This document shows, one piece after another, positions 1 to 64,000 of a stretch of 64,000 nucleotides of DNA (position 1 is the first letter of the stretch; each line of letters opens with the position of its first letter). The notes beneath the pieces were generated by a model. That model saw nothing but the letters and a program-made list of their open reading frames with translations, had not been told where the DNA came from and made no database searches. The stretch is from Perkinsela sp. CCAP 1560/9. Its lineage: Eukaryota > Protista > Euglenozoa: Kinetoplastea. The position numbers and the translations under genes are program-made. Location: NCBI GenBank assembly GCA_965644495.1, contig CBFFSA010000002.1:1302001-1366000 (forward strand), in the 5' to 3' direction.

Positions 1-540
1 GAGCGTACCTTGTGTGTTTCGCTCAGACAGCTCCTCCCCAAAGTCTACCCAAACCCACCGGCTACCATCCGACTCGAAACGGCAGATCTTCGTTTCATCC
101 GTGAAAATTACACGGCCCCAGTCGGCGTGCGTCCAATGCTCGTACTTTCTTGTAAAAGCAAGACGTAGAGCCTTGTGACGTTTCGTAAGGTAGGGCTTCT
201 TGACCCTCTTCTTTCCCTTCATACCACGCTTACGAAGGGAAACCCGAATGGTTTCCGGGCAAACATCCGCAATACCTTTGACTCTCAACCTTTTGCTGGC
301 GGCAACTGCGTCTTTTGTGGCGCCGCTAGTGATGAGACGGCGGACGCGCCTACGGCAAGTATCACTCAGCTTACGTGGGCGACCGGTTGGTTGTCTAGAT
401 AGCGACGGAAGATATTTATTTTTAATGCGGCTGACATTTCCTACGCTTAAGTTTAAATCGGCGGCCACTCTACGAAGTGAAGATCCGTTTTCAAGTTTTT
501 CAATAGCAATCTTTCGTAAATAACTCGGTGTACTGTGCAT
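1..540 (-). CDS. Tc1-family transposase, N-terminal 180 codons (runs off the left edge; absent from the ORF track)
   Basis: Manual translation from ATG at 540 is open to base 1: MHSTPSYLRKIAIEKLENGSSLRRVAADLNLSVGNVSRI (HTH)...GRPRKLS...ETIRVSLRKRG..KRVKKPYLTKRHKALRLAFTRKYEHWTHADWGRVIFTDETKI. GRPR, KKPxL, RLxF and W..VIFTDE are typical Tc1 motifs, the last carrying the first catalytic Asp. Confidence 0.93.
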   Translation of the reverse strand, partial: MHSTPSYLRKIAIEKLENGSSLRRVAADLNLSVGNVSRIKNKYLPSLSRQPTGRPRKLSDTCRRRVRRLITSGATKDAVAASKRLRVKGIADVCPETIRVSLRKRGMKGKKRVKKPYLTKRHKALRLAFTRKYEHWTHADWGRVIFTDETKICRFESDGSRWVWVDFGEELSERNTQGTL

Positions 541-624
541 AAGTAATGTAGTAAATAGAGCAACTTGGTTTTATTCTCCTATTGTAGATCTTTGTTCTAC
601 TATGCACAGTACACCGAGTTATTT
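518..624. repeat. Perfect 24-bp inverted repeat overlapping the transposase start codon
   Basis: 518-541 AAATAACTCGGTGTACTGTGCATA is the exact reverse complement of 601-624 TATGCACAGTACACCGAGTTATTT; 59-nt spacer. Confidence 0.95.
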
Positions 625-694
625 CCAAATATTTCCAAAATCAGACAAAATACAAGACCTGTAGGGGGGGGGTAAAAGAGGCTGAACACCACTG

Positions 695-772
<78 letters not shown>
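695..772. repeat. (TAGA)19 microsatellite
   Basis: Perfect tetranucleotide tract flanked by CACTG|TA on the left and TA|CAGGGG on the right. Confidence 0.98.
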
Positions 773-1796
773 CAGGGGCGGTTGTTCGTTCCCCTAAGGA
801 AGAGTTTTTGCCGCCTTTTTTTCATACAGACCCCCTGGTGCCCCCTGGGTCCAAAAAACTGTTTTTTGGACGTTTTCTGTGTACACACCCGTTTTTTCCC
901 GATAATTTCATGTTTTTGTGGTTTATTTGAATTTGTGTAAGCTTAAATAGTCTTCTAATTTCTTTATGCTCAAGCAATGTTTCTGTAGAAACATCAATAG
1001 CTATTTAATAGAGTTTTTCAAACCTCAACAACATGAATACAAGACCGACTAACCCTAAAAGTGGTGAATATGTAGAAGGGTGGAAACTTGGCGAAAACAA
1101 TGGTAAAACAAATATTTTTTAAAAATATTTTCCCCTATTGTACTTTGTTAGTTTGGGACCTATACTCATACCTATGTGCTCTGTGAACACTTATGTGTGT
1201 TCAGTGGTTCTATGGTTCAATGAACACTTTTATGAACCAATAGAACACTTTTTCGATTTTTTTTCGTGACGTACAAACATTTTTTTTTGAAGCTTTGTTT
1301 CATTCAAATGGCCCCAGATGGTACTACACGACCTAGATCCTCACGTACATGTAGGTACATGGCAGAATAGGTGGTGCGAGTCTGTGCCATCGATATGATT
1401 CCAGCGTCAAGGGAGACCACGAAGAGGCCCCAACCCCCAGTTAGGCTGGCCTGAACACGTGTTAGGCGTTTAATCAATTCGGCACACGAACGGTTTTAAT
1501 GCATATAATGTATTCACAGTGCAAAAAGAATGTTTTGTGGAAATGACGACAACAAAGATGAGGAAAAAAATTCAAGCTTTTTCTTTGGGGAAAAAAGTCC
1601 CCTTTCACTTTTTGTGAAACCCAATTAAAAGTGACCCACCACTTTTTTTCTTCGTACAAGCGTCCGTTTGAGCTGATTTTTGTAGCATTTTGCAGATCTC
1701 AACACAAAGGCTTTGAGCGTGAAGAAACGAAACAAAAAGAAGCGAATACGTATATTTTAGAGAAGAACTAACATTTTGTCACTTTTTCACCTGCGA

Positions 1797-2130
1797 TCAC
1801 AACCTGTACATGATCCAAATACAACACCGCTCCCCACCCGTGTAAATGGGCGTGCTGTGGATCATACTTTGGGTCCACTCCTGAAGATCCATCCGAGCGG
1901 CATACGGCAGAGGGCTCAGTTCGTACAAACGTTTTGGATCACGGTTTAAAGCGTTAATGCGCCTTCTTACTAACTTCAAAGTAAAATGATGCTCCGGAAT
2001 CGATTTCCCCAAAACCAAAGTTTGGAAATGGGCCAACGCAAGACATTCCTGCATCCAAGCGAGAAGCTGAGGTACGAAGTGTGCTTCGAGGTAAGGTTGC
2101 GAGAACTGGCGGTAATAGCAAACCGCCTAA
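1797..2130 (-). pseudogene. VIPER/TATE-like (DIRS) RT-RNase H connection fragment
   Basis: VLGKSIPEHHFTLKLVRRRINALNRD...SPLPYAA resembles the trypanosomatid VIPER ORF3 segment (ILGxxLxxYxFxIKxVRRRLSALNR...LPxAA), recalled from memory. Truncated. Confidence 0.6.
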
Positions 2131-2934
2131 GTAAGGAAAGAATTGATGGAATTGTAGCTTTGCAAATTTGGAATACCTTGGGGATTATTTGTAGGTTATG
2201 GGAAAATTATTGTTTGTTTATACCGTATCAGACACATATAAACTCTGAACTTGGAAGTCATAGATGAAAGCTTTCAAGGTGAAAGTGTTAAGCTTTTCAA
2301 CTGACTTTAAGTCGATCTTATTGCGGTGGTTGTATAACTACCACTCTACCCTCAATTATTGAAAAAAAGTGAACAAAAACAGTGAAATATAAAGAGAAAC
2401 ACACTAATATAATAGAAGAAAAAAAAACGTTTCATATAAAAGAGGGCTCCGGTGGTCCAAAACTGAAAAAAATATTGAAAAAAATGGGGGGTCCAGGGGG
2501 AGGGGTATACGTCGCGACTTTTTTTTCGAATTTTTTGTTTCTCAAAATCGAGCGCCGGGAAGTGTTAGAGTAGGCCGCGGCGATAATTTTCTGCCCCCCA
2601 ACCTGGGGGTATCCCCCCCCCTCTGTTACGCGCAGGAGGGGTCCGACATGGTCAAAGTTTCCGAAATTTTTGGGGTGACCAAGAAAAAAACTTTTTGATA
2701 AAAAAAAGGTAAAAATATTATTTTTCCAAAATCGACTCCTAAAACGTATTTTAAGAGTTTTGGACATCAGCTACCATTCTACGGCGTTGTTTTCGTCAGA
2801 TCCGCCTCCTACCCCTACTGGTAAGGCATCAAAAACGGCCAAAATTCGGGTTAAAATTTCGAAATTTTTGCTTAAAAATCGGGCTTTTTTACCTAAAAAA
2901 GTAGATTATTCATGATCTTTTGGCAATTTTTCTA

Positions 2935-3039
2935 TTTTAGGCTCTTCGTTAAACGCGGTGGTAGTTTTCAACGCGAAGTGTGCAGCATGAGTGACTTCCA
3001 AGTTGAAAACAACCACCGCGTGTAACGAAGAGCCTAAAA
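2935..3039. repeat. ~105-bp foldback element, copy 1
   Basis: 38-bp arms TTTTAGGCTCTTCGTTAAACGCGGTGGTAGTTTTCAAC / GTTGAAAACAACCACCGCGTGTAACGAAGAGCCTAAAA (2 mismatches) around a 29-nt loop. Confidence 0.85.
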
Positions 3040-3683
3040 AGGAAATTGGATATTTGATTCATTTTTGGATTTGGATTGGTTCCCCAAGTAATCGATTGTG
3101 GTGGTTCCCCATTTTTCTTCGACGGGCACGAAAGGTTCCTGTGGGACCTCGTCCTCTCATTAGAAATTGTTGAGGGTAATAGATCTGCTTGACCAAATGC
3201 GGGAAACAATAGTTTTTTACAACAACAACAAAAATATTTTGAAATAAGAAATGCATTACGTTCGGCGAGTACAAAAAAAGCTGCCACGCTTACTAAGAGA
3301 GAACCTCATACCGCGGCATTCTAATACTGTATAGCTAGGGCATGTGTAATCACTTGGATATGCGCAAAACAAAAAAGGTTTATGAAAAATACTCAACATG
3401 TTCGTGGGATGTGTACCTCCCCAAAAAGTGTTCAATGCGTTCTATGTGTTCAATGAACAAAAAAAAGTGTTCATAGAACACATAGGTATGTATACTAGCT
3501 TTCTATGCCATTGTTTTCGCAAGATATCCCTCCTTGTAGCCCTGGTATGCTTCCCAAAATGACCCATTTTTTTGACCAAAAAAGGTGAAAAAATATATTT
3601 CGGATCCCAAGGGGTCTTTTTGCGTCGAAAGAATGGTGTGGTTGGAGTCGAATTCTCTATCCAATACGTTCGGTAGGCTTTAT

Positions 3684-3709
3684 AAAGATACAGTTTCTGT
3701 ACCTTGTTG
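3684..3709 (+). other. Spliced-leader (mini-exon) 3' part relic
   Basis: AAAGATACAGTTTCTGTACCTTGTTG contains the conserved kinetoplastid SL core ACAGTTTCTGTAC, followed at the correct spacing by TTG. It is not followed by the GT donor of an SL RNA gene. Confidence 0.7.
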
Positions 3710-3986
3710 CCTTAGTTCATCCTTTCTTTCCCCGGCAACGGGCATACTCTTACTGTATTTTCATGCCTGTTGCCGGCCGGCGCTAAGGCTGGAACTGTCC
3801 CCCTTTATCGCTGAAGCAGGGGAAGCGCCTCCATCCCTTCACCCTTCCCCGACTCACTCCCCTGGAGTGAGTGCTTCTCCCTCTCGGATTCCTTCCTCCC
3901 GACCCGTACGTCTCCGAGAGGGCTAGGCGTCACGGTGGCCTCCCTTGAGGACCACTAGACGCGTCCCTCGCTGCCCGCGTTTACGG

Positions 3987-4152
3987 CTCTCCGCACCTGA
4001 CGGTCGCCCAGCTCTCCGCACCTCGGCTCTGTCGCAGCTCTCTGCACCCGGATTGCCCCCGAAACTGTAATATGGGGATTACGCATCCGGCTCTCTGCAC
4101 CTGCACATGACAACCGAGCTCTCTGCACCTGGGACGTCAGCTCTCTGCACCC
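3987..4152 (+). repeat. Dispersed GCTCTC(T/C)GCACC repeats (about 6 copies)
   Basis: The motif recurs at ~3988, 4010, 4038, 4090, 4118 and 4140 in the GC-rich segment downstream of the SL relic. Confidence 0.7.
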
Positions 4153-4411
4153 ATTCTCCTCCAGCGAGGGCAAATCCTCACGTGATCCACCCGTCGTATG
4201 CGGGTAAGGACAATGTGAGACAAATCTCTGCAATCTAAGTGCATGAATAAACAACAAACAACATGCCTACGAGTGATTTCCCACACGCAAATGTCGGATT
4301 TAGTGCTCTGAGAGCAAAACTACCCAAAAATCACCCCATTTTTACCCAAAAATCGTCTATTTTTGCCTATAGTCCCTCCGTTTTTTTCAGCTTTCGAAGC
4401 TAACTTTCCTT

Positions 4412-4509
4412 TTTTAGGCTCTTCGTTAAACGCGGTGGTAGTTTTCAACGCGAAGCGCGCAGCATGAGTGACTTCTAAGTTGAAAACAACCACCGCGTTT
4501 AACGAAGAG
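4412..4509. repeat. ~100-bp foldback element, copy 2
   Basis: Near-identical to 2935-3039 including the loop (GCGAAGyGyGCAGCATGAGTGACTTCyAA), same orientation. Confidence 0.85.
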
Positions 4510-5040
4510 ATGCAAAAAGAAATAATTATAATCATAACCTTTGGTGGAATCTCCCTTTTTTCCCCCAAAATTATTTTCAAAAATAAATACTTCAATGTTT
4601 TTTCGAGTTCAGCGATTTTGCAATCCTTCTAGATTGGTATTGACGAAAGAGAAGACTTTGACTTATTTACACCAAGACATTCGGGGACATTTATAAAAAA
4701 CAAGAGTTCTAGGGCTCAAATTGTGGCACACCAGGTTGGGAAAAGGTGTGACACACTTTTAGAGTCCGGTGGAGTATCGATACTGTATGGGCAACACATG
4801 AACGAGCGAAATGGGAAATTGAAAGCACGAAGGCCTTTATTTCAGCATCAGAAGATGAGCAGATGAAATACGAGTAACTAATTTTAGTATTTGGAGTGCC
4901 CTTCAAAACTTCAAAAAACAAATTGGGGGAAAAAAGGGAGATTTCACCTAACTGTTTTGTATTTATAATTAATTTTTGATCACATGAATCCATTAATTTT
5001 TACGAAACTGATTTATAAATTAATTTTTTATTCATTAATT

Positions 5041-5150
5041 TTTCTCAACATTCATTCAAACTTTATCAATATTAACTTTCCCAACATCAACCTTCTCAAC
5101 TCCAACCTTCCCAACTTCAACTTTACCAACTTGAACTTACTCGACTTCGT
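5041..5150. repeat. Degenerate ~15-bp tandem repeat (AACTTYCCCAACWTC-like)
   Basis: The periodicity is visible directly and produces the spurious N/L-periodic ORFs 4984..5250 and 5052..5297. Confidence 0.6.
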
Positions 5151-5236
5151 TCCCAAAAAAGCGACACCAATTAAAAATACTCCAATTTTTATGACTCGAT
5201 ATTTTACTACACTTACGCTTTTTACGAACGCTGTAA

Positions 5237-5345
5237 CACATGAAACGTAACTCTGCGAGAGCTCTCCAATGAGGTGTTTTTTTCCAAAATTGGCCAAGTT
5301 ATACGGATTTTGACCCCCCCCTCACAATTTCGTGCCCACATCCAT
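5237..5345. mobile_element. Divergent right arm of the CAGGGGGGTGCACG MITE family
   Basis: CACATGAAACGTAACTCTGCGAGAGCTCTC...TTTTGACCCCCCC...TTTCGTGC matches the right TIR at 16235-16339. Confidence 0.7.
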
Positions 5346-5346
5346 A

Positions 5347-5617
5347 GGGCACCAGTTTGTGTTACTGTATCCCCCTGTTTGTAATAGCCTCGACCCCTCC
5401 CATAAAGTACGGGTAGCCCTTCCATCAGCTCCACAATCTACCCCATACCAACATTTGTGAATTCTGCAAGTTCGTGTTCCTGCGGCAGTGGTGCTCTTGC
5501 CTTGCCAAGACGCGACGAAGTACAGTATGTATTTTCATTACGAAAAGCTGTAGATTCTGCACAAAAATAAAGTAACGTGTGTGATAAGGAAATAAATATA
5601 CTGCAAATCCAGCACAT
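5347..5617 (-). pseudogene. LRR-family gene 5' fragment, frameshifted and truncated at the MITE
   Basis: Two frames give SSRLGKARAPLPQEHELAEFT and CWYGVDCGADGRATRTLW, matching the N-terminal and CxWxGVxC cap motifs of the LRR genes at 21097 and 59853. Confidence 0.6.
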
Positions 5618-5702
5618 GGCAATTAGGATAGTAAGTTACGATTTTTAAGACAAATTTTCTAACACGAAACTTTGAAGATACAGGGAAAATAAATGAAAAG
5701 AG

Positions 5703-7571
5703 CTACATGCAACCCCAAAGGACCCAAAGAGTGACTAACACCCCATACACACCCCAGTGCAGTCTTCCTTGCGACAAAACTCCACTGTTTTGGGTGCCTT
5801 CTCTAGCGTAGTAGGACGCCTCCGAGAGATCAGCCCCTTCACTTAACGCCCGGGTGCAGATGTCACTCGCGGGGGGACAGTGAATGATTCCCACATAACC
5901 ATCCGGGGCGGCAATATCTCCGGCAGACCCATTCAGCGGACAGCGTAGCCAATCGGTCGTGTGTGCCACCCGCAACTCCACTCGAGTACCCCCCGGACAA
6001 CGGGTCTCGAAACACCGCGGTGAGATGCGATTCGCGTACGTTGAGGGGGCGTGCTGGGAGCGAAACCCGCCCTCTTTCTCCGCCTCCCCCGAGGTCTCGA
6101 AACACCGACTTGATACGCTAAAAATGTTTCCCTTCCCCGAGGTCACGACGCCTAGTTCCTCATTCACACACAACGTGTTGCTATCCCCGACATACGTCGG
6201 ACAAAAGTCCATGTGGGGAATAACCCCACCCTTGTGCGCGTCCCCCGGAAAGTACTGATAACTCTCCGGCAGCGCAAACGGGTAGGAGTGTGTCAGGCAG
6301 ATCCCCGCCCCCAGGCGGTCGGTGGTACACCCAAACGTGTTGTCCTTCCAACAAAAATACCGATCCCGCCCTCCAACCACCGTGTCACAACGTTGCTCAA
6401 TAAACCCACACCCCGCGGCTCTTCCATAACTCAACTCCGCGGGCTCACTACACACCCTGTAATCCACATCATAGTGTCCACTGTCCTCAAAAAAAGCCAA
6501 CGTCATCGGGGAAAGCCCCAGGGTCACATCGGTAGGACTCGTTGTCCCCGTCATCAGTTCATTCCCCATGACCCGTTTATCCCAATGCGAAAGCGCGGTG
6601 GCCCCTCCACCCACATCCTCCATTTCCAGGAACGTGAGATTGGAGCAGTTAAAATACACCTGGGCCTGGGCCACCACGTGGGGGGTCACCATCCCAATCG
6701 TTTGCTTCCCCCGCACCTCGACACTACGAAACGGGCTCTGGTTGGGGGGGAGAAACCCAATCCGGGCATAGGGGAAACCAAACCCCAGGGCGTGCAGGAT
6801 CTCATGCAACGCGACCCGGACGTTCCGCAGCAGCATGTCGTCGGTGCCCGCAAGCCTTGCGGGGGCGAAGTTCACGTGGCCGACGAGCGGACGACCCCGG
6901 GGCCCGATCTCACACGGGAGCGCCCAGGCGAGGGTGTCGGCGCTGTCCATGGGGACCGCGGTGACGTAGAGCACAAAGTCGGTGTCGGGGACGCCGGTGA
7001 GGGAGTGGGAGGGGTTCGTACTGACATGGCCGAAACAGGGGCGCTCACTGGTACGGAGGGGGGAGGTGAGGGGGGTGACCCGGAGCGCGGCGTGGATCAC
7101 GGCCAGGGCTTTGCGCAGGACGGTGTGGAGGAGGTAGTCTTTTTTAGCCTCGGTAAGGACGTCCTCGGGGGTGCAGGTGACGTTGGAGAATTGGAAGCTG
7201 GAGCGTATGTCACCGGGTTGGGTGCAGTACCGGGCGGGGTTTTCCAGGTCGATGGTGCTGAGCGCGATGCGCATGTTGCGACGTCGTGGGGGGCGGGGGG
7301 CACGGGCTGCGGGTGGGGGAGTGGGCTCCCCGGGTTGGAATACGGTGCGTAGGGTGCTGTTGGGGAGGTGGAGGGAGTGGTGGGTGAGGACCTCGTTGTG
7401 AATGCAACGGTGGGTGAAGGCTGAGGTGGGGGTGTCGGCGGTGTGGAACAAGCAGGCTTGTACCAGGAAGGACACGTACAAGAGTAAGGGTTGCATCGCA
7501 GGTGTAAGAATATAAGAATGAAAAATGTTAGAGATTGCTTTTTGTATAATATTCATGAATTTCTCGACCAT
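5703..7571 (-). CDS. GP63: GP63/leishmanolysin-family (M8) zinc metalloprotease; likely start 7496 (MQPLLL signal peptide)
   Basis: HRCIH pro-peptide Cys switch, HEILHALGF, SHWDKRVMGNELMTG (third His and Met-turn), MTLAFFEDSGHY, Cys-rich C-terminus, hydrophobic GPI-type tail. Confidence 0.93.
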   Translation of the reverse strand: MVEKFMNIIQKAISNIFHSYILTPAMQPLLLYVSFLVQACLFHTADTPTSAFTHRCIHNEVLTHHSLHLPNSTLRTVFQPGEPTPPPAARAPRPPRRRNMRIALSTIDLENPARYCTQPGDIRSSFQFSNVTCTPEDVLTEAKKDYLLHTVLRKALAVIHAALRVTPLTSPLRTSERPCFGHVSTNPSHSLTGVPDTDFVLYVTAVPMDSADTLAWALPCEIGPRGRPLVGHVNFAPARLAGTDDMLLRNVRVALHEILHALGFGFPYARIGFLPPNQSPFRSVEVRGKQTIGMVTPHVVAQAQVYFNCSNLTFLEMEDVGGGATALSHWDKRVMGNELMTGTTSPTDVTLGLSPMTLAFFEDSGHYDVDYRVCSEPAELSYGRAAGCGFIEQRCDTVVGGRDRYFCWKDNTFGCTTDRLGAGICLTHSYPFALPESYQYFPGDAHKGGVIPHMDFCPTYVGDSNTLCVNEELGVVTSGKGNIFSVSSRCFETSGEAEKEGGFRSQHAPSTYANRISPRCFETRCPGGTRVELRVAHTTDWLRCPLNGSAGDIAAPDGYVGIIHCPPASDICTRALSEGADLSEASYYAREGTQNSGVLSQGRLHWGVYGVLVTLWVLWGCM

Positions 7572-7841
7572 ATTCGAATCATACGATTTATTTTCATCAT
7601 GTCAAAAGCCAACATGTCAAATGCCTATTGTGTGCATAAAACCTATTGTATGTATAAAATGTATAAAAAGCAAAAAAATATTATCTGGAAGTGATGGAAG
7701 ATGAATAAAAGGAGTAAGATGCAGGGGCTGCTAAAATTTCGAATAAGTAGAATGTACATCACTATAAACATTTTTCTACTGGTCTAGAAACATCTAAGAA
7801 AGTTGTACAAGGAAGGCTAGATAGTCCTGCACGCGACAGAG

Positions 7842-10061
7842 TTAGGCACCCAATGCGAATACCCAGTCTGTTAGAAAAGCCCATAATTTTTTTCTTCTCG
7901 GGGATTCACATTGACCTTGTGTACTGTTTGATTGGACAACTAGATTAATGGGTGATACCACACTCTCTTGAATCCCGGGTGCCTCTTGTTGAAATAAGGC
8001 ACCTGAGCCTTCCGGTAAACTTTGTACGAGAGGTAGATCACCCTGAAATCCGATATCCTGCGCGATAGGCAAACTCAACAAATCGGATACGCGTGTCACT
8101 CCGTCCCCCATTGCACTATCGTCGATAAGTGGTAAGGACTCTGGAACTCCAGGTTCGACATTGTCTAAAACATCGGTGCTATTTTCTGCCTCCTCCACCC
8201 CAGTACAGTTGCTTACTCTCGTTACGTTACCCGTGCCTTCCGGAACCCTATCCGTCACCGTTTCTGAGTTCGTTTGATTTCTTGCACGAGTTTCTGTCAC
8301 ATTGCCCGTGGGATCTGTGCTAATTTCACTTTCCGATTCAGTGTCTTCCTTAACTTTTTGTAGTTCCTCCCTTACAATATCTTCTGTCACAAATAGTTTC
8401 GTGGTACAAACCTCCGATGCCGGAGGGCAGAAAATTTGTCCTACGTAACCCGGGATCCCGGTGAGTACCCCAGGGGAGCCATCTTCGGGACAGCGCAGCC
8501 AGGTAGCGTTCTGCCCAAGCCGGAGCTCCACCCGTCTCCCGGCCGGGCACCGCGTCTCGAAACAACGAGGTGAGTTGCGGTTCAGCGCGCTCGGAGGCGT
8601 TCCCTGGGCATGGAAGCCCCAGGTAAAGTTCGACTCGTTTTCAGGTTTTCGCGCCCCGGCGGTCTCAAAACAACGACTGGAGGTGGAGAAAAAATTCCCC
8701 GACTGCGCGGCGTAGCGCTCCGCCTGGTTATTTGGGTTCACACAAACCATCTCCGGAATCGCCTTTGGGACGGGGCAGTAATCCATGCTTCGGAAATACC
8801 CCCCAATAGTGGGCTCCTTGGGAAAATACTGAAACGCCGTCTCCAACGGCTCCTCATGGTTAATGATCGCACATACCCCCGCCGCCACGTGGTTCGGCAT
8901 ACACGACAACGTAAACGGGTGCCAGCAAAAATACCGATCCCGTCCCCCGTCCTCCGTGTTACACCGTTGCTCAATAAACCCACACCCCGCGGCGCGTCCA
9001 TACCTCAGCTCCCCCGGTTCACTACACACGGCGTAATCCACCTCGTAGTGCCCGCTGTCCTCAAAAAAAGCCAACGTCATCGGGGAAAGCCCCAGCGTCA
9101 CATCCGCCGGGCTGACTCCCTCCGTCATCAGCTCCCCATTCAGGACCCGTCGGGTCCAGTACCCCGTGACATCGAGCTCGAGCGCGTTTAACGAGGAGCA
9201 GTTGAAGTAGTCTCTCGCTTTTTCGACAATGCTCGGGGAGGTGATCCCGAGGGTCTGGTGTTCCCGAACCGTGAGGGCACGAAGGGCGCCCTGGTTCGGG
9301 GGGAGGAACCCGTAGAGCGCAAAGTGGAGCGAGAACCCGAGCGCGCGGAAGAGTTCCCGCGTGACCAGCCGGGTGAGTCGCCCCGGGGGTTGTTGGGGGT
9401 CGAGGTACCGTGGACTGAGGTTTAGGACCCCCACGGTGGGACGACGGGAGGCGTCGGATTCGCACATGAGCCCCGTGGCCTGGATCTCCATCCCGGGGTA
9501 GGGGCGCGCGGTGACGTAGAGAATAAAGTCGGTGTGGGGGAAGCCGAGCTCCCAGTCGGTGGGGGCTGAGGTGACGTGACCGAAACAGGGGGTAGGGCTG
9601 GTGTGGAGAGGGGGACGTGGCCGGGAGACTTTAAGAGCACGAGAGGCGAGATCGGTGGCCTCGTGGAGCGCGTGGAGGAGGAGGGCTTTCTTCTCCTCCG
9701 TGAGCACGTCCGCGGGTCGACAAATCGTGGTGCCGAGATCAAAGGAGGTGCGCTTGTCTCCGGGGACGGAGCAGAATTTAGAGGGGTCGTCCAAGTCACG
9801 TGTGCTGAGGTGAATGCGAAGAGGCTGGCGTGTCGGAGAGGAGGCTTCGTGCTGGAACGGAGACAGAGGGTTATGTTTAGGAGTTTGCTGCCCCTTTTGC
9901 TGAGGTACGGATTTAATTCCTTGCGGGGGGTGTAGAGGAGCAAAGAGGTCATTTGAGTAAACCGTATCGTGAAGCCATTCGGCGTCGGATTTAGAGTAGG
10001 CTCGTCGGGAAGTAGCGAGCTCTGTGAGAGCCACCAGTAAGAGTGTGTACCGCAGTGTCAT
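7842..10061 (-). CDS. GP63-like protein, predicted catalytically inactive, with acidic Ser/Thr/Asn-rich C-terminal extension
   Basis: Collinear paralogue of the neighbour, but HEXXH reads RELFRALGF and the SHW His is replaced (TGYW). Signal peptide present. Confidence 0.88.
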   Translation of the reverse strand: MTLRYTLLLVALTELATSRRAYSKSDAEWLHDTVYSNDLFAPLHPPQGIKSVPQQKGQQTPKHNPLSPFQHEASSPTRQPLRIHLSTRDLDDPSKFCSVPGDKRTSFDLGTTICRPADVLTEEKKALLLHALHEATDLASRALKVSRPRPPLHTSPTPCFGHVTSAPTDWELGFPHTDFILYVTARPYPGMEIQATGLMCESDASRRPTVGVLNLSPRYLDPQQPPGRLTRLVTRELFRALGFSLHFALYGFLPPNQGALRALTVREHQTLGITSPSIVEKARDYFNCSSLNALELDVTGYWTRRVLNGELMTEGVSPADVTLGLSPMTLAFFEDSGHYEVDYAVCSEPGELRYGRAAGCGFIEQRCNTEDGGRDRYFCWHPFTLSCMPNHVAAGVCAIINHEEPLETAFQYFPKEPTIGGYFRSMDYCPVPKAIPEMVCVNPNNQAERYAAQSGNFFSTSSRCFETAGARKPENESNFTWGFHAQGTPPSALNRNSPRCFETRCPAGRRVELRLGQNATWLRCPEDGSPGVLTGIPGYVGQIFCPPASEVCTTKLFVTEDIVREELQKVKEDTESESEISTDPTGNVTETRARNQTNSETVTDRVPEGTGNVTRVSNCTGVEEAENSTDVLDNVEPGVPESLPLIDDSAMGDGVTRVSDLLSLPIAQDIGFQGDLPLVQSLPEGSGALFQQEAPGIQESVVSPINLVVQSNSTQGQCESPRRKKLWAFLTDWVFALGA

Positions 10062-10249
10062 GGGGTAATACTAAACAAGAATAGAAAAGCTAAAGTTTTG
10101 ATATCACAGACTCTCTTCCAAGAATCATAATATTGTATGTTTGAAAGAATGTAGATATCTTGAGACTCCAGCTCATCACTCTTGAAAACACTTTTCCAAT
10201 TGAAAGCAAGCTCAGCCCCTCAGCAGGTCACGCCACATACCTGTCACAC

Positions 10250-10939
10250 CTACATTTGTGTCAACACCAGGGCGGTAATATTATGCCCCGCGGTGGCAAG
10301 CCCGGAACCCACCAGCCACACCACCCCGAGCGGGAGTAACATGTAGGGTTGGATCGGGAGCAGTGGGAGCTCCAGCAACCCACGATACACGATATACCCC
10401 CAGTAGGAGGAGGCGAGGGCCCAGAGCGTGTTGGCGCAAAGACACGCCAGTATCCCGGGCCGTAGCACCAGCCACAGCAGATAGTGCTGCACGACGTAGA
10501 GCAGAAGGAACGGGGGGAAGAACGCGCTGGTGGCAATATCCCAGCAGTACAGCCACTCGACATCACGTCGGACCTCATTGAGATAGGGACGACGGGTACG
10601 GATGTATCGATTGCATCCGTACCATAAAAATGTGGTGAACAGCACGCACCCGGTAAGGTAGAACCCGCAGAGGTGAAGCAACAGCGCGTGAAGAAGATGG
10701 GAGAGGGAAACGTGAAAGGTAAGTCCCCAGGCCAGGGAGGCTGCGGCCAGAAACGCAAGCTGGAGCAACACGAATGCAGGTTCCTCCCGGGCGTAAAAGT
10801 TTTTGGTCATTTTTCGCACTTTTGCGGCACGAAAGACCAGGGAGGGACGGGAAAGGAGTTGTAACATTTGACTAAGAGCGTTGTCGAAATCAAGGCGGTC
10901 CAGGCGGGTGGCACGCCTGAGGTAGAGGGAAGGCTTCAT
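10250..10939 (-). CDS. UNC50: UNC-50/Gmh1-family membrane protein
   Basis: YLRRA...DFDNALSQMLQLL..P..V...RKMTKNFYAREEPAF, VEWLYCWDI...AFFP, multiple TM helices. Confidence 0.88.
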   Translation of the reverse strand: MKPSLYLRRATRLDRLDFDNALSQMLQLLSRPSLVFRAAKVRKMTKNFYAREEPAFVLLQLAFLAAASLAWGLTFHVSLSHLLHALLLHLCGFYLTGCVLFTTFLWYGCNRYIRTRRPYLNEVRRDVEWLYCWDIATSAFFPPFLLLYVVQHYLLWLVLRPGILACLCANTLWALASSYWGYIVYRGLLELPLLPIQPYMLLPLGVVWLVGSGLATAGHNITALVLTQM

Positions 10940-11211
10940 GGAGGGTGGAAGAATTCGCTTCTTTTTAAAGTTGTGAAAACGGCACTTTAGAACGAAAATA
11001 GCATACAGTTGTATAAATGAACTTTACTAAACATTACTGTAAATAACATAAAGTAGTGCATGAAGCGTATCATATGGAAGTTTCACCCAATAGGCTGAAA
11101 ACAAGTATAACACACGTCGTCATCCACCATATCTTTGATGGAATATTTCTGTACGATGAGGCGTACGATTTCTACCTATCAAAACAACTTGTGAATCTAA
11201 CCAGCCATTTT

Positions 11212-12282
11212 TCAAACTATCTTCGTTTTTGCCTCTACATTTTCTGCGTACTTTCTCATTCTTCGTATTCGATCTAATTTTTCTTTGATCATGCGAATTT
11301 TCCTATCATACTTATACAATCGGCCTTTTTCTGAATTTAAGATGCGTAATGATATCATGTTGGCGGTATGCAATTTGTGGTACAAAAGCTTCATCTTGAA
11401 AGTCAAGTCCCGATAGCCGTTCGTGAGCAGTTTCAGCTCGTGTGCGTTTTGTGAAAATTTGCCTTTCATTTCTGGGATTGTAAGTGGGGTCGGGGTTGGC
11501 TTCCGAAATGGAGTCAACGCGGTACTTGGAACGCTTGTGTCCTTCAATGACAGTTCTTCACATTCCGCCTTCGAACTGCTTAATTGATTTTTCGCATTGG
11601 AAGATTCCTCAATAGTTTCCTCGTCAAGAGAAAATTTATCGAAGGACTCTTCAGAGGAGCCATCGGGTGCAATACCCGAACCTGCCGCTGTTACCGCTTG
11701 AGGATTGATGTTTGGGTTGCTTTCCATGTTGACCGGTGATGCATTCGTGGGATCTTGCAAAAGAAGTCGGGCTAAATGCTTCTCCCTATTTTTCCGATGT
11801 CTATCCTTGTCACTGGTTTTCGAGCCTTGCGCATTCGCCATAACTTCCGACTCTTCCTCCTCTAGTACGAACTGCTCTAAATCATTCGGAAGAGATGTGG
11901 ACACTATTTCTCCTGTAGTCTCTTCAAGGTTGGATGAAGAAAGTGGAGGAAGATTTTTTGTTTCTTCATCCGAGTCGTATTCCCGAAGAAAGCTTGGGGT
12001 GTAGGAAGATGTTGGAGTTTTAATGACACCGCGACGTTTAGTGCTGATTCGACTGCTCGTTTCGCGTAAACGGGAAGCAATAGTTGAAGTAGGAGTCGGT
12101 CTGGGAGAAGAGCAGACGTATTCCACTGTCTTTCTTGAACGTGTAATCGCAGGAATTGATGTTTTAATTTCAATGCGAGACTCTGTTGGCTGAGTAGTGT
12201 GTTTGCGAGAGTGTGTTGACCGAGAACGCAGGAAGCGAGTAAAAAAGAAGTGATGGCGAAGAAAGGAAAAAGATCGTTCCAT
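11212..12282 (-). CDS. Hypothetical protein with Arg/Ser-rich (possibly mitochondrial) leader, acidic middle and basic coiled-coil C-terminus
   Basis: 356-aa ORF in cluster orientation with ATG start; no family recognised. Confidence 0.7.
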   Translation of the reverse strand: MERSFSFLRHHFFFTRFLRSRSTHSRKHTTQPTESRIEIKTSIPAITRSRKTVEYVCSSPRPTPTSTIASRLRETSSRISTKRRGVIKTPTSSYTPSFLREYDSDEETKNLPPLSSSNLEETTGEIVSTSLPNDLEQFVLEEEESEVMANAQGSKTSDKDRHRKNREKHLARLLLQDPTNASPVNMESNPNINPQAVTAAGSGIAPDGSSEESFDKFSLDEETIEESSNAKNQLSSSKAECEELSLKDTSVPSTALTPFRKPTPTPLTIPEMKGKFSQNAHELKLLTNGYRDLTFKMKLLYHKLHTANMISLRILNSEKGRLYKYDRKIRMIKEKLDRIRRMRKYAENVEAKTKIV

Positions 12283-12766
12283 GGATGTTCAAACTTCCCC
12301 GTTTCTTATTGAACTAGTGAAGTCTTCTCCTTAGGGAACATGTAAGTAGGGAGCATCGACTAAATGCGTACGAAAGAAAAAAAATTGTAATCCAGTGGAA
12401 ATATATACTAAAACTTTATATTGTATATGAGATACAAATTTCCATTTTTAGAAAGCGCAGAAGTCACCGCTTAAAAAAACTTCTAAGAACTTATTTGCAT
12501 CTACACAAAAACTTGAAAAAATGCATGTGCAACACCACAAAAAAGAGATTTAAAAAGAGAAAGTAGAAACACTTATTAAGAACCTGAACAAACGGTTCGC
12601 AACAATTGAATTGCAATTGCTGTAGGCATCATACTGGCACGAATATATGAATTTTTTTTATCCTAATTTTGATACGAAAAAACAGATTTTCGTGTTAAAT
12701 GCACTACGTTCCATTCTTTTAAAGACTACGTATCGGCCGAAATACGAACTGGATCCACATTATCAC

Positions 12767-13366
12767 TTAGGACACTTCACACCATGCATTTTCTTCTCGG
12801 ATACGTGCTTCTTCTTCCGGTGTAAAGTCGTTCTTGATTCCGAACAAAGTCCGTATCTCCTCAACAGACTTGCCCCGGATCATTGACGCCACAGATGCAC
12901 TTGTTAGGTCAATCAAATCTTGGATATGCAAGTAGTTCGCGGCGCTCAAAACAGCCAACAATGTACCGTGCTTTGATTCATCACCGTTTTCTAGCAACGA
13001 ATTTGTAAGAAAATTAAAGTCCCATTCCCCAATCACTTCTTTTATTGGGGCACGTAGTGGCTTCTCTATGGCCGGGGCCTTTTCCTGTACATGATGCTCC
13101 ATGTAAGTGATCACATGGACTAACATATCCGCTGGGACACCGGGTACAGGGACCACTACAGGAGTAGTTCTTCTGTGTTCTGCGCTGGTATACTTTCCAC
13201 TTGATACAGATGTGAGCGCTCCGCTCAATACAACAGACTGTTTTGTAGCCTCGCGGGTGATACAAAACTCCTGCGGTGGAGTGTCGTTGCTTTGCAGAAC
13301 AATGTACTTCCCGAAATCCACGTCGGGATACGGTGCCTGTACGGCCTGCGGTGTCTTAATTGTCAT
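12767..13366 (-). CDS. SKP1: S-phase kinase-associated protein 1 (SCF adaptor)
   Basis: WDFNFL, AANYLHIQDLIDLT, IRGKSVEEIRTLFGIKNDFTPEEEARIREENAW. Confidence 0.95.
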   Translation of the reverse strand: MTIKTPQAVQAPYPDVDFGKYIVLQSNDTPPQEFCITREATKQSVVLSGALTSVSSGKYTSAEHRRTTPVVVPVPGVPADMLVHVITYMEHHVQEKAPAIEKPLRAPIKEVIGEWDFNFLTNSLLENGDESKHGTLLAVLSAANYLHIQDLIDLTSASVASMIRGKSVEEIRTLFGIKNDFTPEEEARIREENAWCEVS

Positions 13367-13629
13367 TAGAACAATATATTGGTAAAATTGGGTTATATCT
13401 AGAGATTAAAAATCTAAACAAATTAAAAAAGAAGAAAAAGACCAAAATTCTTTGTATATTTTTGTACACCAGTTCTATTTTTTTGAAAAAAAGGAAATAT
13501 TCACCTTGGTCGCATCTGGAATTGAATTCTGGAGAGAACAGAATAAACCATTTTTAGGTCCAACATATTCACTCAAGTTTATACATAAAACGTATAAATA
13601 CAATATATAGAATGTATAAATTCTCTCTA

Positions 13630-13670
13630 CTAGATATGGCGTTTGCCGCCATTGAAACGTGGCGGCCGAA
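13630..13670 (-). mobile_element. Helitron-like 3' terminus
   Basis: Minus strand: hairpin GCCGCCA-N8-TGGCGGC, 11-nt spacer, then CTAG|T. The 5' TC end was not located. Confidence 0.55.
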
Positions 13671-14568
13671 ATTATTTGGGCGTTGCCACGTTGTATGGCG
13701 ATGTCAATGACCATCATAGCATGGCAGAGAAAGCCGTAACTGTCCGAGGTGTACCCTCCGCACTTCTGTAGAAATGCGAGTTTCATTTCCGGGAACACCG
13801 AATGCAGTAAATGCTAACTAAGTATAGCTTGGCTAGTCCCCGCTCGGGGATCAGACACGTGCACTTCCTGTAGGAGGGAAGGTCCGATGTCAACCCTCTC
13901 ATGCAGCGCGAGTAGTACAGTGTATCTTGTTATCATATCTATTTTAATATTTTTTCCACTATCATACATGTATGTTACGGTTTCACGCTGTACAAATATG
14001 CATTTAAAAAATGACTTCAGTTTTATTATAAACAAAACTTTTGTACTAACACCCAGACCTTCTAGTAACACTATTTAGGAATAACCCCTTCCCGATTATG
14101 GATCCATCGACACTGCATCATGCGAACCGTAGTCTTTGTGCGGCAGAGCCTTTGGCTCACAGTTTCGTCTCCCTTCGGGGAGTCGGGACTCCGCCTTCTG
14201 GGCGGGGGAGCCTCTGGCTTTTTTCATTTCGTTTTTCCCTTCGGGGAGTGGAGGATCGTTGGAGTTAGGAGTCCGGAAGTTTTTGCGTAGCCTACTTTTC
14301 TCACCTGGCGGTCCCCCAGGTGGATGGATGGCTGAGCATACATGTATGGATCGCCCCCCGACGGGACAAATACTTTATATGAATTATAGGGCAATGATAA
14401 TTTATATTGTACCCAAAAAAATATTTTTTCCATTTTTCAGTGTCTCGATTATAGAGCTTTCAATACTTGTTTTTCCTTGGTTTTCCTGACATGTGCACCT
14501 GTCCTGACCTTCCTGACCTTCGCTGAGTCCTCAGATGGAAGCATGATGGAGATATTCCGCAAGATTTT

Positions 14569-15140
14569 GTGTCCTTCGTAAAGAATCACGGAGTAGTGCT
14601 GGATGAACTTTGCCTTAATCATAAGACATCAGGTTCACCACATAAAAGAAATAAGTTTCTCGGCGTATGTTGGAGAAGGAATGGAAATGCAAAGTGTCGA
14701 AAGCGATTAAGCAGTTTGGCTCCTTATTTTTCGGCTCAGCAAAAGATGTCAAAGATGAAATTCATATTCTGGATTAAGCTATGTCAGAGGGTCGAAATGT
14801 CTAGTATAGCTTCCCAGTGTATGGTCAGCCGGGTGACTGCTTTTAATGGAAACGTCAACTTCTAAGATGGGTGTCGAAGGCCGTTGAAGAGCGCAACAAG
14901 ACTATACGGTTTTCGAAGTGTGCGGTGGACGAAACCTTTCTGGCAGCAAGCAACGCTTCCGGGCGCTTTTGCTGTCCCTTAAATCTGTTAAGAAAGAAAT
15001 TATTTTGACAGAAGGTGAGGGATCTTGTTTAGGAGAAGAAGCAGAAGATAACGAAGGTGAAGAAGATGACACGTGGAACATAATACAACAATTCATGTCG
15101 TAAAGCGGAAGCGAGCGTTCAAGATGAAAGCAATATATTC
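14569..15140 (+). pseudogene. Decayed Merlin-like transposase, N-terminal and C-terminal pieces
   Basis: Cys/Trp zinc-ribbon-like segment (VCWRR..KCRKRLSSL..YF). ~80 bp at 15062-15140 is shared with 27079-27156, which follows a clear Merlin catalytic fragment. Confidence 0.5.
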
Positions 15141-15396
15141 TTTTAAAAAGTGGTCCAAAAAAAATATTTTTGAAATAAAAAAAATATTTTTAATATCATC
15201 CTCTAGAGGATAAATCTGTGAGCGTAGTTACTCAATTTAGTGTTGCCGTACGCTACTGATAATAAAAACGCTGAGTTGGGGCACTGCTCCGTATTCAGGG
15301 TGGGAAATGCCGCGGACGTCATCAAGTAGACATAGTTCAAGCCCCAGAGGTTAAGCATCTACTCGCTTATTAAAATCGGCGCATCATACCGGTCCA

Positions 15397-15610
15397 GTGT
15401 TTTCAAAATGGACTCGGGAACGAGCAAACCATTTAGTAGCTACTTTTGCTCGTCAACACACACGGAACATTCATCAGACATGGTCCTTTCATTCTCTGCG
15501 TCATGGGGGGGGCGGGACACTTGTCAAGGCAAGGCATAGACTTATCTACCCGCCTACGCCGTGGGAGGTGGATGTCTCAATTCTCGGCCAATCATTACTC
15601 AATAGCTTAA
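15397..15610 (+). pseudogene. Tyrosine recombinase C-terminus of a DIRS-type (VIPER/TATE-like) retroelement
   Basis: Removing one G from the G8 run at ~15505 gives HSLRHGGAGHLSRQGIDLSTRLRRGRWMSQFSANHY*, i.e. the HxxR, GRWxS and catalytic Tyr motifs of YR retroelements. Confidence 0.8.
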
Positions 15611-15814
15611 CGTGGCGCGCTACGCAGTCAGCGTCGCAGTTACGAAGTCACATTTCGGCCATTTCACAAGATATACATTTAATCGTACTGTCCATATTCA
15701 TGCACTCTTACGTGTATTCTCCGTGCGTATCGAGTAAATAAATATTTGTTTTGTTATACGACTTAAAAACACAACGATGTATGTTGATCCGAGTATGGGG
15801 CAGATAGAGATATA

Positions 15815-16339
15815 CAGGGGGGTGCACGAAAATATGGGGGGGGGGTCAAAATTCAGCCTTTTTTGGAAAATAATAGCGCATTCGAGAGCTCTCACAGAGT
15901 TACGTGTCATGTGATATTACGCTTTACGTAGTTTCCAGGTATTTACATTCTCCTGAATACCGCAAAAAGGGTAATTGCAAAGTTTGCCAAGAGTATCCTG
16001 TGAGATGCTTTAAGCTGCCCACGAGGCGAGTAACAAAATCTACTCCGTTTCTGCACTTTTTTATTATTCGAATATGACCTTTTGTGGGGCAAAGTACTGT
16101 ATTAGGATCAAAAAAGTCAATAAATTCACAAAAAAAAAGCAGTTTTTTCAAAAAACTGCAGAATTTTGCACTTTGAAAAATCATGATTTTTTTAAATTGT
16201 TAAAAAGACTTAAAAATGCGGGAAACGCATTATCACATGACACGTAACTCTGCGAGAGCTCTCGAATGCGCTATTATTTTCCAAAATTGGGCGAGTTATA
16301 AGAATTTTGACCTCCCCCATATTTTCGTGCACCCCCCTG
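15815..16339. mobile_element. Tc1/mariner-type MITE with ~100-bp TIRs and TA TSD
   Basis: TA|CAGGGGGGTGCACGAAAATATGGGG...CCCCATATTTTCGTGCACCCCCCTG|TA; inserted between the YR and RT relics. Confidence 0.92.
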
Positions 16340-16579
16340 TATAATGTCTCTCCATATTTTCTGACGCCCCTGGGGTCAGCAGTGATGCAGCGTGGTTCGT
16401 GGGCGTCGGATAATGATCCTCTATGCCCGCTCAAAAACGTGAGATGCATGTACTCGGATGCACTGAAGGAAAGTGAATTACCCTTTTGTAAGACGTGTTG
16501 TGTCATTGCTGGGTATATCCCCTTCCTCACGACATTACCTACGATAGCCTGAACGAGACGCCAAATCGATACGTTTTAG

Positions 16580-17000
16580 AAATCATCTGTCTGATCTACT
16601 GCATTACAAAGTTCTGCGTGTTGCTCAGCAGCCGACAGAGTGCGTCATAGGTAGCTAAACAGTCATCTTAAAGGACGCGACAGATTCCCGCGACATCTTT
16701 AACCTGAGATGGACTAATGAGCACTGTGAGGACCTTAGCATTCCTCTCACCTTTCCAAGCACGTATGAACTAATTAACTCGCTGAGGGAATTAAAGGACT
16801 GTGCGCAAGCACGAATACGCTTTCTTCATGCGGACATTAAGAATTGGTATTACCAAATTCCAATCTCTTCTGCCCTTGGAAAGGCATGTTGTGTCCGCAT
16901 GGGAAGCACAGTACTAGAACCGCTGGTTATCCCAATGGGCTTCAAGCACTCCTGTGGGATTGTTCAAGCCATTCCGCGTGCTGCTGCGAGACTGTCGTAA
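16580..17000 (+). pseudogene. Reverse transcriptase fragment of the same DIRS-type element (not in the ORF track)
   Basis: Manual translation of 16659-17000: VILKDATDSRDIFNLRWTN...FLHADIKNWYYQIPIS...LVIPMGFKHSCGIVQAI. It ends before YxDD, with an upstream in-frame stop. Confidence 0.82.
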
Positions 17001-17682
17001 GCTTTGTGCTTCTTAGCGTCTTTCATCTTTGCTTCTCTTTCATCTTTGCTGGACTAGACAAATGCTAATGGACACTATTCAGTTATTCTGTACCATTCGA
17101 TGCTATCCTGTGTCATTTCGTGCCATCCTGAGCGAAGATTTTTGGCATAATGGCCACTTTTGGTGTTCATCTACATCTTGGAGGGGGGACTATGGTGATA
17201 GGCAGAATATGGCAGAATGCGGCACAATATGGCAAAATTCAACTGAAACTGACTCACTTCAGAGGAAATCGCTGATTGAACCGCGAACAATACCGTTCCC
17301 AACGGTTCTGAAATACACACCCTCACGATGCAAGATCGCTTGGAGATTTGTCGCCCGCCTCTAAGCGTAACACAGATGTGTCCCAAATGCGCAACACCAA
17401 AATGGAAGATTATGAGGACTAGGAGTAAAGGTGAAGCTCACTACCATGCATAGAACGTAAAACGGGGCGGGCGGTGTAAAAAACGGGAGCGTGGCTTTAA
17501 CTTCGAGCGTCAAATAGCCATGGAGGAAGTGAACACTAAAATGGCAGAGGCCGTGGACGAAATTCTTGAGTGAAAGGTGATACCATCTCACACCTAAAAA
17601 TCTCACACCTAAAAAACGTAAATCTAGAACACGCGTATGTCAATAAATATTTTTCACGTAGCAAAGGCAAGAAACGAGCTTT

Positions 17683-20600
17683 TTAAATGAGTTCTCCCGA
17701 CGTTTTGTTGAAAACTTTCATATTTCCTAATGATTCACCAATCTGGATTTTTGTGAATAATGGAACTTTCAGATGCATTGTTTGTTCCATGCATACCGCA
17801 ATTTCTGTTGCCATTGTAATAACGAATGGAGACACGACTGATTCAGCCGGAAACGCGCTCGACGCGACATTTTCTTCCTTTAGAGCCGCTTCCCAGGGAT
17901 GCGAACTTTCATCTACTGCGCGTGCTTGGAGCTCCACCACACATTCGGATGCACCTTGTTCGGGTACTAAAAACACGAGTTCATCATGAATCTGACCTAC
18001 AACGCGTATGTCCCCCTTACATTTTCTTAAAATGAGCTCGTTTACTCTTACCATTGCTGCTTTCACAAGGTCGGCCGCGGAACCCTGAACTACTGTGTTG
18101 ATGGCTTGACGCTCTGCAGTGGTACGACGCGTGGGATCAGTTGCATTCATATCAGGGAGAAGCCGCCATCGATGAAAAAATGTCCGCACGTGTCCCTTTT
18201 CCTGGGCGTGCTTCACTATGCGAGTCATGTAATTTGCAACCCCACAAAACACGTCTCGGAAACGAGACAAAAACCGAGTGGCATCCTCAAGTTCCATGCC
18301 AGTTTGCTTCGAAAAGGCCTGTGGACCCATACCGTATATTATACCGTACGTAAGACGCTTGCCCACTTGACGCTCCTCCTGTGACACGGATTCTGGAGAC
18401 TTATGGTAAATCATAGCTGCTATAGCGCAGTGTACATCTCCTCCGGCATGTAAGACTCCCAAGAGCTTTTCATCGCAACTGAGATGTGCCAGTACGCGAA
18501 GTTCGATTTGCTCGTAGTCAATCGTTACATATAGATACCCCCCAGGAGCACGAAAAGCACGCCGTACCATTTCCATAGAATCCGAAACTCGAGGTAAATT
18601 TTGAATATTCGGCTCCGCGCAAGAAATCCTTCCCGTGTCAGTCGCTTCTTGCAGAAAGTGAGGATGTAAGTAGTGAACAGTACGATCATCATTTTCCTTG
18701 TGTGCCACCGTGCACGTTACGAGCCCATCTACATACGTTTGTATAAGCTTTGCCTTTTTCCGGTATTGAATAATTACCTGTGGGAGCTCGTGAAGCTGTG
18801 CAAGTTCTCGAAGATGTTCCTCATTTGTGGAAATTTTTCCTCCTTTCGTAACTGCAGCTCCTTCTGAAGGGAGCTTCAACTCATCAAAAAGAATGCGCCG
18901 TATCTCATCCGCACTTTGTAAGTTAAACGTTTTTCCTGCTAGAACATAGGCACGCTCTTGCAAATGTGTCATATCATGTCTGACTTCGGAGGTGTTGCGG
19001 TGTAGATCTTTCACATCCAACATCATACCATTGATATGCATTTCACAACACAAGAAAGCAATCTTTCGTTCTATTTCGTTGTGAGCGAATAAGAGCCCAT
19101 TTTCCCGAAGCTTCCCGGATAGTTGGCGGTGAATCTCCAAAGTCTTGACGAGCTGATCCCTAACGTCAGAAATATTTTCCTGCGAAAGCTTCTTTCGGCG
19201 CATGATTTTCTCTGTACTGCGCGCACTGGGTTCTCCTTCAGTCAAACATTGGATCGAATGAAGATCTAAACCGGCGTGTTCGGGTCTACAAAGCCATGCC
19301 ATAAGTCGAATGTCGTCCACGGTTCGAGGGAAAAAGGTTTCTACATTTTGCAGATTTTGTCGCAGAAAATTCACCACTGGTGAACCGCTCTGCGTCGAAT
19401 CTTCCTTCAATCGACGTCGCAAGTCTAGGAGTGGAAGATACACGGCACTGGCATGGTAACATACGACTTGGATATTCGGATGACTGCATACTTCCAAGAG
19501 AAAATGTAGTATGGAGGCCGCGAATGCTATTTGATCTGATGCAGGTGAAGTGATACAGTCACGTATGGGAAGAATGTAACATTTGTTCGAATAGGCCAAC
19601 AATACGGTTTGCAGACGGTCAAAGGCTTCCCACGGATCAAGACCGTCTCCTAGGATTCGATCTTTCTTACCGCCATTGTGGTAATTAGATCCGTTGGCAC
19701 TTAACGTGGCCAATGCTACAGTGCATGAAGTTGCTTCGTGTGCGGAATACGTTGAATCCTCTTTAAACTCTGTAAGGGGTTCGTTGCCAACTGTCATCTC
19801 TATAGTGGAAGGTGGTAAAATGATTCTTCTCAGTTCTTCGAACTCTGTCTTCGTGAGCTTGACGAGGTCATTGTGAAAGGTATCAGACACTTGGCCCAGT
19901 GATTTGTTGCTTGTACTGTTACCCGAAGTAAAATGCGAAACATCTGGGCCTGTATTCCCTGTGGGCGAACGTTCTTCGTAGGAATTAATGACGTTCAGTC
20001 CATTTTCCGTTTTGCGGTTTGTCGTGACGGACGGAGAAGAACTGGTAAGCTGACCTTTGAATTCATTTGTAATTCTTTGCGGCAATATGTTTACCGATGA
20101 ATCTGATTCACGTGCTTCTGTAGATTGAAGAGCCCGGGAAAAAGAATCAGAGGAATAGTTTTCTGGTTCGCTATCTACTGTTTTTGGGCTTCTAAAATTG
20201 GATAATACAGCATCCGATGATAGTGTATCAATGGGTGGTGTAGTATTCGTAGTTAAAATCAAAGAATCGGATCGCGTTAATTCTGAGACACGAGTCGCAA
20301 TTTCTCCAGCCAAAAACATCCTTGAGCCAGAATTAATATTTTGTGGCGCCGTTTCTCTTGTATTCGTGGGAGGCTGGGGTACCCCGCGGGCTCGCTTGAA
20401 AGAAGAAGTGTTGTTCCCTTCCCGAGGCGACGCTCTGTTTTTCTTGTCCATGATTGCATGCTTTTGTCGCAAGGCTTGGTTCCTGGCCGCGGTCGATGCG
20501 GCAATCGCCTCCTTGGTGTCTTCCACATGCTGTCGTAGTAAACTCTCTTCGGCTCGCTGCAAGCGATCAAGAATTGTTTCTTCTGTGTCTGTTTCCATTT

Positions 20601-20802
20601 TTAATGCGTCTTCGGTGGTTAGGTTTCGGACGGAGCTGAAATTATATTCACGTCTTGGCCCATGCATGGCAAGGTCCAAGGTACGCGCTTGGATAGGGTC
20701 TTGTCGCGTCAAATTCAATGCTTCTGTCACAGTTTGCGTTGCTATCAGTTCGAACACAGTTGGAATACCTGCATAGGGGTGAAAATGGCCTTCAGAATTC
20801 AT
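17683..20802 (-). CDS. Family-A DNA polymerase, Pol theta/PolN-like, polymerase domain without helicase
   Basis: TDTGRISCAEPNIQNLP, DYEQIELRVLAHLS (motif A), RQVGKRLTYGIIYG (motif B), QGSAADLVK, QIHDELVF (motif C); long low-complexity N-terminus. Confidence 0.9.
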   Translation of the reverse strand: MNSEGHFHPYAGIPTVFELIATQTVTEALNLTRQDPIQARTLDLAMHGPRREYNFSSVRNLTTEDALKMETDTEETILDRLQRAEESLLRQHVEDTKEAIAASTAARNQALRQKHAIMDKKNRASPREGNNTSSFKRARGVPQPPTNTRETAPQNINSGSRMFLAGEIATRVSELTRSDSLILTTNTTPPIDTLSSDAVLSNFRSPKTVDSEPENYSSDSFSRALQSTEARESDSSVNILPQRITNEFKGQLTSSSPSVTTNRKTENGLNVINSYEERSPTGNTGPDVSHFTSGNSTSNKSLGQVSDTFHNDLVKLTKTEFEELRRIILPPSTIEMTVGNEPLTEFKEDSTYSAHEATSCTVALATLSANGSNYHNGGKKDRILGDGLDPWEAFDRLQTVLLAYSNKCYILPIRDCITSPASDQIAFAASILHFLLEVCSHPNIQVVCYHASAVYLPLLDLRRRLKEDSTQSGSPVVNFLRQNLQNVETFFPRTVDDIRLMAWLCRPEHAGLDLHSIQCLTEGEPSARSTEKIMRRKKLSQENISDVRDQLVKTLEIHRQLSGKLRENGLLFAHNEIERKIAFLCCEMHINGMMLDVKDLHRNTSEVRHDMTHLQERAYVLAGKTFNLQSADEIRRILFDELKLPSEGAAVTKGGKISTNEEHLRELAQLHELPQVIIQYRKKAKLIQTYVDGLVTCTVAHKENDDRTVHYLHPHFLQEATDTGRISCAEPNIQNLPRVSDSMEMVRRAFRAPGGYLYVTIDYEQIELRVLAHLSCDEKLLGVLHAGGDVHCAIAAMIYHKSPESVSQEERQVGKRLTYGIIYGMGPQAFSKQTGMELEDATRFLSRFRDVFCGVANYMTRIVKHAQEKGHVRTFFHRWRLLPDMNATDPTRRTTAERQAINTVVQGSAADLVKAAMVRVNELILRKCKGDIRVVGQIHDELVFLVPEQGASECVVELQARAVDESSHPWEAALKEENVASSAFPAESVVSPFVITMATEIAVCMEQTMHLKVPLFTKIQIGESLGNMKVFNKTSGELI

Positions 20803-21096
20803 GAGCTACAGTTTAGCGAATAACAACTGAGAAATAAGGATAGTATTGCGGGTATTAATGTACTTTTTAACGGCTATCATTGTATTTTTTTAGAACCTAT
20901 ACAATAGGTTCCAGGGTATAACCCTATAGTATAGGGTTTTTCACTACACGTTTCGCTACAACTTGCCCGTAAGATAAAAGATAACTTTTACATGTAGCGT
21001 AACTTTGTCAAAGCACAGCCCAAAGAGATTGTCGCACAGTATATGTATTTGGTCTTGACGCTTTCTATGCCTACAGGAACTCCACAGTATCCCCAA

Positions 21097-21723
21097 CTAG
21101 TCTAAGAATACATTATCTGGTAATATACAACGGGGCTTCACACATGTCCCTTTCAAATGTACTGCCTTTAGACTTTGCGGTAGGTTTCTTAAATCCACAC
21201 TCCCCGCAAAGTCATTGCCACTCAGATCTATGTACTCGATGTGCTCGGGAAGCGAGTCGAAGTACACCGTTCCAAAAAATTCATTCTCTGCCAAATCCAA
21301 CGTCACCAAGGCGGGAGGCAACGCCTTCCACGCCACCTGGCCACTAAAATCATTTTCGCGCAAATTTAGATAGGCCAGACCGGTAGGTAGGTGCTCGAAC
21401 GGTACCTCCCCTGTGAGCTCATTAGGTTTGTCCTCGCGCGAGGCTAGGTTGATTTCCATCACTGTGAAAGGGAGCCAATCCCACTCCAGGGGTCCCGCAA
21501 GGCCAAGCCCAACCCAGTGCAGCACTGTCACCACCCCCGGGGCACTGCAGTAGACTCCCTTCCATGAGCACCCGGAAGTTTGCTCGGACCAGTCAGGGTG
21601 GGTGGTACTGAGCGAGGCGGTGAATTTCGCCAGGGCGTACTCGAAGGGGAGGGACGCCTTGCTGACACGTCCGCGGCGCACGGATGAGCCGGAGGCATCG
21701 GACTGGGAGAATCGTAGAAGCAT
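21097..21723 (-). CDS. Leucine-rich repeat protein
   Basis: CSWKGVYC cap followed by LPxxLxxLxLxxNxFxGxV repeats. Confidence 0.9.
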   Translation of the reverse strand: MLLRFSQSDASGSSVRRGRVSKASLPFEYALAKFTASLSTTHPDWSEQTSGCSWKGVYCSAPGVVTVLHWVGLGLAGPLEWDWLPFTVMEINLASREDKPNELTGEVPFEHLPTGLAYLNLRENDFSGQVAWKALPPALVTLDLAENEFFGTVYFDSLPEHIEYIDLSGNDFAGSVDLRNLPQSLKAVHLKGTCVKPRCILPDNVFLD

Positions 21724-22029
21724 GGGGGAAAAGGGGAAGGGGTGGGGCGGAGGGAACAGGTAAAATAATCTAGTAGTTCAAGAATATCGAGGTTGATATT
21801 GGTGAAAGTAAATCCTACTTCGATTCTAAAATGCTATACACAACAAAATCTTAAATAGAAATTTACACTTTAAGTCTTGAAGTTTACTAAATTTTATGCC
21901 AGTTGTAAATTATTGCTTTCGCCTTTTCATAGTAAATGAAATGAACTTTACGCTCCTTCTTTGAGTCACATCTTACCAATTTTATTCTTTTACCACAATA
22001 TCTTTCCTTCACTTCACCTTTCCCCCCAC

Positions 22030-22833
22030 TTAGGCGCGGACCAACGACCGGCTGGCCAAAAAGTCAGTGTACTCCTGGTACGGATCCTTCTGGTTCATCG
22101 TCTTCGGCCACAGATCCGGGGTTAGGAACCCGTACGTCTTCGTCAGTGCCTCGAACGTGGCCATGGCAAAGTTCCCCGTGGTCTTCGTCTTGCCCTCCGT
22201 CGAGGTGTACACATCCTGGATCCCCGCCAGCGTGAGAATCTTTTTCGAGACCGGTGGGGCGACGATTCCTGTCCCACGAGGGGCAGGAGTCAGCCGGACC
22301 CGCACGGAGCCACACTTCCCGGTCGCCTTGGTCGCAATCGTGTGCGGCTCCCCGAGCTTTGCTCCCCAGTACCCCCGGCGAACGGGGACCATGGCGAGTT
22401 TCGCATTGTTCGTTGCGGCACTAATCGCGATTCCTGTCTCCTTGGAGCACTTAGAGCCCAGCCCAACATGGCCGTTCTCATCTCCAACCACGACGTAGGC
22501 CTTGAAACGGTTACGCTGACCCGCACTGGTCGCTTTCTGCACGGGAAACATCGCAAGTAGCTCGTCTTTAAGGCTGGGAAAGAACCGATCCACAATCTCA
22601 GGCTCCTTGATAGGCAGCGAGTAGAGGTAGATCTCCTCAGGTTTTTGGATTTTGCCCTCCTGGACGAGTTTTCCGAGTTTCGTGGAGGGGTTCCAGCGCT
22701 CACCTCCGCCGCCACCTCCACGGCCACCTCGGGACATCCCCCCGCCCCGGCCTCCGGGAGCTCCACGACCGCCACGACCTCCGGGACCCCCACGGCCTCC
22801 TCTACCAGAGGATACCCCACCGCGATTCTCCAT
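22030..22833 (-). CDS. RPS2: 40S ribosomal protein S2 (uS5)
   Basis: RGG-rich N-terminus, [49 protein letters not shown]. Confidence 0.98.
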
Positions 22834-23445
22834 GTTGGGTAGAATAGGTAGTGAGTGCGTAGAAATGCTAAGTCGTTTAAAAAGGTTGTGATAATAATAG
22901 AAAAGGTTTGTAATTTGTTTTTATAAGATTTGTGAAACGTAAAAATCGGACTTTGTTATATAACGTTTGCTCAAGGAGGGTAGGTAAATGTAGGGAAGTA
23001 AGAAGAGCTAGGAGTTTGTACAATGGATAGATTGATTGTGCCTAAAACAAAGAACAATGCTATTTTAGAATACATAAAAAGATATTTCACTAAACTATGC
23101 AGAAATTTATTAAGGGATTGCGGTGAATAACTCCTACTGAAACTATTCCAGTTAAGGAACCTACTGCTCTCTCATTTCTCAGTTAGAAATTATCAAGTCA
23201 TGTGACTCAGTGAGACCATAGCTAGGGGTCTCTATAGGACTAAATCTGACTAAAAGACAGAAATAATATGACGACAGACATCTTATAGATTAACCGAAAA
23301 TGGTTAATGTACCTAATTTTATGTACATTTCTATCTACGAAAAATGCATATCTCTACGAATATGCGCATGGCAAAACTGGACCTGAGTCCACATCAGTTG
23401 AAGTGCCGCGATTTCTACTCATTTTACTACAACATACTTTTCATT

Positions 23446-25089
23446 TCAAAGGCCCTTTTTTAAAAGAAAACAGATAGCGTGTTCAAACCGCACATAGAAG
23501 CTGTGCAGTGAGAATTGGGTTTTTGCTCTCATAGCGGCATGGTGCGTCATTACTCGTGTCCGGTGTGGGTCCTCCAGCAAGCCTGACACCGCAAAGGCAA
23601 ACGCTTCTGGATCGGGCGAGGTCAGAATCCCGCACTCACCTGATTGCCCAATCGACTCTTTCGGCCCTCCATTGTCGACGGCTACGACTGGCTTTCCCAC
23701 TGTCATCGCCTCTAACGGGGCAATGCCAAAGTGCTCACTGACAGGAGTGTACAAGAACACTGAACAGTGCTGAAGTAACTCGAGCTTTTGCGATTCAGAA
23801 ACCGAAGTAAGAAAATGTACTCGATCGGGGAGATCGAGAGTTGATGCCAATTGTATCAGTTCCGATAGACAATTGCGGTGGTGTCGTAGACGGACGTCAT
23901 AACCACCGGCGAGCACAAGGGACATATTTCCATAGGACTCCTTCATGCCGTGAAGATGCCGAAGTGTCTCAATCGCAAGAGAGAGATTCTTTTGCGGATC
24001 AAAGCGGTTAAGAGAGAGAAGAAAAGGCTTCTTGATCTCCTCGCCATTCGCATTTTTGAGATGTAAAGACGTTAGGCCGCTACCATACTCTTCACGTACG
24101 TTGGCGAAACATGAAAAGAAACTACGTGGACGAATACGAGAAACGGCACATGACTTTTGTGATTGGAGACGCTCGGGTATTATGGGTGGGTAGACTATGT
24201 CGGAGGCGTGTGATGGTGCGAATATTTTGGTGTCAGATTCTTTAATGTAGTTATCCAGTACTTTGTTTTGCTTTTCAAGTTTGTAACGCAGAGAGGGGAA
24301 AGTCTTCAAAGTAGCATGTCTCGTGAAATCACTGTTGAAGAGTATTAAATCTGCCCACCAAAGACTATATTCTTCTATTTTGTCGAACAGGAGACGATAT
24401 GGACACTTCAGGCACTTAAAAAGGAGGCCACGATTGGTGACACCAGTAGAACCCATAGAGCATTTAGAAGGATCACATAACTTGTCAGGGAAGTGACAAT
24501 AGAAAAGGATTGGAGTTCTAAACCTCGTCAGAATTTTCAAAAGAAGAATAGGCGTGCTGAGCTGATCAACGACGATGAGATCTGCGCGAGGAGAAAAAAG
24601 GCCAACATAAAGAGAGGCGTACATCAACCGTACTGTTGCGCAAAAAACGTGAGCAATACCAAATAAATTGCGAGGCAATAAAGACCCCACGACTCGAACT
24701 TCTACCTTATTGTTTGCGATTGCACTCTCCAAGGTTGAGTTATCACTGTCCTTTTCTAAAGGATCATCTTTTGGCTCTTTCAAAGAGAGCGATGCGTTGC
24801 TATCCTTCAGTGTAGTCTCCGGGAAACACCGGTCACGTGCGTAATGAGTAGTATAAATAACCACGTTGTGTTTACCGTAGCATTGCAATCCCAATGCGGC
24901 GTCTACAACTAAACGCTCTGCACCACCCAAGCCTAAATCAGGATGAAGAAACGTAACGGAGAGCGGAAACTTCTCTGTGGAATAAGTCTTGCATCTTCGC
25001 AGATGGCGAAGATACCAGTAGTATACCAGAGACACGAGGAACACAAGAAAGCCCAGTCCCCATTGCAGAGAGACATTGCAGAACACCAT
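23446..25089 (-). CDS. ALG2: Alpha-1,3/1,6-mannosyltransferase
   Basis: FLHPDLGLGGAERLVVDAA, FYCHFPD, SLNRF, AGGYD, LYTP..EHFGIAPLEAM; N-terminal TM. Confidence 0.95.
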   Translation of the reverse strand: MVFCNVSLQWGLGFLVFLVSLVYYWYLRHLRRCKTYSTEKFPLSVTFLHPDLGLGGAERLVVDAALGLQCYGKHNVVIYTTHYARDRCFPETTLKDSNASLSLKEPKDDPLEKDSDNSTLESAIANNKVEVRVVGSLLPRNLFGIAHVFCATVRLMYASLYVGLFSPRADLIVVDQLSTPILLLKILTRFRTPILFYCHFPDKLCDPSKCSMGSTGVTNRGLLFKCLKCPYRLLFDKIEEYSLWWADLILFNSDFTRHATLKTFPSLRYKLEKQNKVLDNYIKESDTKIFAPSHASDIVYPPIIPERLQSQKSCAVSRIRPRSFFSCFANVREEYGSGLTSLHLKNANGEEIKKPFLLSLNRFDPQKNLSLAIETLRHLHGMKESYGNMSLVLAGGYDVRLRHHRNCLSELIQLASTLDLPDRVHFLTSVSESQKLELLQHCSVFLYTPVSEHFGIAPLEAMTVGKPVVAVDNGGPKESIGQSGECGILTSPDPEAFAFAVSGLLEDPHRTRVMTHHAAMRAKTQFSLHSFYVRFEHAICFLLKKGL

Positions 25090-25301
25090 TTCGGAAAGGG
25101 AGCTAAATAAAAGTACTGCTTGATTACTAGAAGATTACTAAAACTTACTAAAATATTTGTACGAATACATACATATGGAAACTTTGTAGACTTTCAAAAG
25201 TAATTGAAAGTGTTCAATTATTAGATTAGAAATATTAATAGTCATCAATAAAAATCGCAATGGAAGAAGCCCAATTATGCAAGAAGTTATCCGTCACAAC
25301 G

Positions 25302-26465
25302 CTATGCTATTAAGTCGGGAATGCGGTGCTGCATACCGTGTGCTACACACTCTAGTACCCACTGAAGATTGCCAAGCTCCATCTCCTTTAGACGGAGGTA
25401 GCTGTAGAAACTGCCATAATGGAATTGTCTGGCGAAGCTACGGTGGTGTAGTGCCGCGAGTTGTACCCGGAGCTGTTGTTCCACCCGTGCTTGGAGACTG
25501 GTCGAGGACAAGGGGGAGAGCCCAAAATCGTTTTGGCTTTTGCCGTCCCTTGGCCTGCGAGAAAACTCGGCCAGGTCTGTATTCCCCAGCAATACGGCAT
25601 ACTCGGGAAATGGCTGCAACACGTTCCGAAGTTCCCCCTCCGTACGTACACTGGCAATGCTCTCATGCAACGGGAGCAAGTGCCCCAGACAAGGAAACAG
25701 CTTGCGACGTTCCTCCGCAGGAAGCGCACTAGGGTGTGCCATGGCAGAAAGTGTCAACAAGATCACATTCTGGTCGGCTTCGAAGAAGAGAATTTCTTCC
25801 ATCACCTCCGCTGTGGCGCCTCCTTGAGTCGCACAGTACGTCGCGAACTGCTCCGTCCAGCTACGCAACAGGGCGTAGTACAAATACTCAACAGAGCACT
25901 CGCGTAGGTCATGCACCGTGGTGTCGTGAAAGAACCGCCCGACGGGGGAATCACGGAGAACAATTTCAAACATCTCTTCCAGCGTCAGAGTTTCACTCTC
26001 AGTAAGTAGCGAGAGCCCCGGGAAGCGTCCCAAGGGGTGACACTGCTGCAGCAATTCCTGACGCGCAGTGGTAGTTTTCTCCGCGCCCCCGGTGTTGCGA
26101 CCGTGAAGAAGGACTTTTAAAAGGTTGCGGAGCATGTAGTGGGCCGAGACAAAGTCCAAAAAGGCCCGCAGTTCCGGGCATGCCTCCTCGTAGAGCGCGA
26201 GAAACTCATTGGTGAAGGCTTGCTCGAGTCCCTGATGAAGGATACGAGCGCTATTTTGGATCTCATCCTTCGCACCTGGCGGTGAGGATACTACGTCTTT
26301 AAATGCCGTTTGTGCACTGAGATACTGTTTGACATCGGAAACTGATTCGCACTGGGCTAGTGTGTGATAATCCGTGGATTTTAACAAGCTCGCGTATAGT
26401 CCGTGAAGATAAGCCTCTATCGCTCCACTTTGAATGTTGTGTGTAAGAAGACCCGGCGAACTCAT
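25302..26465 (-). CDS. V-type ATPase V0 subunit d
   Basis: IEAYLHG...LL...DYxxLxQCES, CHPLGxF, TAEVMEEILFFEAD, SFARQFHYG.FYSYL.LKE.E..NL.WV.ECV. Confidence 0.93.
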   Translation of the reverse strand: MSSPGLLTHNIQSGAIEAYLHGLYASLLKSTDYHTLAQCESVSDVKQYLSAQTAFKDVVSSPPGAKDEIQNSARILHQGLEQAFTNEFLALYEEACPELRAFLDFVSAHYMLRNLLKVLLHGRNTGGAEKTTTARQELLQQCHPLGRFPGLSLLTESETLTLEEMFEIVLRDSPVGRFFHDTTVHDLRECSVEYLYYALLRSWTEQFATYCATQGGATAEVMEEILFFEADQNVILLTLSAMAHPSALPAEERRKLFPCLGHLLPLHESIASVRTEGELRNVLQPFPEYAVLLGNTDLAEFSRRPRDGKSQNDFGLSPLSSTSLQARVEQQLRVQLAALHHRSFARQFHYGSFYSYLRLKEMELGNLQWVLECVAHGMQHRIPDLIA

Positions 26466-26861
26466 AAGTACCAGTAAAGTTTCTTAGCAAAATACATAAA
26501 ACAATTACCGTGGTTTTTTGACATGATTGGTTATGTACTGTATGAAACGTTGCATTATAAATTACATATACATGTATGAAGCATACGTATACTGTAGCAA
26601 TGCACTTTATTCAGAACTCAATGAAGTGACCCAAAGTGTAATCCCTGAGGCTACTATTCACCCCTTTACCAATATTCACGTCCCCGTAACGTTAAGGCCT
26701 GTACTATCTGCTCGTCCCCCTTCTGAATAATAAGTCCAGAATCGTTTAAATTAAATGATTTAATTTATGAACTATTAAATTGAACCATTAAATTACTGTG
26801 ACCCCCCCTTTATACTTCGCTGGTCAGACCCCCCCTTTATACTTCGTTTTCCGCGTGCCCG

Positions 26862-27044
26862 TTACACGGTTTAGTGCGGAAGTATATTGTGGACAGCTAC
26901 CGAACCATAGTTAATACGGATGAGTGGCGTGGGTATGAAGGACTGAGTGCGTTTCGTAATCATCGAACAGTCAATCACAGTAAAAGGTGAAAGAAGCGAT
27001 TTGTTACAGAAGACGGTGTGCACACCAACAATGCTGAATCATGA
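26862..27044 (+). pseudogene. Merlin/IS1016-type (IS1595 family) transposase catalytic fragment (not in the ORF track)
   Basis: LHGLVRKYIVDSYRTIVNTDEWRGYEGLSAFRNHRTVNHSKR*KKRFVTEDGVHTNNAES* carries the TDxWxGY, HxTVNHS and HTNxxES signatures, with stops. Confidence 0.88.
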
Positions 27045-27187
27045 AAGACTGCTGAATCATGAAAAACAATGCTAAATCAAGATGACACGTGAAACATGAT
27101 ACAACAATGCATGTCGTAAAGCGGAAGCGAGTATACAAGATGAAATCAATATATTTCGTAAAAATATTTTTTTCAAAAACTTATATA

Positions 27188-27282
27188 CTGTGCCCCCCAC
27201 TTATTTGTCACCCCTTTTTCGAAAAAAGGACAAATAAGTAGGGGGGGTGGAGCTATGACAATTAAGTGGGGGGGGGTTACAG
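27188..27282. mobile_element. Mini TIR element with CTGT ends and TGACAAWTAAGTGGGGGG motifs
   Basis: TA|CTGTGCCCCCCACTTATTTGTCA ... TGACAATTAAGTGGGGGGGGGTTACAG. Related ends at 26796, 28420-28470, 38135, 43247, 47745 and 48790. Confidence 0.7.
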
Positions 27283-27484
27283 TTCGTGCATACTTCAAAA
27301 ATATCTGCTTACGAATGTTCTTAGGTCAGCTTTAGTACCATCAGTAAGATAGCAGTGCCAGGGAAGACCACGAGGAGGTCCCGACCTTACTTCCCCGTTT
27401 TGGGTTGCGCCCAGAAGCAAGCCCACTTTAATTTTGCAATAGTCAAAACTTTGCGATAGAGAAAAAAGGTTATGGTAGTGGTAT

Positions 27485-27585
27485 CATACATGAAGCGAGT
27501 ACGGTACTCGTGTACTCACCCGAGTAAGTACAGCGTGTAATCACTCGGAGTACCGTACTCGCTGTACTCGCTTCCAGCAGGTATG
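27485..27585. mobile_element. Mini hAT-like element with CATAC...GTATG ends and CGAGTAC/GTACTCG repeats
   Basis: CATACATGAAGCGAGTAC ... GTACTCGCTTCCAGCAGGTATG; no TSD seen. Confidence 0.55.
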
Positions 27586-28585
27586 TACTCGCTATACAAG
27601 TGAGTTTGGAACAAGTGACGTTATGTTAAGAAATTTCTGGTCGAGCAATTTCTGGTCGAGGAGGATGTGGGATGTGATAAGGGATGAAATGCGGGGTGTA
27701 AATGCGTTTGCAGTACAATCTTGCCGACGCAATCTTGTTACTAATTACAGTAAAGTATTGTTGACTAATTTGACTCAGACGAGACGTAGTGCCTTCTTAT
27801 TCATTTCCGAAACGGTGTAACTAGAAACTAAATAGAAACTAAAGCATATGGTAAAAAACACTAAGCAAATTATTGTTTCCATATCATATGACATGCGATA
27901 AATTTAGTTTGGTAAATTTGAAATACCTAGCGAGGGTTTGCGAGTCACTAAGTAAAACCACAGAATACTTAGATACGACGATTTTCGAGAGTTGATGTAG
28001 TGATGGTTTCGTTTTTCATATTGACACAATTTGAGAGAGCGCCGACTCGTGGGGCAGGGGGGCGTATGGTCACCCAAGCATCAAGGCGACGAGGACGACA
28101 CGGCAGGGTTGAGGGGGGTTGTGGGGGAGAACCGTTGGGAGGATGAGGCATAGTTGAGGAGAGTTGTGGGGGAGAACCGTTGGGAGAATGTTGTTCTAAA
28201 ATTGTTGAAAAACGTATTCAGCTACTATGTTATGAGGTGAAAGAATTAGAGTAGTAAATACAAACGGATATTAAACTTTGATGGTTTGTACTTCTTCACC
28301 AGTCAAGTAAAACATTAGAGTATAACATGAGGAAGAAAGACTAGCCTGTCCTGCTCCATCAAAAAAAAAAATTCGGCGCCGCTTCGCGGCGCCCGATCCA
28401 CTAGGCTTCGCCAAAAAGGACGAATAAGTGGGGGGGATGGAGCTGTGACAAATAAGTGGGGGGGGCATTAAGTTGTCTGCACCCAAAAATTAATATCAGT
28501 GTGAAGAGTTGATGCTGATAGGAGTTGGGGTGTAACCCCAAATTCGGTAAACTGGTACCTTCGGGAAGTCTATTGACGATGAAAT

Positions 28586-31500
28586 TCAATATTGGTGAAA
28601 CGCAGATACATCTTCCGGGCGTATGTTACAGCCCTTCAGCGTATTAAACAGTCGAATAGAGGTATCAAATCGTCGAGGGTGCGATTGCGGAGTTTTTCTT
28701 GCCGAACAAGGAACACCCTTTCCGGTCAAAATCCGGGGTTTGTCACTCATCCATATCCCTTCTTCGACAAGAAAAGTAAATACGTCTCTCATTGCAACAC
28801 TAAAACTCACCAGACGTCCTGCAAGAGCTCGTGTGACGCGCAGAGACAGTGCCTCGACGTTTGGTAGATCGCCTAAACGCAATCGACGACGAACAATCGC
28901 ACGCCGATAAGGACTCAGATGTTTCACTTGGAGTTTGCGTATGTATTTCTGTGCGTTTTGTAATCTGTCAGAAGGAATGGCATTATCGAGAACAAATGGT
29001 GACACAGATCTATTGTGATCTCCAGAGTAGTTACTTTGTGAAACATTTTTTGTTGATTGCGCTTTTGATGGGACACCAAGTGCAGCGTTCATTAATTTGC
29101 GAAAATTGGAAAGTCCTTCAAAATCGAAGTCGGAGGATGCAAGGTCTGAAACTAAACATCCCAGTGCGCCAGATGGTAAGTCCCCAATTCGCATTGACTT
29201 GTAACGCTGTAAGTAGGAAGATAATTCGCGTAATTCGTGCTCACTTTTTGAAAGATTCAGATGAGTGGAATCTAAACGTTGAAGTAGTGCATTTAATAAA
29301 GGCGTCCAGACGTAGTTCACTTTATTTGTTTCGTCATTTACAGAGCCTCGTCGAAGTTGTGATCTGATACGAGAAGCTAGGTTTAGTGAAACATTCTTCG
29401 AAAATCCGGGTAAGTCTGATGACTGAATATCTCTTTCGCTCTCTTGAAAATTAAACGTCCCGTCACGAAATTGGGTTAGCAGCTGTTCGATGCGACGAAG
29501 ACGCCGCAGAAGAACGAGCACTGAGGCGCGAGTGCCCTCAACTACATCGTATATCGCCACCCCCAATGAAGTATCTTTCGCGCTCAAGGGATTAAAAAAA
29601 TGAGTTTGTAGAAAATGCGCAACGAGGCTAGTGGACCACGCCTCGGAACTCCTTGGTCCGTCTTCCCAGGAAACCCATTGCATCCAATGCGTAGAACTAG
29701 AGTTGAAATGCGAATTGAGCGCATAAAGCAGAGCATGCAGGCCAGAGGAAATATCTGATTTCATGTTCAGTAATGCAACGTCGCTTGAATCACTTTGTTT
29801 TCCCCCAATGGCGGCTTCCTCGACAATCAATCTGTATACACCTTCGAGCGTTTCCCCTGCTAGATCGTTTTGTAAAACACTAGAAATATCTCCGGGAGAT
29901 GTGATTTGTGACATTCTTTCCACAGAAAAATAAATTTGATCAGAAAGCGTGTTTACACTTCGTATCCAAAGTTTTGCCAATAATTGCTTGCGCACTCCTG
30001 AGAAGGGTGCTGCATTGGTACGACCTGTATTCAGGTAGAGTAATGGAATCAGTTTTTTGTGGAAGTTATTTACTGTTTGATCGAATTGCAAACCGCTCAG
30101 ACTATTCCCTCGGATAAAAGAGCGGTCGAATGCGTTCCATACAGTCAAGCCTGTACATGACTCTTCACTTTTTATTGTCTGTAGAAAGGGCTCGATTTTA
30201 TCGTCTTCGACTGGCCCGATACCATTCAATGATGAATCTATGGTGCTGGGTGCTGTAAAAAGCCGAAATGGAAGATCCTCTTTGCATAGTTCGAAATAAA
30301 AGTTTGAACGTGCATCAGAAATAGCGCGCAATAAATTTGAAATGCCAGTTTGCTTTAACTGGCAACTTTCTATCTTGCCACGCGTAATACGTTCCCTGTA
30401 TACCGGAAGGGCCCTTCGGTTTTGGTAACATGCTGATCTCAAGAAGTCATGATCTTCTTCCTTTCTTGATTTTCTCCTCGCTTGAGGAATCGTGTTGGCA
30501 GGATAAATTCTTGCGTCGGAAGTACGCAAACCACCCTCATCATCATCTTCACATCGCATTGCCGAGCTTGAATCGAGTAGGGTTTCAAATTGCCGAATCG
30601 CATATTGAATTAAACTCAGCACTGGAGGCAGCGTATTAGAAAAGAGGTCTACTATAGTTTTCGATACCATCTTTTCGCTGCAGCATGTCTGGGCAAGGTA
30701 ATTTAAACGAACGAGTTCGTTCTCGTATTCACTTTGTAGCGCGAAGAGATCTTCTGCTAGCCACGCCATGCCGGACTCCGAAGATGAATTCTGCATCTCG
30801 TAAATAGCAGGGGACGAATCTTGCGGTTCCTCACATAAGCTACGGTAATAGTTCACTAACGATCCAGAAATCATGTTCAGAGCATGACGAAAAAACTGTA
30901 TGCACTCAAAAACATAATCGAATACGACTCCATTACTACAAGCTGGGATCCGCTGTGACGGAATGTCATACTTATGGTCACGGCTGTCGCGTGCAGTGTC
31001 GAGAAGAAAAGAGATTAGATCTTTTCTGCCTCGAGCCGCGTATCCGTACTGCAATGTGTGATGTTGTGCTCGACGCGAACTGGCGTCACTGTACCCTTTC
31101 TCTCTCATACTTTCTGCGCTATGCTGCAATTTTGCAAAAGCGCGGTGCAATTCATTCCAATCGGACGGGTCTGATGGGAGTGGATCCTCGAATGGATCTT
31201 CGATGTTTCGAAAACCTGGCGGCGTGTTGCCCGAAAGTAACGCTATCAAAAAGGTCGTACATTTTTCTATCGAACTCATGTGTTGCTTTGTGGTTAATGA
31301 ATCAATCAGGAGAGAGTAGTCTGCCTGAGCACGTAGTAATTGCAACGTAAGCTGTACCCGAAGACGGCGCGCAATCTCGAAAGCAACTAAATTTTCTCGA
31401 ACCATAAATTGTGTGAGAGCGTGGAGCACTATATTATGTGCTGTCGCAGTCTGGTTAAGCAACTGAGGGTCATCCTCTGCCGAGAGTGAAAATCTCGTGG

Positions 31501-31807
31501 GAGTTAAGCGAGGAGATATTTCTTCTTTTTCGGAGGCCGATATTGCAATGACGTCCGTTTGATCCCGACAGCTTTCTTCATCAGACGGGGCGAACACAAT
31601 TGGAAGAAGATACAGCAATCTGCCCTCCAGAATTTCCGTGGAAATGGAGTCATCGCTAAGAGCTCTATGGAGTGTACGTAACTGTTGGTGTGAATAAGCA
31701 GGCGGAGACTGTCTATGTAACTCCTCGACTGCAGCTACAGATTCGGCTGAAAATAGAATCACTACCAAGCTTATAAACAGACAGGTACTGCGACACCGAA
31801 TTATCAT
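28586..31807 (-). CDS. Large predicted secreted, mostly helical protein of unknown function
   Basis: 1073-aa ORF with signal peptide (CLFISLVVILFSAESVAA); no known domain recognised. Confidence 0.85.
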   Translation of the reverse strand: MIIRCRSTCLFISLVVILFSAESVAAVEELHRQSPPAYSHQQLRTLHRALSDDSISTEILEGRLLYLLPIVFAPSDEESCRDQTDVIAISASEKEEISPRLTPTRFSLSAEDDPQLLNQTATAHNIVLHALTQFMVRENLVAFEIARRLRVQLTLQLLRAQADYSLLIDSLTTKQHMSSIEKCTTFLIALLSGNTPPGFRNIEDPFEDPLPSDPSDWNELHRAFAKLQHSAESMREKGYSDASSRRAQHHTLQYGYAARGRKDLISFLLDTARDSRDHKYDIPSQRIPACSNGVVFDYVFECIQFFRHALNMISGSLVNYYRSLCEEPQDSSPAIYEMQNSSSESGMAWLAEDLFALQSEYENELVRLNYLAQTCCSEKMVSKTIVDLFSNTLPPVLSLIQYAIRQFETLLDSSSAMRCEDDDEGGLRTSDARIYPANTIPQARRKSRKEEDHDFLRSACYQNRRALPVYRERITRGKIESCQLKQTGISNLLRAISDARSNFYFELCKEDLPFRLFTAPSTIDSSLNGIGPVEDDKIEPFLQTIKSEESCTGLTVWNAFDRSFIRGNSLSGLQFDQTVNNFHKKLIPLLYLNTGRTNAAPFSGVRKQLLAKLWIRSVNTLSDQIYFSVERMSQITSPGDISSVLQNDLAGETLEGVYRLIVEEAAIGGKQSDSSDVALLNMKSDISSGLHALLYALNSHFNSSSTHWMQWVSWEDGPRSSEAWSTSLVAHFLQTHFFNPLSAKDTSLGVAIYDVVEGTRASVLVLLRRLRRIEQLLTQFRDGTFNFQESERDIQSSDLPGFSKNVSLNLASRIRSQLRRGSVNDETNKVNYVWTPLLNALLQRLDSTHLNLSKSEHELRELSSYLQRYKSMRIGDLPSGALGCLVSDLASSDFDFEGLSNFRKLMNAALGVPSKAQSTKNVSQSNYSGDHNRSVSPFVLDNAIPSDRLQNAQKYIRKLQVKHLSPYRRAIVRRRLRLGDLPNVEALSLRVTRALAGRLVSFSVAMRDVFTFLVEEGIWMSDKPRILTGKGVPCSARKTPQSHPRRFDTSIRLFNTLKGCNIRPEDVSAFHQY

Positions 31808-32210
31808 GTCGTTAAAAAGTACAGTTAGACATGGTTTGGTGCAAAATGGATAGAAATAGGGTACAAAGGGACTAATAATTACTCTTGATGCAGTGGTAGT
31901 TGAATAGTGCGTATGAGATTATTGATACAGAGCTGATAACAAGAACAACATCGACGCGATAAAATACGCAGATTAATCGTGTGCGAGCAATTTCCTATAA
32001 CATGAATTCACCGGGTGCTTACGTAATGTACCTCGCTTTTAATAATTTCCATGCGCAAAGCTACGCATCTTTATCCCACAAAAAACAAGAGCTACTTTAC
32101 TATCTATTTCATACAAAAAAACTGTACAACTACAATATATTCCTGACTATATTTCTATCGGTGTGTCCACAGACACGATTATTCGCACCGAATTACATAC
32201 ATAACACCTC

Positions 32211-35200
32211 CTAGTCATCATGCACTATAAAAGATCCCGTCACGGAAAACGGGGGAGGGGCACTCGACCCGTTACTCGGACCGCCACGGGTTTCGTTTTT
32301 CTTCTTTTCCTCCCCCTCCTGCACTGCCATAGTGCCTGTGGTATCGGAACTTGTTGCGCCCAGCCCAGAGGAAGACACGGGGATGGCCTTGGCCGCACCT
32401 GGATGCCGCCGGGCTAAATTTTCCGACCCTGCACGTGGCGTGGTGGCCACTCGAGACTCCGGATCACACAACAACTCGAGCACTTGTGATTTCCATTTCG
32501 GAGTCTGCGGGAAGGGACTCTCGCCCTCGTGGGACGCAATCCCGAGCGCAAAATGCAGTACAGGGAGAACATGCTCGCGGTAGAATGTATTTCGCAGCGC
32601 CACATACCGTGACAGTGCCGGGGAGATGGCATCCGCAATATCCTCCGCCTGCTGCGCCCCTCCGGCCGACAACGTCGAGGCCTCCACCAAATTCGCGGAC
32701 AGCAGCGCGGCCTCCCCGACTTTCTTCGCCTCCTGGAGCGCTCTCACCAACGTAGCCTTCTGCACCCTCATCTGGGACTGCTGCATCGCCCCCCGCTTCA
32801 CGGGGCGAGTCCCTCTCTCCACACTCTCCACCATACGATCCACAAACGAGGCAAACTGACCTAAAAACCCCGTCTCTCGCGACAACCCACGTTGAATTAC
32901 CATCACGTGCCGTAACACTTTCACCTTGGACAGCCCCGACAAACTTTGTACCAACCCATGTCGAAACTGGTTTTGTACTTTTTTCGAATCCTCTACCGCT
33001 TTTTCCTTGTCTCCTTTTCGTCCTTCTTTTTCCTGTCTTATCCCCTCCCCCCTGACCACCACCGCCACCGGCAGCGGGATCGCCCCCGCCTCCCCGGCCC
33101 ACGCGTGGAGCATACACGCCTTGATCTCCAGGTTGCGCCGGTCCTTGTTCCCGACCCCCACCGGGGGGCGCAGCGCGCGGAAGAGCTCCTCGGTGAGGTG
33201 ACGACGGAACGGGGCGCCGTCCTTGCTGGGGGCGTTGCGGACTTCGGTGAGGACCTCGAGAAGGGCACGGAGACGGTGGCGCTCGAGCTGGGGACCGGTG
33301 AGAAGAGTGGAGGGGTGGAGGGTGGAGAGGCGGGAGCCCTTGCGCACGGCCCGGGTACGGCGGGAGGAAGAGGAGGAAGAGATAGAGGGGTTGAACAGAT
33401 GAGAGGCGGTACGTTTGTGGTGTACAACAGTCGGTTTTTGGGGGGATTTGAGGTGACTGGGGTATCGGGAGGAGGGGGTTTCGGGGATATCCTCACTTGC
33501 GGAGAGGGGAGTTGAGGAGGGGATTTGGGTGTCGGGTTTTGGGGTTTTGGATGCTGTTGCTTCTTCCCCTTCTAAGGCGGCATTGGTGTTGAGAGTTTCA
33601 AGGGCGACGGCGGTGGTGAGGGATTCTAGGACGGAGGAGACCCCGAGACGGTGAAAATCCAGAGCCAGGTCGACGACAGCTTCGACCTCAGCGCGAACAA
33701 TGCTCTCGCGATGGGGTCCGAGTACGGGGGCGAAACGGCGGGCTTGGAGTAAGGGTGCGCGTAACGTCGCCTCGCTTTCGAATACGATGGGGCCGTCGTA
33801 GAGATCTTCCCACTCAAAGGCTTCTTGTAGAATGTTCTCCCGCAAGAGGCGCACGTCCTCTTCTTTCGGGACGGACTCCGATACTCCTGACACGACCGAA
33901 ATCCCTTGACTGGGTAGCACATTGAGAAAATCCCCCACAGCGGTGTCCCAGCGCGTATAAACCTGTGTACGACGTCGTTGGACGAGATCTAGTACATGGA
34001 GAAGAGAACGCTCATGAACGGGGGCTACTAAGAGCGATTTCCCTGACTCGATCTGGGCGGGGTTCATTTTGCTTTGTTCCACACGTAGCCGCACGACGAC
34101 ACCCAGGGCGTTTTGCAACTCATTGGTACCGTCCACCAAGGCGGCTGTGACGGAGTGGTGAAAAGTTTTCGCCGCGTCTCGGATAGGGTCCTCGAAGACG
34201 GAGCGCAGCGAGGAGGGGGCCTCCCGCTTCTCCTGCTCTGTTGCGGTACATATTTTCGTCTTTATAATATCCATGGCATCGTAGGTGTTGATTTCTGTTT
34301 TCAGAGCGAGCTCAATTTCAGAAAGGGGGACGCGAAGAAGGTCGCGCACGTGGGTGGCGGCTTCAAGTTCAGAAGCAGAGCCTGCGTCGTCGGAGGTGAG
34401 GGAGCGATCGTTTAGGAATTGCCGCGCTGTTTCGTGTTGGATACCTACCCCGGACCACTGCCGAGAGGTTAACATTATTCTTTTCCACGAATTCGTGACT
34501 TTTTCAACACTCTCTGTGCGGCGCTCTGCTTTGTGCTGTGATGATGCAAGCGACAGGATGTACGATGCCAGGCTTTTGATTTCGGTAAGTTGAGGAGCGA
34601 GAGTAAATTCTTCCTGAAACAGGGGTGGGACATCTTGCACATCAACAGCAGCACGGAGCACAATACTTTCCAACAGAAGCCGTCGTTCAAGGGCTCTGGC
34701 TACCCGCTTTCTGGTGACCATTAAAGAGCGAAAAAATTGAGCCAAGCGCCTTCGCTTGCGAGCTGCGTTGTCCTCATCATCGTCGGATGCAGGGGAGGAG
34801 GAGAGTGAGCCTAGTTTTTCGAAGCCTCGGGGACCAAAAGCCACGTAGCGCATCACATCTTGGAGTAAATAAGACTTACCGTCCGGCAACGCCTCTGCGT
34901 CGGCAGATTTGGGGCCTTGCTTCGCACAGAAAGCCTCCTCTTTTTCTGGGGAAATAAAAATTTCTTGTACAGCTTTTAGAGCTTCCTCCTCAGTTAGTCG
35001 AGAGCCGTGTAGAAAAGCCATAGTTCGTGGGCTCTCCGTTTGCGATGATGATGGTTCTCCTGGGGATTTTAAATTGATCTTCGAAACAGATGTAAAACCC
35101 AAGGCCTGGCCCAAAGATGGAGGTTTAGAACCCTCCACGCCGCCTTCGCTGCTTTCGATCACATCGTCCACAACATCTTTCCTCGTATCACCGGGCGAGC

Positions 35201-35537
35201 AATTCGAAGAAGAAAACGGGAAGCACATGACGGAAGAAATGATGCCACAAATTCTCTGAAGCACTTGTACAAAGAATATAAAAATTCGACGAAAAACGCT
35301 TACAGAAGGTGGAAAATCTTCCACCGATTCGCCATCGGTGGAAGATTTAAAGAACTCTTGCTCGTTAGAGACTCCGGAGCCGATGTCGCCAACTTCGGCC
35401 TTAGCAGAAACACGTTGAAGTGACGACAGGCTCAGCAGAGATCCTTTTAACGTTGGCCGAGGTACATCACGCCTAGGCACCAGACAGCACACCAGAAGAG
35501 CGACAACGACATGAAACCAACGGCAACTAAGCTTCAT
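32211..35537 (-). CDS. Large predicted secreted/membrane protein of unknown function
   Basis: 1108-aa ORF with signal peptide (WFHVVVALLVCCLVP) and a second hydrophobic Cys-containing segment. Confidence 0.85.
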   Translation of the reverse strand: MKLSCRWFHVVVALLVCCLVPRRDVPRPTLKGSLLSLSSLQRVSAKAEVGDIGSGVSNEQEFFKSSTDGESVEDFPPSVSVFRRIFIFFVQVLQRICGIISSVMCFPFSSSNCSPGDTRKDVVDDVIESSEGGVEGSKPPSLGQALGFTSVSKINLKSPGEPSSSQTESPRTMAFLHGSRLTEEEALKAVQEIFISPEKEEAFCAKQGPKSADAEALPDGKSYLLQDVMRYVAFGPRGFEKLGSLSSSPASDDDEDNAARKRRRLAQFFRSLMVTRKRVARALERRLLLESIVLRAAVDVQDVPPLFQEEFTLAPQLTEIKSLASYILSLASSQHKAERRTESVEKVTNSWKRIMLTSRQWSGVGIQHETARQFLNDRSLTSDDAGSASELEAATHVRDLLRVPLSEIELALKTEINTYDAMDIIKTKICTATEQEKREAPSSLRSVFEDPIRDAAKTFHHSVTAALVDGTNELQNALGVVVRLRVEQSKMNPAQIESGKSLLVAPVHERSLLHVLDLVQRRRTQVYTRWDTAVGDFLNVLPSQGISVVSGVSESVPKEEDVRLLRENILQEAFEWEDLYDGPIVFESEATLRAPLLQARRFAPVLGPHRESIVRAEVEAVVDLALDFHRLGVSSVLESLTTAVALETLNTNAALEGEEATASKTPKPDTQIPSSTPLSASEDIPETPSSRYPSHLKSPQKPTVVHHKRTASHLFNPSISSSSSSRRTRAVRKGSRLSTLHPSTLLTGPQLERHRLRALLEVLTEVRNAPSKDGAPFRRHLTEELFRALRPPVGVGNKDRRNLEIKACMLHAWAGEAGAIPLPVAVVVRGEGIRQEKEGRKGDKEKAVEDSKKVQNQFRHGLVQSLSGLSKVKVLRHVMVIQRGLSRETGFLGQFASFVDRMVESVERGTRPVKRGAMQQSQMRVQKATLVRALQEAKKVGEAALLSANLVEASTLSAGGAQQAEDIADAISPALSRYVALRNTFYREHVLPVLHFALGIASHEGESPFPQTPKWKSQVLELLCDPESRVATTPRAGSENLARRHPGAAKAIPVSSSGLGATSSDTTGTMAVQEGEEKKKNETRGGPSNGSSAPPPFSVTGSFIVHDD

Positions 35538-35837
35538 AGGATAATGTTCGTCTAGGCAAGCAAATATCCTTGATTTTGCTTTAACTGATAGAAAATACTG
35601 AGGATAAAAATTACTAAAGAAAGAATAGGCAATGCAGTGGTATACACTATTCTATACAATGCAAGTCATGCCGTTATTAAATTATATAAATTTTAGGTAG
35701 TGTGGAACCTTTATCCCTTTTACTACAATTGTCTGTACAAAACACATCATCACAACATATTTTATGAGAGGAAGTGGTGAAATAAGAAATAAATGCACGC
35801 CTACTGCAGAGTGAAGTGAAGTGCAACCAGCGAACCA

Positions 35838-36761
35838 TTAGTTCTCTTCTTCAGGATTCGATGATCCGCTTCCGTCACTGGATAGAGCGCTAGTCTCCGT
35901 ACCTGGGCAGTCCCCGAGTTCTACTTTTGGTTCGACTTCTGAAGGATCTGTTGAATGAGTTGTACTTTTTTTTATGGATGAAAAATCGAACTGGTGAACC
36001 TGTTCCGTCGTTTCCATATTTTCCCCACCAGACGTCGGAGGATACAACTTAAGGCCTTTTTGAGGTTGCTTGGGAGGTGAAAACCCACCCGGGTAATATG
36101 AAAAAATGGGTAAAGGAGCTGAAGCATGAGGCTCTAGGTAGTCCGGAGTCGTTTCTAGTTGTGTTCGTGATGCTCCTTCAAATACAGGTTTATCATCTAC
36201 GAGTGTGGAGCTCTCGTCCCCGTCCGAGTCACTCGTTCTCTGCATTTCAGATGGCATTGTACTCTGGTTCTTCACCGTAGACGGGGGTTGTTTTTGCGCA
36301 AGAGGAGGCTCGGCTTCGGAATACACTTCCCGTATCCCCTCCATCATCTGGTTAAATTCAGTAACTAACTCGGTTACACCCTCCACGACACCGTCGAAAA
36401 TTCCCATCGAGGAGGAAAATACTGTGGAGACGGAGCACACGGGGAAGCACCCGACACTGGACACGCAACAGCATAGATGGATGATAAGACTAAGGAAGAA
36501 ATGGAAAACAGTGCTAAGAATTCCAAGAGTTGGCGGCGGGGGTTCATCAGGCACGGTACGGTCATACCTTGGCAGGGACCGCTGGTAGAGCTTCTGTGAG
36601 GAATCCGCGTCTGTGTGATATGCAATGTCCGCTACAATACGATCCGCTTCAACCGAAGTGATGGAATGAAGTAAGGAAGAGCTTCCAATGATAGGAGATG
36701 AAAGTCCAGGGCAGATTGTGAGAAAAAGTACTGTGAAAGTGTGAAGCGAAAGAAAAAGCAT
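35838..36761 (-). CDS. Predicted secreted/membrane protein related to the N-terminus of its neighbour (ORF open to 36860)
   Basis: MLFLSLHTFTVLFLTIC signal; VFHFFLSLIIHLCCCVSSVGCFP resembles IFIFFVQVLQRICGIISSVMCFP in 32211..35537. Confidence 0.75.
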   Translation of the reverse strand: MLFLSLHTFTVLFLTICPGLSSPIIGSSSLLHSITSVEADRIVADIAYHTDADSSQKLYQRSLPRYDRTVPDEPPPPTLGILSTVFHFFLSLIIHLCCCVSSVGCFPVCSVSTVFSSSMGIFDGVVEGVTELVTEFNQMMEGIREVYSEAEPPLAQKQPPSTVKNQSTMPSEMQRTSDSDGDESSTLVDDKPVFEGASRTQLETTPDYLEPHASAPLPIFSYYPGGFSPPKQPQKGLKLYPPTSGGENMETTEQVHQFDFSSIKKSTTHSTDPSEVEPKVELGDCPGTETSALSSDGSGSSNPEEEN

Positions 36762-38575
36762 GGAGGTGAATGCGCGTCTAAAGAATATGGAGAAAAACGA
36801 AAAGTTACTTGGCAATATGAAAAAGTGGAGTAAAAGGAATCGGTACATAGCAATCGGCATAAAAATGATGTAACTTTTGTCCGCTGTGCAGCCGGATAGA
36901 CACTTCAGCCCAAACTGTGCGAGGGAATCGAATAAGTCCCTTTCTACACTTTATTATGGCTACTACTAACTTCCCGTCCGGGTTAATGTACCCGCGGTAC
37001 AATAATTAGCTACAGGTGCAATATAAATTCCGAAAATAGTGCAAAAAAATCTCAGAATACGATGGAACGTATTTTTTTAGATTTCGTATTTATCCTCCGT
37101 ACAATGCGTCCGCCTGCTGACGATGAGTTCTTCTAAGATGAATTCTCCTCTCCGGGTTCTGAGAAGTATGTGGGTGGTATCTAGTATGTGGGTAGATCTC
37201 TGAGAAAGTGGGTGGTATTCCAGAGGCAATCCACTTTCCTGAAAATGGTGGTATACAAGAGACATTGCCAATAACTGTGGAAGACCTGGGACCCAACGTA
37301 ACAATGCGTGCATACCTTGATGTTGCCTTCCTCGGTCCTCCCACACTCGTAAAACGTGCGTATAGGATTTGTTACTGGCAGCGTCTGTATACACGAGATA
37401 ATGGATTTCTAAGTCTCACTCGTTCAAAACAGCACCGTATACTTCAGACTACAAGAGCGTAGTGTTCAACCTTGTAAAATCATCTGTCTGACCTCTAGAG
37501 TTCGTGTTTGCGATTTTGTTAACGGAACCCCGAGATAATGTACAATCTTCTACCTGATTTCTTCCCGTAAACCTCGAGAGAGAACTCACACAACTGTTGT
37601 TGCTGACATCGTCACACAGCGGATCCCGGCGTTTGTCCCCCGATGCGCGACGATCTTGGGACGGCTGGGCTTCACATCCGGGACGACTTTTCCGCCTGTT
37701 ATCCCCTTGAAACCGTTTCGGGGCATATTCCTTGTTCGCGGCCAGCGTCTGCAGACGAAGTCGTCCCATCGTGCTCAGTCGGATCGTTTTCTCCTGGGGG
37801 ATATGTGAGCCTTGAGTGTGGGGTAGAGTCCAGGTGCGGCCTACGCGAGCAAGATCACGCACGTCGCTGTGTTTGACACGGCGAAAGGCTTCTTGTACCA
37901 TTCGCTGGGCAGGGTTGGAGCGGCCGCGGATGAGATTCCCTCGAACATGACGTCCAATGGCATAGGCCTTGGCAGACATGAACTGTACTGGATTGCGAAT
38001 GTACATTCGATACGTTCTTGTAAAAAGTAAAAGTAGTCGCAGAAGTAGTAGAGTTCGTCAAAGACGTGCTGCAAAAATTCAGAACCTTCATAAGACATAT
38101 CTTCATATGAAAAAAAGCTTATGTAAACAACTTACTGTGCCCCCCCCCCCACTTATAGTGCCGCGGTTTTCGACCAAACGGCACTATAAGTCCCGGACCC
38201 AACATAGACGATGCTATCAGAGAGCATGTAAAACCCGTAAATGCGAGGCACTCCGTATCATTCGTAATGGGAAAAATGGACATTGGTGAAAAAACTATTT
38301 ATGAGGATGCAAGAACGTAAATCCAAGAGTGAAAGGTAAAGGCAACAATACAAAAGTAATAAAAAACAGGAGAAAGAGAAAGATTTTTAGGCAAAACAAA
38401 ATGCCCATCGAAAATATATACATGTATATATATATATATTTCGCGGCGGAAAGGCCGAATAAGACAGCGATCGGCAGAATATGGCAGAATACGGCAGAAT
38501 AGCCAGTTGCCTCCCCTCTATATTAGGGCCTTATCATAAACACATTATCAATGTAAACTATGCGATCGGGGAATC

Positions 38576-41500
38576 CATAGCTATTGGTTCAGCGAACCCA
38601 CTGAACTACCAGCGAACCACCAGCGAACCAAGCGAACCACTTTTTGTGCTAAACAGTACCACACAGTAGAAATGTTTTACTCGATGTTACAAAGCAATAT
38701 TCAACTTATCTTTTTTTCCTTATGTAGTTAGGGTAATTCATCATGGAATAATCGTCTTTAAAAAATAGACAGCTTCATCTTTCTATCCAAATTTTAAATT
38801 TCTTATGGGTCGAAGACGTGTTATATCACAGGAAGAGGTTCCAGAACTGCCGCTTACATTTTCCTCCCTGAACGACTCTAATGTACTGTCGCCAGCGCAT
38901 TCAAACACACCTTTAGCGACCGCTAGTGCTCAACGAGAAGCGGCGAATACACTGGCAGAGCGTAGGGCGGAAGCTCCGAGTCAGACAACTCTGGATGTCT
39001 CTCTTGTGACCCCCCGTCGAACTTCGAAGAGAAAGAGGGGAGGGCCCGCCTTGCTCCGGCTCCACTGGATCAAAGAAAACTTTGTAGATGAAGTCTGTGC
39101 TGCGGATGTCATCTGCCTTTCTGCAGAGAAAAGGAACAAGTGCGATGATCTTGCTGTGCGAGATCAATCTAATCATTTTATTCATCTCCGCTGTAGGCGC
39201 TGTGCCGAAGTATTTCACTCACACTGTGAGTCTACTTACAATCGCCACCTGAATCATGTCTGTCCTGGGACTTCGAAAAAATCAGTAACACTAGTGCAAG
39301 AGGAAAAGACTCCATTTGAATTTTGGCATAGTGATTTCCCCGTTATTGTCGCATCAACTAATATTCCTCTTTCAGTTGCATTACACATTGCAGAACAAAT
39401 TGGGCAACGGTGGCCGTACAGCGCGCAGAGAGACGATATTCTACGGGGAATGCCAAAGGACATGAGCACTTTGGAAACCGACATGTCCGTCTTAGAAGCT
39501 AAAATATGGCGTCAAATACATGAGTTAATTGACAGCTACGAATTGTTTGGTATTGCTTTGGACGGAGGCACGGATCAGGTTCTCGGTGAACACATCATGG
39601 TAGAGGTGCTCTATGTAGGTCCTCATCATTGGGTACTTCCGCCTATGTATCACGAAAAACATGGCGCATTTAATGGTGTCCAGATCGGTGCACAAATTGT
39701 TGATGATCTTCGCCGCCGTTTAGGGGCGCAACGTCTGCGAAAATGGGCCTACCTCATAGTAGATGGGGCTGCCGTCAATCATGTGGCCCGGCAGGAGGCT
39801 GAGAACGAACTTGGCGAATTGTATCGACGATTGGGCATTTTGGGTGAGAGCGATTTCTCATCAATGAGGAATGCGGTTCAAGGATCAATTGCTCAACTAC
39901 AGGGAGACGTCAACGCACCTTGCACTCAGCGGTTGGCGCTGGTGCTATGCATCAGCCATTTTTTCAACCAAGTTGCGAAGTCGGCACTAGAGAGTTGGAA
40001 CACTACGAACCTCTTTCTACTTCGTAAATATTTCACTAATACTTTCTATAGTGGAGCGGAAACTTCAGCTCGGAAAGGTGAATTTCGGGGTATAGCTCTG
40101 GACTTGCGTCTTGAAGAACTTGGTGGCGACGTCCATAAGGCCGCAAAAACTGTTTAATCCTACTACAGCCTTTTGGTGGGACATGGTTTAGGAGATGTCG
40201 AGAAAGAAAAAAAAATTGATTTCTTTGACAAGCGCAGTTTCTCTCTTGAAACGTTTCGTTGAAACTCCCGGTGTGGAACTTTACAACGCTCTAATTTCGA
40301 CTGCAACGTGTGAGCAAAAATAAGAAGTCTCAAAAGCCCTGGTCCCCGAAATTTTAGAAGGTCTCGACAAGGCGCACAAAGCTCCTGTTCATGGATCCCC
40401 CAAGCTTTGGGGTGTGACTCGATGGGTATTGGATAAGTTTACCTCAATTAGCTACATTGCCAACAAGGCTCCGACGATAGCCCGACTAGTGGAGGCGCAC
40501 TGCCGTAAGAGTAAGAAACCGTCTGCTTCAATAGAGCAATGCTGGGAGTGCTTAAAAACCGAAGGATCAATCCAGGCTATCATCAATCAGGCGAACGAAT
40601 TCTTAAAGCAGTGCGCCCCCATAAAAAATGCTTTGGAACTTTTTTCTGACGTCACAGGCACTCCGAGAGTGCTTAGTGTTTTCCCTGTTATAAACAACCT
40701 TCGCAAGCAAATGTCGTATAATGAACAGGTAATAGAAGCAATTTTGGGCCATCGAGATCGCGTTCGCCGGCATCATCTCTGGGATTTTTTTATGAATGTA
40801 CAATGGTTAAATCCTATGTATATCCAGTGGTCAGTCCGGAACTCTGATGGGTCTTTCTTGACTTCTCCTCCTAGTACTGAAATAATGAATGACATGTTGC
40901 GAACTGGCACTCCGATGTTTTCGATATCGGATAACGAATTTAATGATTTTCTTACGTGTGAAGATTATGGTTGGCGCGCTACACCGAAGTACACAGCGGC
41001 GACTTGGTGGGAAGAGACAGGAAAACTTAGGTACCCGGAAATATATCGCGCAGCACGATGTTACCTCTGGGTTCGGCCGATAGTTACAGAATGTGATTCA
41101 GTGCCTCCCGTAATGGGACATAAGTACTGCAGTCGATAGGCTAGTATGTCTCCGGAAAAGATGGCAGTGTATATTTTCGTACACTGCAATATTAAACGTT
41201 TGGATCCTCAAATCAATGCAATTGTTGATTGAGCTTACAATTTTTTTTATTAAGATGTATCTTCACTGTTCTTTTCTTTCTTTGCCAAGGCACGAGGATA
41301 AACTCGACTGGCCAAAAAACAAATTAAAAAAAATATAAAAATCCAGAAGGGTAATTCCCAGATTATTCAGGCGGCGGTACAAGATTGGTACCGCCGTGGT
41401 GTTAGGGGGTAGGCTTCCGGTGGGCCTAGGGGGGTGCACACCAAAAAAAATACTTTGGGCGATGAAAACTAATGCATGCAAGGAAATAATCGTTTTAGAG

Positions 41501-41649
41501 ATAGAGATACTGTTTCTGTAATGCTTTCGACCATCTTGAAGTTTAACACCTGAAGATCCGCGTTAAGTGGTTCGCTGTGTTCGCTATTTTGTTCACTGAA
41601 CCAGCGAACACAGCGGACCAGCGAACACACCAGCGAACCAAAAGGTATA
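38576..41649 (+). mobile_element. hAT transposon (~3.07 kb), full-length but decayed
   Basis: Imperfect 15-bp TIRs CATAGCTATTGGTTC / TATACCTTTTGGTTC (rc), AGCGAACC subterminal repeats at both ends, GAATC(C) on both flanks. Confidence 0.8.
38805..41232 (+). pseudogene. hAT transposase pseudogene
   Basis: BED-like CRRC...H..H, ALDG, IVDGAA, CISH (CxxH), TRW, WW...YPEI, and a C-terminal ASMSPEKMAVYIFVHCN dimerisation-like tail. Stops at 40155, 40321 and 41137 plus a frameshift near 40250. Confidence 0.88.
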
Positions 41650-41976
41650 GAATCCATCGCCAAACACAAAAAGAGAATCCATTTACGACAGTCAAACGAA
41701 TAATTTCAAAGATTACATACATACAATACTTTATGTATTGTGTGTCCGGGTCTTGTGATATAGGTGGGGTGCCCTCCCCATTTATCCTATATCAAACTTG
41801 TTTTTCATTTTTACTTTTTTTTGTATTTCTTTTTTTTCTTCTTTTTTGTTTTTCTTTTTTTATTGACGACCGCCCACTTTAGAGTCGCCTCTTGGGTCTC
41901 TTTTTTTCTGCTGAACGGTCGTGCCCTCGAGCCGAACAGTTGGGGCTTTAATATAACATATGAACCCTATGGATAC

Positions 41977-43127
41977 TAAGATTCCTTTGCAGTTTTCCGA
42001 CTAATGACTGGAGTATCACTGGAGAAGAAGTTCATAGGGGGGTGCACGAAAATATGGGGGGGGTCAAAATTCTTATAATTCGGCCAATTTTGGAAAATAA
42101 TAGCGCATTCGAGAGCTCTCACAGAGTTACGTGTCATGTGATATTACGTTTTACGTAGTTTCCAGGTATATGCATTCTCCTGAATACCGTAAAAAGGGCA
42201 ACTGCAAGTTTTTTTTCCGGTAAAAAAAAGTTAGTATCCACAATTTCCACCTTTTTTCTCCAACACAATTTTTACACGCGTTGGAACACTCTCTAAAGTC
42301 CTCAAAAATACATCGTATTGCGCCCCTTTTAATTTTTCGACCCCAGAAGCGATCGCTCGTCTCAAATCTGTACGATTCGTTGGACAAAGCGAGTTTTTAT
42401 GCTCGTCCATATCAGAATCGAGAATATTTTAACCAAGAGTATCCTGTGAGACGCTCTAAGTTGCCCACAAGGCGAATAACAAAATCTACTCCGTTTCTGC
42501 ACCTTTTTATTATTCGAATATGACCTTTTCTGGGGCATAGTACTGTATTAGGATCAAAAACGTCGATGAATTCACAAAAAAAAGCATTTTTTTCAAAAAA
42601 CTGCAGAATTTTGCACTTTGAAAAATTATGATTTTTTTAAATTGTTTAAAAAATTTAAAAATGCGGGAAACGCATTATCACATGACATGTAACTCTGTGA
42701 GAGCTCTCGAATGCGCTATTATTTTCCGAAATTGGGCGAGTTATAAGAATTTTGACCCCCCCCCCCATATTTTCGTGCACCCCCCTGTATATAAATTATT
42801 TACGACGTGCAAAGAACAGTCATTGTTTCCAGGAGCTTGTTGCACGCAATCAACATATGTGACCTGTAGTCGATGATATCGTTCGTGCGATAATTTTAAG
42901 GTTTCCACAAAGCGATTTAAGTTGTCCATTGCTGCACGAGGAGCGTGTTGTATTAAACTGTCAAAGACTAGAAGGGTTTTGGAAGAGACCCGAATAAGTG
43001 AGCTTCGTAAAGGACCTGAAATCGCCGATCCACGAGTGTGCGCTTTGTCTAGCGTCTCGTTCTCGTTCGAATCGACAGTCATTGAAAGGATAAAGGGAAC
43101 TATTAATAAAGTTTCAATGATTTCCAT
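41977..43127 (-). pseudogene. Ulp1/C48 cysteine-protease-like fragment split by the MITE
   Basis: LLVFDSL...CVQQAPGNNDCSLHVVNNL resembles the FDSL and Q-x-N-x-x-DC motifs. Excising the MITE plus one TA restores an in-frame tail NNLYMNFFSSDTPVISRKTAKES*. Confidence 0.6.
42035..42787. mobile_element. Second, longer copy of the CAGGGGGGTGCACG MITE
   Basis: Same TIRs and internal sequence as 15815-16339, plus ~230 bp (about 42205-42432) missing from that copy. Confidence 0.92.
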
Positions 43128-43536
43128 AAAAGAAAATATTACGCTACATTTACTCTACCTTTTTGGTAAAAAAAATTGTGCAATTTATTTTTCAGACAAT
43201 TTGTTTTCTTCTAAACGGCACTATAAGTGGGGGGTACCCCGGCACAGTAAATAGAAAAAGAAGTTTCTTATTCAGCGTTTTTCACTGAGCTTTCGGTCCT
43301 TATCTGTACGGCGGAAAACCTAGCTTTATTAACCTTTTGCTTGAAGTACTACATTACGAAAAGCGCAAAATGTACATTCACAGAGATCTCCTTAACCGTC
43401 TAACGTTAGATGCTTTCTTTGTTGCGTGCTCAACAGAGCATCAAAACACGCAGTCTCTAGTCCCATCTACACTGTACAAAGAACTGACACCTGTCTACTT
43501 TATCGTGATCCTACACGTATCTGTTCTCCTCTTCCT

Positions 43537-45174
43537 CTACACTTTTTCTTCCTCTTTGCATCCACTTTCTTCCTCTTCCTCTGCCTCATAGGTAAATCCC
43601 AACACCTCCGTGGTACCCGAGCCACTCCGTGACAGTACCACCTCCTCCCTCCACTGCCTCAACCCGGATGCGGTCATAGGCTCCAGCACTCCCTCCGGTG
43701 CTGCTCCGTCCCCCGGTACCCTACTAACTCTACTCAGCCCCTCCCAATCGATGCCCTGAAAAAAAGCATGTTTTTTCAACAAACTCGCCCCCGTAACCCT
43801 TTTCATCGGATTCTTCCGCAGCAACAGTCGTAACAAATCACATGCGGCAGGCGACAACACCCCAATCGGCAGTGCCACCGGTTCCGCTATAATTTTCGCA
43901 AAAACCTCCCCCGGGGTACTTCCCCCAAACGGAGGGGACCCCAGGAGCATTTCATACACCATGACCCCGAGGGCCCAGTAGTCCACCCCGGGCCCATAGC
44001 CTTTTCGTCGAATCACCTCCGGCGCGAGATACAGCGGGGTGCCACAGAACGTGTACGCCTGCTGCGCCTCCTCGAGCAACAGCGTGCGAGCGAGTCCCAT
44101 GTCCGTAAGCACACAGTGCCCTTCGGAATTAAAAACCACATTGTCGGGTTTAAGATCGCGATAGATAATCCCGTGGGAGTGGAGATGGGAGAGCGCACAG
44201 AGGAGCTGTGCCGCGTAGAGGGCAGTAGTGGGCTCCGGGAGACGTCGATGATGGGTGAGGAAACGGCTAAGGGAGCCGTTGGGGAGGTAGGGCATGAGGA
44301 AACATAATTTTTGGGGCGTCTGGAACGCGGCCTCGAGGCGGATGAGGAAGGGATGACGGAGCTGGAGAAGGATTTGCCGTTCGGAGAGAATGAGCTTAAG
44401 GTCGAGAGATTCGGATTTGCGGATGATTTTGAGCGCGCTGATGCGGTGTGTGGTTTTGTGTTGAACTTTAAAGACTTTTCCAAAGCTGCCTTCGCCTAAT
44501 ATACCGAGGGGTTCGAAATCTTGTAATGAAATTTTGTGATGGCAAGCCGCTTGACTGATTTTATTATTTCTCCCCAAGCTGTGATGACTAAACGGAGTTA
44601 GTGAATGTGTTGGCATGGGTTGCTTCTGGTTAACGCATTCGGTTTTGGAATGAATTGATTCCTCCACTATTTTAGTTTGACGCATCTCAATTGCTTTTTC
44701 AAAGTCAGGGGACGTATGCAAATTTTCATCCCCACTCTGAACGCTATTCTCGTGCATTTGTCCCTGAGAAGGAAAGTCCAATAAATATAAATTCGAGTCA
44801 GCAATTGCGGTTCGGAGAGAGCTGACCCACGAGCACAACAGTGCTTCATCGGTGACCCGTAAGCGGAGCTTTGATTTACGCAAAGGGACGCATAAGACGA
44901 ATGTTTTCTCATCTCGGACTGATATGGAAGAGCCAGCCAGAGGAAGCTTTAAATACGGTGTCATTCCATTCGACCCTTTATAAATTTCTAGCGTATTTCT
45001 GCGTAGAACGCCCCAATGTGTGTTGTAAGAATTCAAAAATTTCCCGTTATGGATGCGAAGGTGAGAAGAAAAGCCCGTAAACTCACTGTTTGTTTTAGGA
45101 ACAGAAATTGTTCCAGTCTCCTGAGGACGACACTCCCATTTCTGATTCGTGCAAGGTAGAGAACACGCCGCCAT
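43537..45174 (-). CDS. PH-domain AGC kinase (PKB/Akt/RAC-like)
   Basis: N-terminal PH-like region; LGEGSFGKV, ALK, YRDLKPDN, DMG, TFCGTPLYLAPE, DYWALG, C-terminal GFTY. Confidence 0.92.
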   Translation of the reverse strand: MAACSLPCTNQKWECRPQETGTISVPKTNSEFTGFSSHLRIHNGKFLNSYNTHWGVLRRNTLEIYKGSNGMTPYLKLPLAGSSISVRDEKTFVLCVPLRKSKLRLRVTDEALLCSWVSSLRTAIADSNLYLLDFPSQGQMHENSVQSGDENLHTSPDFEKAIEMRQTKIVEESIHSKTECVNQKQPMPTHSLTPFSHHSLGRNNKISQAACHHKISLQDFEPLGILGEGSFGKVFKVQHKTTHRISALKIIRKSESLDLKLILSERQILLQLRHPFLIRLEAAFQTPQKLCFLMPYLPNGSLSRFLTHHRRLPEPTTALYAAQLLCALSHLHSHGIIYRDLKPDNVVFNSEGHCVLTDMGLARTLLLEEAQQAYTFCGTPLYLAPEVIRRKGYGPGVDYWALGVMVYEMLLGSPPFGGSTPGEVFAKIIAEPVALPIGVLSPAACDLLRLLLRKNPMKRVTGASLLKKHAFFQGIDWEGLSRVSRVPGDGAAPEGVLEPMTASGLRQWREEVVLSRSGSGTTEVLGFTYEAEEEEESGCKEEEKV

Positions 45175-45392
45175 ATTCGTGATACAACTTACCAGTAGGT
45201 GGCGAACACGTCACAACGATCAGACATCAATTTACTCTCCTCATATAAAAACCAAATATGACATGAATGAACGAATCATAAAATACGCTAGTTCACCTGA
45301 TTCTCACTCATTATGAAAAGAAATGAAAAACAAAGAGGAAAATGTTATCTCTCATTACGTACATGCTGTATCACCATATATCCCCACCCCTG

Positions 45393-46289
45393 TCACTCCA
45401 TCTCCCCACACTTCCCCTTCGTATAATCCCTCAACCTTTTATCCAAAAACACCACCAACTTCTTACACGCCACCACCGCCGTCTCCCACACCCTCCCCAT
45501 CTCCCCCTCCCTCCCGCCTCCCCCCATCCGAAAACTCACCCCTTCCGTCGGGGTGTGGCCGTAGCACACGTACCACCCCCCGCCCCTTCCCGCCGCGGCC
45601 TCCTCCCGGGTCGGGTCCACCACCACCCGCTCCCCGAGCACCACCACGGAGGCCGACACCACGAGGTCCCGCATCGGGACCCCGGCGTCCTGGAGCGCCA
45701 GCCCCGCGGCGTTCACCACCGCCGCCTCCACCCCCCCTTCCTCCTGGAGCACCTGGATGTGGAGGTCCAGCGTACTGTGGGGGTAGGCCCCGCGGAGGAT
45801 GGCCCCCGAGAGGGTGTCGAGGACCGCCTGGGCCAGCAGCCGGTCTCGGCTACCACCACCACCACCACTGCTACTCGTAGTGGAGTACAGCCCCCCACGT
45901 GACCCGGTGTTTGCGCGAGAGCTGGCAAAGACAAGGTCACAGGTGAGGAGGAGGGCCCCGGGGGTGGGGGGTTCATCCATAGGGGAAGTAGAAGTAGAGG
46001 TTGAAGAAGAGGAACCCCCCGCCCGGGGGTGTAGTGCGGCAGGGGGGAGGGTTGTGGTTGCGGTGCTGACTACGGCGCCGGAGGCTGCGGCGGAGAGGCT
46101 GAGGGGCTCGGTGGCTTTGGGGCCGTAGACGGCGGCGACGACTTTGGTGCCCCCGAGGTCGAGCGCACAGCTGCCGTCGGCGGTGTGGAGGATGCCGAGG
46201 GAGAGAGAGGTGTCGCGCCACTCGGTGAGGCGTCGTCCGTCACGGCGGAGACCGGCGAGGGAGATGTGTTCGTGGTGGCGGGAGACCAT
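45393..46289 (-). CDS. RRP41: Exosome RNase PH-like subunit Rrp41
   Basis: GLRRDGRR, ADGSC.LDLGGTKVVAAVYGP, YPHS.LDL.IQVLQEEGG, NAA.LAL.DAGVPMRD; low-complexity inserts. Confidence 0.9.
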   Translation of the reverse strand: MVSRHHEHISLAGLRRDGRRLTEWRDTSLSLGILHTADGSCALDLGGTKVVAAVYGPKATEPLSLSAAASGAVVSTATTTLPPAALHPRAGGSSSSTSTSTSPMDEPPTPGALLLTCDLVFASSRANTGSRGGLYSTTSSSGGGGGSRDRLLAQAVLDTLSGAILRGAYPHSTLDLHIQVLQEEGGVEAAVVNAAGLALQDAGVPMRDLVVSASVVVLGERVVVDPTREEAAAGRGGGWYVCYGHTPTEGVSFRMGGGGREGEMGRVWETAVVACKKLVVFLDKRLRDYTKGKCGEME

Positions 46290-46756
46290 GGAGGGGTGAG
46301 GAAGGATAAAAGGGGTAGAAGAAGAATCTGTAATGGGGACAAAGTTTATTAAGAAAGGTTTTTTGGTTAAGAAGATTATGCTGCTGCCCGATTTAAAGAG
46401 GACACATCAAGAGTGTGAAAGAGGCGAACCTATTTAAAAAAACAATAATTTTGTCAACGAAATGCGAAGCATAAATGGCAGGTGCTGCTATCAGTACGAC
46501 ATCAAAGCGACTTATCTATTTCACAGGCCGGAGTAATCTTTATGCTTTACGCATTACGTTTTCGGGATGCAGTAGCGTAGAAAAAAACAAAATAATGTAA
46601 TCATAAAACGAACTTCTACGGGAAACGTGATCAGTTCTACTGTATTTATAGCAATCGAGAATTTCAGAAATCACTTTTACTGCACATCAAAAGATGGCAT
46701 GATAGTCTTCCTTGTTCAGTGCCGTATTTTTTAGACCCTCTTACAATGGAAGTAGA

Positions 46757-47092
46757 TCACGAAGCGGGCTTTGCGGCCTGTGGATTCTTTACGACAAGAA
46801 TTACGTTATCACCCCGCACAAAAACTTTAGAAAGGGATCTTCGTTTTGGGACACCTCGAGTACTGCTTTTATCTCGTTCAACCCAGATTTCTTGAACATT
46901 ATCCATAATGAGGTTCATGTGTCGGTCAAAGGCGCGTACACGCCCAAGCATTTTGTGATTATCCCGACAATATACGAATATTTGCGCGCCGGACTTCAAG
47001 CTTGAATCCAAAACACTGAGCGGACCACGTTCGAACTCTTCTCTTTCGGCTTCGTCAGCTGCTTCTCGGGTCAGCGGCTTGTGTGTTACCAT
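46757..47092 (-). CDS. SmD2: snRNP Sm D2
   Basis: EFERGPLSVL, CRDNHKMLGRVRAFDRHMNLIMDNVQEIW, KVFVRGDNVILV. Confidence 0.95.
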   Translation of the reverse strand: MVTHKPLTREAADEAEREEFERGPLSVLDSSLKSGAQIFVYCRDNHKMLGRVRAFDRHMNLIMDNVQEIWVERDKSSTRGVPKRRSLSKVFVRGDNVILVVKNPQAAKPAS

Positions 47093-47744
47093 AGTGAGAG
47101 TGACAAGTTATAAGAAAGTAAATGATTGCACTATAGGATAAATTAGCAGTTCTTCTGAATCCAAATTTGTACGCTGTATTTGTTTCACATGAAAGCGAGA
47201 CAAAGAGTAGAGTATAAATGGGGAGGAAAAGAGCTCAAGGAGGAAGGTTCGCAATATTAAGTACCCTTGCGACATCTGCTGTCCTAGCAAAAATCGTATT
47301 CCGGTATAGGACTATTCACCCGAACAGTGCTATTATACAAAGTGGTGCAATTTTCACTTTAATTTGATAAATACAGTATCATGAAGTTTACACTGTAAAC
47401 TTTACAGTGTAAAGTTTATGCTTTATACTATAAATTTTATACTTTATATTACTTTGTTCCAATTTGAAATAAGAAAGCTAATGGTTTCCAAGTTTTATTG
47501 AAGGGTATCCATACAGTTTCAGATACTAGTCGTGCTTATAGAATGTTTCTTTTCATAAACAGACAGAACGCCTGAATTCCAACGGACCGAAACTATTAAT
47601 CATCATTTAGAGATGTATAACCCTTTTGGCAGGGGAAGCTGAGGTAGAGTTTATTCTATACACAATTCTATACAGTTTATTCTAAGTACAATGGCACAAC
47701 CAATAATGATAATAATTCAAATACAATGACCACAAGTCAAATTA

Positions 47745-48790
47745 CTGTACCCCCCCTAGTTATCTGTCGTTACTTTTCGAGGGGTGCGACAGATAATTTT
47801 TTTAAGTCAAGGTTTCTAGATGGGTTCGCTGTTTCGTTCACTGAACCAGCGAACCAGTGAACACCAGCGGGCCAACGAGTATGAATGATGTGATTGAGGT
47901 CTACTTCAGACACGGATGAAGTCACGACAGCCAAGAACGCCTCCAAGGAACCGAAAGAACTGCAGGGCAGAACGCGAAAAGACAAAACAAAAGCACCTGG
48001 CGGAGTACTTGGCAAGTACTTAGTACGTACTATCCGTACTAGGGAGATGTATGACTTGCGGGTTAACCTTGCGTGTCGATCATGATCTTCTCAAAGCACA
48101 GCACTACTCGCTTCGAAAAATAGCCTAATTCTGCTTTAAAGGATGAGCATGTTACAGCAATAGTGACCTTCAATTTTTAGTTAGCGCATCAAAAGTTTCG
48201 ATGCGCATGATTTTGATTCAAGTACGCATGATAAGACGCCGAAAATCGCGTAAAATGGCGTGTCACTTTATAGAACTACCGCTCTACCCTCGATTATTAA
48301 TCAAAAATGAGAAATTTAATGAAAAAAAAGTCTAAAAAAAATGAAAAACTAAAAAGGATGTGTTTTGCTGGTCTAGGGGTACCAGGCATTCTCTTTAAAA
48401 ATTCCCCGCAAAGCTTAGGGTTACATTAACAAGGTTGTTCGTTAAAAAAATTACCCAAAAATGAGGAAACAAATAATTTTGTTTCAATATACTGTTTCAA
48501 TATACTGCGGAGGGGAGAGAAAGAGTGGGGTTGAGGTTACTGTGGTGTGGAGGGGAGAGAGAGTGGGATTGAGGGATACTGTGGCCCATAATCTGCTTCT
48601 GCCTCGGAGAACCATGAGGCGGGGTAATCTACACTGTATGTTAAAAACGCAGCTAATCGCAAAAAAAAATCAGCGCCCCTTCGCAACGCCTGTTTTGTCC
48701 GACTGACAATTATGTAGGGGGAGGGTGAATTCATCTTTTCTCAGAACTGACAAATAAGTAGGGGGGTGACAATTATGTAGGGGGGGATGG
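47745..48790. mobile_element. Degenerate CTGT-family TIR element containing a solo hAT right end (~47820-47883)
   Basis: TA|CTGTACCCCCCCTAGTTATCTGTC ... TGACAATTATGTAGGGGGGGATGG|TA. The internal GTTCACTGAACCAGCGAAC...GTATG matches 41590-41649. Confidence 0.55.
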
Positions 48791-48991
48791 TACCTTGCTA
48801 AGCGAAGCTGCTTCGCATTACCGAAGCTGTACTAAACTTGCTGAGCAATTGTACTAAACTCCCGATTCGAATATTACTCTAGATATTCAGTGCAGGTCCG
48901 TGTGATTTCTCTCATGGTGCTGTCAGAAAGATTGTGATGCTATATTGCATGAGATTCATCATAAATGTTGTTAGCACGAACTAAAGACATA

Positions 48992-49110
48992 CAGGGGGTG
49001 GCACGGAAAGATGGGGGGTCAAAGGTCGTAAAACTTGGCCGATTTTGGAAAATAGCACCGCATTCGAGAGCTCTCGAAGAGCTACGTGCTGCCTAATATG
49101 CGCATATTTA
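48992..49110. mobile_element. Divergent left arm of the CAGGGGG MITE family
   Basis: TA|CAGGGGGTGGCACGGAAAGATGGGGGGTCAAA...CGCATTCGAGAGCTCTCG. Confidence 0.75.
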
Positions 49111-49574
49111 AATAATGCGCTTCCTGTCTCTTAAACTTTTCATTGTTCACAGAAAAATACGTTTTCGAAACTTGCAATTTTCCCCCTCCCATCGGATGTG
49201 CCAGACGTGCGCTGACTCATCCCGTCGATCATCCCGATCACCGCGGGACAACTCCACTTCTCTTGGGCGCACCCACATTTGGCCTTTTCATCAGTGCGTT
49301 GGTTTTCTGCCCAGCTAACCTCGCAATTACGCCATCGGCGCCTGCTCAACCACTATCGGTCCGCTCAGCCAACCCCACTCTTCCAACACCCCTGCTCCCG
49401 TCCAACCAGTCTTCCGAGTCAAATCCTTGTTACTGGGGGATCTGTTTATAGGGGGTTTACGATAAATATTTTTTCACGGTTCCAGCGAGGAAAACTCACG
49501 GTTTCAGATCCCGCAGTAGCAAGGGTCTTTCCATGTCCCACCTAGACTTGCACTGTGCAAGTTGGGCATCGCAA

Positions 49575-50219
49575 TTAATCAAGGTTTCGTCGCGCATTAG
49601 CGCTTTTTACAGACTGACGTATGTGCCGTCGGGATACCAAAAGAGGGGTAAACAAACTTCGAAGAAAACAAAATATAAGTACGAATAAAACAACCCCCAT
49701 AACAAAGGAATAAATATACCCCATCCTGCGTTGCCGCGCAGGTAGGAGTCTCATAAAAAGTCGCATACGTGCAGGATCCCCAGGAACCCGCGTGCCTCGA
49801 TAATACGCTGACGTTGGGTCTAAGAGTAGTGCCCGAGCCTGCTTAAGCTCAGACGCTCTGGCACGACCATGTGGGGAGTTGGGGTCACAAACTGCGGATT
49901 TAGTTTTAAAAGACCTTTCAATGTCATCTTTTGTTGCCGTGGCCGCATTTAATCCCAAAACGTGAAGAGGATCACTGTGGAGAAGAAAAAGTTCCTGCTC
50001 GCGTGCTTCGCCCGAGAACGTGTTCGCAGAGTCGTGAGTATGATTAAACATCTCCCAACCTCTTGCACTTGAGCTCGCCTGCCGAATATTCGACGTAAAA
50101 ATGGGAATGGCGGAGTCTATCGTGCCTGATCGGAGAGAACAATGGGAAACTACAGGTGCTGTATGACCTCGAAAGCGCTGTGCTAGGTAGCAAATAACGG
50201 CCTTTTTGCTACTATTCAT
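49575..50219 (-). CDS. Probable mitochondrial J-like domain protein with C-terminal TM helix
   Basis: Basic leader; DPLHVLGL...ATKDDIERSF (J helices I-II); HPD position reads DPN; LKQARALLLDP; one TM. Confidence 0.65.
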   Translation of the reverse strand: MNSSKKAVICYLAQRFRGHTAPVVSHCSLRSGTIDSAIPIFTSNIRQASSSARGWEMFNHTHDSANTFSGEAREQELFLLHSDPLHVLGLNAATATKDDIERSFKTKSAVCDPNSPHGRARASELKQARALLLDPTSAYYRGTRVPGDPARMRLFMRLLPARQRRMGYIYSFVMGVVLFVLIFCFLRSLFTPLLVSRRHIRQSVKSANARRNLD

Positions 50220-50410
50220 GAATGAAAAATCTTAAAGTATTTGTGTAGAGGTTTATGACTTAATATTTGGTAAATCCAAAACATTCATAAATGCGCTGAC
50301 CATCAGTCAGGAAACCTAGAATTAGCGCTTTACATTTTTTCTTAACGATTCAGAATAAACTTTGCAGCCTCCAAGCAAATTGATACATAAAAAGCCCATA
50401 GGCACCTTCC

Positions 50411-52213
50411 TTACCCTTCTAAAAGTGCGAACTGAAAATGAACCTGGGAGGCCAGCTTTTCTAAGCTGTCCCTTGCGGATTGTGGCGTGCAACCACGTGC
50501 TGCAATCCAACCCAATGCCGTGCTTCGATGGGGTGGTGGGTGAAGTTCCTGGCCCACAGACCAGTACAGCTGATGTCCTACGTAACAAGGGTCATCGAGA
50601 ACACTCGGTACCACCCATTGATCACGCAAAACTGCTGCCACCGAACATGGAGGGAAGTTTAAAGTAGCGACATATTGGTTCGCTGAGAGCGTATGCGGAT
50701 ATAAAGCTGGGGTGATAAAGTGAAACGTGTTTGTGTTGTCCGATGATTTGGAAGTTTCAGAGTTTCCTGCGTTCAAAAGGGGTGTAGTAGGGTGTTCAAC
50801 GTGAATTGCACTGATAAATTTCACTGTGGGATGCGCGGTGACAGGAAGCGAACAGTTTCGTAAAAACGTATTTTCCGCAAGCTTCCAGACATGTTCCTTA
50901 ATCGGATATGCGGCTTTCGCACGAGCATGAATGGTAGGAGAAAGTCCGCACGCGATGCGACAATATTGTACTGCCAGATCAATTCCTGTGACAGCTAAAT
51001 TCAGCGCGTGCGTTTCCGCAGCGCCGAGTCTGAGGTTGACTTCTACAACGTATGCTTTATTTCTGCGCATGTCATATTTGGCTTCAAAATGCATAACAGT
51101 GTTTAATTGCGAGCCATGTATGGCAACAAACTTTCTTGTGAGACAAATGAGCTTCTCCAGCGCCTCGCTCGGTAGCGCACTTGGGGCTAGTCCTCCCGAT
51201 TCCACAAAATATGGCGCACTATGCGGAGCGCAATTATCAGAAACCAAGGCATACTGTAAGTCTCCATGGTGAATGACGCAGTCAATGTCCACTTCTGGGC
51301 CTTCTATGTATTCTTCAATTAGCACAGAGAGTGGTGTACCTAGTGCATTCCAGTGATCTCGTTCCTTCTCATTGAAAGCAGATTGTGTGTTTGACAAGCA
51401 GCGGATAGGAGTCGATGGCGATTGCTCAGTATTCACGCGTTCGGATTCGTCGCTCACGTTTTCTTCATAAGGTAAAGTGGGTGGCGTTGGAATGTTTCCG
51501 CCATTTGATTTATTGAGAATACTCAATACGTTTTGAGCTGCACACTTGAGTTGTGCATAGTCTTCGCATTTTTGTACCAAAGCCCCACCAGCACCGGGAT
51601 TGGGCTTTACAATTAAAGGAAATTGTATCAAGTGCGAGCAGTGCACTGCTCGCATTTTTGTTCCCGTTTCTATTTTAGACATTCGGTCTGCATCAGTGAT
51701 TAGCCCGCCTTCATTGTCCGCCAATAAGCGAAGAATTCCTTGTAGTTCGCCCAACGTACGAATGCTACGACTCCATGGGGCGCACAACCCTGTGTCGTGG
51801 CACCAATTTCTAAATCGAGCTTTGTCATGAGTGCAACGGATTACCTCGACAGGCGCAGGACACGAAATTTTACCCAGAGCAGTTGCTAGCGCCGCGGCTG
51901 GATAAACCCCATACTCGTCGAAGGAGAGAACACCGTCAATAAGAGCTTCCGATGGGTAACTTCTTACTTGTAACGACTCAATTTCCTGTTGCACATGTGC
52001 TATCATAGGCTCAACCTTCTGCGTGTCGGTAAGAATCCATTTCCACACGTAAGGAGTCGCCCAACTTACAACATGGGGGTGTACCATCACTATGCGAACT
52101 CCCGATTCGTACAGTGTGCGATAGGCGACGACTCGACTGTCACTACTCGTCCTGACAAACAAGACGCATTTCCCTTCCAGCTCTTGCCCCTTGATATTCG
52201 GTGATGACATCAC
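50411..52213 (-). CDS. ATP-grasp ligase (carnosine synthase / L-amino-acid ligase-like)
   Basis: DGVLSFDE, HDKARFR, FPLIVKP..GAGG..V, LIEEYIEGPEVDID, HFEAK, VEVNLRLG. Confidence 0.85.
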   Translation of the reverse strand: MMSSPNIKGQELEGKCVLFVRTSSDSRVVAYRTLYESGVRIVMVHPHVVSWATPYVWKWILTDTQKVEPMIAHVQQEIESLQVRSYPSEALIDGVLSFDEYGVYPAAALATALGKISCPAPVEVIRCTHDKARFRNWCHDTGLCAPWSRSIRTLGELQGILRLLADNEGGLITDADRMSKIETGTKMRAVHCSHLIQFPLIVKPNPGAGGALVQKCEDYAQLKCAAQNVLSILNKSNGGNIPTPPTLPYEENVSDESERVNTEQSPSTPIRCLSNTQSAFNEKERDHWNALGTPLSVLIEEYIEGPEVDIDCVIHHGDLQYALVSDNCAPHSAPYFVESGGLAPSALPSEALEKLICLTRKFVAIHGSQLNTVMHFEAKYDMRRNKAYVVEVNLRLGAAETHALNLAVTGIDLAVQYCRIACGLSPTIHARAKAAYPIKEHVWKLAENTFLRNCSLPVTAHPTVKFISAIHVEHPTTPLLNAGNSETSKSSDNTNTFHFITPALYPHTLSANQYVATLNFPPCSVAAVLRDQWVVPSVLDDPCYVGHQLYWSVGQELHPPPHRSTALGWIAARGCTPQSARDSLEKLASQVHFQFALLEG

Positions 52214-52601
52214 TCATTAAGGAACTTGATACATGAATTTTTCATCTCGCTTGTGCATGTGGTGCGCGGACGCCATTGTTAGGAAAATTAATTTGATGCA
52301 AATGTACGTATGGTTATAGGACGAGAAACACTAAATTATTACTCAGAAAAATCCATAAAAGGACTCTTGGTTATAGGGTGATATGAATAGGTTGATTCAA
52401 AAAAAACGGTTGATGTATATGTACATACGAAAAGGTTGATGTACATGTACATGTACATGGAAGTTCTATTTATCGGAACGTGTATGCTACAGCAATTCAA
52501 AGTGGGTGGATCAAAGTACCGTCTGAGAGCCATGTGAGAGAATCTGTAAAAATCCTTCCAACGTGTCGAAGAGTGGAAAATATCGTACAATTTAAATTGT
52601 A

Positions 52602-53891
52602 TCATTTCTGCCTATTTTTTCTTTTCGCTCGTTTCCGCTCTTTTCTGATGGCTTTTTTACTTTGATTCTTGCTCTTAGATTTTCCTCCCCTCATGGCACT
52701 TTTACATCCTGGTGTAGGTGTCGGGTATATACCTGCAAAAAGATTTATCACGCCCGGGTTAGCCATTCCTGGTGTTTGGCGTGCCGATGAGGGAGGCTTC
52801 GCAGAGACATGATATTTTGCACTAGAACCTTGAACTACGCTAGGAAACAAGCCCCGCGTAACAGGATCAGCGATGTTGAGTATGCCCGGAATCCAGTGCA
52901 CTTGTAAATGACAATTTTCTTCGAACAGTAAATTTTGCAGTTCCTTGATCCATATCCATTGTCGTTTTTCTACAAACTGTTCGCGCCTTCGATCCGCCCC
53001 TCGCAGTATTAAATCTGCATCTGGTAAGAGGCATTTCTCAAACTTGATTTGTTCCAGTGCACGAACAAGTCCTATAGCATCACTGAAAACATGCAAGGTC
53101 CGCAGTCCAGTAAACGTGGCCAGCGCATGTGTAATTCCATGTACGGCCGCCAAGAGCTCCTCGTCATGGGTACCGCGCCTTATAAATTCCAAGCTGTACG
53201 CAGCACTTTCGATGGCAAAACGTGTAGGCGCGAGGTGAACCAGTCCCCAGCCATGACGCGAGGCATCAATAAAAACCGCAGAGGAACTGACCGGTAGCGG
53301 CTCGATGGTATGTTTACGCCTTCGGCAGCTGGCTCGTACTACGTTCCATCCTTCCGTTCCAACACAATAAAACAGATCCGTGACCATGTGACGAACCCAG
53401 TCCTCCATCTTCCACTGACTAAGAGTGATCAGCACCTTCTGACACATGCTTCGAGACTGCTCTACAAAGGATGGGTTGCCGCCGGGGTCTGGAGTATTCC
53501 GAGAAGCGCGGAAACGCCGTTTCGCTGCACGACTCTCCGCCCTATCTATCTGCCGGAAAACTGCTCTTCGTACTTGATCGATATGCGCCATTTTACGTAT
53601 TTGCCGTGTCTCGCTTGAACCTATTTCCCTTTCTAGCTTAAATCGGCTCTCTCTGACACCCAAATACGGTATATTATTTTGCTCTTGAGCATTTTTTTGA
53701 GCGTTTTTCTTTTTGTTTCTTTTTTTCTTCTTAGTTGTGAGTAAAGCAGAGGTTCCGTGAAAACAACAAAAACTAAAAGACTGTAACTTGTTTAGAATGG
53801 GTGTCGATAAATTTCCGCGCGTAAAGAACTTAGTAGAGGCAACTCCTGCACTCCTAACCATGAGTTTTCCGATCATCCCTATCATGGACAT
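52602..53891 (-). CDS. Retroelement-type (DIRS/VIPER) RNase H domain protein with mitochondrial-type leader
   Basis: SAVFIDASRHGWGLV, DEELLAAVHGI, HVFSDA, HWIPGILNIADPVTRG give a D-E-D-D tetrad. Intact frame, no RT domain. Confidence 0.82.
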   Translation of the reverse strand: MSMIGMIGKLMVRSAGVASTKFFTRGNLSTPILNKLQSFSFCCFHGTSALLTTKKKKRNKKKNAQKNAQEQNNIPYLGVRESRFKLEREIGSSETRQIRKMAHIDQVRRAVFRQIDRAESRAAKRRFRASRNTPDPGGNPSFVEQSRSMCQKVLITLSQWKMEDWVRHMVTDLFYCVGTEGWNVVRASCRRRKHTIEPLPVSSSAVFIDASRHGWGLVHLAPTRFAIESAAYSLEFIRRGTHDEELLAAVHGITHALATFTGLRTLHVFSDAIGLVRALEQIKFEKCLLPDADLILRGADRRREQFVEKRQWIWIKELQNLLFEENCHLQVHWIPGILNIADPVTRGLFPSVVQGSSAKYHVSAKPPSSARQTPGMANPGVINLFAGIYPTPTPGCKSAMRGGKSKSKNQSKKAIRKERKRAKRKNRQK

Positions 53892-54365
53892 TCCCACTTG
53901 CTCGACAGCATCTCGAAATATTTACTTGTGTATTCAAGTCAAAACAAGAAAAGATAGAACGTGTAATATTAAAATTCGTACGTTAGACAAAATAAAATTG
54001 TAGCACACCCTTTAAAATTTGTATCAAGCGGATATCGGAATCTGCTGGACTATTACAAAGATACAACGTATAGCCGCGCAACCTTTGCAAGTATGTATTC
54101 ACGGAAACCTTAAAAGTACATAAACGCAGAAAAGATTACGTTGGCGTCAGTCAGACAAAGCTGCTGGTCAGTACTGTTCCAAAGTTCAATAGTGTTTGGG
54201 TACATTTAAAATACATTTTTTAATCGATACAAGCTTCATATAATGTTTGCAGAATATTGAGTATTGTAGCATTAAAAGCGTAAAAACGCCAAGAATATAC
54301 TACATTGTGTGGCATGTTATGTAATATAGTAGAGCAGATCGCCGGCGGTGGGGGTACATTTAATA

Positions 54366-54947
54366 TTAAGTTGTAGCACTAACTGTATCAAATAGTGCCG
54401 TTTGCTTTGATAAATTTCCGGGATGTTCTTTTCCCTCGGCTGTGGCTTTCTGCGCGTTTGCCTCATTGTCCCGTACCAGATCTTCTGGACATCCCCCGTG
54501 GTCGTGTGCCATGCACGCCTCGACAACCCGACCTACACGGAAGTTGCCGCACTGCACACAGGCCTTCATTACCCAACTCCAGGTCTCACCATTCGACTTG
54601 ATCTTGTTCCGGTGCTCCATTTCCTCAATGATGTCCAACATCGCACACACTTTACTTTCCCCGGGTGTTGCATCCTTTTGCTTCTTCTCGCACTCGTAGA
54701 TTCTTTGAAGCGCGGTGTTGTACGTCGCTAGGTCGGGCGGAGTGTTTTGAAGATTCATTTGCACCATTAGATCTCCAGCTTCGTCGTAATATTGCACTTT
54801 TTTAATTTTTTCCATCCAGGGTTGGGTGTTGGTACTCACTTCATATCCAAACAGATCGTATTTCTTGGTCGAGGTGGCGCAGTGTCGGACAGCTGTAGGG
54901 ACAACCAATGTACCGACACAGGACACCAAACGGTGAAGTCGGCGCAT
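54366..54947 (-). CDS. p18: Mitochondrial F1-ATPase subunit p18 (euglenozoan-specific)
   Basis: KKYDLFGYEVSTNTQPWMEKIKK..YYDEAG, PPDLATYN, ESKVCAMLD, NEANAQKA..EGKEHPG closely match trypanosome p18. Confidence 0.95.
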   Translation of the reverse strand: MRRLHRLVSCVGTLVVPTAVRHCATSTKKYDLFGYEVSTNTQPWMEKIKKVQYYDEAGDLMVQMNLQNTPPDLATYNTALQRIYECEKKQKDATPGESKVCAMLDIIEEMEHRNKIKSNGETWSWVMKACVQCGNFRVGRVVEACMAHDHGGCPEDLVRDNEANAQKATAEGKEHPGNLSKQTALFDTVSATT

Positions 54948-55088
54948 CAATATGAAGCCAATATTAAACAAACAAATGTTTAAGAAATGAACGATCTAAG
55001 GTGATCTTGCGATACTACATGAGATCACGCTAGATCATAAAAGATTCTTTAGAATTATGCTAGATGTTTCTATTTGAAAAGATTTTCT

Positions 55089-56687
55089 TCAGATTTGTGG
55101 AGAATTTTCTAATTGCCGGGACTGTCTTTTCCCCTGAACTACGTTCCGAATGAAGAGTTCTCCTGCCTTGTAGCTGGAACGCACCATGGGACCACTGGCA
55201 ACATAGAGAAACCCCAAATTCTCGCCGTAAGACTTGTAGTGTTCAAATTCATCGGGGTGAACAAAACGCTCGACTTTTTTGCGGCTGCGGTCAGGCTGCA
55301 GATATTGACCCAGGGTGAGGAAGTCTACCCCCGCGTCTTTGAGATCCCGCATGGATTCTTCCACCTCGCGCATAGTCTCCCCGAGCCCCACCATGAGACT
55401 CGACTTTGTGAATAGCTTTGGGTTTACCGATTTCGCGTACCGCAGCACCTGTAAGGACTGGTCGTACGACGCACGACGGTCCCTAATATAGGGAGTAATC
55501 CGCCTAACCACTTCCAAGTTGTGGGCATAAACATGCAAACCACTATGTGCGACTTTCTCAATGCTACTCTGCTTCCCGCGGAAATCACCCACAAGACACT
55601 CAATGAGAAGATCCCGTGAGTCGTCACCCCCTGACACAACACAAGATTCCAATACCTTTTCGCTGTCCCCTTCGTGCGGCGTAATCTCATGTTCGGTGGA
55701 GTTACCCGGTTTCATAACCAAATCCTCCTTTTGTTGGTCATCACCTTCCCCTCTCCCCTCCCTCCTCCCCCGCAAAATCTCCCCAATCGTCCTCACCACA
55801 TGCCCCGCCCCCCCATCCGGAAGATCATCCCGGTCCACCATCGTAAGCACGACGTAGGACAGGTTCAGCCCCCGCAGGGCGTCTCCAATCCGCCGCGGCT
55901 CCCCCTCCTCCAGCGGCCTCGGGTGGCGCCGGGTCTGGACGCTACAGAACCGGCACCCCCGGGTGCACTCGTGGCCCATCATCATGACGGTGGCGGTGGC
56001 GACCCCGGAGTCCCCGCCCCCCCAGCACTCCCCGATGTTGGGGCACCGTGCCTCCTCGCACACCGTGGACAGGCGGTGGGCGCGCATCTGGGCCTTGAGG
56101 CGCAGGTAGTGGGGGTAGGCGCGGGGGCCCTTGGGGAGGGCGAGGCGCAGCCACGGGGGGAGGGGGGAGCGGCCGCGGGTGGTGGGGGAGGGAATGTTGA
56201 TAGGGTAGGTCGTGGTGGGGAGGGAGGGGGAGGAGGAAGTAGAAACAGAACTGTTGTGGGGCGTAGAGATCGTCTCTACAGTCTGTGTGTTGTTGTTGCT
56301 GGGAGACATAGAGATGGTCTCTATATTCTGTGTGGTGTTGGTGTTGTTGGGAGGCGTAGAAATGGTCTCTATATTCTGTGTGGTGTTGTTGTTGTTGTTA
56401 TTATTGTTGAGAGACGTAGAGATACTCCCCAGAATATCTTGTGTGTTGGTGTTGTTGGGAGGAGTAAACAGGTCAAAATCTTGAGGTCCGGGCTCGGAGG
56501 CGAGTCGGGTACGGAAGTTGGTGAGAAAGGTTTGTTGGGTGGGGGTGAGTTCGGGGTGGGTGGAATAGGGATGTGTGGTGGGGGATGTGATAGGGGGAGG
56601 GAAGGTATGGAGGTGGTGGGTGATGTGAGTCGGGGGGTTGAGCTTTGAGAAGGCTCGTAAAGAGGATAGGAGTTGGGTAGAATGCAT
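55089..56687 (-). CDS. LIAS: Lipoyl synthase, mitochondrial (ORF open to 56867)
   Basis: TVCEEARCPNIGECW, CTRGCRFC, VDRDDLPDGG, AHNLEVV, TKSSLMVGLGE, TLGQYLQP, SGPMVRSSYKA. Confidence 0.96.
   Translation of the reverse strand: MHSTQLLSSLRAFSKLNPPTHITHHLHTFPPPITSPTTHPYSTHPELTPTQQTFLTNFRTRLASEPGPQDFDLFTPPNNTNTQDILGSISTSLNNNNNNNNTTQNIETISTPPNNTNTTQNIETISMSPSNNNTQTVETISTPHNSSVSTSSSPSLPTTTYPINIPSPTTRGRSPLPPWLRLALPKGPRAYPHYLRLKAQMRAHRLSTVCEEARCPNIGECWGGGDSGVATATVMMMGHECTRGCRFCSVQTRRHPRPLEEGEPRRIGDALRGLNLSYVVLTMVDRDDLPDGGAGHVVRTIGEILRGRREGRGEGDDQQKEDLVMKPGNSTEHEITPHEGDSEKVLESCVVSGGDDSRDLLIECLVGDFRGKQSSIEKVAHSGLHVYAHNLEVVRRITPYIRDRRASYDQSLQVLRYAKSVNPKLFTKSSLMVGLGETMREVEESMRDLKDAGVDFLTLGQYLQPDRSRKKVERFVHPDEFEHYKSYGENLGFLYVASGPMVRSSYKAGELFIRNVVQGKRQSRQLENSPQI
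56255..56465. repeat. ~45-bp tandem repeats encoding NNTNTTQNIETISTPP in the LipA N-terminus
   Basis: Three to four imperfect copies plus an AAC/poly-Asn run. Confidence 0.8.
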
Positions 56688-57076
56688 GGAGAGTACGGAG
56701 TAAAATATACAACTTGGTTGAAGTGTATGTTGATAAACACGTAAAGTGGAGTGTGGTTTAGGTGACAAAAATGGCGTATGGTAAGGACCCCCTCTGACAG
56801 AGGTCCAACCATTTCTGGTATAAATCTTAAAGAGTTCAGTATACCATGTATTAGGGTATACAAGCACGAAATATAGAGTAGCACTTTTAGTGGTATAATC
56901 GGAATCGGATACGTACTAAGCAGTTAGTAAAAGTTACAGGTCTTTGTTTTGCTCCTACTAATTTCTGGTAATAATAAATAGTGTTTAAGTTTAGCATTCT
57001 GTGTCGAGTCAAAAGAAAGTAAAAAAAGCAATGGGAAAAGCAAATGGTTGCGCAACCTACCAAGAAGCTAGGCACG

Positions 57077-58309
57077 TTACAATTCGTAGAAAGATGTCTC
57101 AGCTCGCTCTTCATCCTTCTTTCGCTGTTCCTCTTCCATCTGTTCCTGTCTCTCCTTGCGACGTTGCTTTCTTTCTCTTTTTCTCTCACGTTTACGTTCA
57201 GCATCCTCCTCCTTGTCACGTATTTCCTCCAGTTCCTTCTCCTTTTCGATTGTTTTCCCCCAGGTTTCCGTAATGAACGCCTCTACTTCCTCAACACTGT
57301 CTGAGACGATAATGTTATCAAACACGGTTCCATTTTTAACGTTCCAGAGCTCAAACCCAACAGAGTTAAGTGGCTTTCGGCTCCAGTACAAATACGGATC
57401 CGGGTGGTATAAAGGATTATGCAGCTGCTGAGGCTGAAAAGGTTTGTAATTCGGATTTTTGATACGGCCGGGAAACCAGTGCCCCTTGGCATTTTTATTA
57501 TCTATCAGGGGTGCAGTCCAGTTTCCATCCTCATCGTCATCCCAATCCTCCGGTTTATCCACGTCCGGGTCCGGTATCTTCTTCGGCTCCCTATCCCAGT
57601 CGTCCGGTTTCTTGTCATCCGGGTCCGTGACCCACTCCTCTCCCTCGTCGTAGTCATCCGGGAACTCATCAGTGGTGTCGTCCAGCGTGGGCTCAGGCAG
57701 CAGTTCCCAATCGCGCTCAATTTCTCCACCATCAAAGTATTCGTTATCCACCCGGACCTCATAGGTGTTATCCGGGCGAATAATCAACGTATACAGGTGG
57801 GTGAGTTTATCACGTTTGCATTTTGGCTCCTTCAGCCACGGCACATTCACCCCCTGGTAGTTCCACATAATTTGCACCTTCCACGGACCACAGATGTCGG
57901 GTCCAAACATGATAAAATAAGGCGTCTTCCCATCAAACTCCTCCTGGTCGATATCGGGCATCAGTTTAATGTATCCTCCCCCGCAGTCATGGTCCTGGTC
58001 ATACTTTACGGTGTACGAAAGAACAAGGGTCTTATTTTTGTTGTCAAAAGGCTTTTTAAATTTCGCACTGATAGCGTACTGGTGCTGATCCTCGGCGGTA
58101 ATCATTCCGCGGTTAATGTTTTCATCTCCATAGGTGGTAGGGAGTCCGAGACGAAAGCGCCCATAGCTGGCATTCGCCCGGCTCTGTATCCATCGCTTCT
58201 CAAAGGGGTTTCCGAAAGGAGTCTCCTCGAAGGTCTCTTTGAAATAGATTTCGGCGCGCAAGGTGGGGCACAAAGGTGCCAGAAACCCTAGAAGGAATAA
58301 GAGAAGCAT
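57077..58309 (-). CDS. CALR: Calreticulin
   Basis: Signal peptide, DCGGGYIKL, IMFGPDICG, THLYTLII.PDNTYEV, KPEDWD repeats, acidic tail ending FYEL. Confidence 0.96.
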   Translation of the reverse strand: MLLLFLLGFLAPLCPTLRAEIYFKETFEETPFGNPFEKRWIQSRANASYGRFRLGLPTTYGDENINRGMITAEDQHQYAISAKFKKPFDNKNKTLVLSYTVKYDQDHDCGGGYIKLMPDIDQEEFDGKTPYFIMFGPDICGPWKVQIMWNYQGVNVPWLKEPKCKRDKLTHLYTLIIRPDNTYEVRVDNEYFDGGEIERDWELLPEPTLDDTTDEFPDDYDEGEEWVTDPDDKKPDDWDREPKKIPDPDVDKPEDWDDDEDGNWTAPLIDNKNAKGHWFPGRIKNPNYKPFQPQQLHNPLYHPDPYLYWSRKPLNSVGFELWNVKNGTVFDNIIVSDSVEEVEAFITETWGKTIEKEKELEEIRDKEEDAERKRERKRERKQRRKERQEQMEEEQRKKDEERAETSFYEL

Positions 58310-58425
58310 TTAAAAAGATAAAAATATTATGACCTAATTTGCTGTTTGCAAAACTTTTCGTAAAGGGTGGAAAAATTGAATTGTGCTTTGTATTGTAAGT
58401 CAGTGAGTAAATTGAAAAAAAGACA

Positions 58426-58554
58426 TAAAGAGGGGGCTCGTTTATTCAATTTTTTCGAGCATTTTTTGCTAACAATAATCGAATGTTAACAATCAATGAA
58501 TTTATCGATTGTTAACAATAAACGAATGCTAACAATAAACGAGCCCCCCCTTTA
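58426..58554. mobile_element. ~130-bp MITE with 21-bp TIRs and internal 16-bp repeats
   Basis: TAAAGAGGGGGCTCGTTTATT / AATAAACGAGCCCCCCCTTTA; TGYTAACAAT repeats inside. Confidence 0.8.
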
Positions 58555-58677
58555 GATTTTATACACAAGCATTAAGCGTTAAAACAAATTTTAGTATACT
58601 CCCTCACACAACATTGGAACGCACAGATGTGCGTTACAATCGCTTCCTAGTTCCCAGAGTTCACTTTCGCATTCTGC

Positions 58678-59343
58678 CTATTTGTCTCCAGAGAGTCTGC
58701 GCTGCATTTGGTCAGCTACGGTGCGAAGACTTTCTTGATCCCACTGACCCATGGGTTCCCAATACACTCCCAATCCTTCTATACGATTTGGCTTTGGAAT
58801 AAGATGATAATGCACGTGGGGAACGGCTTGGTGAGCCATTGCTCCGTTGTTCTGTAAAACATTATAGTCCTCAGAGGGTAAAAGCCCTCCAACACGACGA
58901 AGCATATGGGCAACAGCTTGAGCCGATTCCTCTGCAACTTCATGCATTTTAGTGTAGTGATTCTTAGGAATAACTAAAGCGTGTCCAACGGCCAAGGGAT
59001 GAATATCCAGAAAGGCTAAAGCTAAGTCAGTCTCCATTATTTTAACACAAGGAAGCTCACCCGAAATTATGCGACAAAAGGGGCAAGAGGGAACGCAAAT
59101 CAGATTCGTGGATATAATATTGTTAAAATTAGATTGCTGTTGATTCCCACTTTTTGCATTCTTGTTTACGGATTTTAGTTGCTTTTTCACTTTCTTGATA
59201 TTCGATTTACTGGCCAATCGATTCGAGTAGCAATACATGGCGACTTGGGGAACAATAAAACATGTCCGCGTGCGCAACAAATTAGCAGCAGAACCCTTAA
59301 TGCAATGAAATTGCCTTTTTTGAAATAACAGAGACAGAGACAT
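58678..59343 (-). CDS. HIT-family (Hint-like) nucleotide hydrolase with N-terminal extension
   Basis: CPFCRII.GELP, AFLDIHP...GHALVIPK.H, QNNG..AHQ.VPHVHYHLIP. Confidence 0.93.
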   Translation of the reverse strand: MSLSLLFQKRQFHCIKGSAANLLRTRTCFIVPQVAMYCYSNRLASKSNIKKVKKQLKSVNKNAKSGNQQQSNFNNIISTNLICVPSCPFCRIISGELPCVKIMETDLALAFLDIHPLAVGHALVIPKNHYTKMHEVAEESAQAVAHMLRRVGGLLPSEDYNVLQNNGAMAHQAVPHVHYHLIPKPNRIEGLGVYWEPMGQWDQESLRTVADQMQRRLSGDK

Positions 59344-59852
59344 ACACAATTAGCTCAACGAGTTCATCCTGTAGTTTCGTAGAGCGAGATCAAAATAAGA
59401 TTCCAATAGAAATACAAAAACATGTTTGTGGCATAAAAAGGTGTACATTGGTGGAGGTGCCATTTTCTCGCAATCCTATGTTGAATATGATTAATTTTAA
59501 AAACTGAAACAAAATACACATAAGAAGTGTTTTTCTCCAAAAAAGGCTATACAGACAGGAAGCAAAAAACTTTATCCCCAAGAGGAAACAATTGGCTAGA
59601 TCCCACTGTGATCGTTCGGGAGCTCACCCACACCCTATAACCTTTCCTTTAGATTTCTACTTTCACGGCCTAGCTAGCAAGTGAATAAGAAAATGACGCA
59701 TCTTTTATGAAGATAAAAGAAAGAATCCTTTTCGGCACATGCATTCCGACCTGTAGAAACCGGTGTTCAGGTTAATGCAGGTTTATACAGTTTTAAAGAT
59801 ATGATCGCCATGACAATTTTACACGTTACATCCAAGCTCTATAATTTCTTGT

Positions 59853-60494
59853 TCAATAATATCTGCACGTTATTCGTCCATCGGCCCAGTTCGTGACGTG
59901 CCTCTCTTTCATGTTGTTCCAACATTGAATTTTTGTCCCTGAGAAATCGTACGTCGTGTGCTCTGGAAGCTCGTGTTCCCCAAGTGTCCCAGTTAGCTCT
60001 TCATTTTCCTGAAGCCATAGTGCCGACAGAGTCGTAGGCACCACTTGAAAATACACATTCCCAGAAAATTTATTTGACCGCAATCCCAAAACTTGGAGAG
60101 TAGAAGGAAGTCCTGAAAGATCGACCCTACCGCTCAGCTGATTGTGATTTACAAAAAAGTATTCCAATTGTGGCGGTAAGTTAATAAGATCTACTTCGCC
60201 CTCAAGACTGTTTGGTGAAACGCTGAAGAATGTCAATGTTCGAGGTAAATGTTGCCATAACATGGAGCCATGTAGTTTTAACCAGTCCCAAGTAATGCGA
60301 TCAACCATGGCTGCATCATTACAAGTAACACCACTCCACCTACACGCATTTGTTGCCGTTGTCCACGAGGAATGGGTGTTCTCAACATTTCGCACGAGGC
60401 GCTCCAATTCATATTCCTGGGAAAATATCATTCCGCGAACCTTGCCTGGCCGAGTACCTTGCGTCGAGGGATCGACGCACGTAGACGTGTTCAT
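59853..60494 (-). CDS. Leucine-rich repeat protein (same family as 21097)
   Basis: CRWSGVTC cap and LPxxLxxLxxxxNxLxGxVDL repeats. Confidence 0.9.
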   Translation of the reverse strand: MNTSTCVDPSTQGTRPGKVRGMIFSQEYELERLVRNVENTHSSWTTATNACRWSGVTCNDAAMVDRITWDWLKLHGSMLWQHLPRTLTFFSVSPNSLEGEVDLINLPPQLEYFFVNHNQLSGRVDLSGLPSTLQVLGLRSNKFSGNVYFQVVPTTLSALWLQENEELTGTLGEHELPEHTTYDFSGTKIQCWNNMKERHVTNWADGRITCRYY

Positions 60495-60685
60495 ATAGTG
60501 TTGATGATATTGTATACTGCAATAAGGACTACTCTATACTTTTTGTATTGTTCTGGAACGATTAAATGTTTGACTAGTATAACTACTCACACGCAAAGAG
60601 CTAAAACGGTATAAAATACCTACCTCTCGTTCCATAAAAAAAACAGGGTTCGACCTACAGTAACAGTGCCAGCTGGCCAAAAAAT

Positions 60686-63595
60686 TCATTCACTTGGTAA
60701 TACAGGATCAATTCGCTTCGGACGATTAATGTGTCCCAATGCCCGGACGGCGCTTTGAGCTTGTTTATGTGCTATTCGACTAGCCGGCTCGTGGATGCGG
60801 CTTTGTCGACCGTCTGACCTGACGTATGATTCTGACGGAAGACTTTCAAAATTTTTCTGCAACAGCTGATCATGACAAGTTACGGATTTGATGTCTCTCG
60901 CATCCAGCAGCTGGCGCAGTAGTTCAAGATCACTTGCGTTGCTTTTATGATTGTCAGCTGCGAGAGGTGTGACATCACGGACAGATACTATGCCGCCGCT
61001 TTGAGAAGAAATATTATCTAATTCGTCGTTGCCCTTTAGTGATTCGCTACACGAATCTATTGTATCGCATCGTGATGTCTCCTCTGCATGAGACATCTTA
61101 AAGTTTTCAAAATTTTGCGATCCAAAACGTCCTTTGCGCAAAATATCCAGAGTTTCATCATAATCTGAGCCCAACGTAAAGTAATCAGAAAGCTGCTGTC
61201 GGTGAATGCCAGTGGTATGAGATTGAACACCAACGTCGGACAAATTGGAGCTCGCCTTATTAACACGTGTCGATTTCAATACCGTTTCAGTTGAACAGAG
61301 TTTCATAATTTGTCGCTCGTAAACTTTTTCTTCAATGGTTCCCGCCGCCAGAAGACGATATATTTCCACATCCTTTTTCTGACCGAGACGCCATACTCTT
61401 TCACGTGCCTGAATATCAATGTGAGGATTCCAATCAGGATCTATGATGACCACTCGACTGCATCCAGTAAAATTAATACCAAGGCCCCCAACACGAGTTG
61501 TTAGGAGACCAATTGTGATACTGGGATCATTATTAAGAGAATCGATCAGTGTACCACGATGTGCAATCGGAGTAAGTCCATCCATACGTATGTAGCCGTA
61601 CCCCTCATACCGGATGCATTGCTCGATTATGTCAAGCATCATACGTGTTTGAGTGTAAATAAGCGTCTTCTCAACACTGGTTAACGCGCTGTCATTTTCG
61701 GATTTGGTATTTGTTGTACCCTCTTCCTTCAGAAACGTAGAGAGTTCATTCGTTTGGCCTGATCTTAGGTTCCATCCCGCCAGCAAAGGCAAAAGCACCC
61801 TGAGTTTACAACTTGATGCTACACAATCATCGTAAAGTTTGCTGTTAACAGGCTTCGAAATATCAGTGATGGGACAAGTGAGAAAACGTTTCCTCTGACG
61901 GGCCGTAATACCGTTACCGCGATCACATAGCCATGGATGGTTGCACAAGTTTCGAAGGTAAGAAATGGCCTGAAACAAAAGTAAGTGTGACGTGTCGTTG
62001 CCTAAACAATTGGAGTGGCGGTCTATTTCTTTGTTAACTGCACGTTGATAGAGCCTCCAACTCATGTTTTCAGACATCAGGAAGCCACTGTACAACCGTA
62101 CTTGCGCAGGGGTAAGCTTCACATAGATCAACTTTTCAGATTTTGCTGTTAGTTGTATGCCAACGTCGTTCTTCAAGCGGCGCAACAGAAACGGTCCAAT
62201 ACGGGCCTTTAATTGCTTGCTGAACGCCAAAGAGGAGTGAACATCCTTGTCGGTAGCACCTTTGTACGAACCCTGCCGGATGGGTTCCTCAAATTGGTTC
62301 ACGAAGGTATCCAAATCCCCTAACAATAGAGGATTCACAAAATTAAAAAGGGACCACAATTCCGATATCTTATTCTGTATCGGTGTGCCGGTAAGTAATA
62401 TCCGATGCGGTGTGCGGAAAGACTTCACGGCTTTCGCTGTTGCGCTTTCCGCATTCCGTATAAAATGACCCTCGTCGAGAATTACGTACCCAATGGACAG
62501 TTTTAAAAGCTGCGGTAAGTAGAGACGAAGGGTGGCATAGGTAGTAAGCAAAATCGTATTTCTACTGGACTGGGATCGTAGTGACTCAATAAATGTCCCA
62601 AGTTTGCCATCTGCTCCGACCTCCGAGGTGCGATGGAGAAGGCGTACGCGCAAGTGAGGGGCCCAATACGACATTTCTTGCATCCACTGGCTCATTATGG
62701 TAGCTGGACAAGCTAGTAAGACATACTCGGCCATTAACTGGGAGTGACCCAAGGAACCCAGAAAGCCAGCCGTGATCACCGTCTTGCCAAGGCCCATCTC
62801 ATCGGCCAGGATGCCGCCAGTGTTCAAAGAGTGTAGTTCCCATAGCCATTGTACCGCAACGCGTTGATAAGGGTACAACAGCGTCCATACACCAGGAGGA
62901 ATGAAGAGCCCTCCAGGAAATGAGACACACTGGGATTTGGCCCGCCCGTCTTTCCATACCTCAGACAAGTTGGTTGGCGAGGAAGGAGACTCACTGGACG
63001 TGTCGTTGTATTCTTGAATCACCTCTTCAAATAGATTATAGAGCTCCTGGTTCCAGATTTCAGAAAGTTCGGTGTCCTTGCGCGTAGATTTCTTTGCTGT
63101 TGCACCTCGTTTATGTATACTGCGAATTGGGCTTTCCCCTATTTCGTTCTTTATGCGATAAGTAGGTATTGATGGTGATTCACTGCGTTCCCGTTTTCCT
63201 TTGCAAGCTAAAGAAGATCTATTTCTAAACCTGGAAGCAGAATGAGAACTGTTACTAAAAATTCGTTCAACTGGCATAGTGGGATTTACTGAAACGTGAC
63301 CAGCGTTGTTTTGACGTCGTAAAATTGGATAACATTCCTCCAGAGTATCTCCGAATTCTGACTGCAGAGATGGTTTTCTGATTCGCGTTGAACGTTCAGC
63401 ATCAACTCCCGGTGATAAACACGTAGATTGGGACAGGACTTTGGGAAATTTTTCGAGCTCTATATGAGACGCCTCTTCATTATCCTTCTGGAGACATGTG
63501 CCGCACTTGCTTTGAAGTTCTAGGGTATTAGAACCCTTCAATAACTCCACTTCCGCATTGTTTTTCTTTGTATGAAGCGACCGTGTGGGTTGCAT
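60686..63595 (-). CDS. SNF2-family ATPase, CSB/ERCC6/Rad26-like
   Basis: LYPYQRVAVQWLWELH...GGILADEMGLGKT, ILDEGHFIRN, LTGTPIQN, LLTTRVGGLGIN, DPDWNP..D.QARERVWRLGQKKDV. Confidence 0.92.
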   Translation of the reverse strand: MQPTRSLHTKKNNAEVELLKGSNTLELQSKCGTCLQKDNEEASHIELEKFPKVLSQSTCLSPGVDAERSTRIRKPSLQSEFGDTLEECYPILRRQNNAGHVSVNPTMPVERIFSNSSHSASRFRNRSSLACKGKRERSESPSIPTYRIKNEIGESPIRSIHKRGATAKKSTRKDTELSEIWNQELYNLFEEVIQEYNDTSSESPSSPTNLSEVWKDGRAKSQCVSFPGGLFIPPGVWTLLYPYQRVAVQWLWELHSLNTGGILADEMGLGKTVITAGFLGSLGHSQLMAEYVLLACPATIMSQWMQEMSYWAPHLRVRLLHRTSEVGADGKLGTFIESLRSQSSRNTILLTTYATLRLYLPQLLKLSIGYVILDEGHFIRNAESATAKAVKSFRTPHRILLTGTPIQNKISELWSLFNFVNPLLLGDLDTFVNQFEEPIRQGSYKGATDKDVHSSLAFSKQLKARIGPFLLRRLKNDVGIQLTAKSEKLIYVKLTPAQVRLYSGFLMSENMSWRLYQRAVNKEIDRHSNCLGNDTSHLLLFQAISYLRNLCNHPWLCDRGNGITARQRKRFLTCPITDISKPVNSKLYDDCVASSCKLRVLLPLLAGWNLRSGQTNELSTFLKEEGTTNTKSENDSALTSVEKTLIYTQTRMMLDIIEQCIRYEGYGYIRMDGLTPIAHRGTLIDSLNNDPSITIGLLTTRVGGLGINFTGCSRVVIIDPDWNPHIDIQARERVWRLGQKKDVEIYRLLAAGTIEEKVYERQIMKLCSTETVLKSTRVNKASSNLSDVGVQSHTTGIHRQQLSDYFTLGSDYDETLDILRKGRFGSQNFENFKMSHAEETSRCDTIDSCSESLKGNDELDNISSQSGGIVSVRDVTPLAADNHKSNASDLELLRQLLDARDIKSVTCHDQLLQKNFESLPSESYVRSDGRQSRIHEPASRIAHKQAQSAVRALGHINRPKRIDPVLPSE

Positions 63596-64000
63596 ATAAG
63601 TAGGATACGAGGGCCAGAAACTATACTACGAATGAATATACGAAACATTTATGGAAAAAACACAGAAACTTCTTACATCTTTTATGGCACTGACTTACTA
63701 TTCCTGGAGTAACGCAACAATAAAACCCATAATGTTCAGTACAGACTATACTACAAGTACTGATTCAATAGATTTCTCCATAAACGTTCGAGGTATGAAC
63801 CTCGGTTGGGATTGAAACAAAATTGAAAACTATTGAAAATAGACCATTGAAGAACCAAAAAATAAAAGCGGATGAATATTTTCTGTGATACTTCTGTGAA
63901 ATGGTATCTGCACACGAAATGTGTCCTTAGTTGGAACAGTTTCATATGAATTACACGTCTGATTATCTTCACAGGAGGACCATTTTTACGCTGCTGTACC

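Follow-up and report, generated by a model that had tools for sequence, protein, structure and literature searches.

A stand-alone RNase H gene of retroelement type, probably kept as a host gene, beside ATP synthase p18 in a Perkinsela contig

The DNA analyzed here, hereafter the window, is a stretch of 64,000 nt from Perkinsela sp. CCAP 1560/9 (contig CBFFSA010000002.1, positions 1,302,001 to 1,366,000). An uninterrupted ORF on its minus strand, at positions 52602-53891, encodes 429 amino acids plus a stop codon and contains an RNase H domain. The genes around it are arranged in the order lipoyl synthase, ATP synthase subunit p18, RNase H gene, ATP-grasp gene and J-like gene. All of them lie on the minus strand, so the 429-aa ORF and its orientation within a host cluster are as an earlier note on this sequence had described them. 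The features of the locus are as follows.

55089-56867, minus strand: lipoyl synthase gene, a neighbor in the same-strand run
54366-54971, minus strand: ATP synthase subunit p18 gene (PPR-like), upstream neighbor and synteny anchor
53925-53960, minus strand: pyrimidine-rich tract followed by AG, a candidate trans-splice acceptor recognized by eye only
52602-53891, minus strand: complete CDS of the RNase H gene, ATG at 53891, stop codon at 52602-52604
53736-53891, minus strand: residues 1-52, acid-free, basic and hydroxylated by composition, a candidate mitochondrial presequence
53667-53735, minus strand: residues 53-75, Lys/Asn/Gln-rich low-complexity stretch (composition)
53307-53666, minus strand: residues 76-195, very basic linker (pI 11), predicted to be helical (single-sequence AF2 and composition)
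52842-53306, minus strand: residues 196-350, RNase H domain with beta1-3, alphaA, beta4, alphaB, alphaD, beta5 and alphaE (AF2, fold searches and hhalign)
53265-53267, minus strand: codon of D209, the first catalytic Asp, in beta1 and the DAS motif (read as IDAS; alignment and AF2 model)
53157-53159, minus strand: codon of E245, the catalytic Glu, at the start of helix A (read as DEEL; alignment and AF2 model)
53079-53081, minus strand: codon of D271, the catalytic Asp directly after beta4 (read as FSDA; alignment and AF2 model)
52866-52868, minus strand: codon of D342, the catalytic Asp of the N.AD motif in helix E (read as IADP; alignment and AF2 model)
52605-52841, minus strand: residues 351-429, C-terminal tail with a Lys/Arg-rich end (pI 12; composition)
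50411-52213, minus strand: ATP-grasp gene (ligase) of the same-strand run, next downstream of the RNase H gene
49575-50219, minus strand: gene for a J-like membrane protein of the same-strand run, two genes downstream of the RNase H gene, synteny anchor

Upstream of the ATG at 53891 the frame stays open for just 10 further codons, and a GTG start two codons 5′ of this ATG would lengthen the protein to 431 aa. The identical 429-aa protein (P0001) was called independently from an ENA contig. The AG of the candidate trans-splice acceptor lies 34 nt 5′ of the ATG; a pyrimidine tract and an AG in front of the start codon are what is expected of a trans-spliced kinetoplastid gene. The RNase H domain itself is mildly acidic (pI 6.2) and is flanked by the linker of pI 11 and the tail of pI 12. 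No relatives of linker residues 76-195 were detectable. The N-terminal half of the protein showed no similarity to retroelement ORFs, in which an RT connection region would be a possible counterpart, and a search of the ESM-Atlas with residues 60-200 gave no lead.

An exhaustive phmmer search of 1.84 billion cluster representatives matched only the window protein and two others. These are P0002, encoded on a metagenome contig of JGI (329 aa, E 4.7e-10), and P0003, encoded on a 722-kb ENA contig, L005 (called as 323 aa, E 1.3e-6). The proteomes of named kinetoplastid species contained in this collection gave no match to the family. Word-indexed searches, whether the protein or the alignment was the query, recovered only the window gene and P0003, and JGI metagenome contigs, when scanned, yielded nothing beyond the contig of P0002. 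The three proteins resemble one another only along some 150 residues, where they are 26-31% identical. Within this region DAS..GWG, E-L..(V/L)HG, D and W-(I/V)-P-G..N.AD..(S/T)R are invariant; the motif wording first noticed in the window sequence (DASxxGWG and WIPGxxNxADxxxRG-like) is common to all three relatives. The Lys/Asn/Gln-rich stretch at residues 53-75 is specific to the window protein and is missing from P0002 and P0003, and the N-terminal half has no similarity to the N-terminus of P0002. The RKERK motif in the C-terminal tail recurs in P0003.

The gene of P0003 is a syntenic ortholog from a distant and very divergent kinetoplastid. On L005 a p18 ortholog lies directly upstream of it and a J-like ortholog directly downstream, on the same strand, whereas in the window the ATP-grasp gene sits between the RNase H and J-like genes. 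The p18 orthologs of the two loci share 51% identity and the J-like orthologs 29%. P0002 also stands alone, without an RT, and has an ANF_receptor gene downstream. A syntenic RNase H ortholog was found in one species (L005); at the p18 loci of T. brucei, Leishmania, Bodo saltans and three environmental kinetoplastids the gene was missing. Given this absence and the lack of a proteome match elsewhere, the family is rare and its age uncertain; it is either lineage-restricted or has been lost repeatedly. The window p18 was 53-67% identical to every named kinetoplastid p18 and grouped with that of EukProt PhM_4, the free-living prokinetoplastid Papus ankaliazontas (98% SH-aLRT). By this grouping the organism does not belong with the VIPER-bearing trypanosomatids. 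The p18 of L005 was placed on a long, weakly placed branch of the same tree.

Neither the whole window protein nor the domain alone matched any Pfam family at E up to 10, PF17917 and PF17919 included, for which the protein stays below the gathering cut-offs. P0002 reached 16.5 bits with RT_RNaseH (E 0.01) and 18.5 bits with RT_RNaseH_2 (E 0.002), both under the cut-offs of 24.8 and 29.8. For P0003 a single Pfam signal was obtained, a weak one (E 0.04) with the C-terminal domain of the hepadnaviral polymerase. The RNase H of VIPER-like elements is reported to group with that of hepadnaviruses (PMC6681497); we take the P0003 signal as a faint parallel to this and not as evidence. Sequence searches of the PDB with the window protein and with the three-row family profile matched no chain.

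The genome searched (21 Mb, 110 contigs) is rich in retroelements. It holds more than 150 matches to PF17917 (RT_RNaseH), many of them in intact ORFs of 900-1400 aa, and more than 140 RNase_H-type matches. In its representative elements a gag-like ORF is overlapped by one that weakly matches Phage_integrase, and an RT-RNase H ORF completes the set; an arrangement of gag, recombinase and RT-RNase H is the VIPER/TATE layout (PMC6681497, PMC5146736). As a comparison set, 20 distinct RT-linked RNase H domains that pass PF17917 were excised from the genome's own elements. In hhalign, the three-member family profile aligned with these 20 domains at Prob 99% and E 9.6e-18 over 129 columns. The closest match was to group C, which consists of RT-RH ORFs of 967-1397 aa (E 1.5e-14, Prob 98.3%). 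The two recombinase-bearing groups followed, namely group B (E 4.8e-10, Prob 96.6%) and group A, with gag, YR and RT/RH (E 9e-10, Prob 96.5%). The match was poor for the genome's Ty3-like RNase H (E 0.027, Prob 1.8%) and for its PF00075-type RNase H, which is of non-LTR/cellular type (E 0.087, Prob 0.7%).

All four acidic RNase H positions that had been read from the sequence were located: D209, E245, D271 and D342 are invariant in 23 of 23 sequences (the gene, its two relatives and the 20 retroelement domains), together with A210, S211, W215, G216, N339, A341 and R346. When a profile of these 23 sequences was used, Ty3 Gag-Pol/RT (E 2e-5) and the caulimovirus polyprotein ranked above cellular enzymes. 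Both the alignments and the model described below indicate that the domain is a retroelement-type RNase H and not RNase H1. The earlier note had read the motifs in this way, and the matches to RT-linked domains (E 9e-10 to 1.5e-14), set against the Prob of 0.7% for the PF00075 type, agree with it. A paralog of cellular RNase H1 was also considered as a candidate and was ruled out by the same Prob of 0.7% and the lack of PF00075 and PF01693 matches.

With the alignment of 23 rows, which is shallow and consists mostly of element domains, AF2 returned an RNase H fold with a pLDDT of 81.4 and a pTM of 0.77; with the single sequence the pLDDT was 38 and the model was unusable. The element order b1-b2-b3-aA-b4-aB-...-aD-b5-aE is the five-stranded arrangement of RNase H type 1. 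In the model b1 carries D209, E245 opens aA, D271 follows directly on b4 and aE carries D342. The top Foldseek matches in the PDB were all RNases H with prob 1.0 (HERV-K RT, E. coli HI and human H1). VIA-align superposed the model on RNases HI without the basic protrusion, from Halobacterium, Rv2228c-N, LC11 and Sulfolobus, with Z scores of 14.4-13.1 and an rmsd of 2.3-2.8 over about 120 residues. The nearest ESM-Atlas models were retroelement RNase H domains (TM 0.60-0.66, rmsd 2.2-3.0). As the four metal-binding carboxylates occupy canonical places in the modeled fold, Mg2+/Mn2+-dependent cleavage of the RNA strand in RNA:DNA hybrids would be the most likely activity.

In a maximum-likelihood tree of the RNase H domains, which is indicative only because all these branches are long, the three stand-alone proteins formed one group (87/85). 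This group was sister to group C (90/87) and not nested within it, and group C was well separated from the gag-YR-RT/RH groups. No recombinase was found in the loci of group C, one copy of which is bracketed by 162-nt direct repeats. The proposal of a VIPER/DIRS origin is supported as to a retroelement source, and its specifically VIPER part is no more than possible: in this tree, drawn from the genome's own element domains, the sister is group C and not the group with the VIPER/TATE layout.

The direction of transfer might also have been the reverse, with an old kinetoplastid host RNase H gene captured by the RT-RH elements of group C. A stand-alone family that is sister to group C and not nested in it would fit such a capture, as would the distance of group C from the gag-YR-RT/RH groups, and retroelements are known to have exchanged RNase H domains (Malik and Eickbush 2001, as cited in PMC6681497). 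However, the RT-RH ORFs of group C are homologous to those of groups A and B in a collinear fashion along 360-470 residues, a stretch that takes in the RNase H. The best solved relatives of the combined profile are the RT/RNase H of Ty3 and caulimovirus, and three host sequences in 1.84 billion clusters stand against an RNase H type that is widespread in elements. We consider a capture of this kind quite improbable and prefer a retroelement as the donor.

When protein sets from three of the genome's elements (gag, recombinase and RT-RH) were compared with the window by tblastn, only positions 1786-2027 or thereabouts were matched. The piece found there is a short RT-RH fragment about 50 kb from the RNase H gene. 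No VIPER/TATE hallmark (RT, YR or gag) was found within about 50 kb of the gene, and no direct or inverted repeats bracket it; both searches agree with the first reading of the sequence, in which RT, recombinase and repeats were absent nearby. In the whole genome the gene had two matches, on contigs C2 and C13. The two copies are collinear, flanks included, with 99.0-99.5% identity across 4.3 kb and another 9.7 kb, and are thus two haplotypes of one locus. A check of copy number had been suggested from the outset; it gave this one locus and no near-identical RT-attached copies in the genome. The family profile gave the gene 286 bits; its best score at any other place in the genome was 32 bits, and every such match fell on an RT-containing ORF. 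Judged by sequence similarity, there is no close element source or paralog of the gene in the genome.

The CDSs of the two haplotypes differ at three sites (one non-synonymous and two synonymous), which are the sole close comparison and too few to inform on selection; the orthologs have diverged too far for dS. The same three variants were seen in public runs of the same organism. The runs that carry the gene gave DNA-like contigs with the other haplotype. The gene was not found in RNA among these public runs, and the one possible RNA run covers a p18 fragment only.

Fragments of elements are abundant in this genome, and this lack of transcript support in the runs found would also suit a solo retroelement relic in decay, with a frame that merely happens to be open. 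Yet the frame is open for 429 codons and no element parts adjoin it, and a second genome, with a p18 of no more than 51% identity, has this stand-alone gene beside the same neighbors. At an overall identity of 26-31% the tetrad and the RNase H motifs have stayed invariant, while the flanks have diverged past recognition. The reading as a solo fragment is strongly disfavored, and we give it hardly any credence; a chance ORF or solo element relic was rejected on the synteny, the 429-codon frame and the invariant tetrad.

Frames that are open and active-site motifs that are invariant, where p18 is at 51% identity and the flanks are unalignable, lead us to infer long-term purifying selection on the RNase H gene. 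It was probably retained under selection in at least two, and probably three, kinetoplastid-like lineages. The status of a host gene, which the earlier note had proposed, is borne out by the single locus, the lack of element hallmarks and a syntenic ortholog that has the catalytic tetrad at about 28% identity. That a retroelement RNase H was domesticated here is well supported.

It is therefore probable, in our judgment, that this is a host gene in which the RNase H domain of a retroelement was freed from its RT and kept under selection. A donor domain of the RT_RNaseH (Ty3/DIRS-like) kind would have been separated from the reverse transcriptase and would have acquired new N- and C-terminal extensions. 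The basic flanks probably supply affinity for nucleic acids, replacing the hybrid-binding domain or the basic protrusion of cellular enzymes. The hybrid-binding domain PF01693 had no match in the genome, and the small PF00075 ORFs that we inspected there were retroposon fragments.

The window protein was said in the earlier note to have an acid-free N-terminus, and its first D/E is indeed residue 70; the first acidic residue is residue 24 in P0002 and residue 45 in the extended L005 ortholog. In the latter, the frame extends to an upstream ATG at L005:5872, which lengthens the N-terminus by 43 residues that are basic and include no acidic one. A presequence-like, acid-free N-terminus is the only targeting-like trait common to all three relatives. 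Mitochondrial import is favored by the presequence-like N-termini of all three, and on this basis we predict a mitochondrial location with about even confidence. The Lys-rich stretch and the basic C-terminal tail could just as well direct the protein to the nucleus or nucleolus.

The same domesticated RNase H might accordingly be placed in the nucleus or nucleolus, where it would act on R-loops in polycistronic units or as a restriction factor against retroelements. As a restriction factor it would degrade RNA too early in their RNA:DNA replication intermediates. The Lys-rich cluster at residues 53-75 and the Arg/Lys-rich C-terminal tail, whose RKERK is conserved in the syntenic ortholog, would suit this placement, as would the lack of a PF01693 match and a genome crowded with active-looking elements, its RT_RNaseH and RNase_H-type matches lying in many cases in intact 900-1400-aa ORFs. 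However, the acid-free N-terminus is the one targeting-like trait that all three relatives have; P0002 (pI 6.3) lacks any basic cluster, and the Lys/Asn-rich stretch is low-complexity sequence confined to its own lineage. We consider the nuclear placement unlikely, its restriction variant included.

If the protein is mitochondrial, it might clear RNA primers or R-loops from mitochondrial DNA, a role that is plausible and speculative. The roles in kDNA, R-loop and gRNA metabolism that were suggested in the earlier note are likewise speculation. To our knowledge, gRNA:mRNA duplexes are not an RNase H substrate, and a role of the protein on such duplexes is not plausible. In a wider proposal, which we offer tentatively and hold to be rather doubtful, early-branching kinetoplastids would have exapted a catalytically intact retroelement RNase H as a stand-alone mitochondrial hybrid nuclease, perhaps replacing an RNase H1 with a hybrid-binding domain.

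Domesticated genes of retroelements are mostly derived from gag, envelope, integrase or protease. Here the RNase H domain alone survives, with its active site intact, at a chromosomal position conserved across deep divergence. If true, this would be a clear-cut case of a nuclease from a mobile element that has become a host enzyme, and if the mitochondrial reading is also true, it would be the first enzyme of retroelement descent to work for an organellar genome in early-branching kinetoplastids. The scope of the claim is limited to the three sequences known, which come from poorly known organisms. With a domain of about 155 residues, the protein would be a simple one for studying the handling of RNA:DNA hybrids in basal kinetoplastids, whose mitochondria or nuclei are unusual. 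Our search of the literature, with subscription journals outside it, found no paper on a stand-alone domesticated RNase H.

Four known systems can be compared with this gene. The kinetoplastid DIRS-order (VIPER/TATE-like) elements and related RT-RH elements have the same fold and the same signature (DAS..GWG / E / D / N.AD..SR) and also lack the basic protrusion. Unlike them, the window gene is not fused to an RT, has no gag, recombinase or repeats, and is single-locus and syntenic; it carries extensions of its own at both termini and an insertion of 20-25 residues between helix B and helix D. The prokaryotic RNases HI without a basic protrusion, from Halobacterium (4e19), LC11 (3u3g) and Sulfolobus tokodaii (3aly), gave the best superpositions (Z 13-14.4, rmsd 2.4-2.8), whereas their sequences are only 12-18% identical to the protein and no sequence relation to the family profile alone was detectable. 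Cellular RNase H1 resembles the protein in its type 1 fold, its DEDD active site and a plausible role on mitochondrial RNA:DNA hybrids; the RNH1 gene of Crithidia encodes a mitochondrial isoform of it, according to work cited in PMC2743194. The window protein differs from it in having neither a PF00075 match nor a hybrid-binding domain.

The nearest precedent, and the one kinetoplastid case reported, is a gene derived from VIPER ORF3 in Leishmaniinae, to which it is confined. It adjoins a Ran-binding zinc-finger gene, is single-copy and syntenic across species and stands apart from any further element parts (Ludwig and Krieger 2016, PMC5146736). It encodes about 940-990 aa, of which about 500 aa of ORF3 are kept, and its RT and RH motifs are not conserved (PMC5146736). 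Like this gene, the window gene is a kinetoplastid host gene that is retroelement-derived, single-locus and syntenic. Unlike it, the window gene keeps only the RNase H domain, has its catalytic residues intact, and lies beside p18 in non-trypanosomatid kinetoplastids.

The closest element relative of the RNase H of the host gene, the stand-alone retroelement-type ORF, was the RNase H of the group C elements. These elements consist of a single RT-RNase H ORF of 967-1397 aa. In locus L074 this ORF is accompanied on both sides by perfect 162-nt direct repeats, and neither a gag nor a recombinase was detectable in any of the fetched group C loci. They are located as follows:

L074:5004-8479 (contig C31 of the Perkinsela genome, G000), group C RT-RNase H element; further copies in L075, L080 and L081.

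Three element queries revealed only one piece of a YR element in the window, which shares 37-59% identity with the proteins of the gag-YR-RT/RH elements L039 and L040 of the same genome:

1786-2027 of the window, minus strand, short remnant of the RT-RNase H ORF of a YR element.

Two strong matches of the Ty3/gypsy type differed from the remaining elements of the genome:

G000:C78:19123-19506, RT_RNaseH match, 113 bits, in an open frame of 1599 aa.
G000:C76:17006-17401, RT_RNaseH match, 96 bits, in an open frame of 1315 aa.

They could form an LTR family of their own or be of foreign origin. C78, the one of the two contigs that was checked, is only about 24 kb long.

The hybrid-binding domain of RNase H1 (PF01693) had no match in the whole genome at an E value of 0.01. 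Short PF00075 ORFs in three loci (L076, L077 and L079) were considered as host RNase H1, and on inspection they were retroposon fragments. Therefore, neither the domain search nor the inspection of these ORFs yielded a canonical RNase H1 of the host in this genome.

Outside the window, about 20 PF00075-type RNase H matches lie in tandem at a spacing of 748 bp (G000:C45:30765-46416), each within a frame that stays open for about 250 aa. They form an array of stand-alone RNase H mini-ORFs of the non-LTR/cellular type, which is not the type of the host gene.

Around the start codon of the host gene, an upstream ATG on the minus strand was noticed by eye. It opens a short out-of-frame uORF of 9 codons (53861-53890) that overlaps the main start codon.

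In the window, an ATP-grasp ligase gene (50411-52213) sits between the RNase H gene and the J-like gene. It is missing from the syntenic block of L005 (L005:6972-7180), the orthologous locus of a distant kinetoplastid. This difference is the insertion or loss of one gene within conserved synteny. The neighboring p18 is single-copy in both the window and L005, whereas Leishmania and two environmental kinetoplastid contigs (L029, L030 and L034) carry it as a tandem duplicate.
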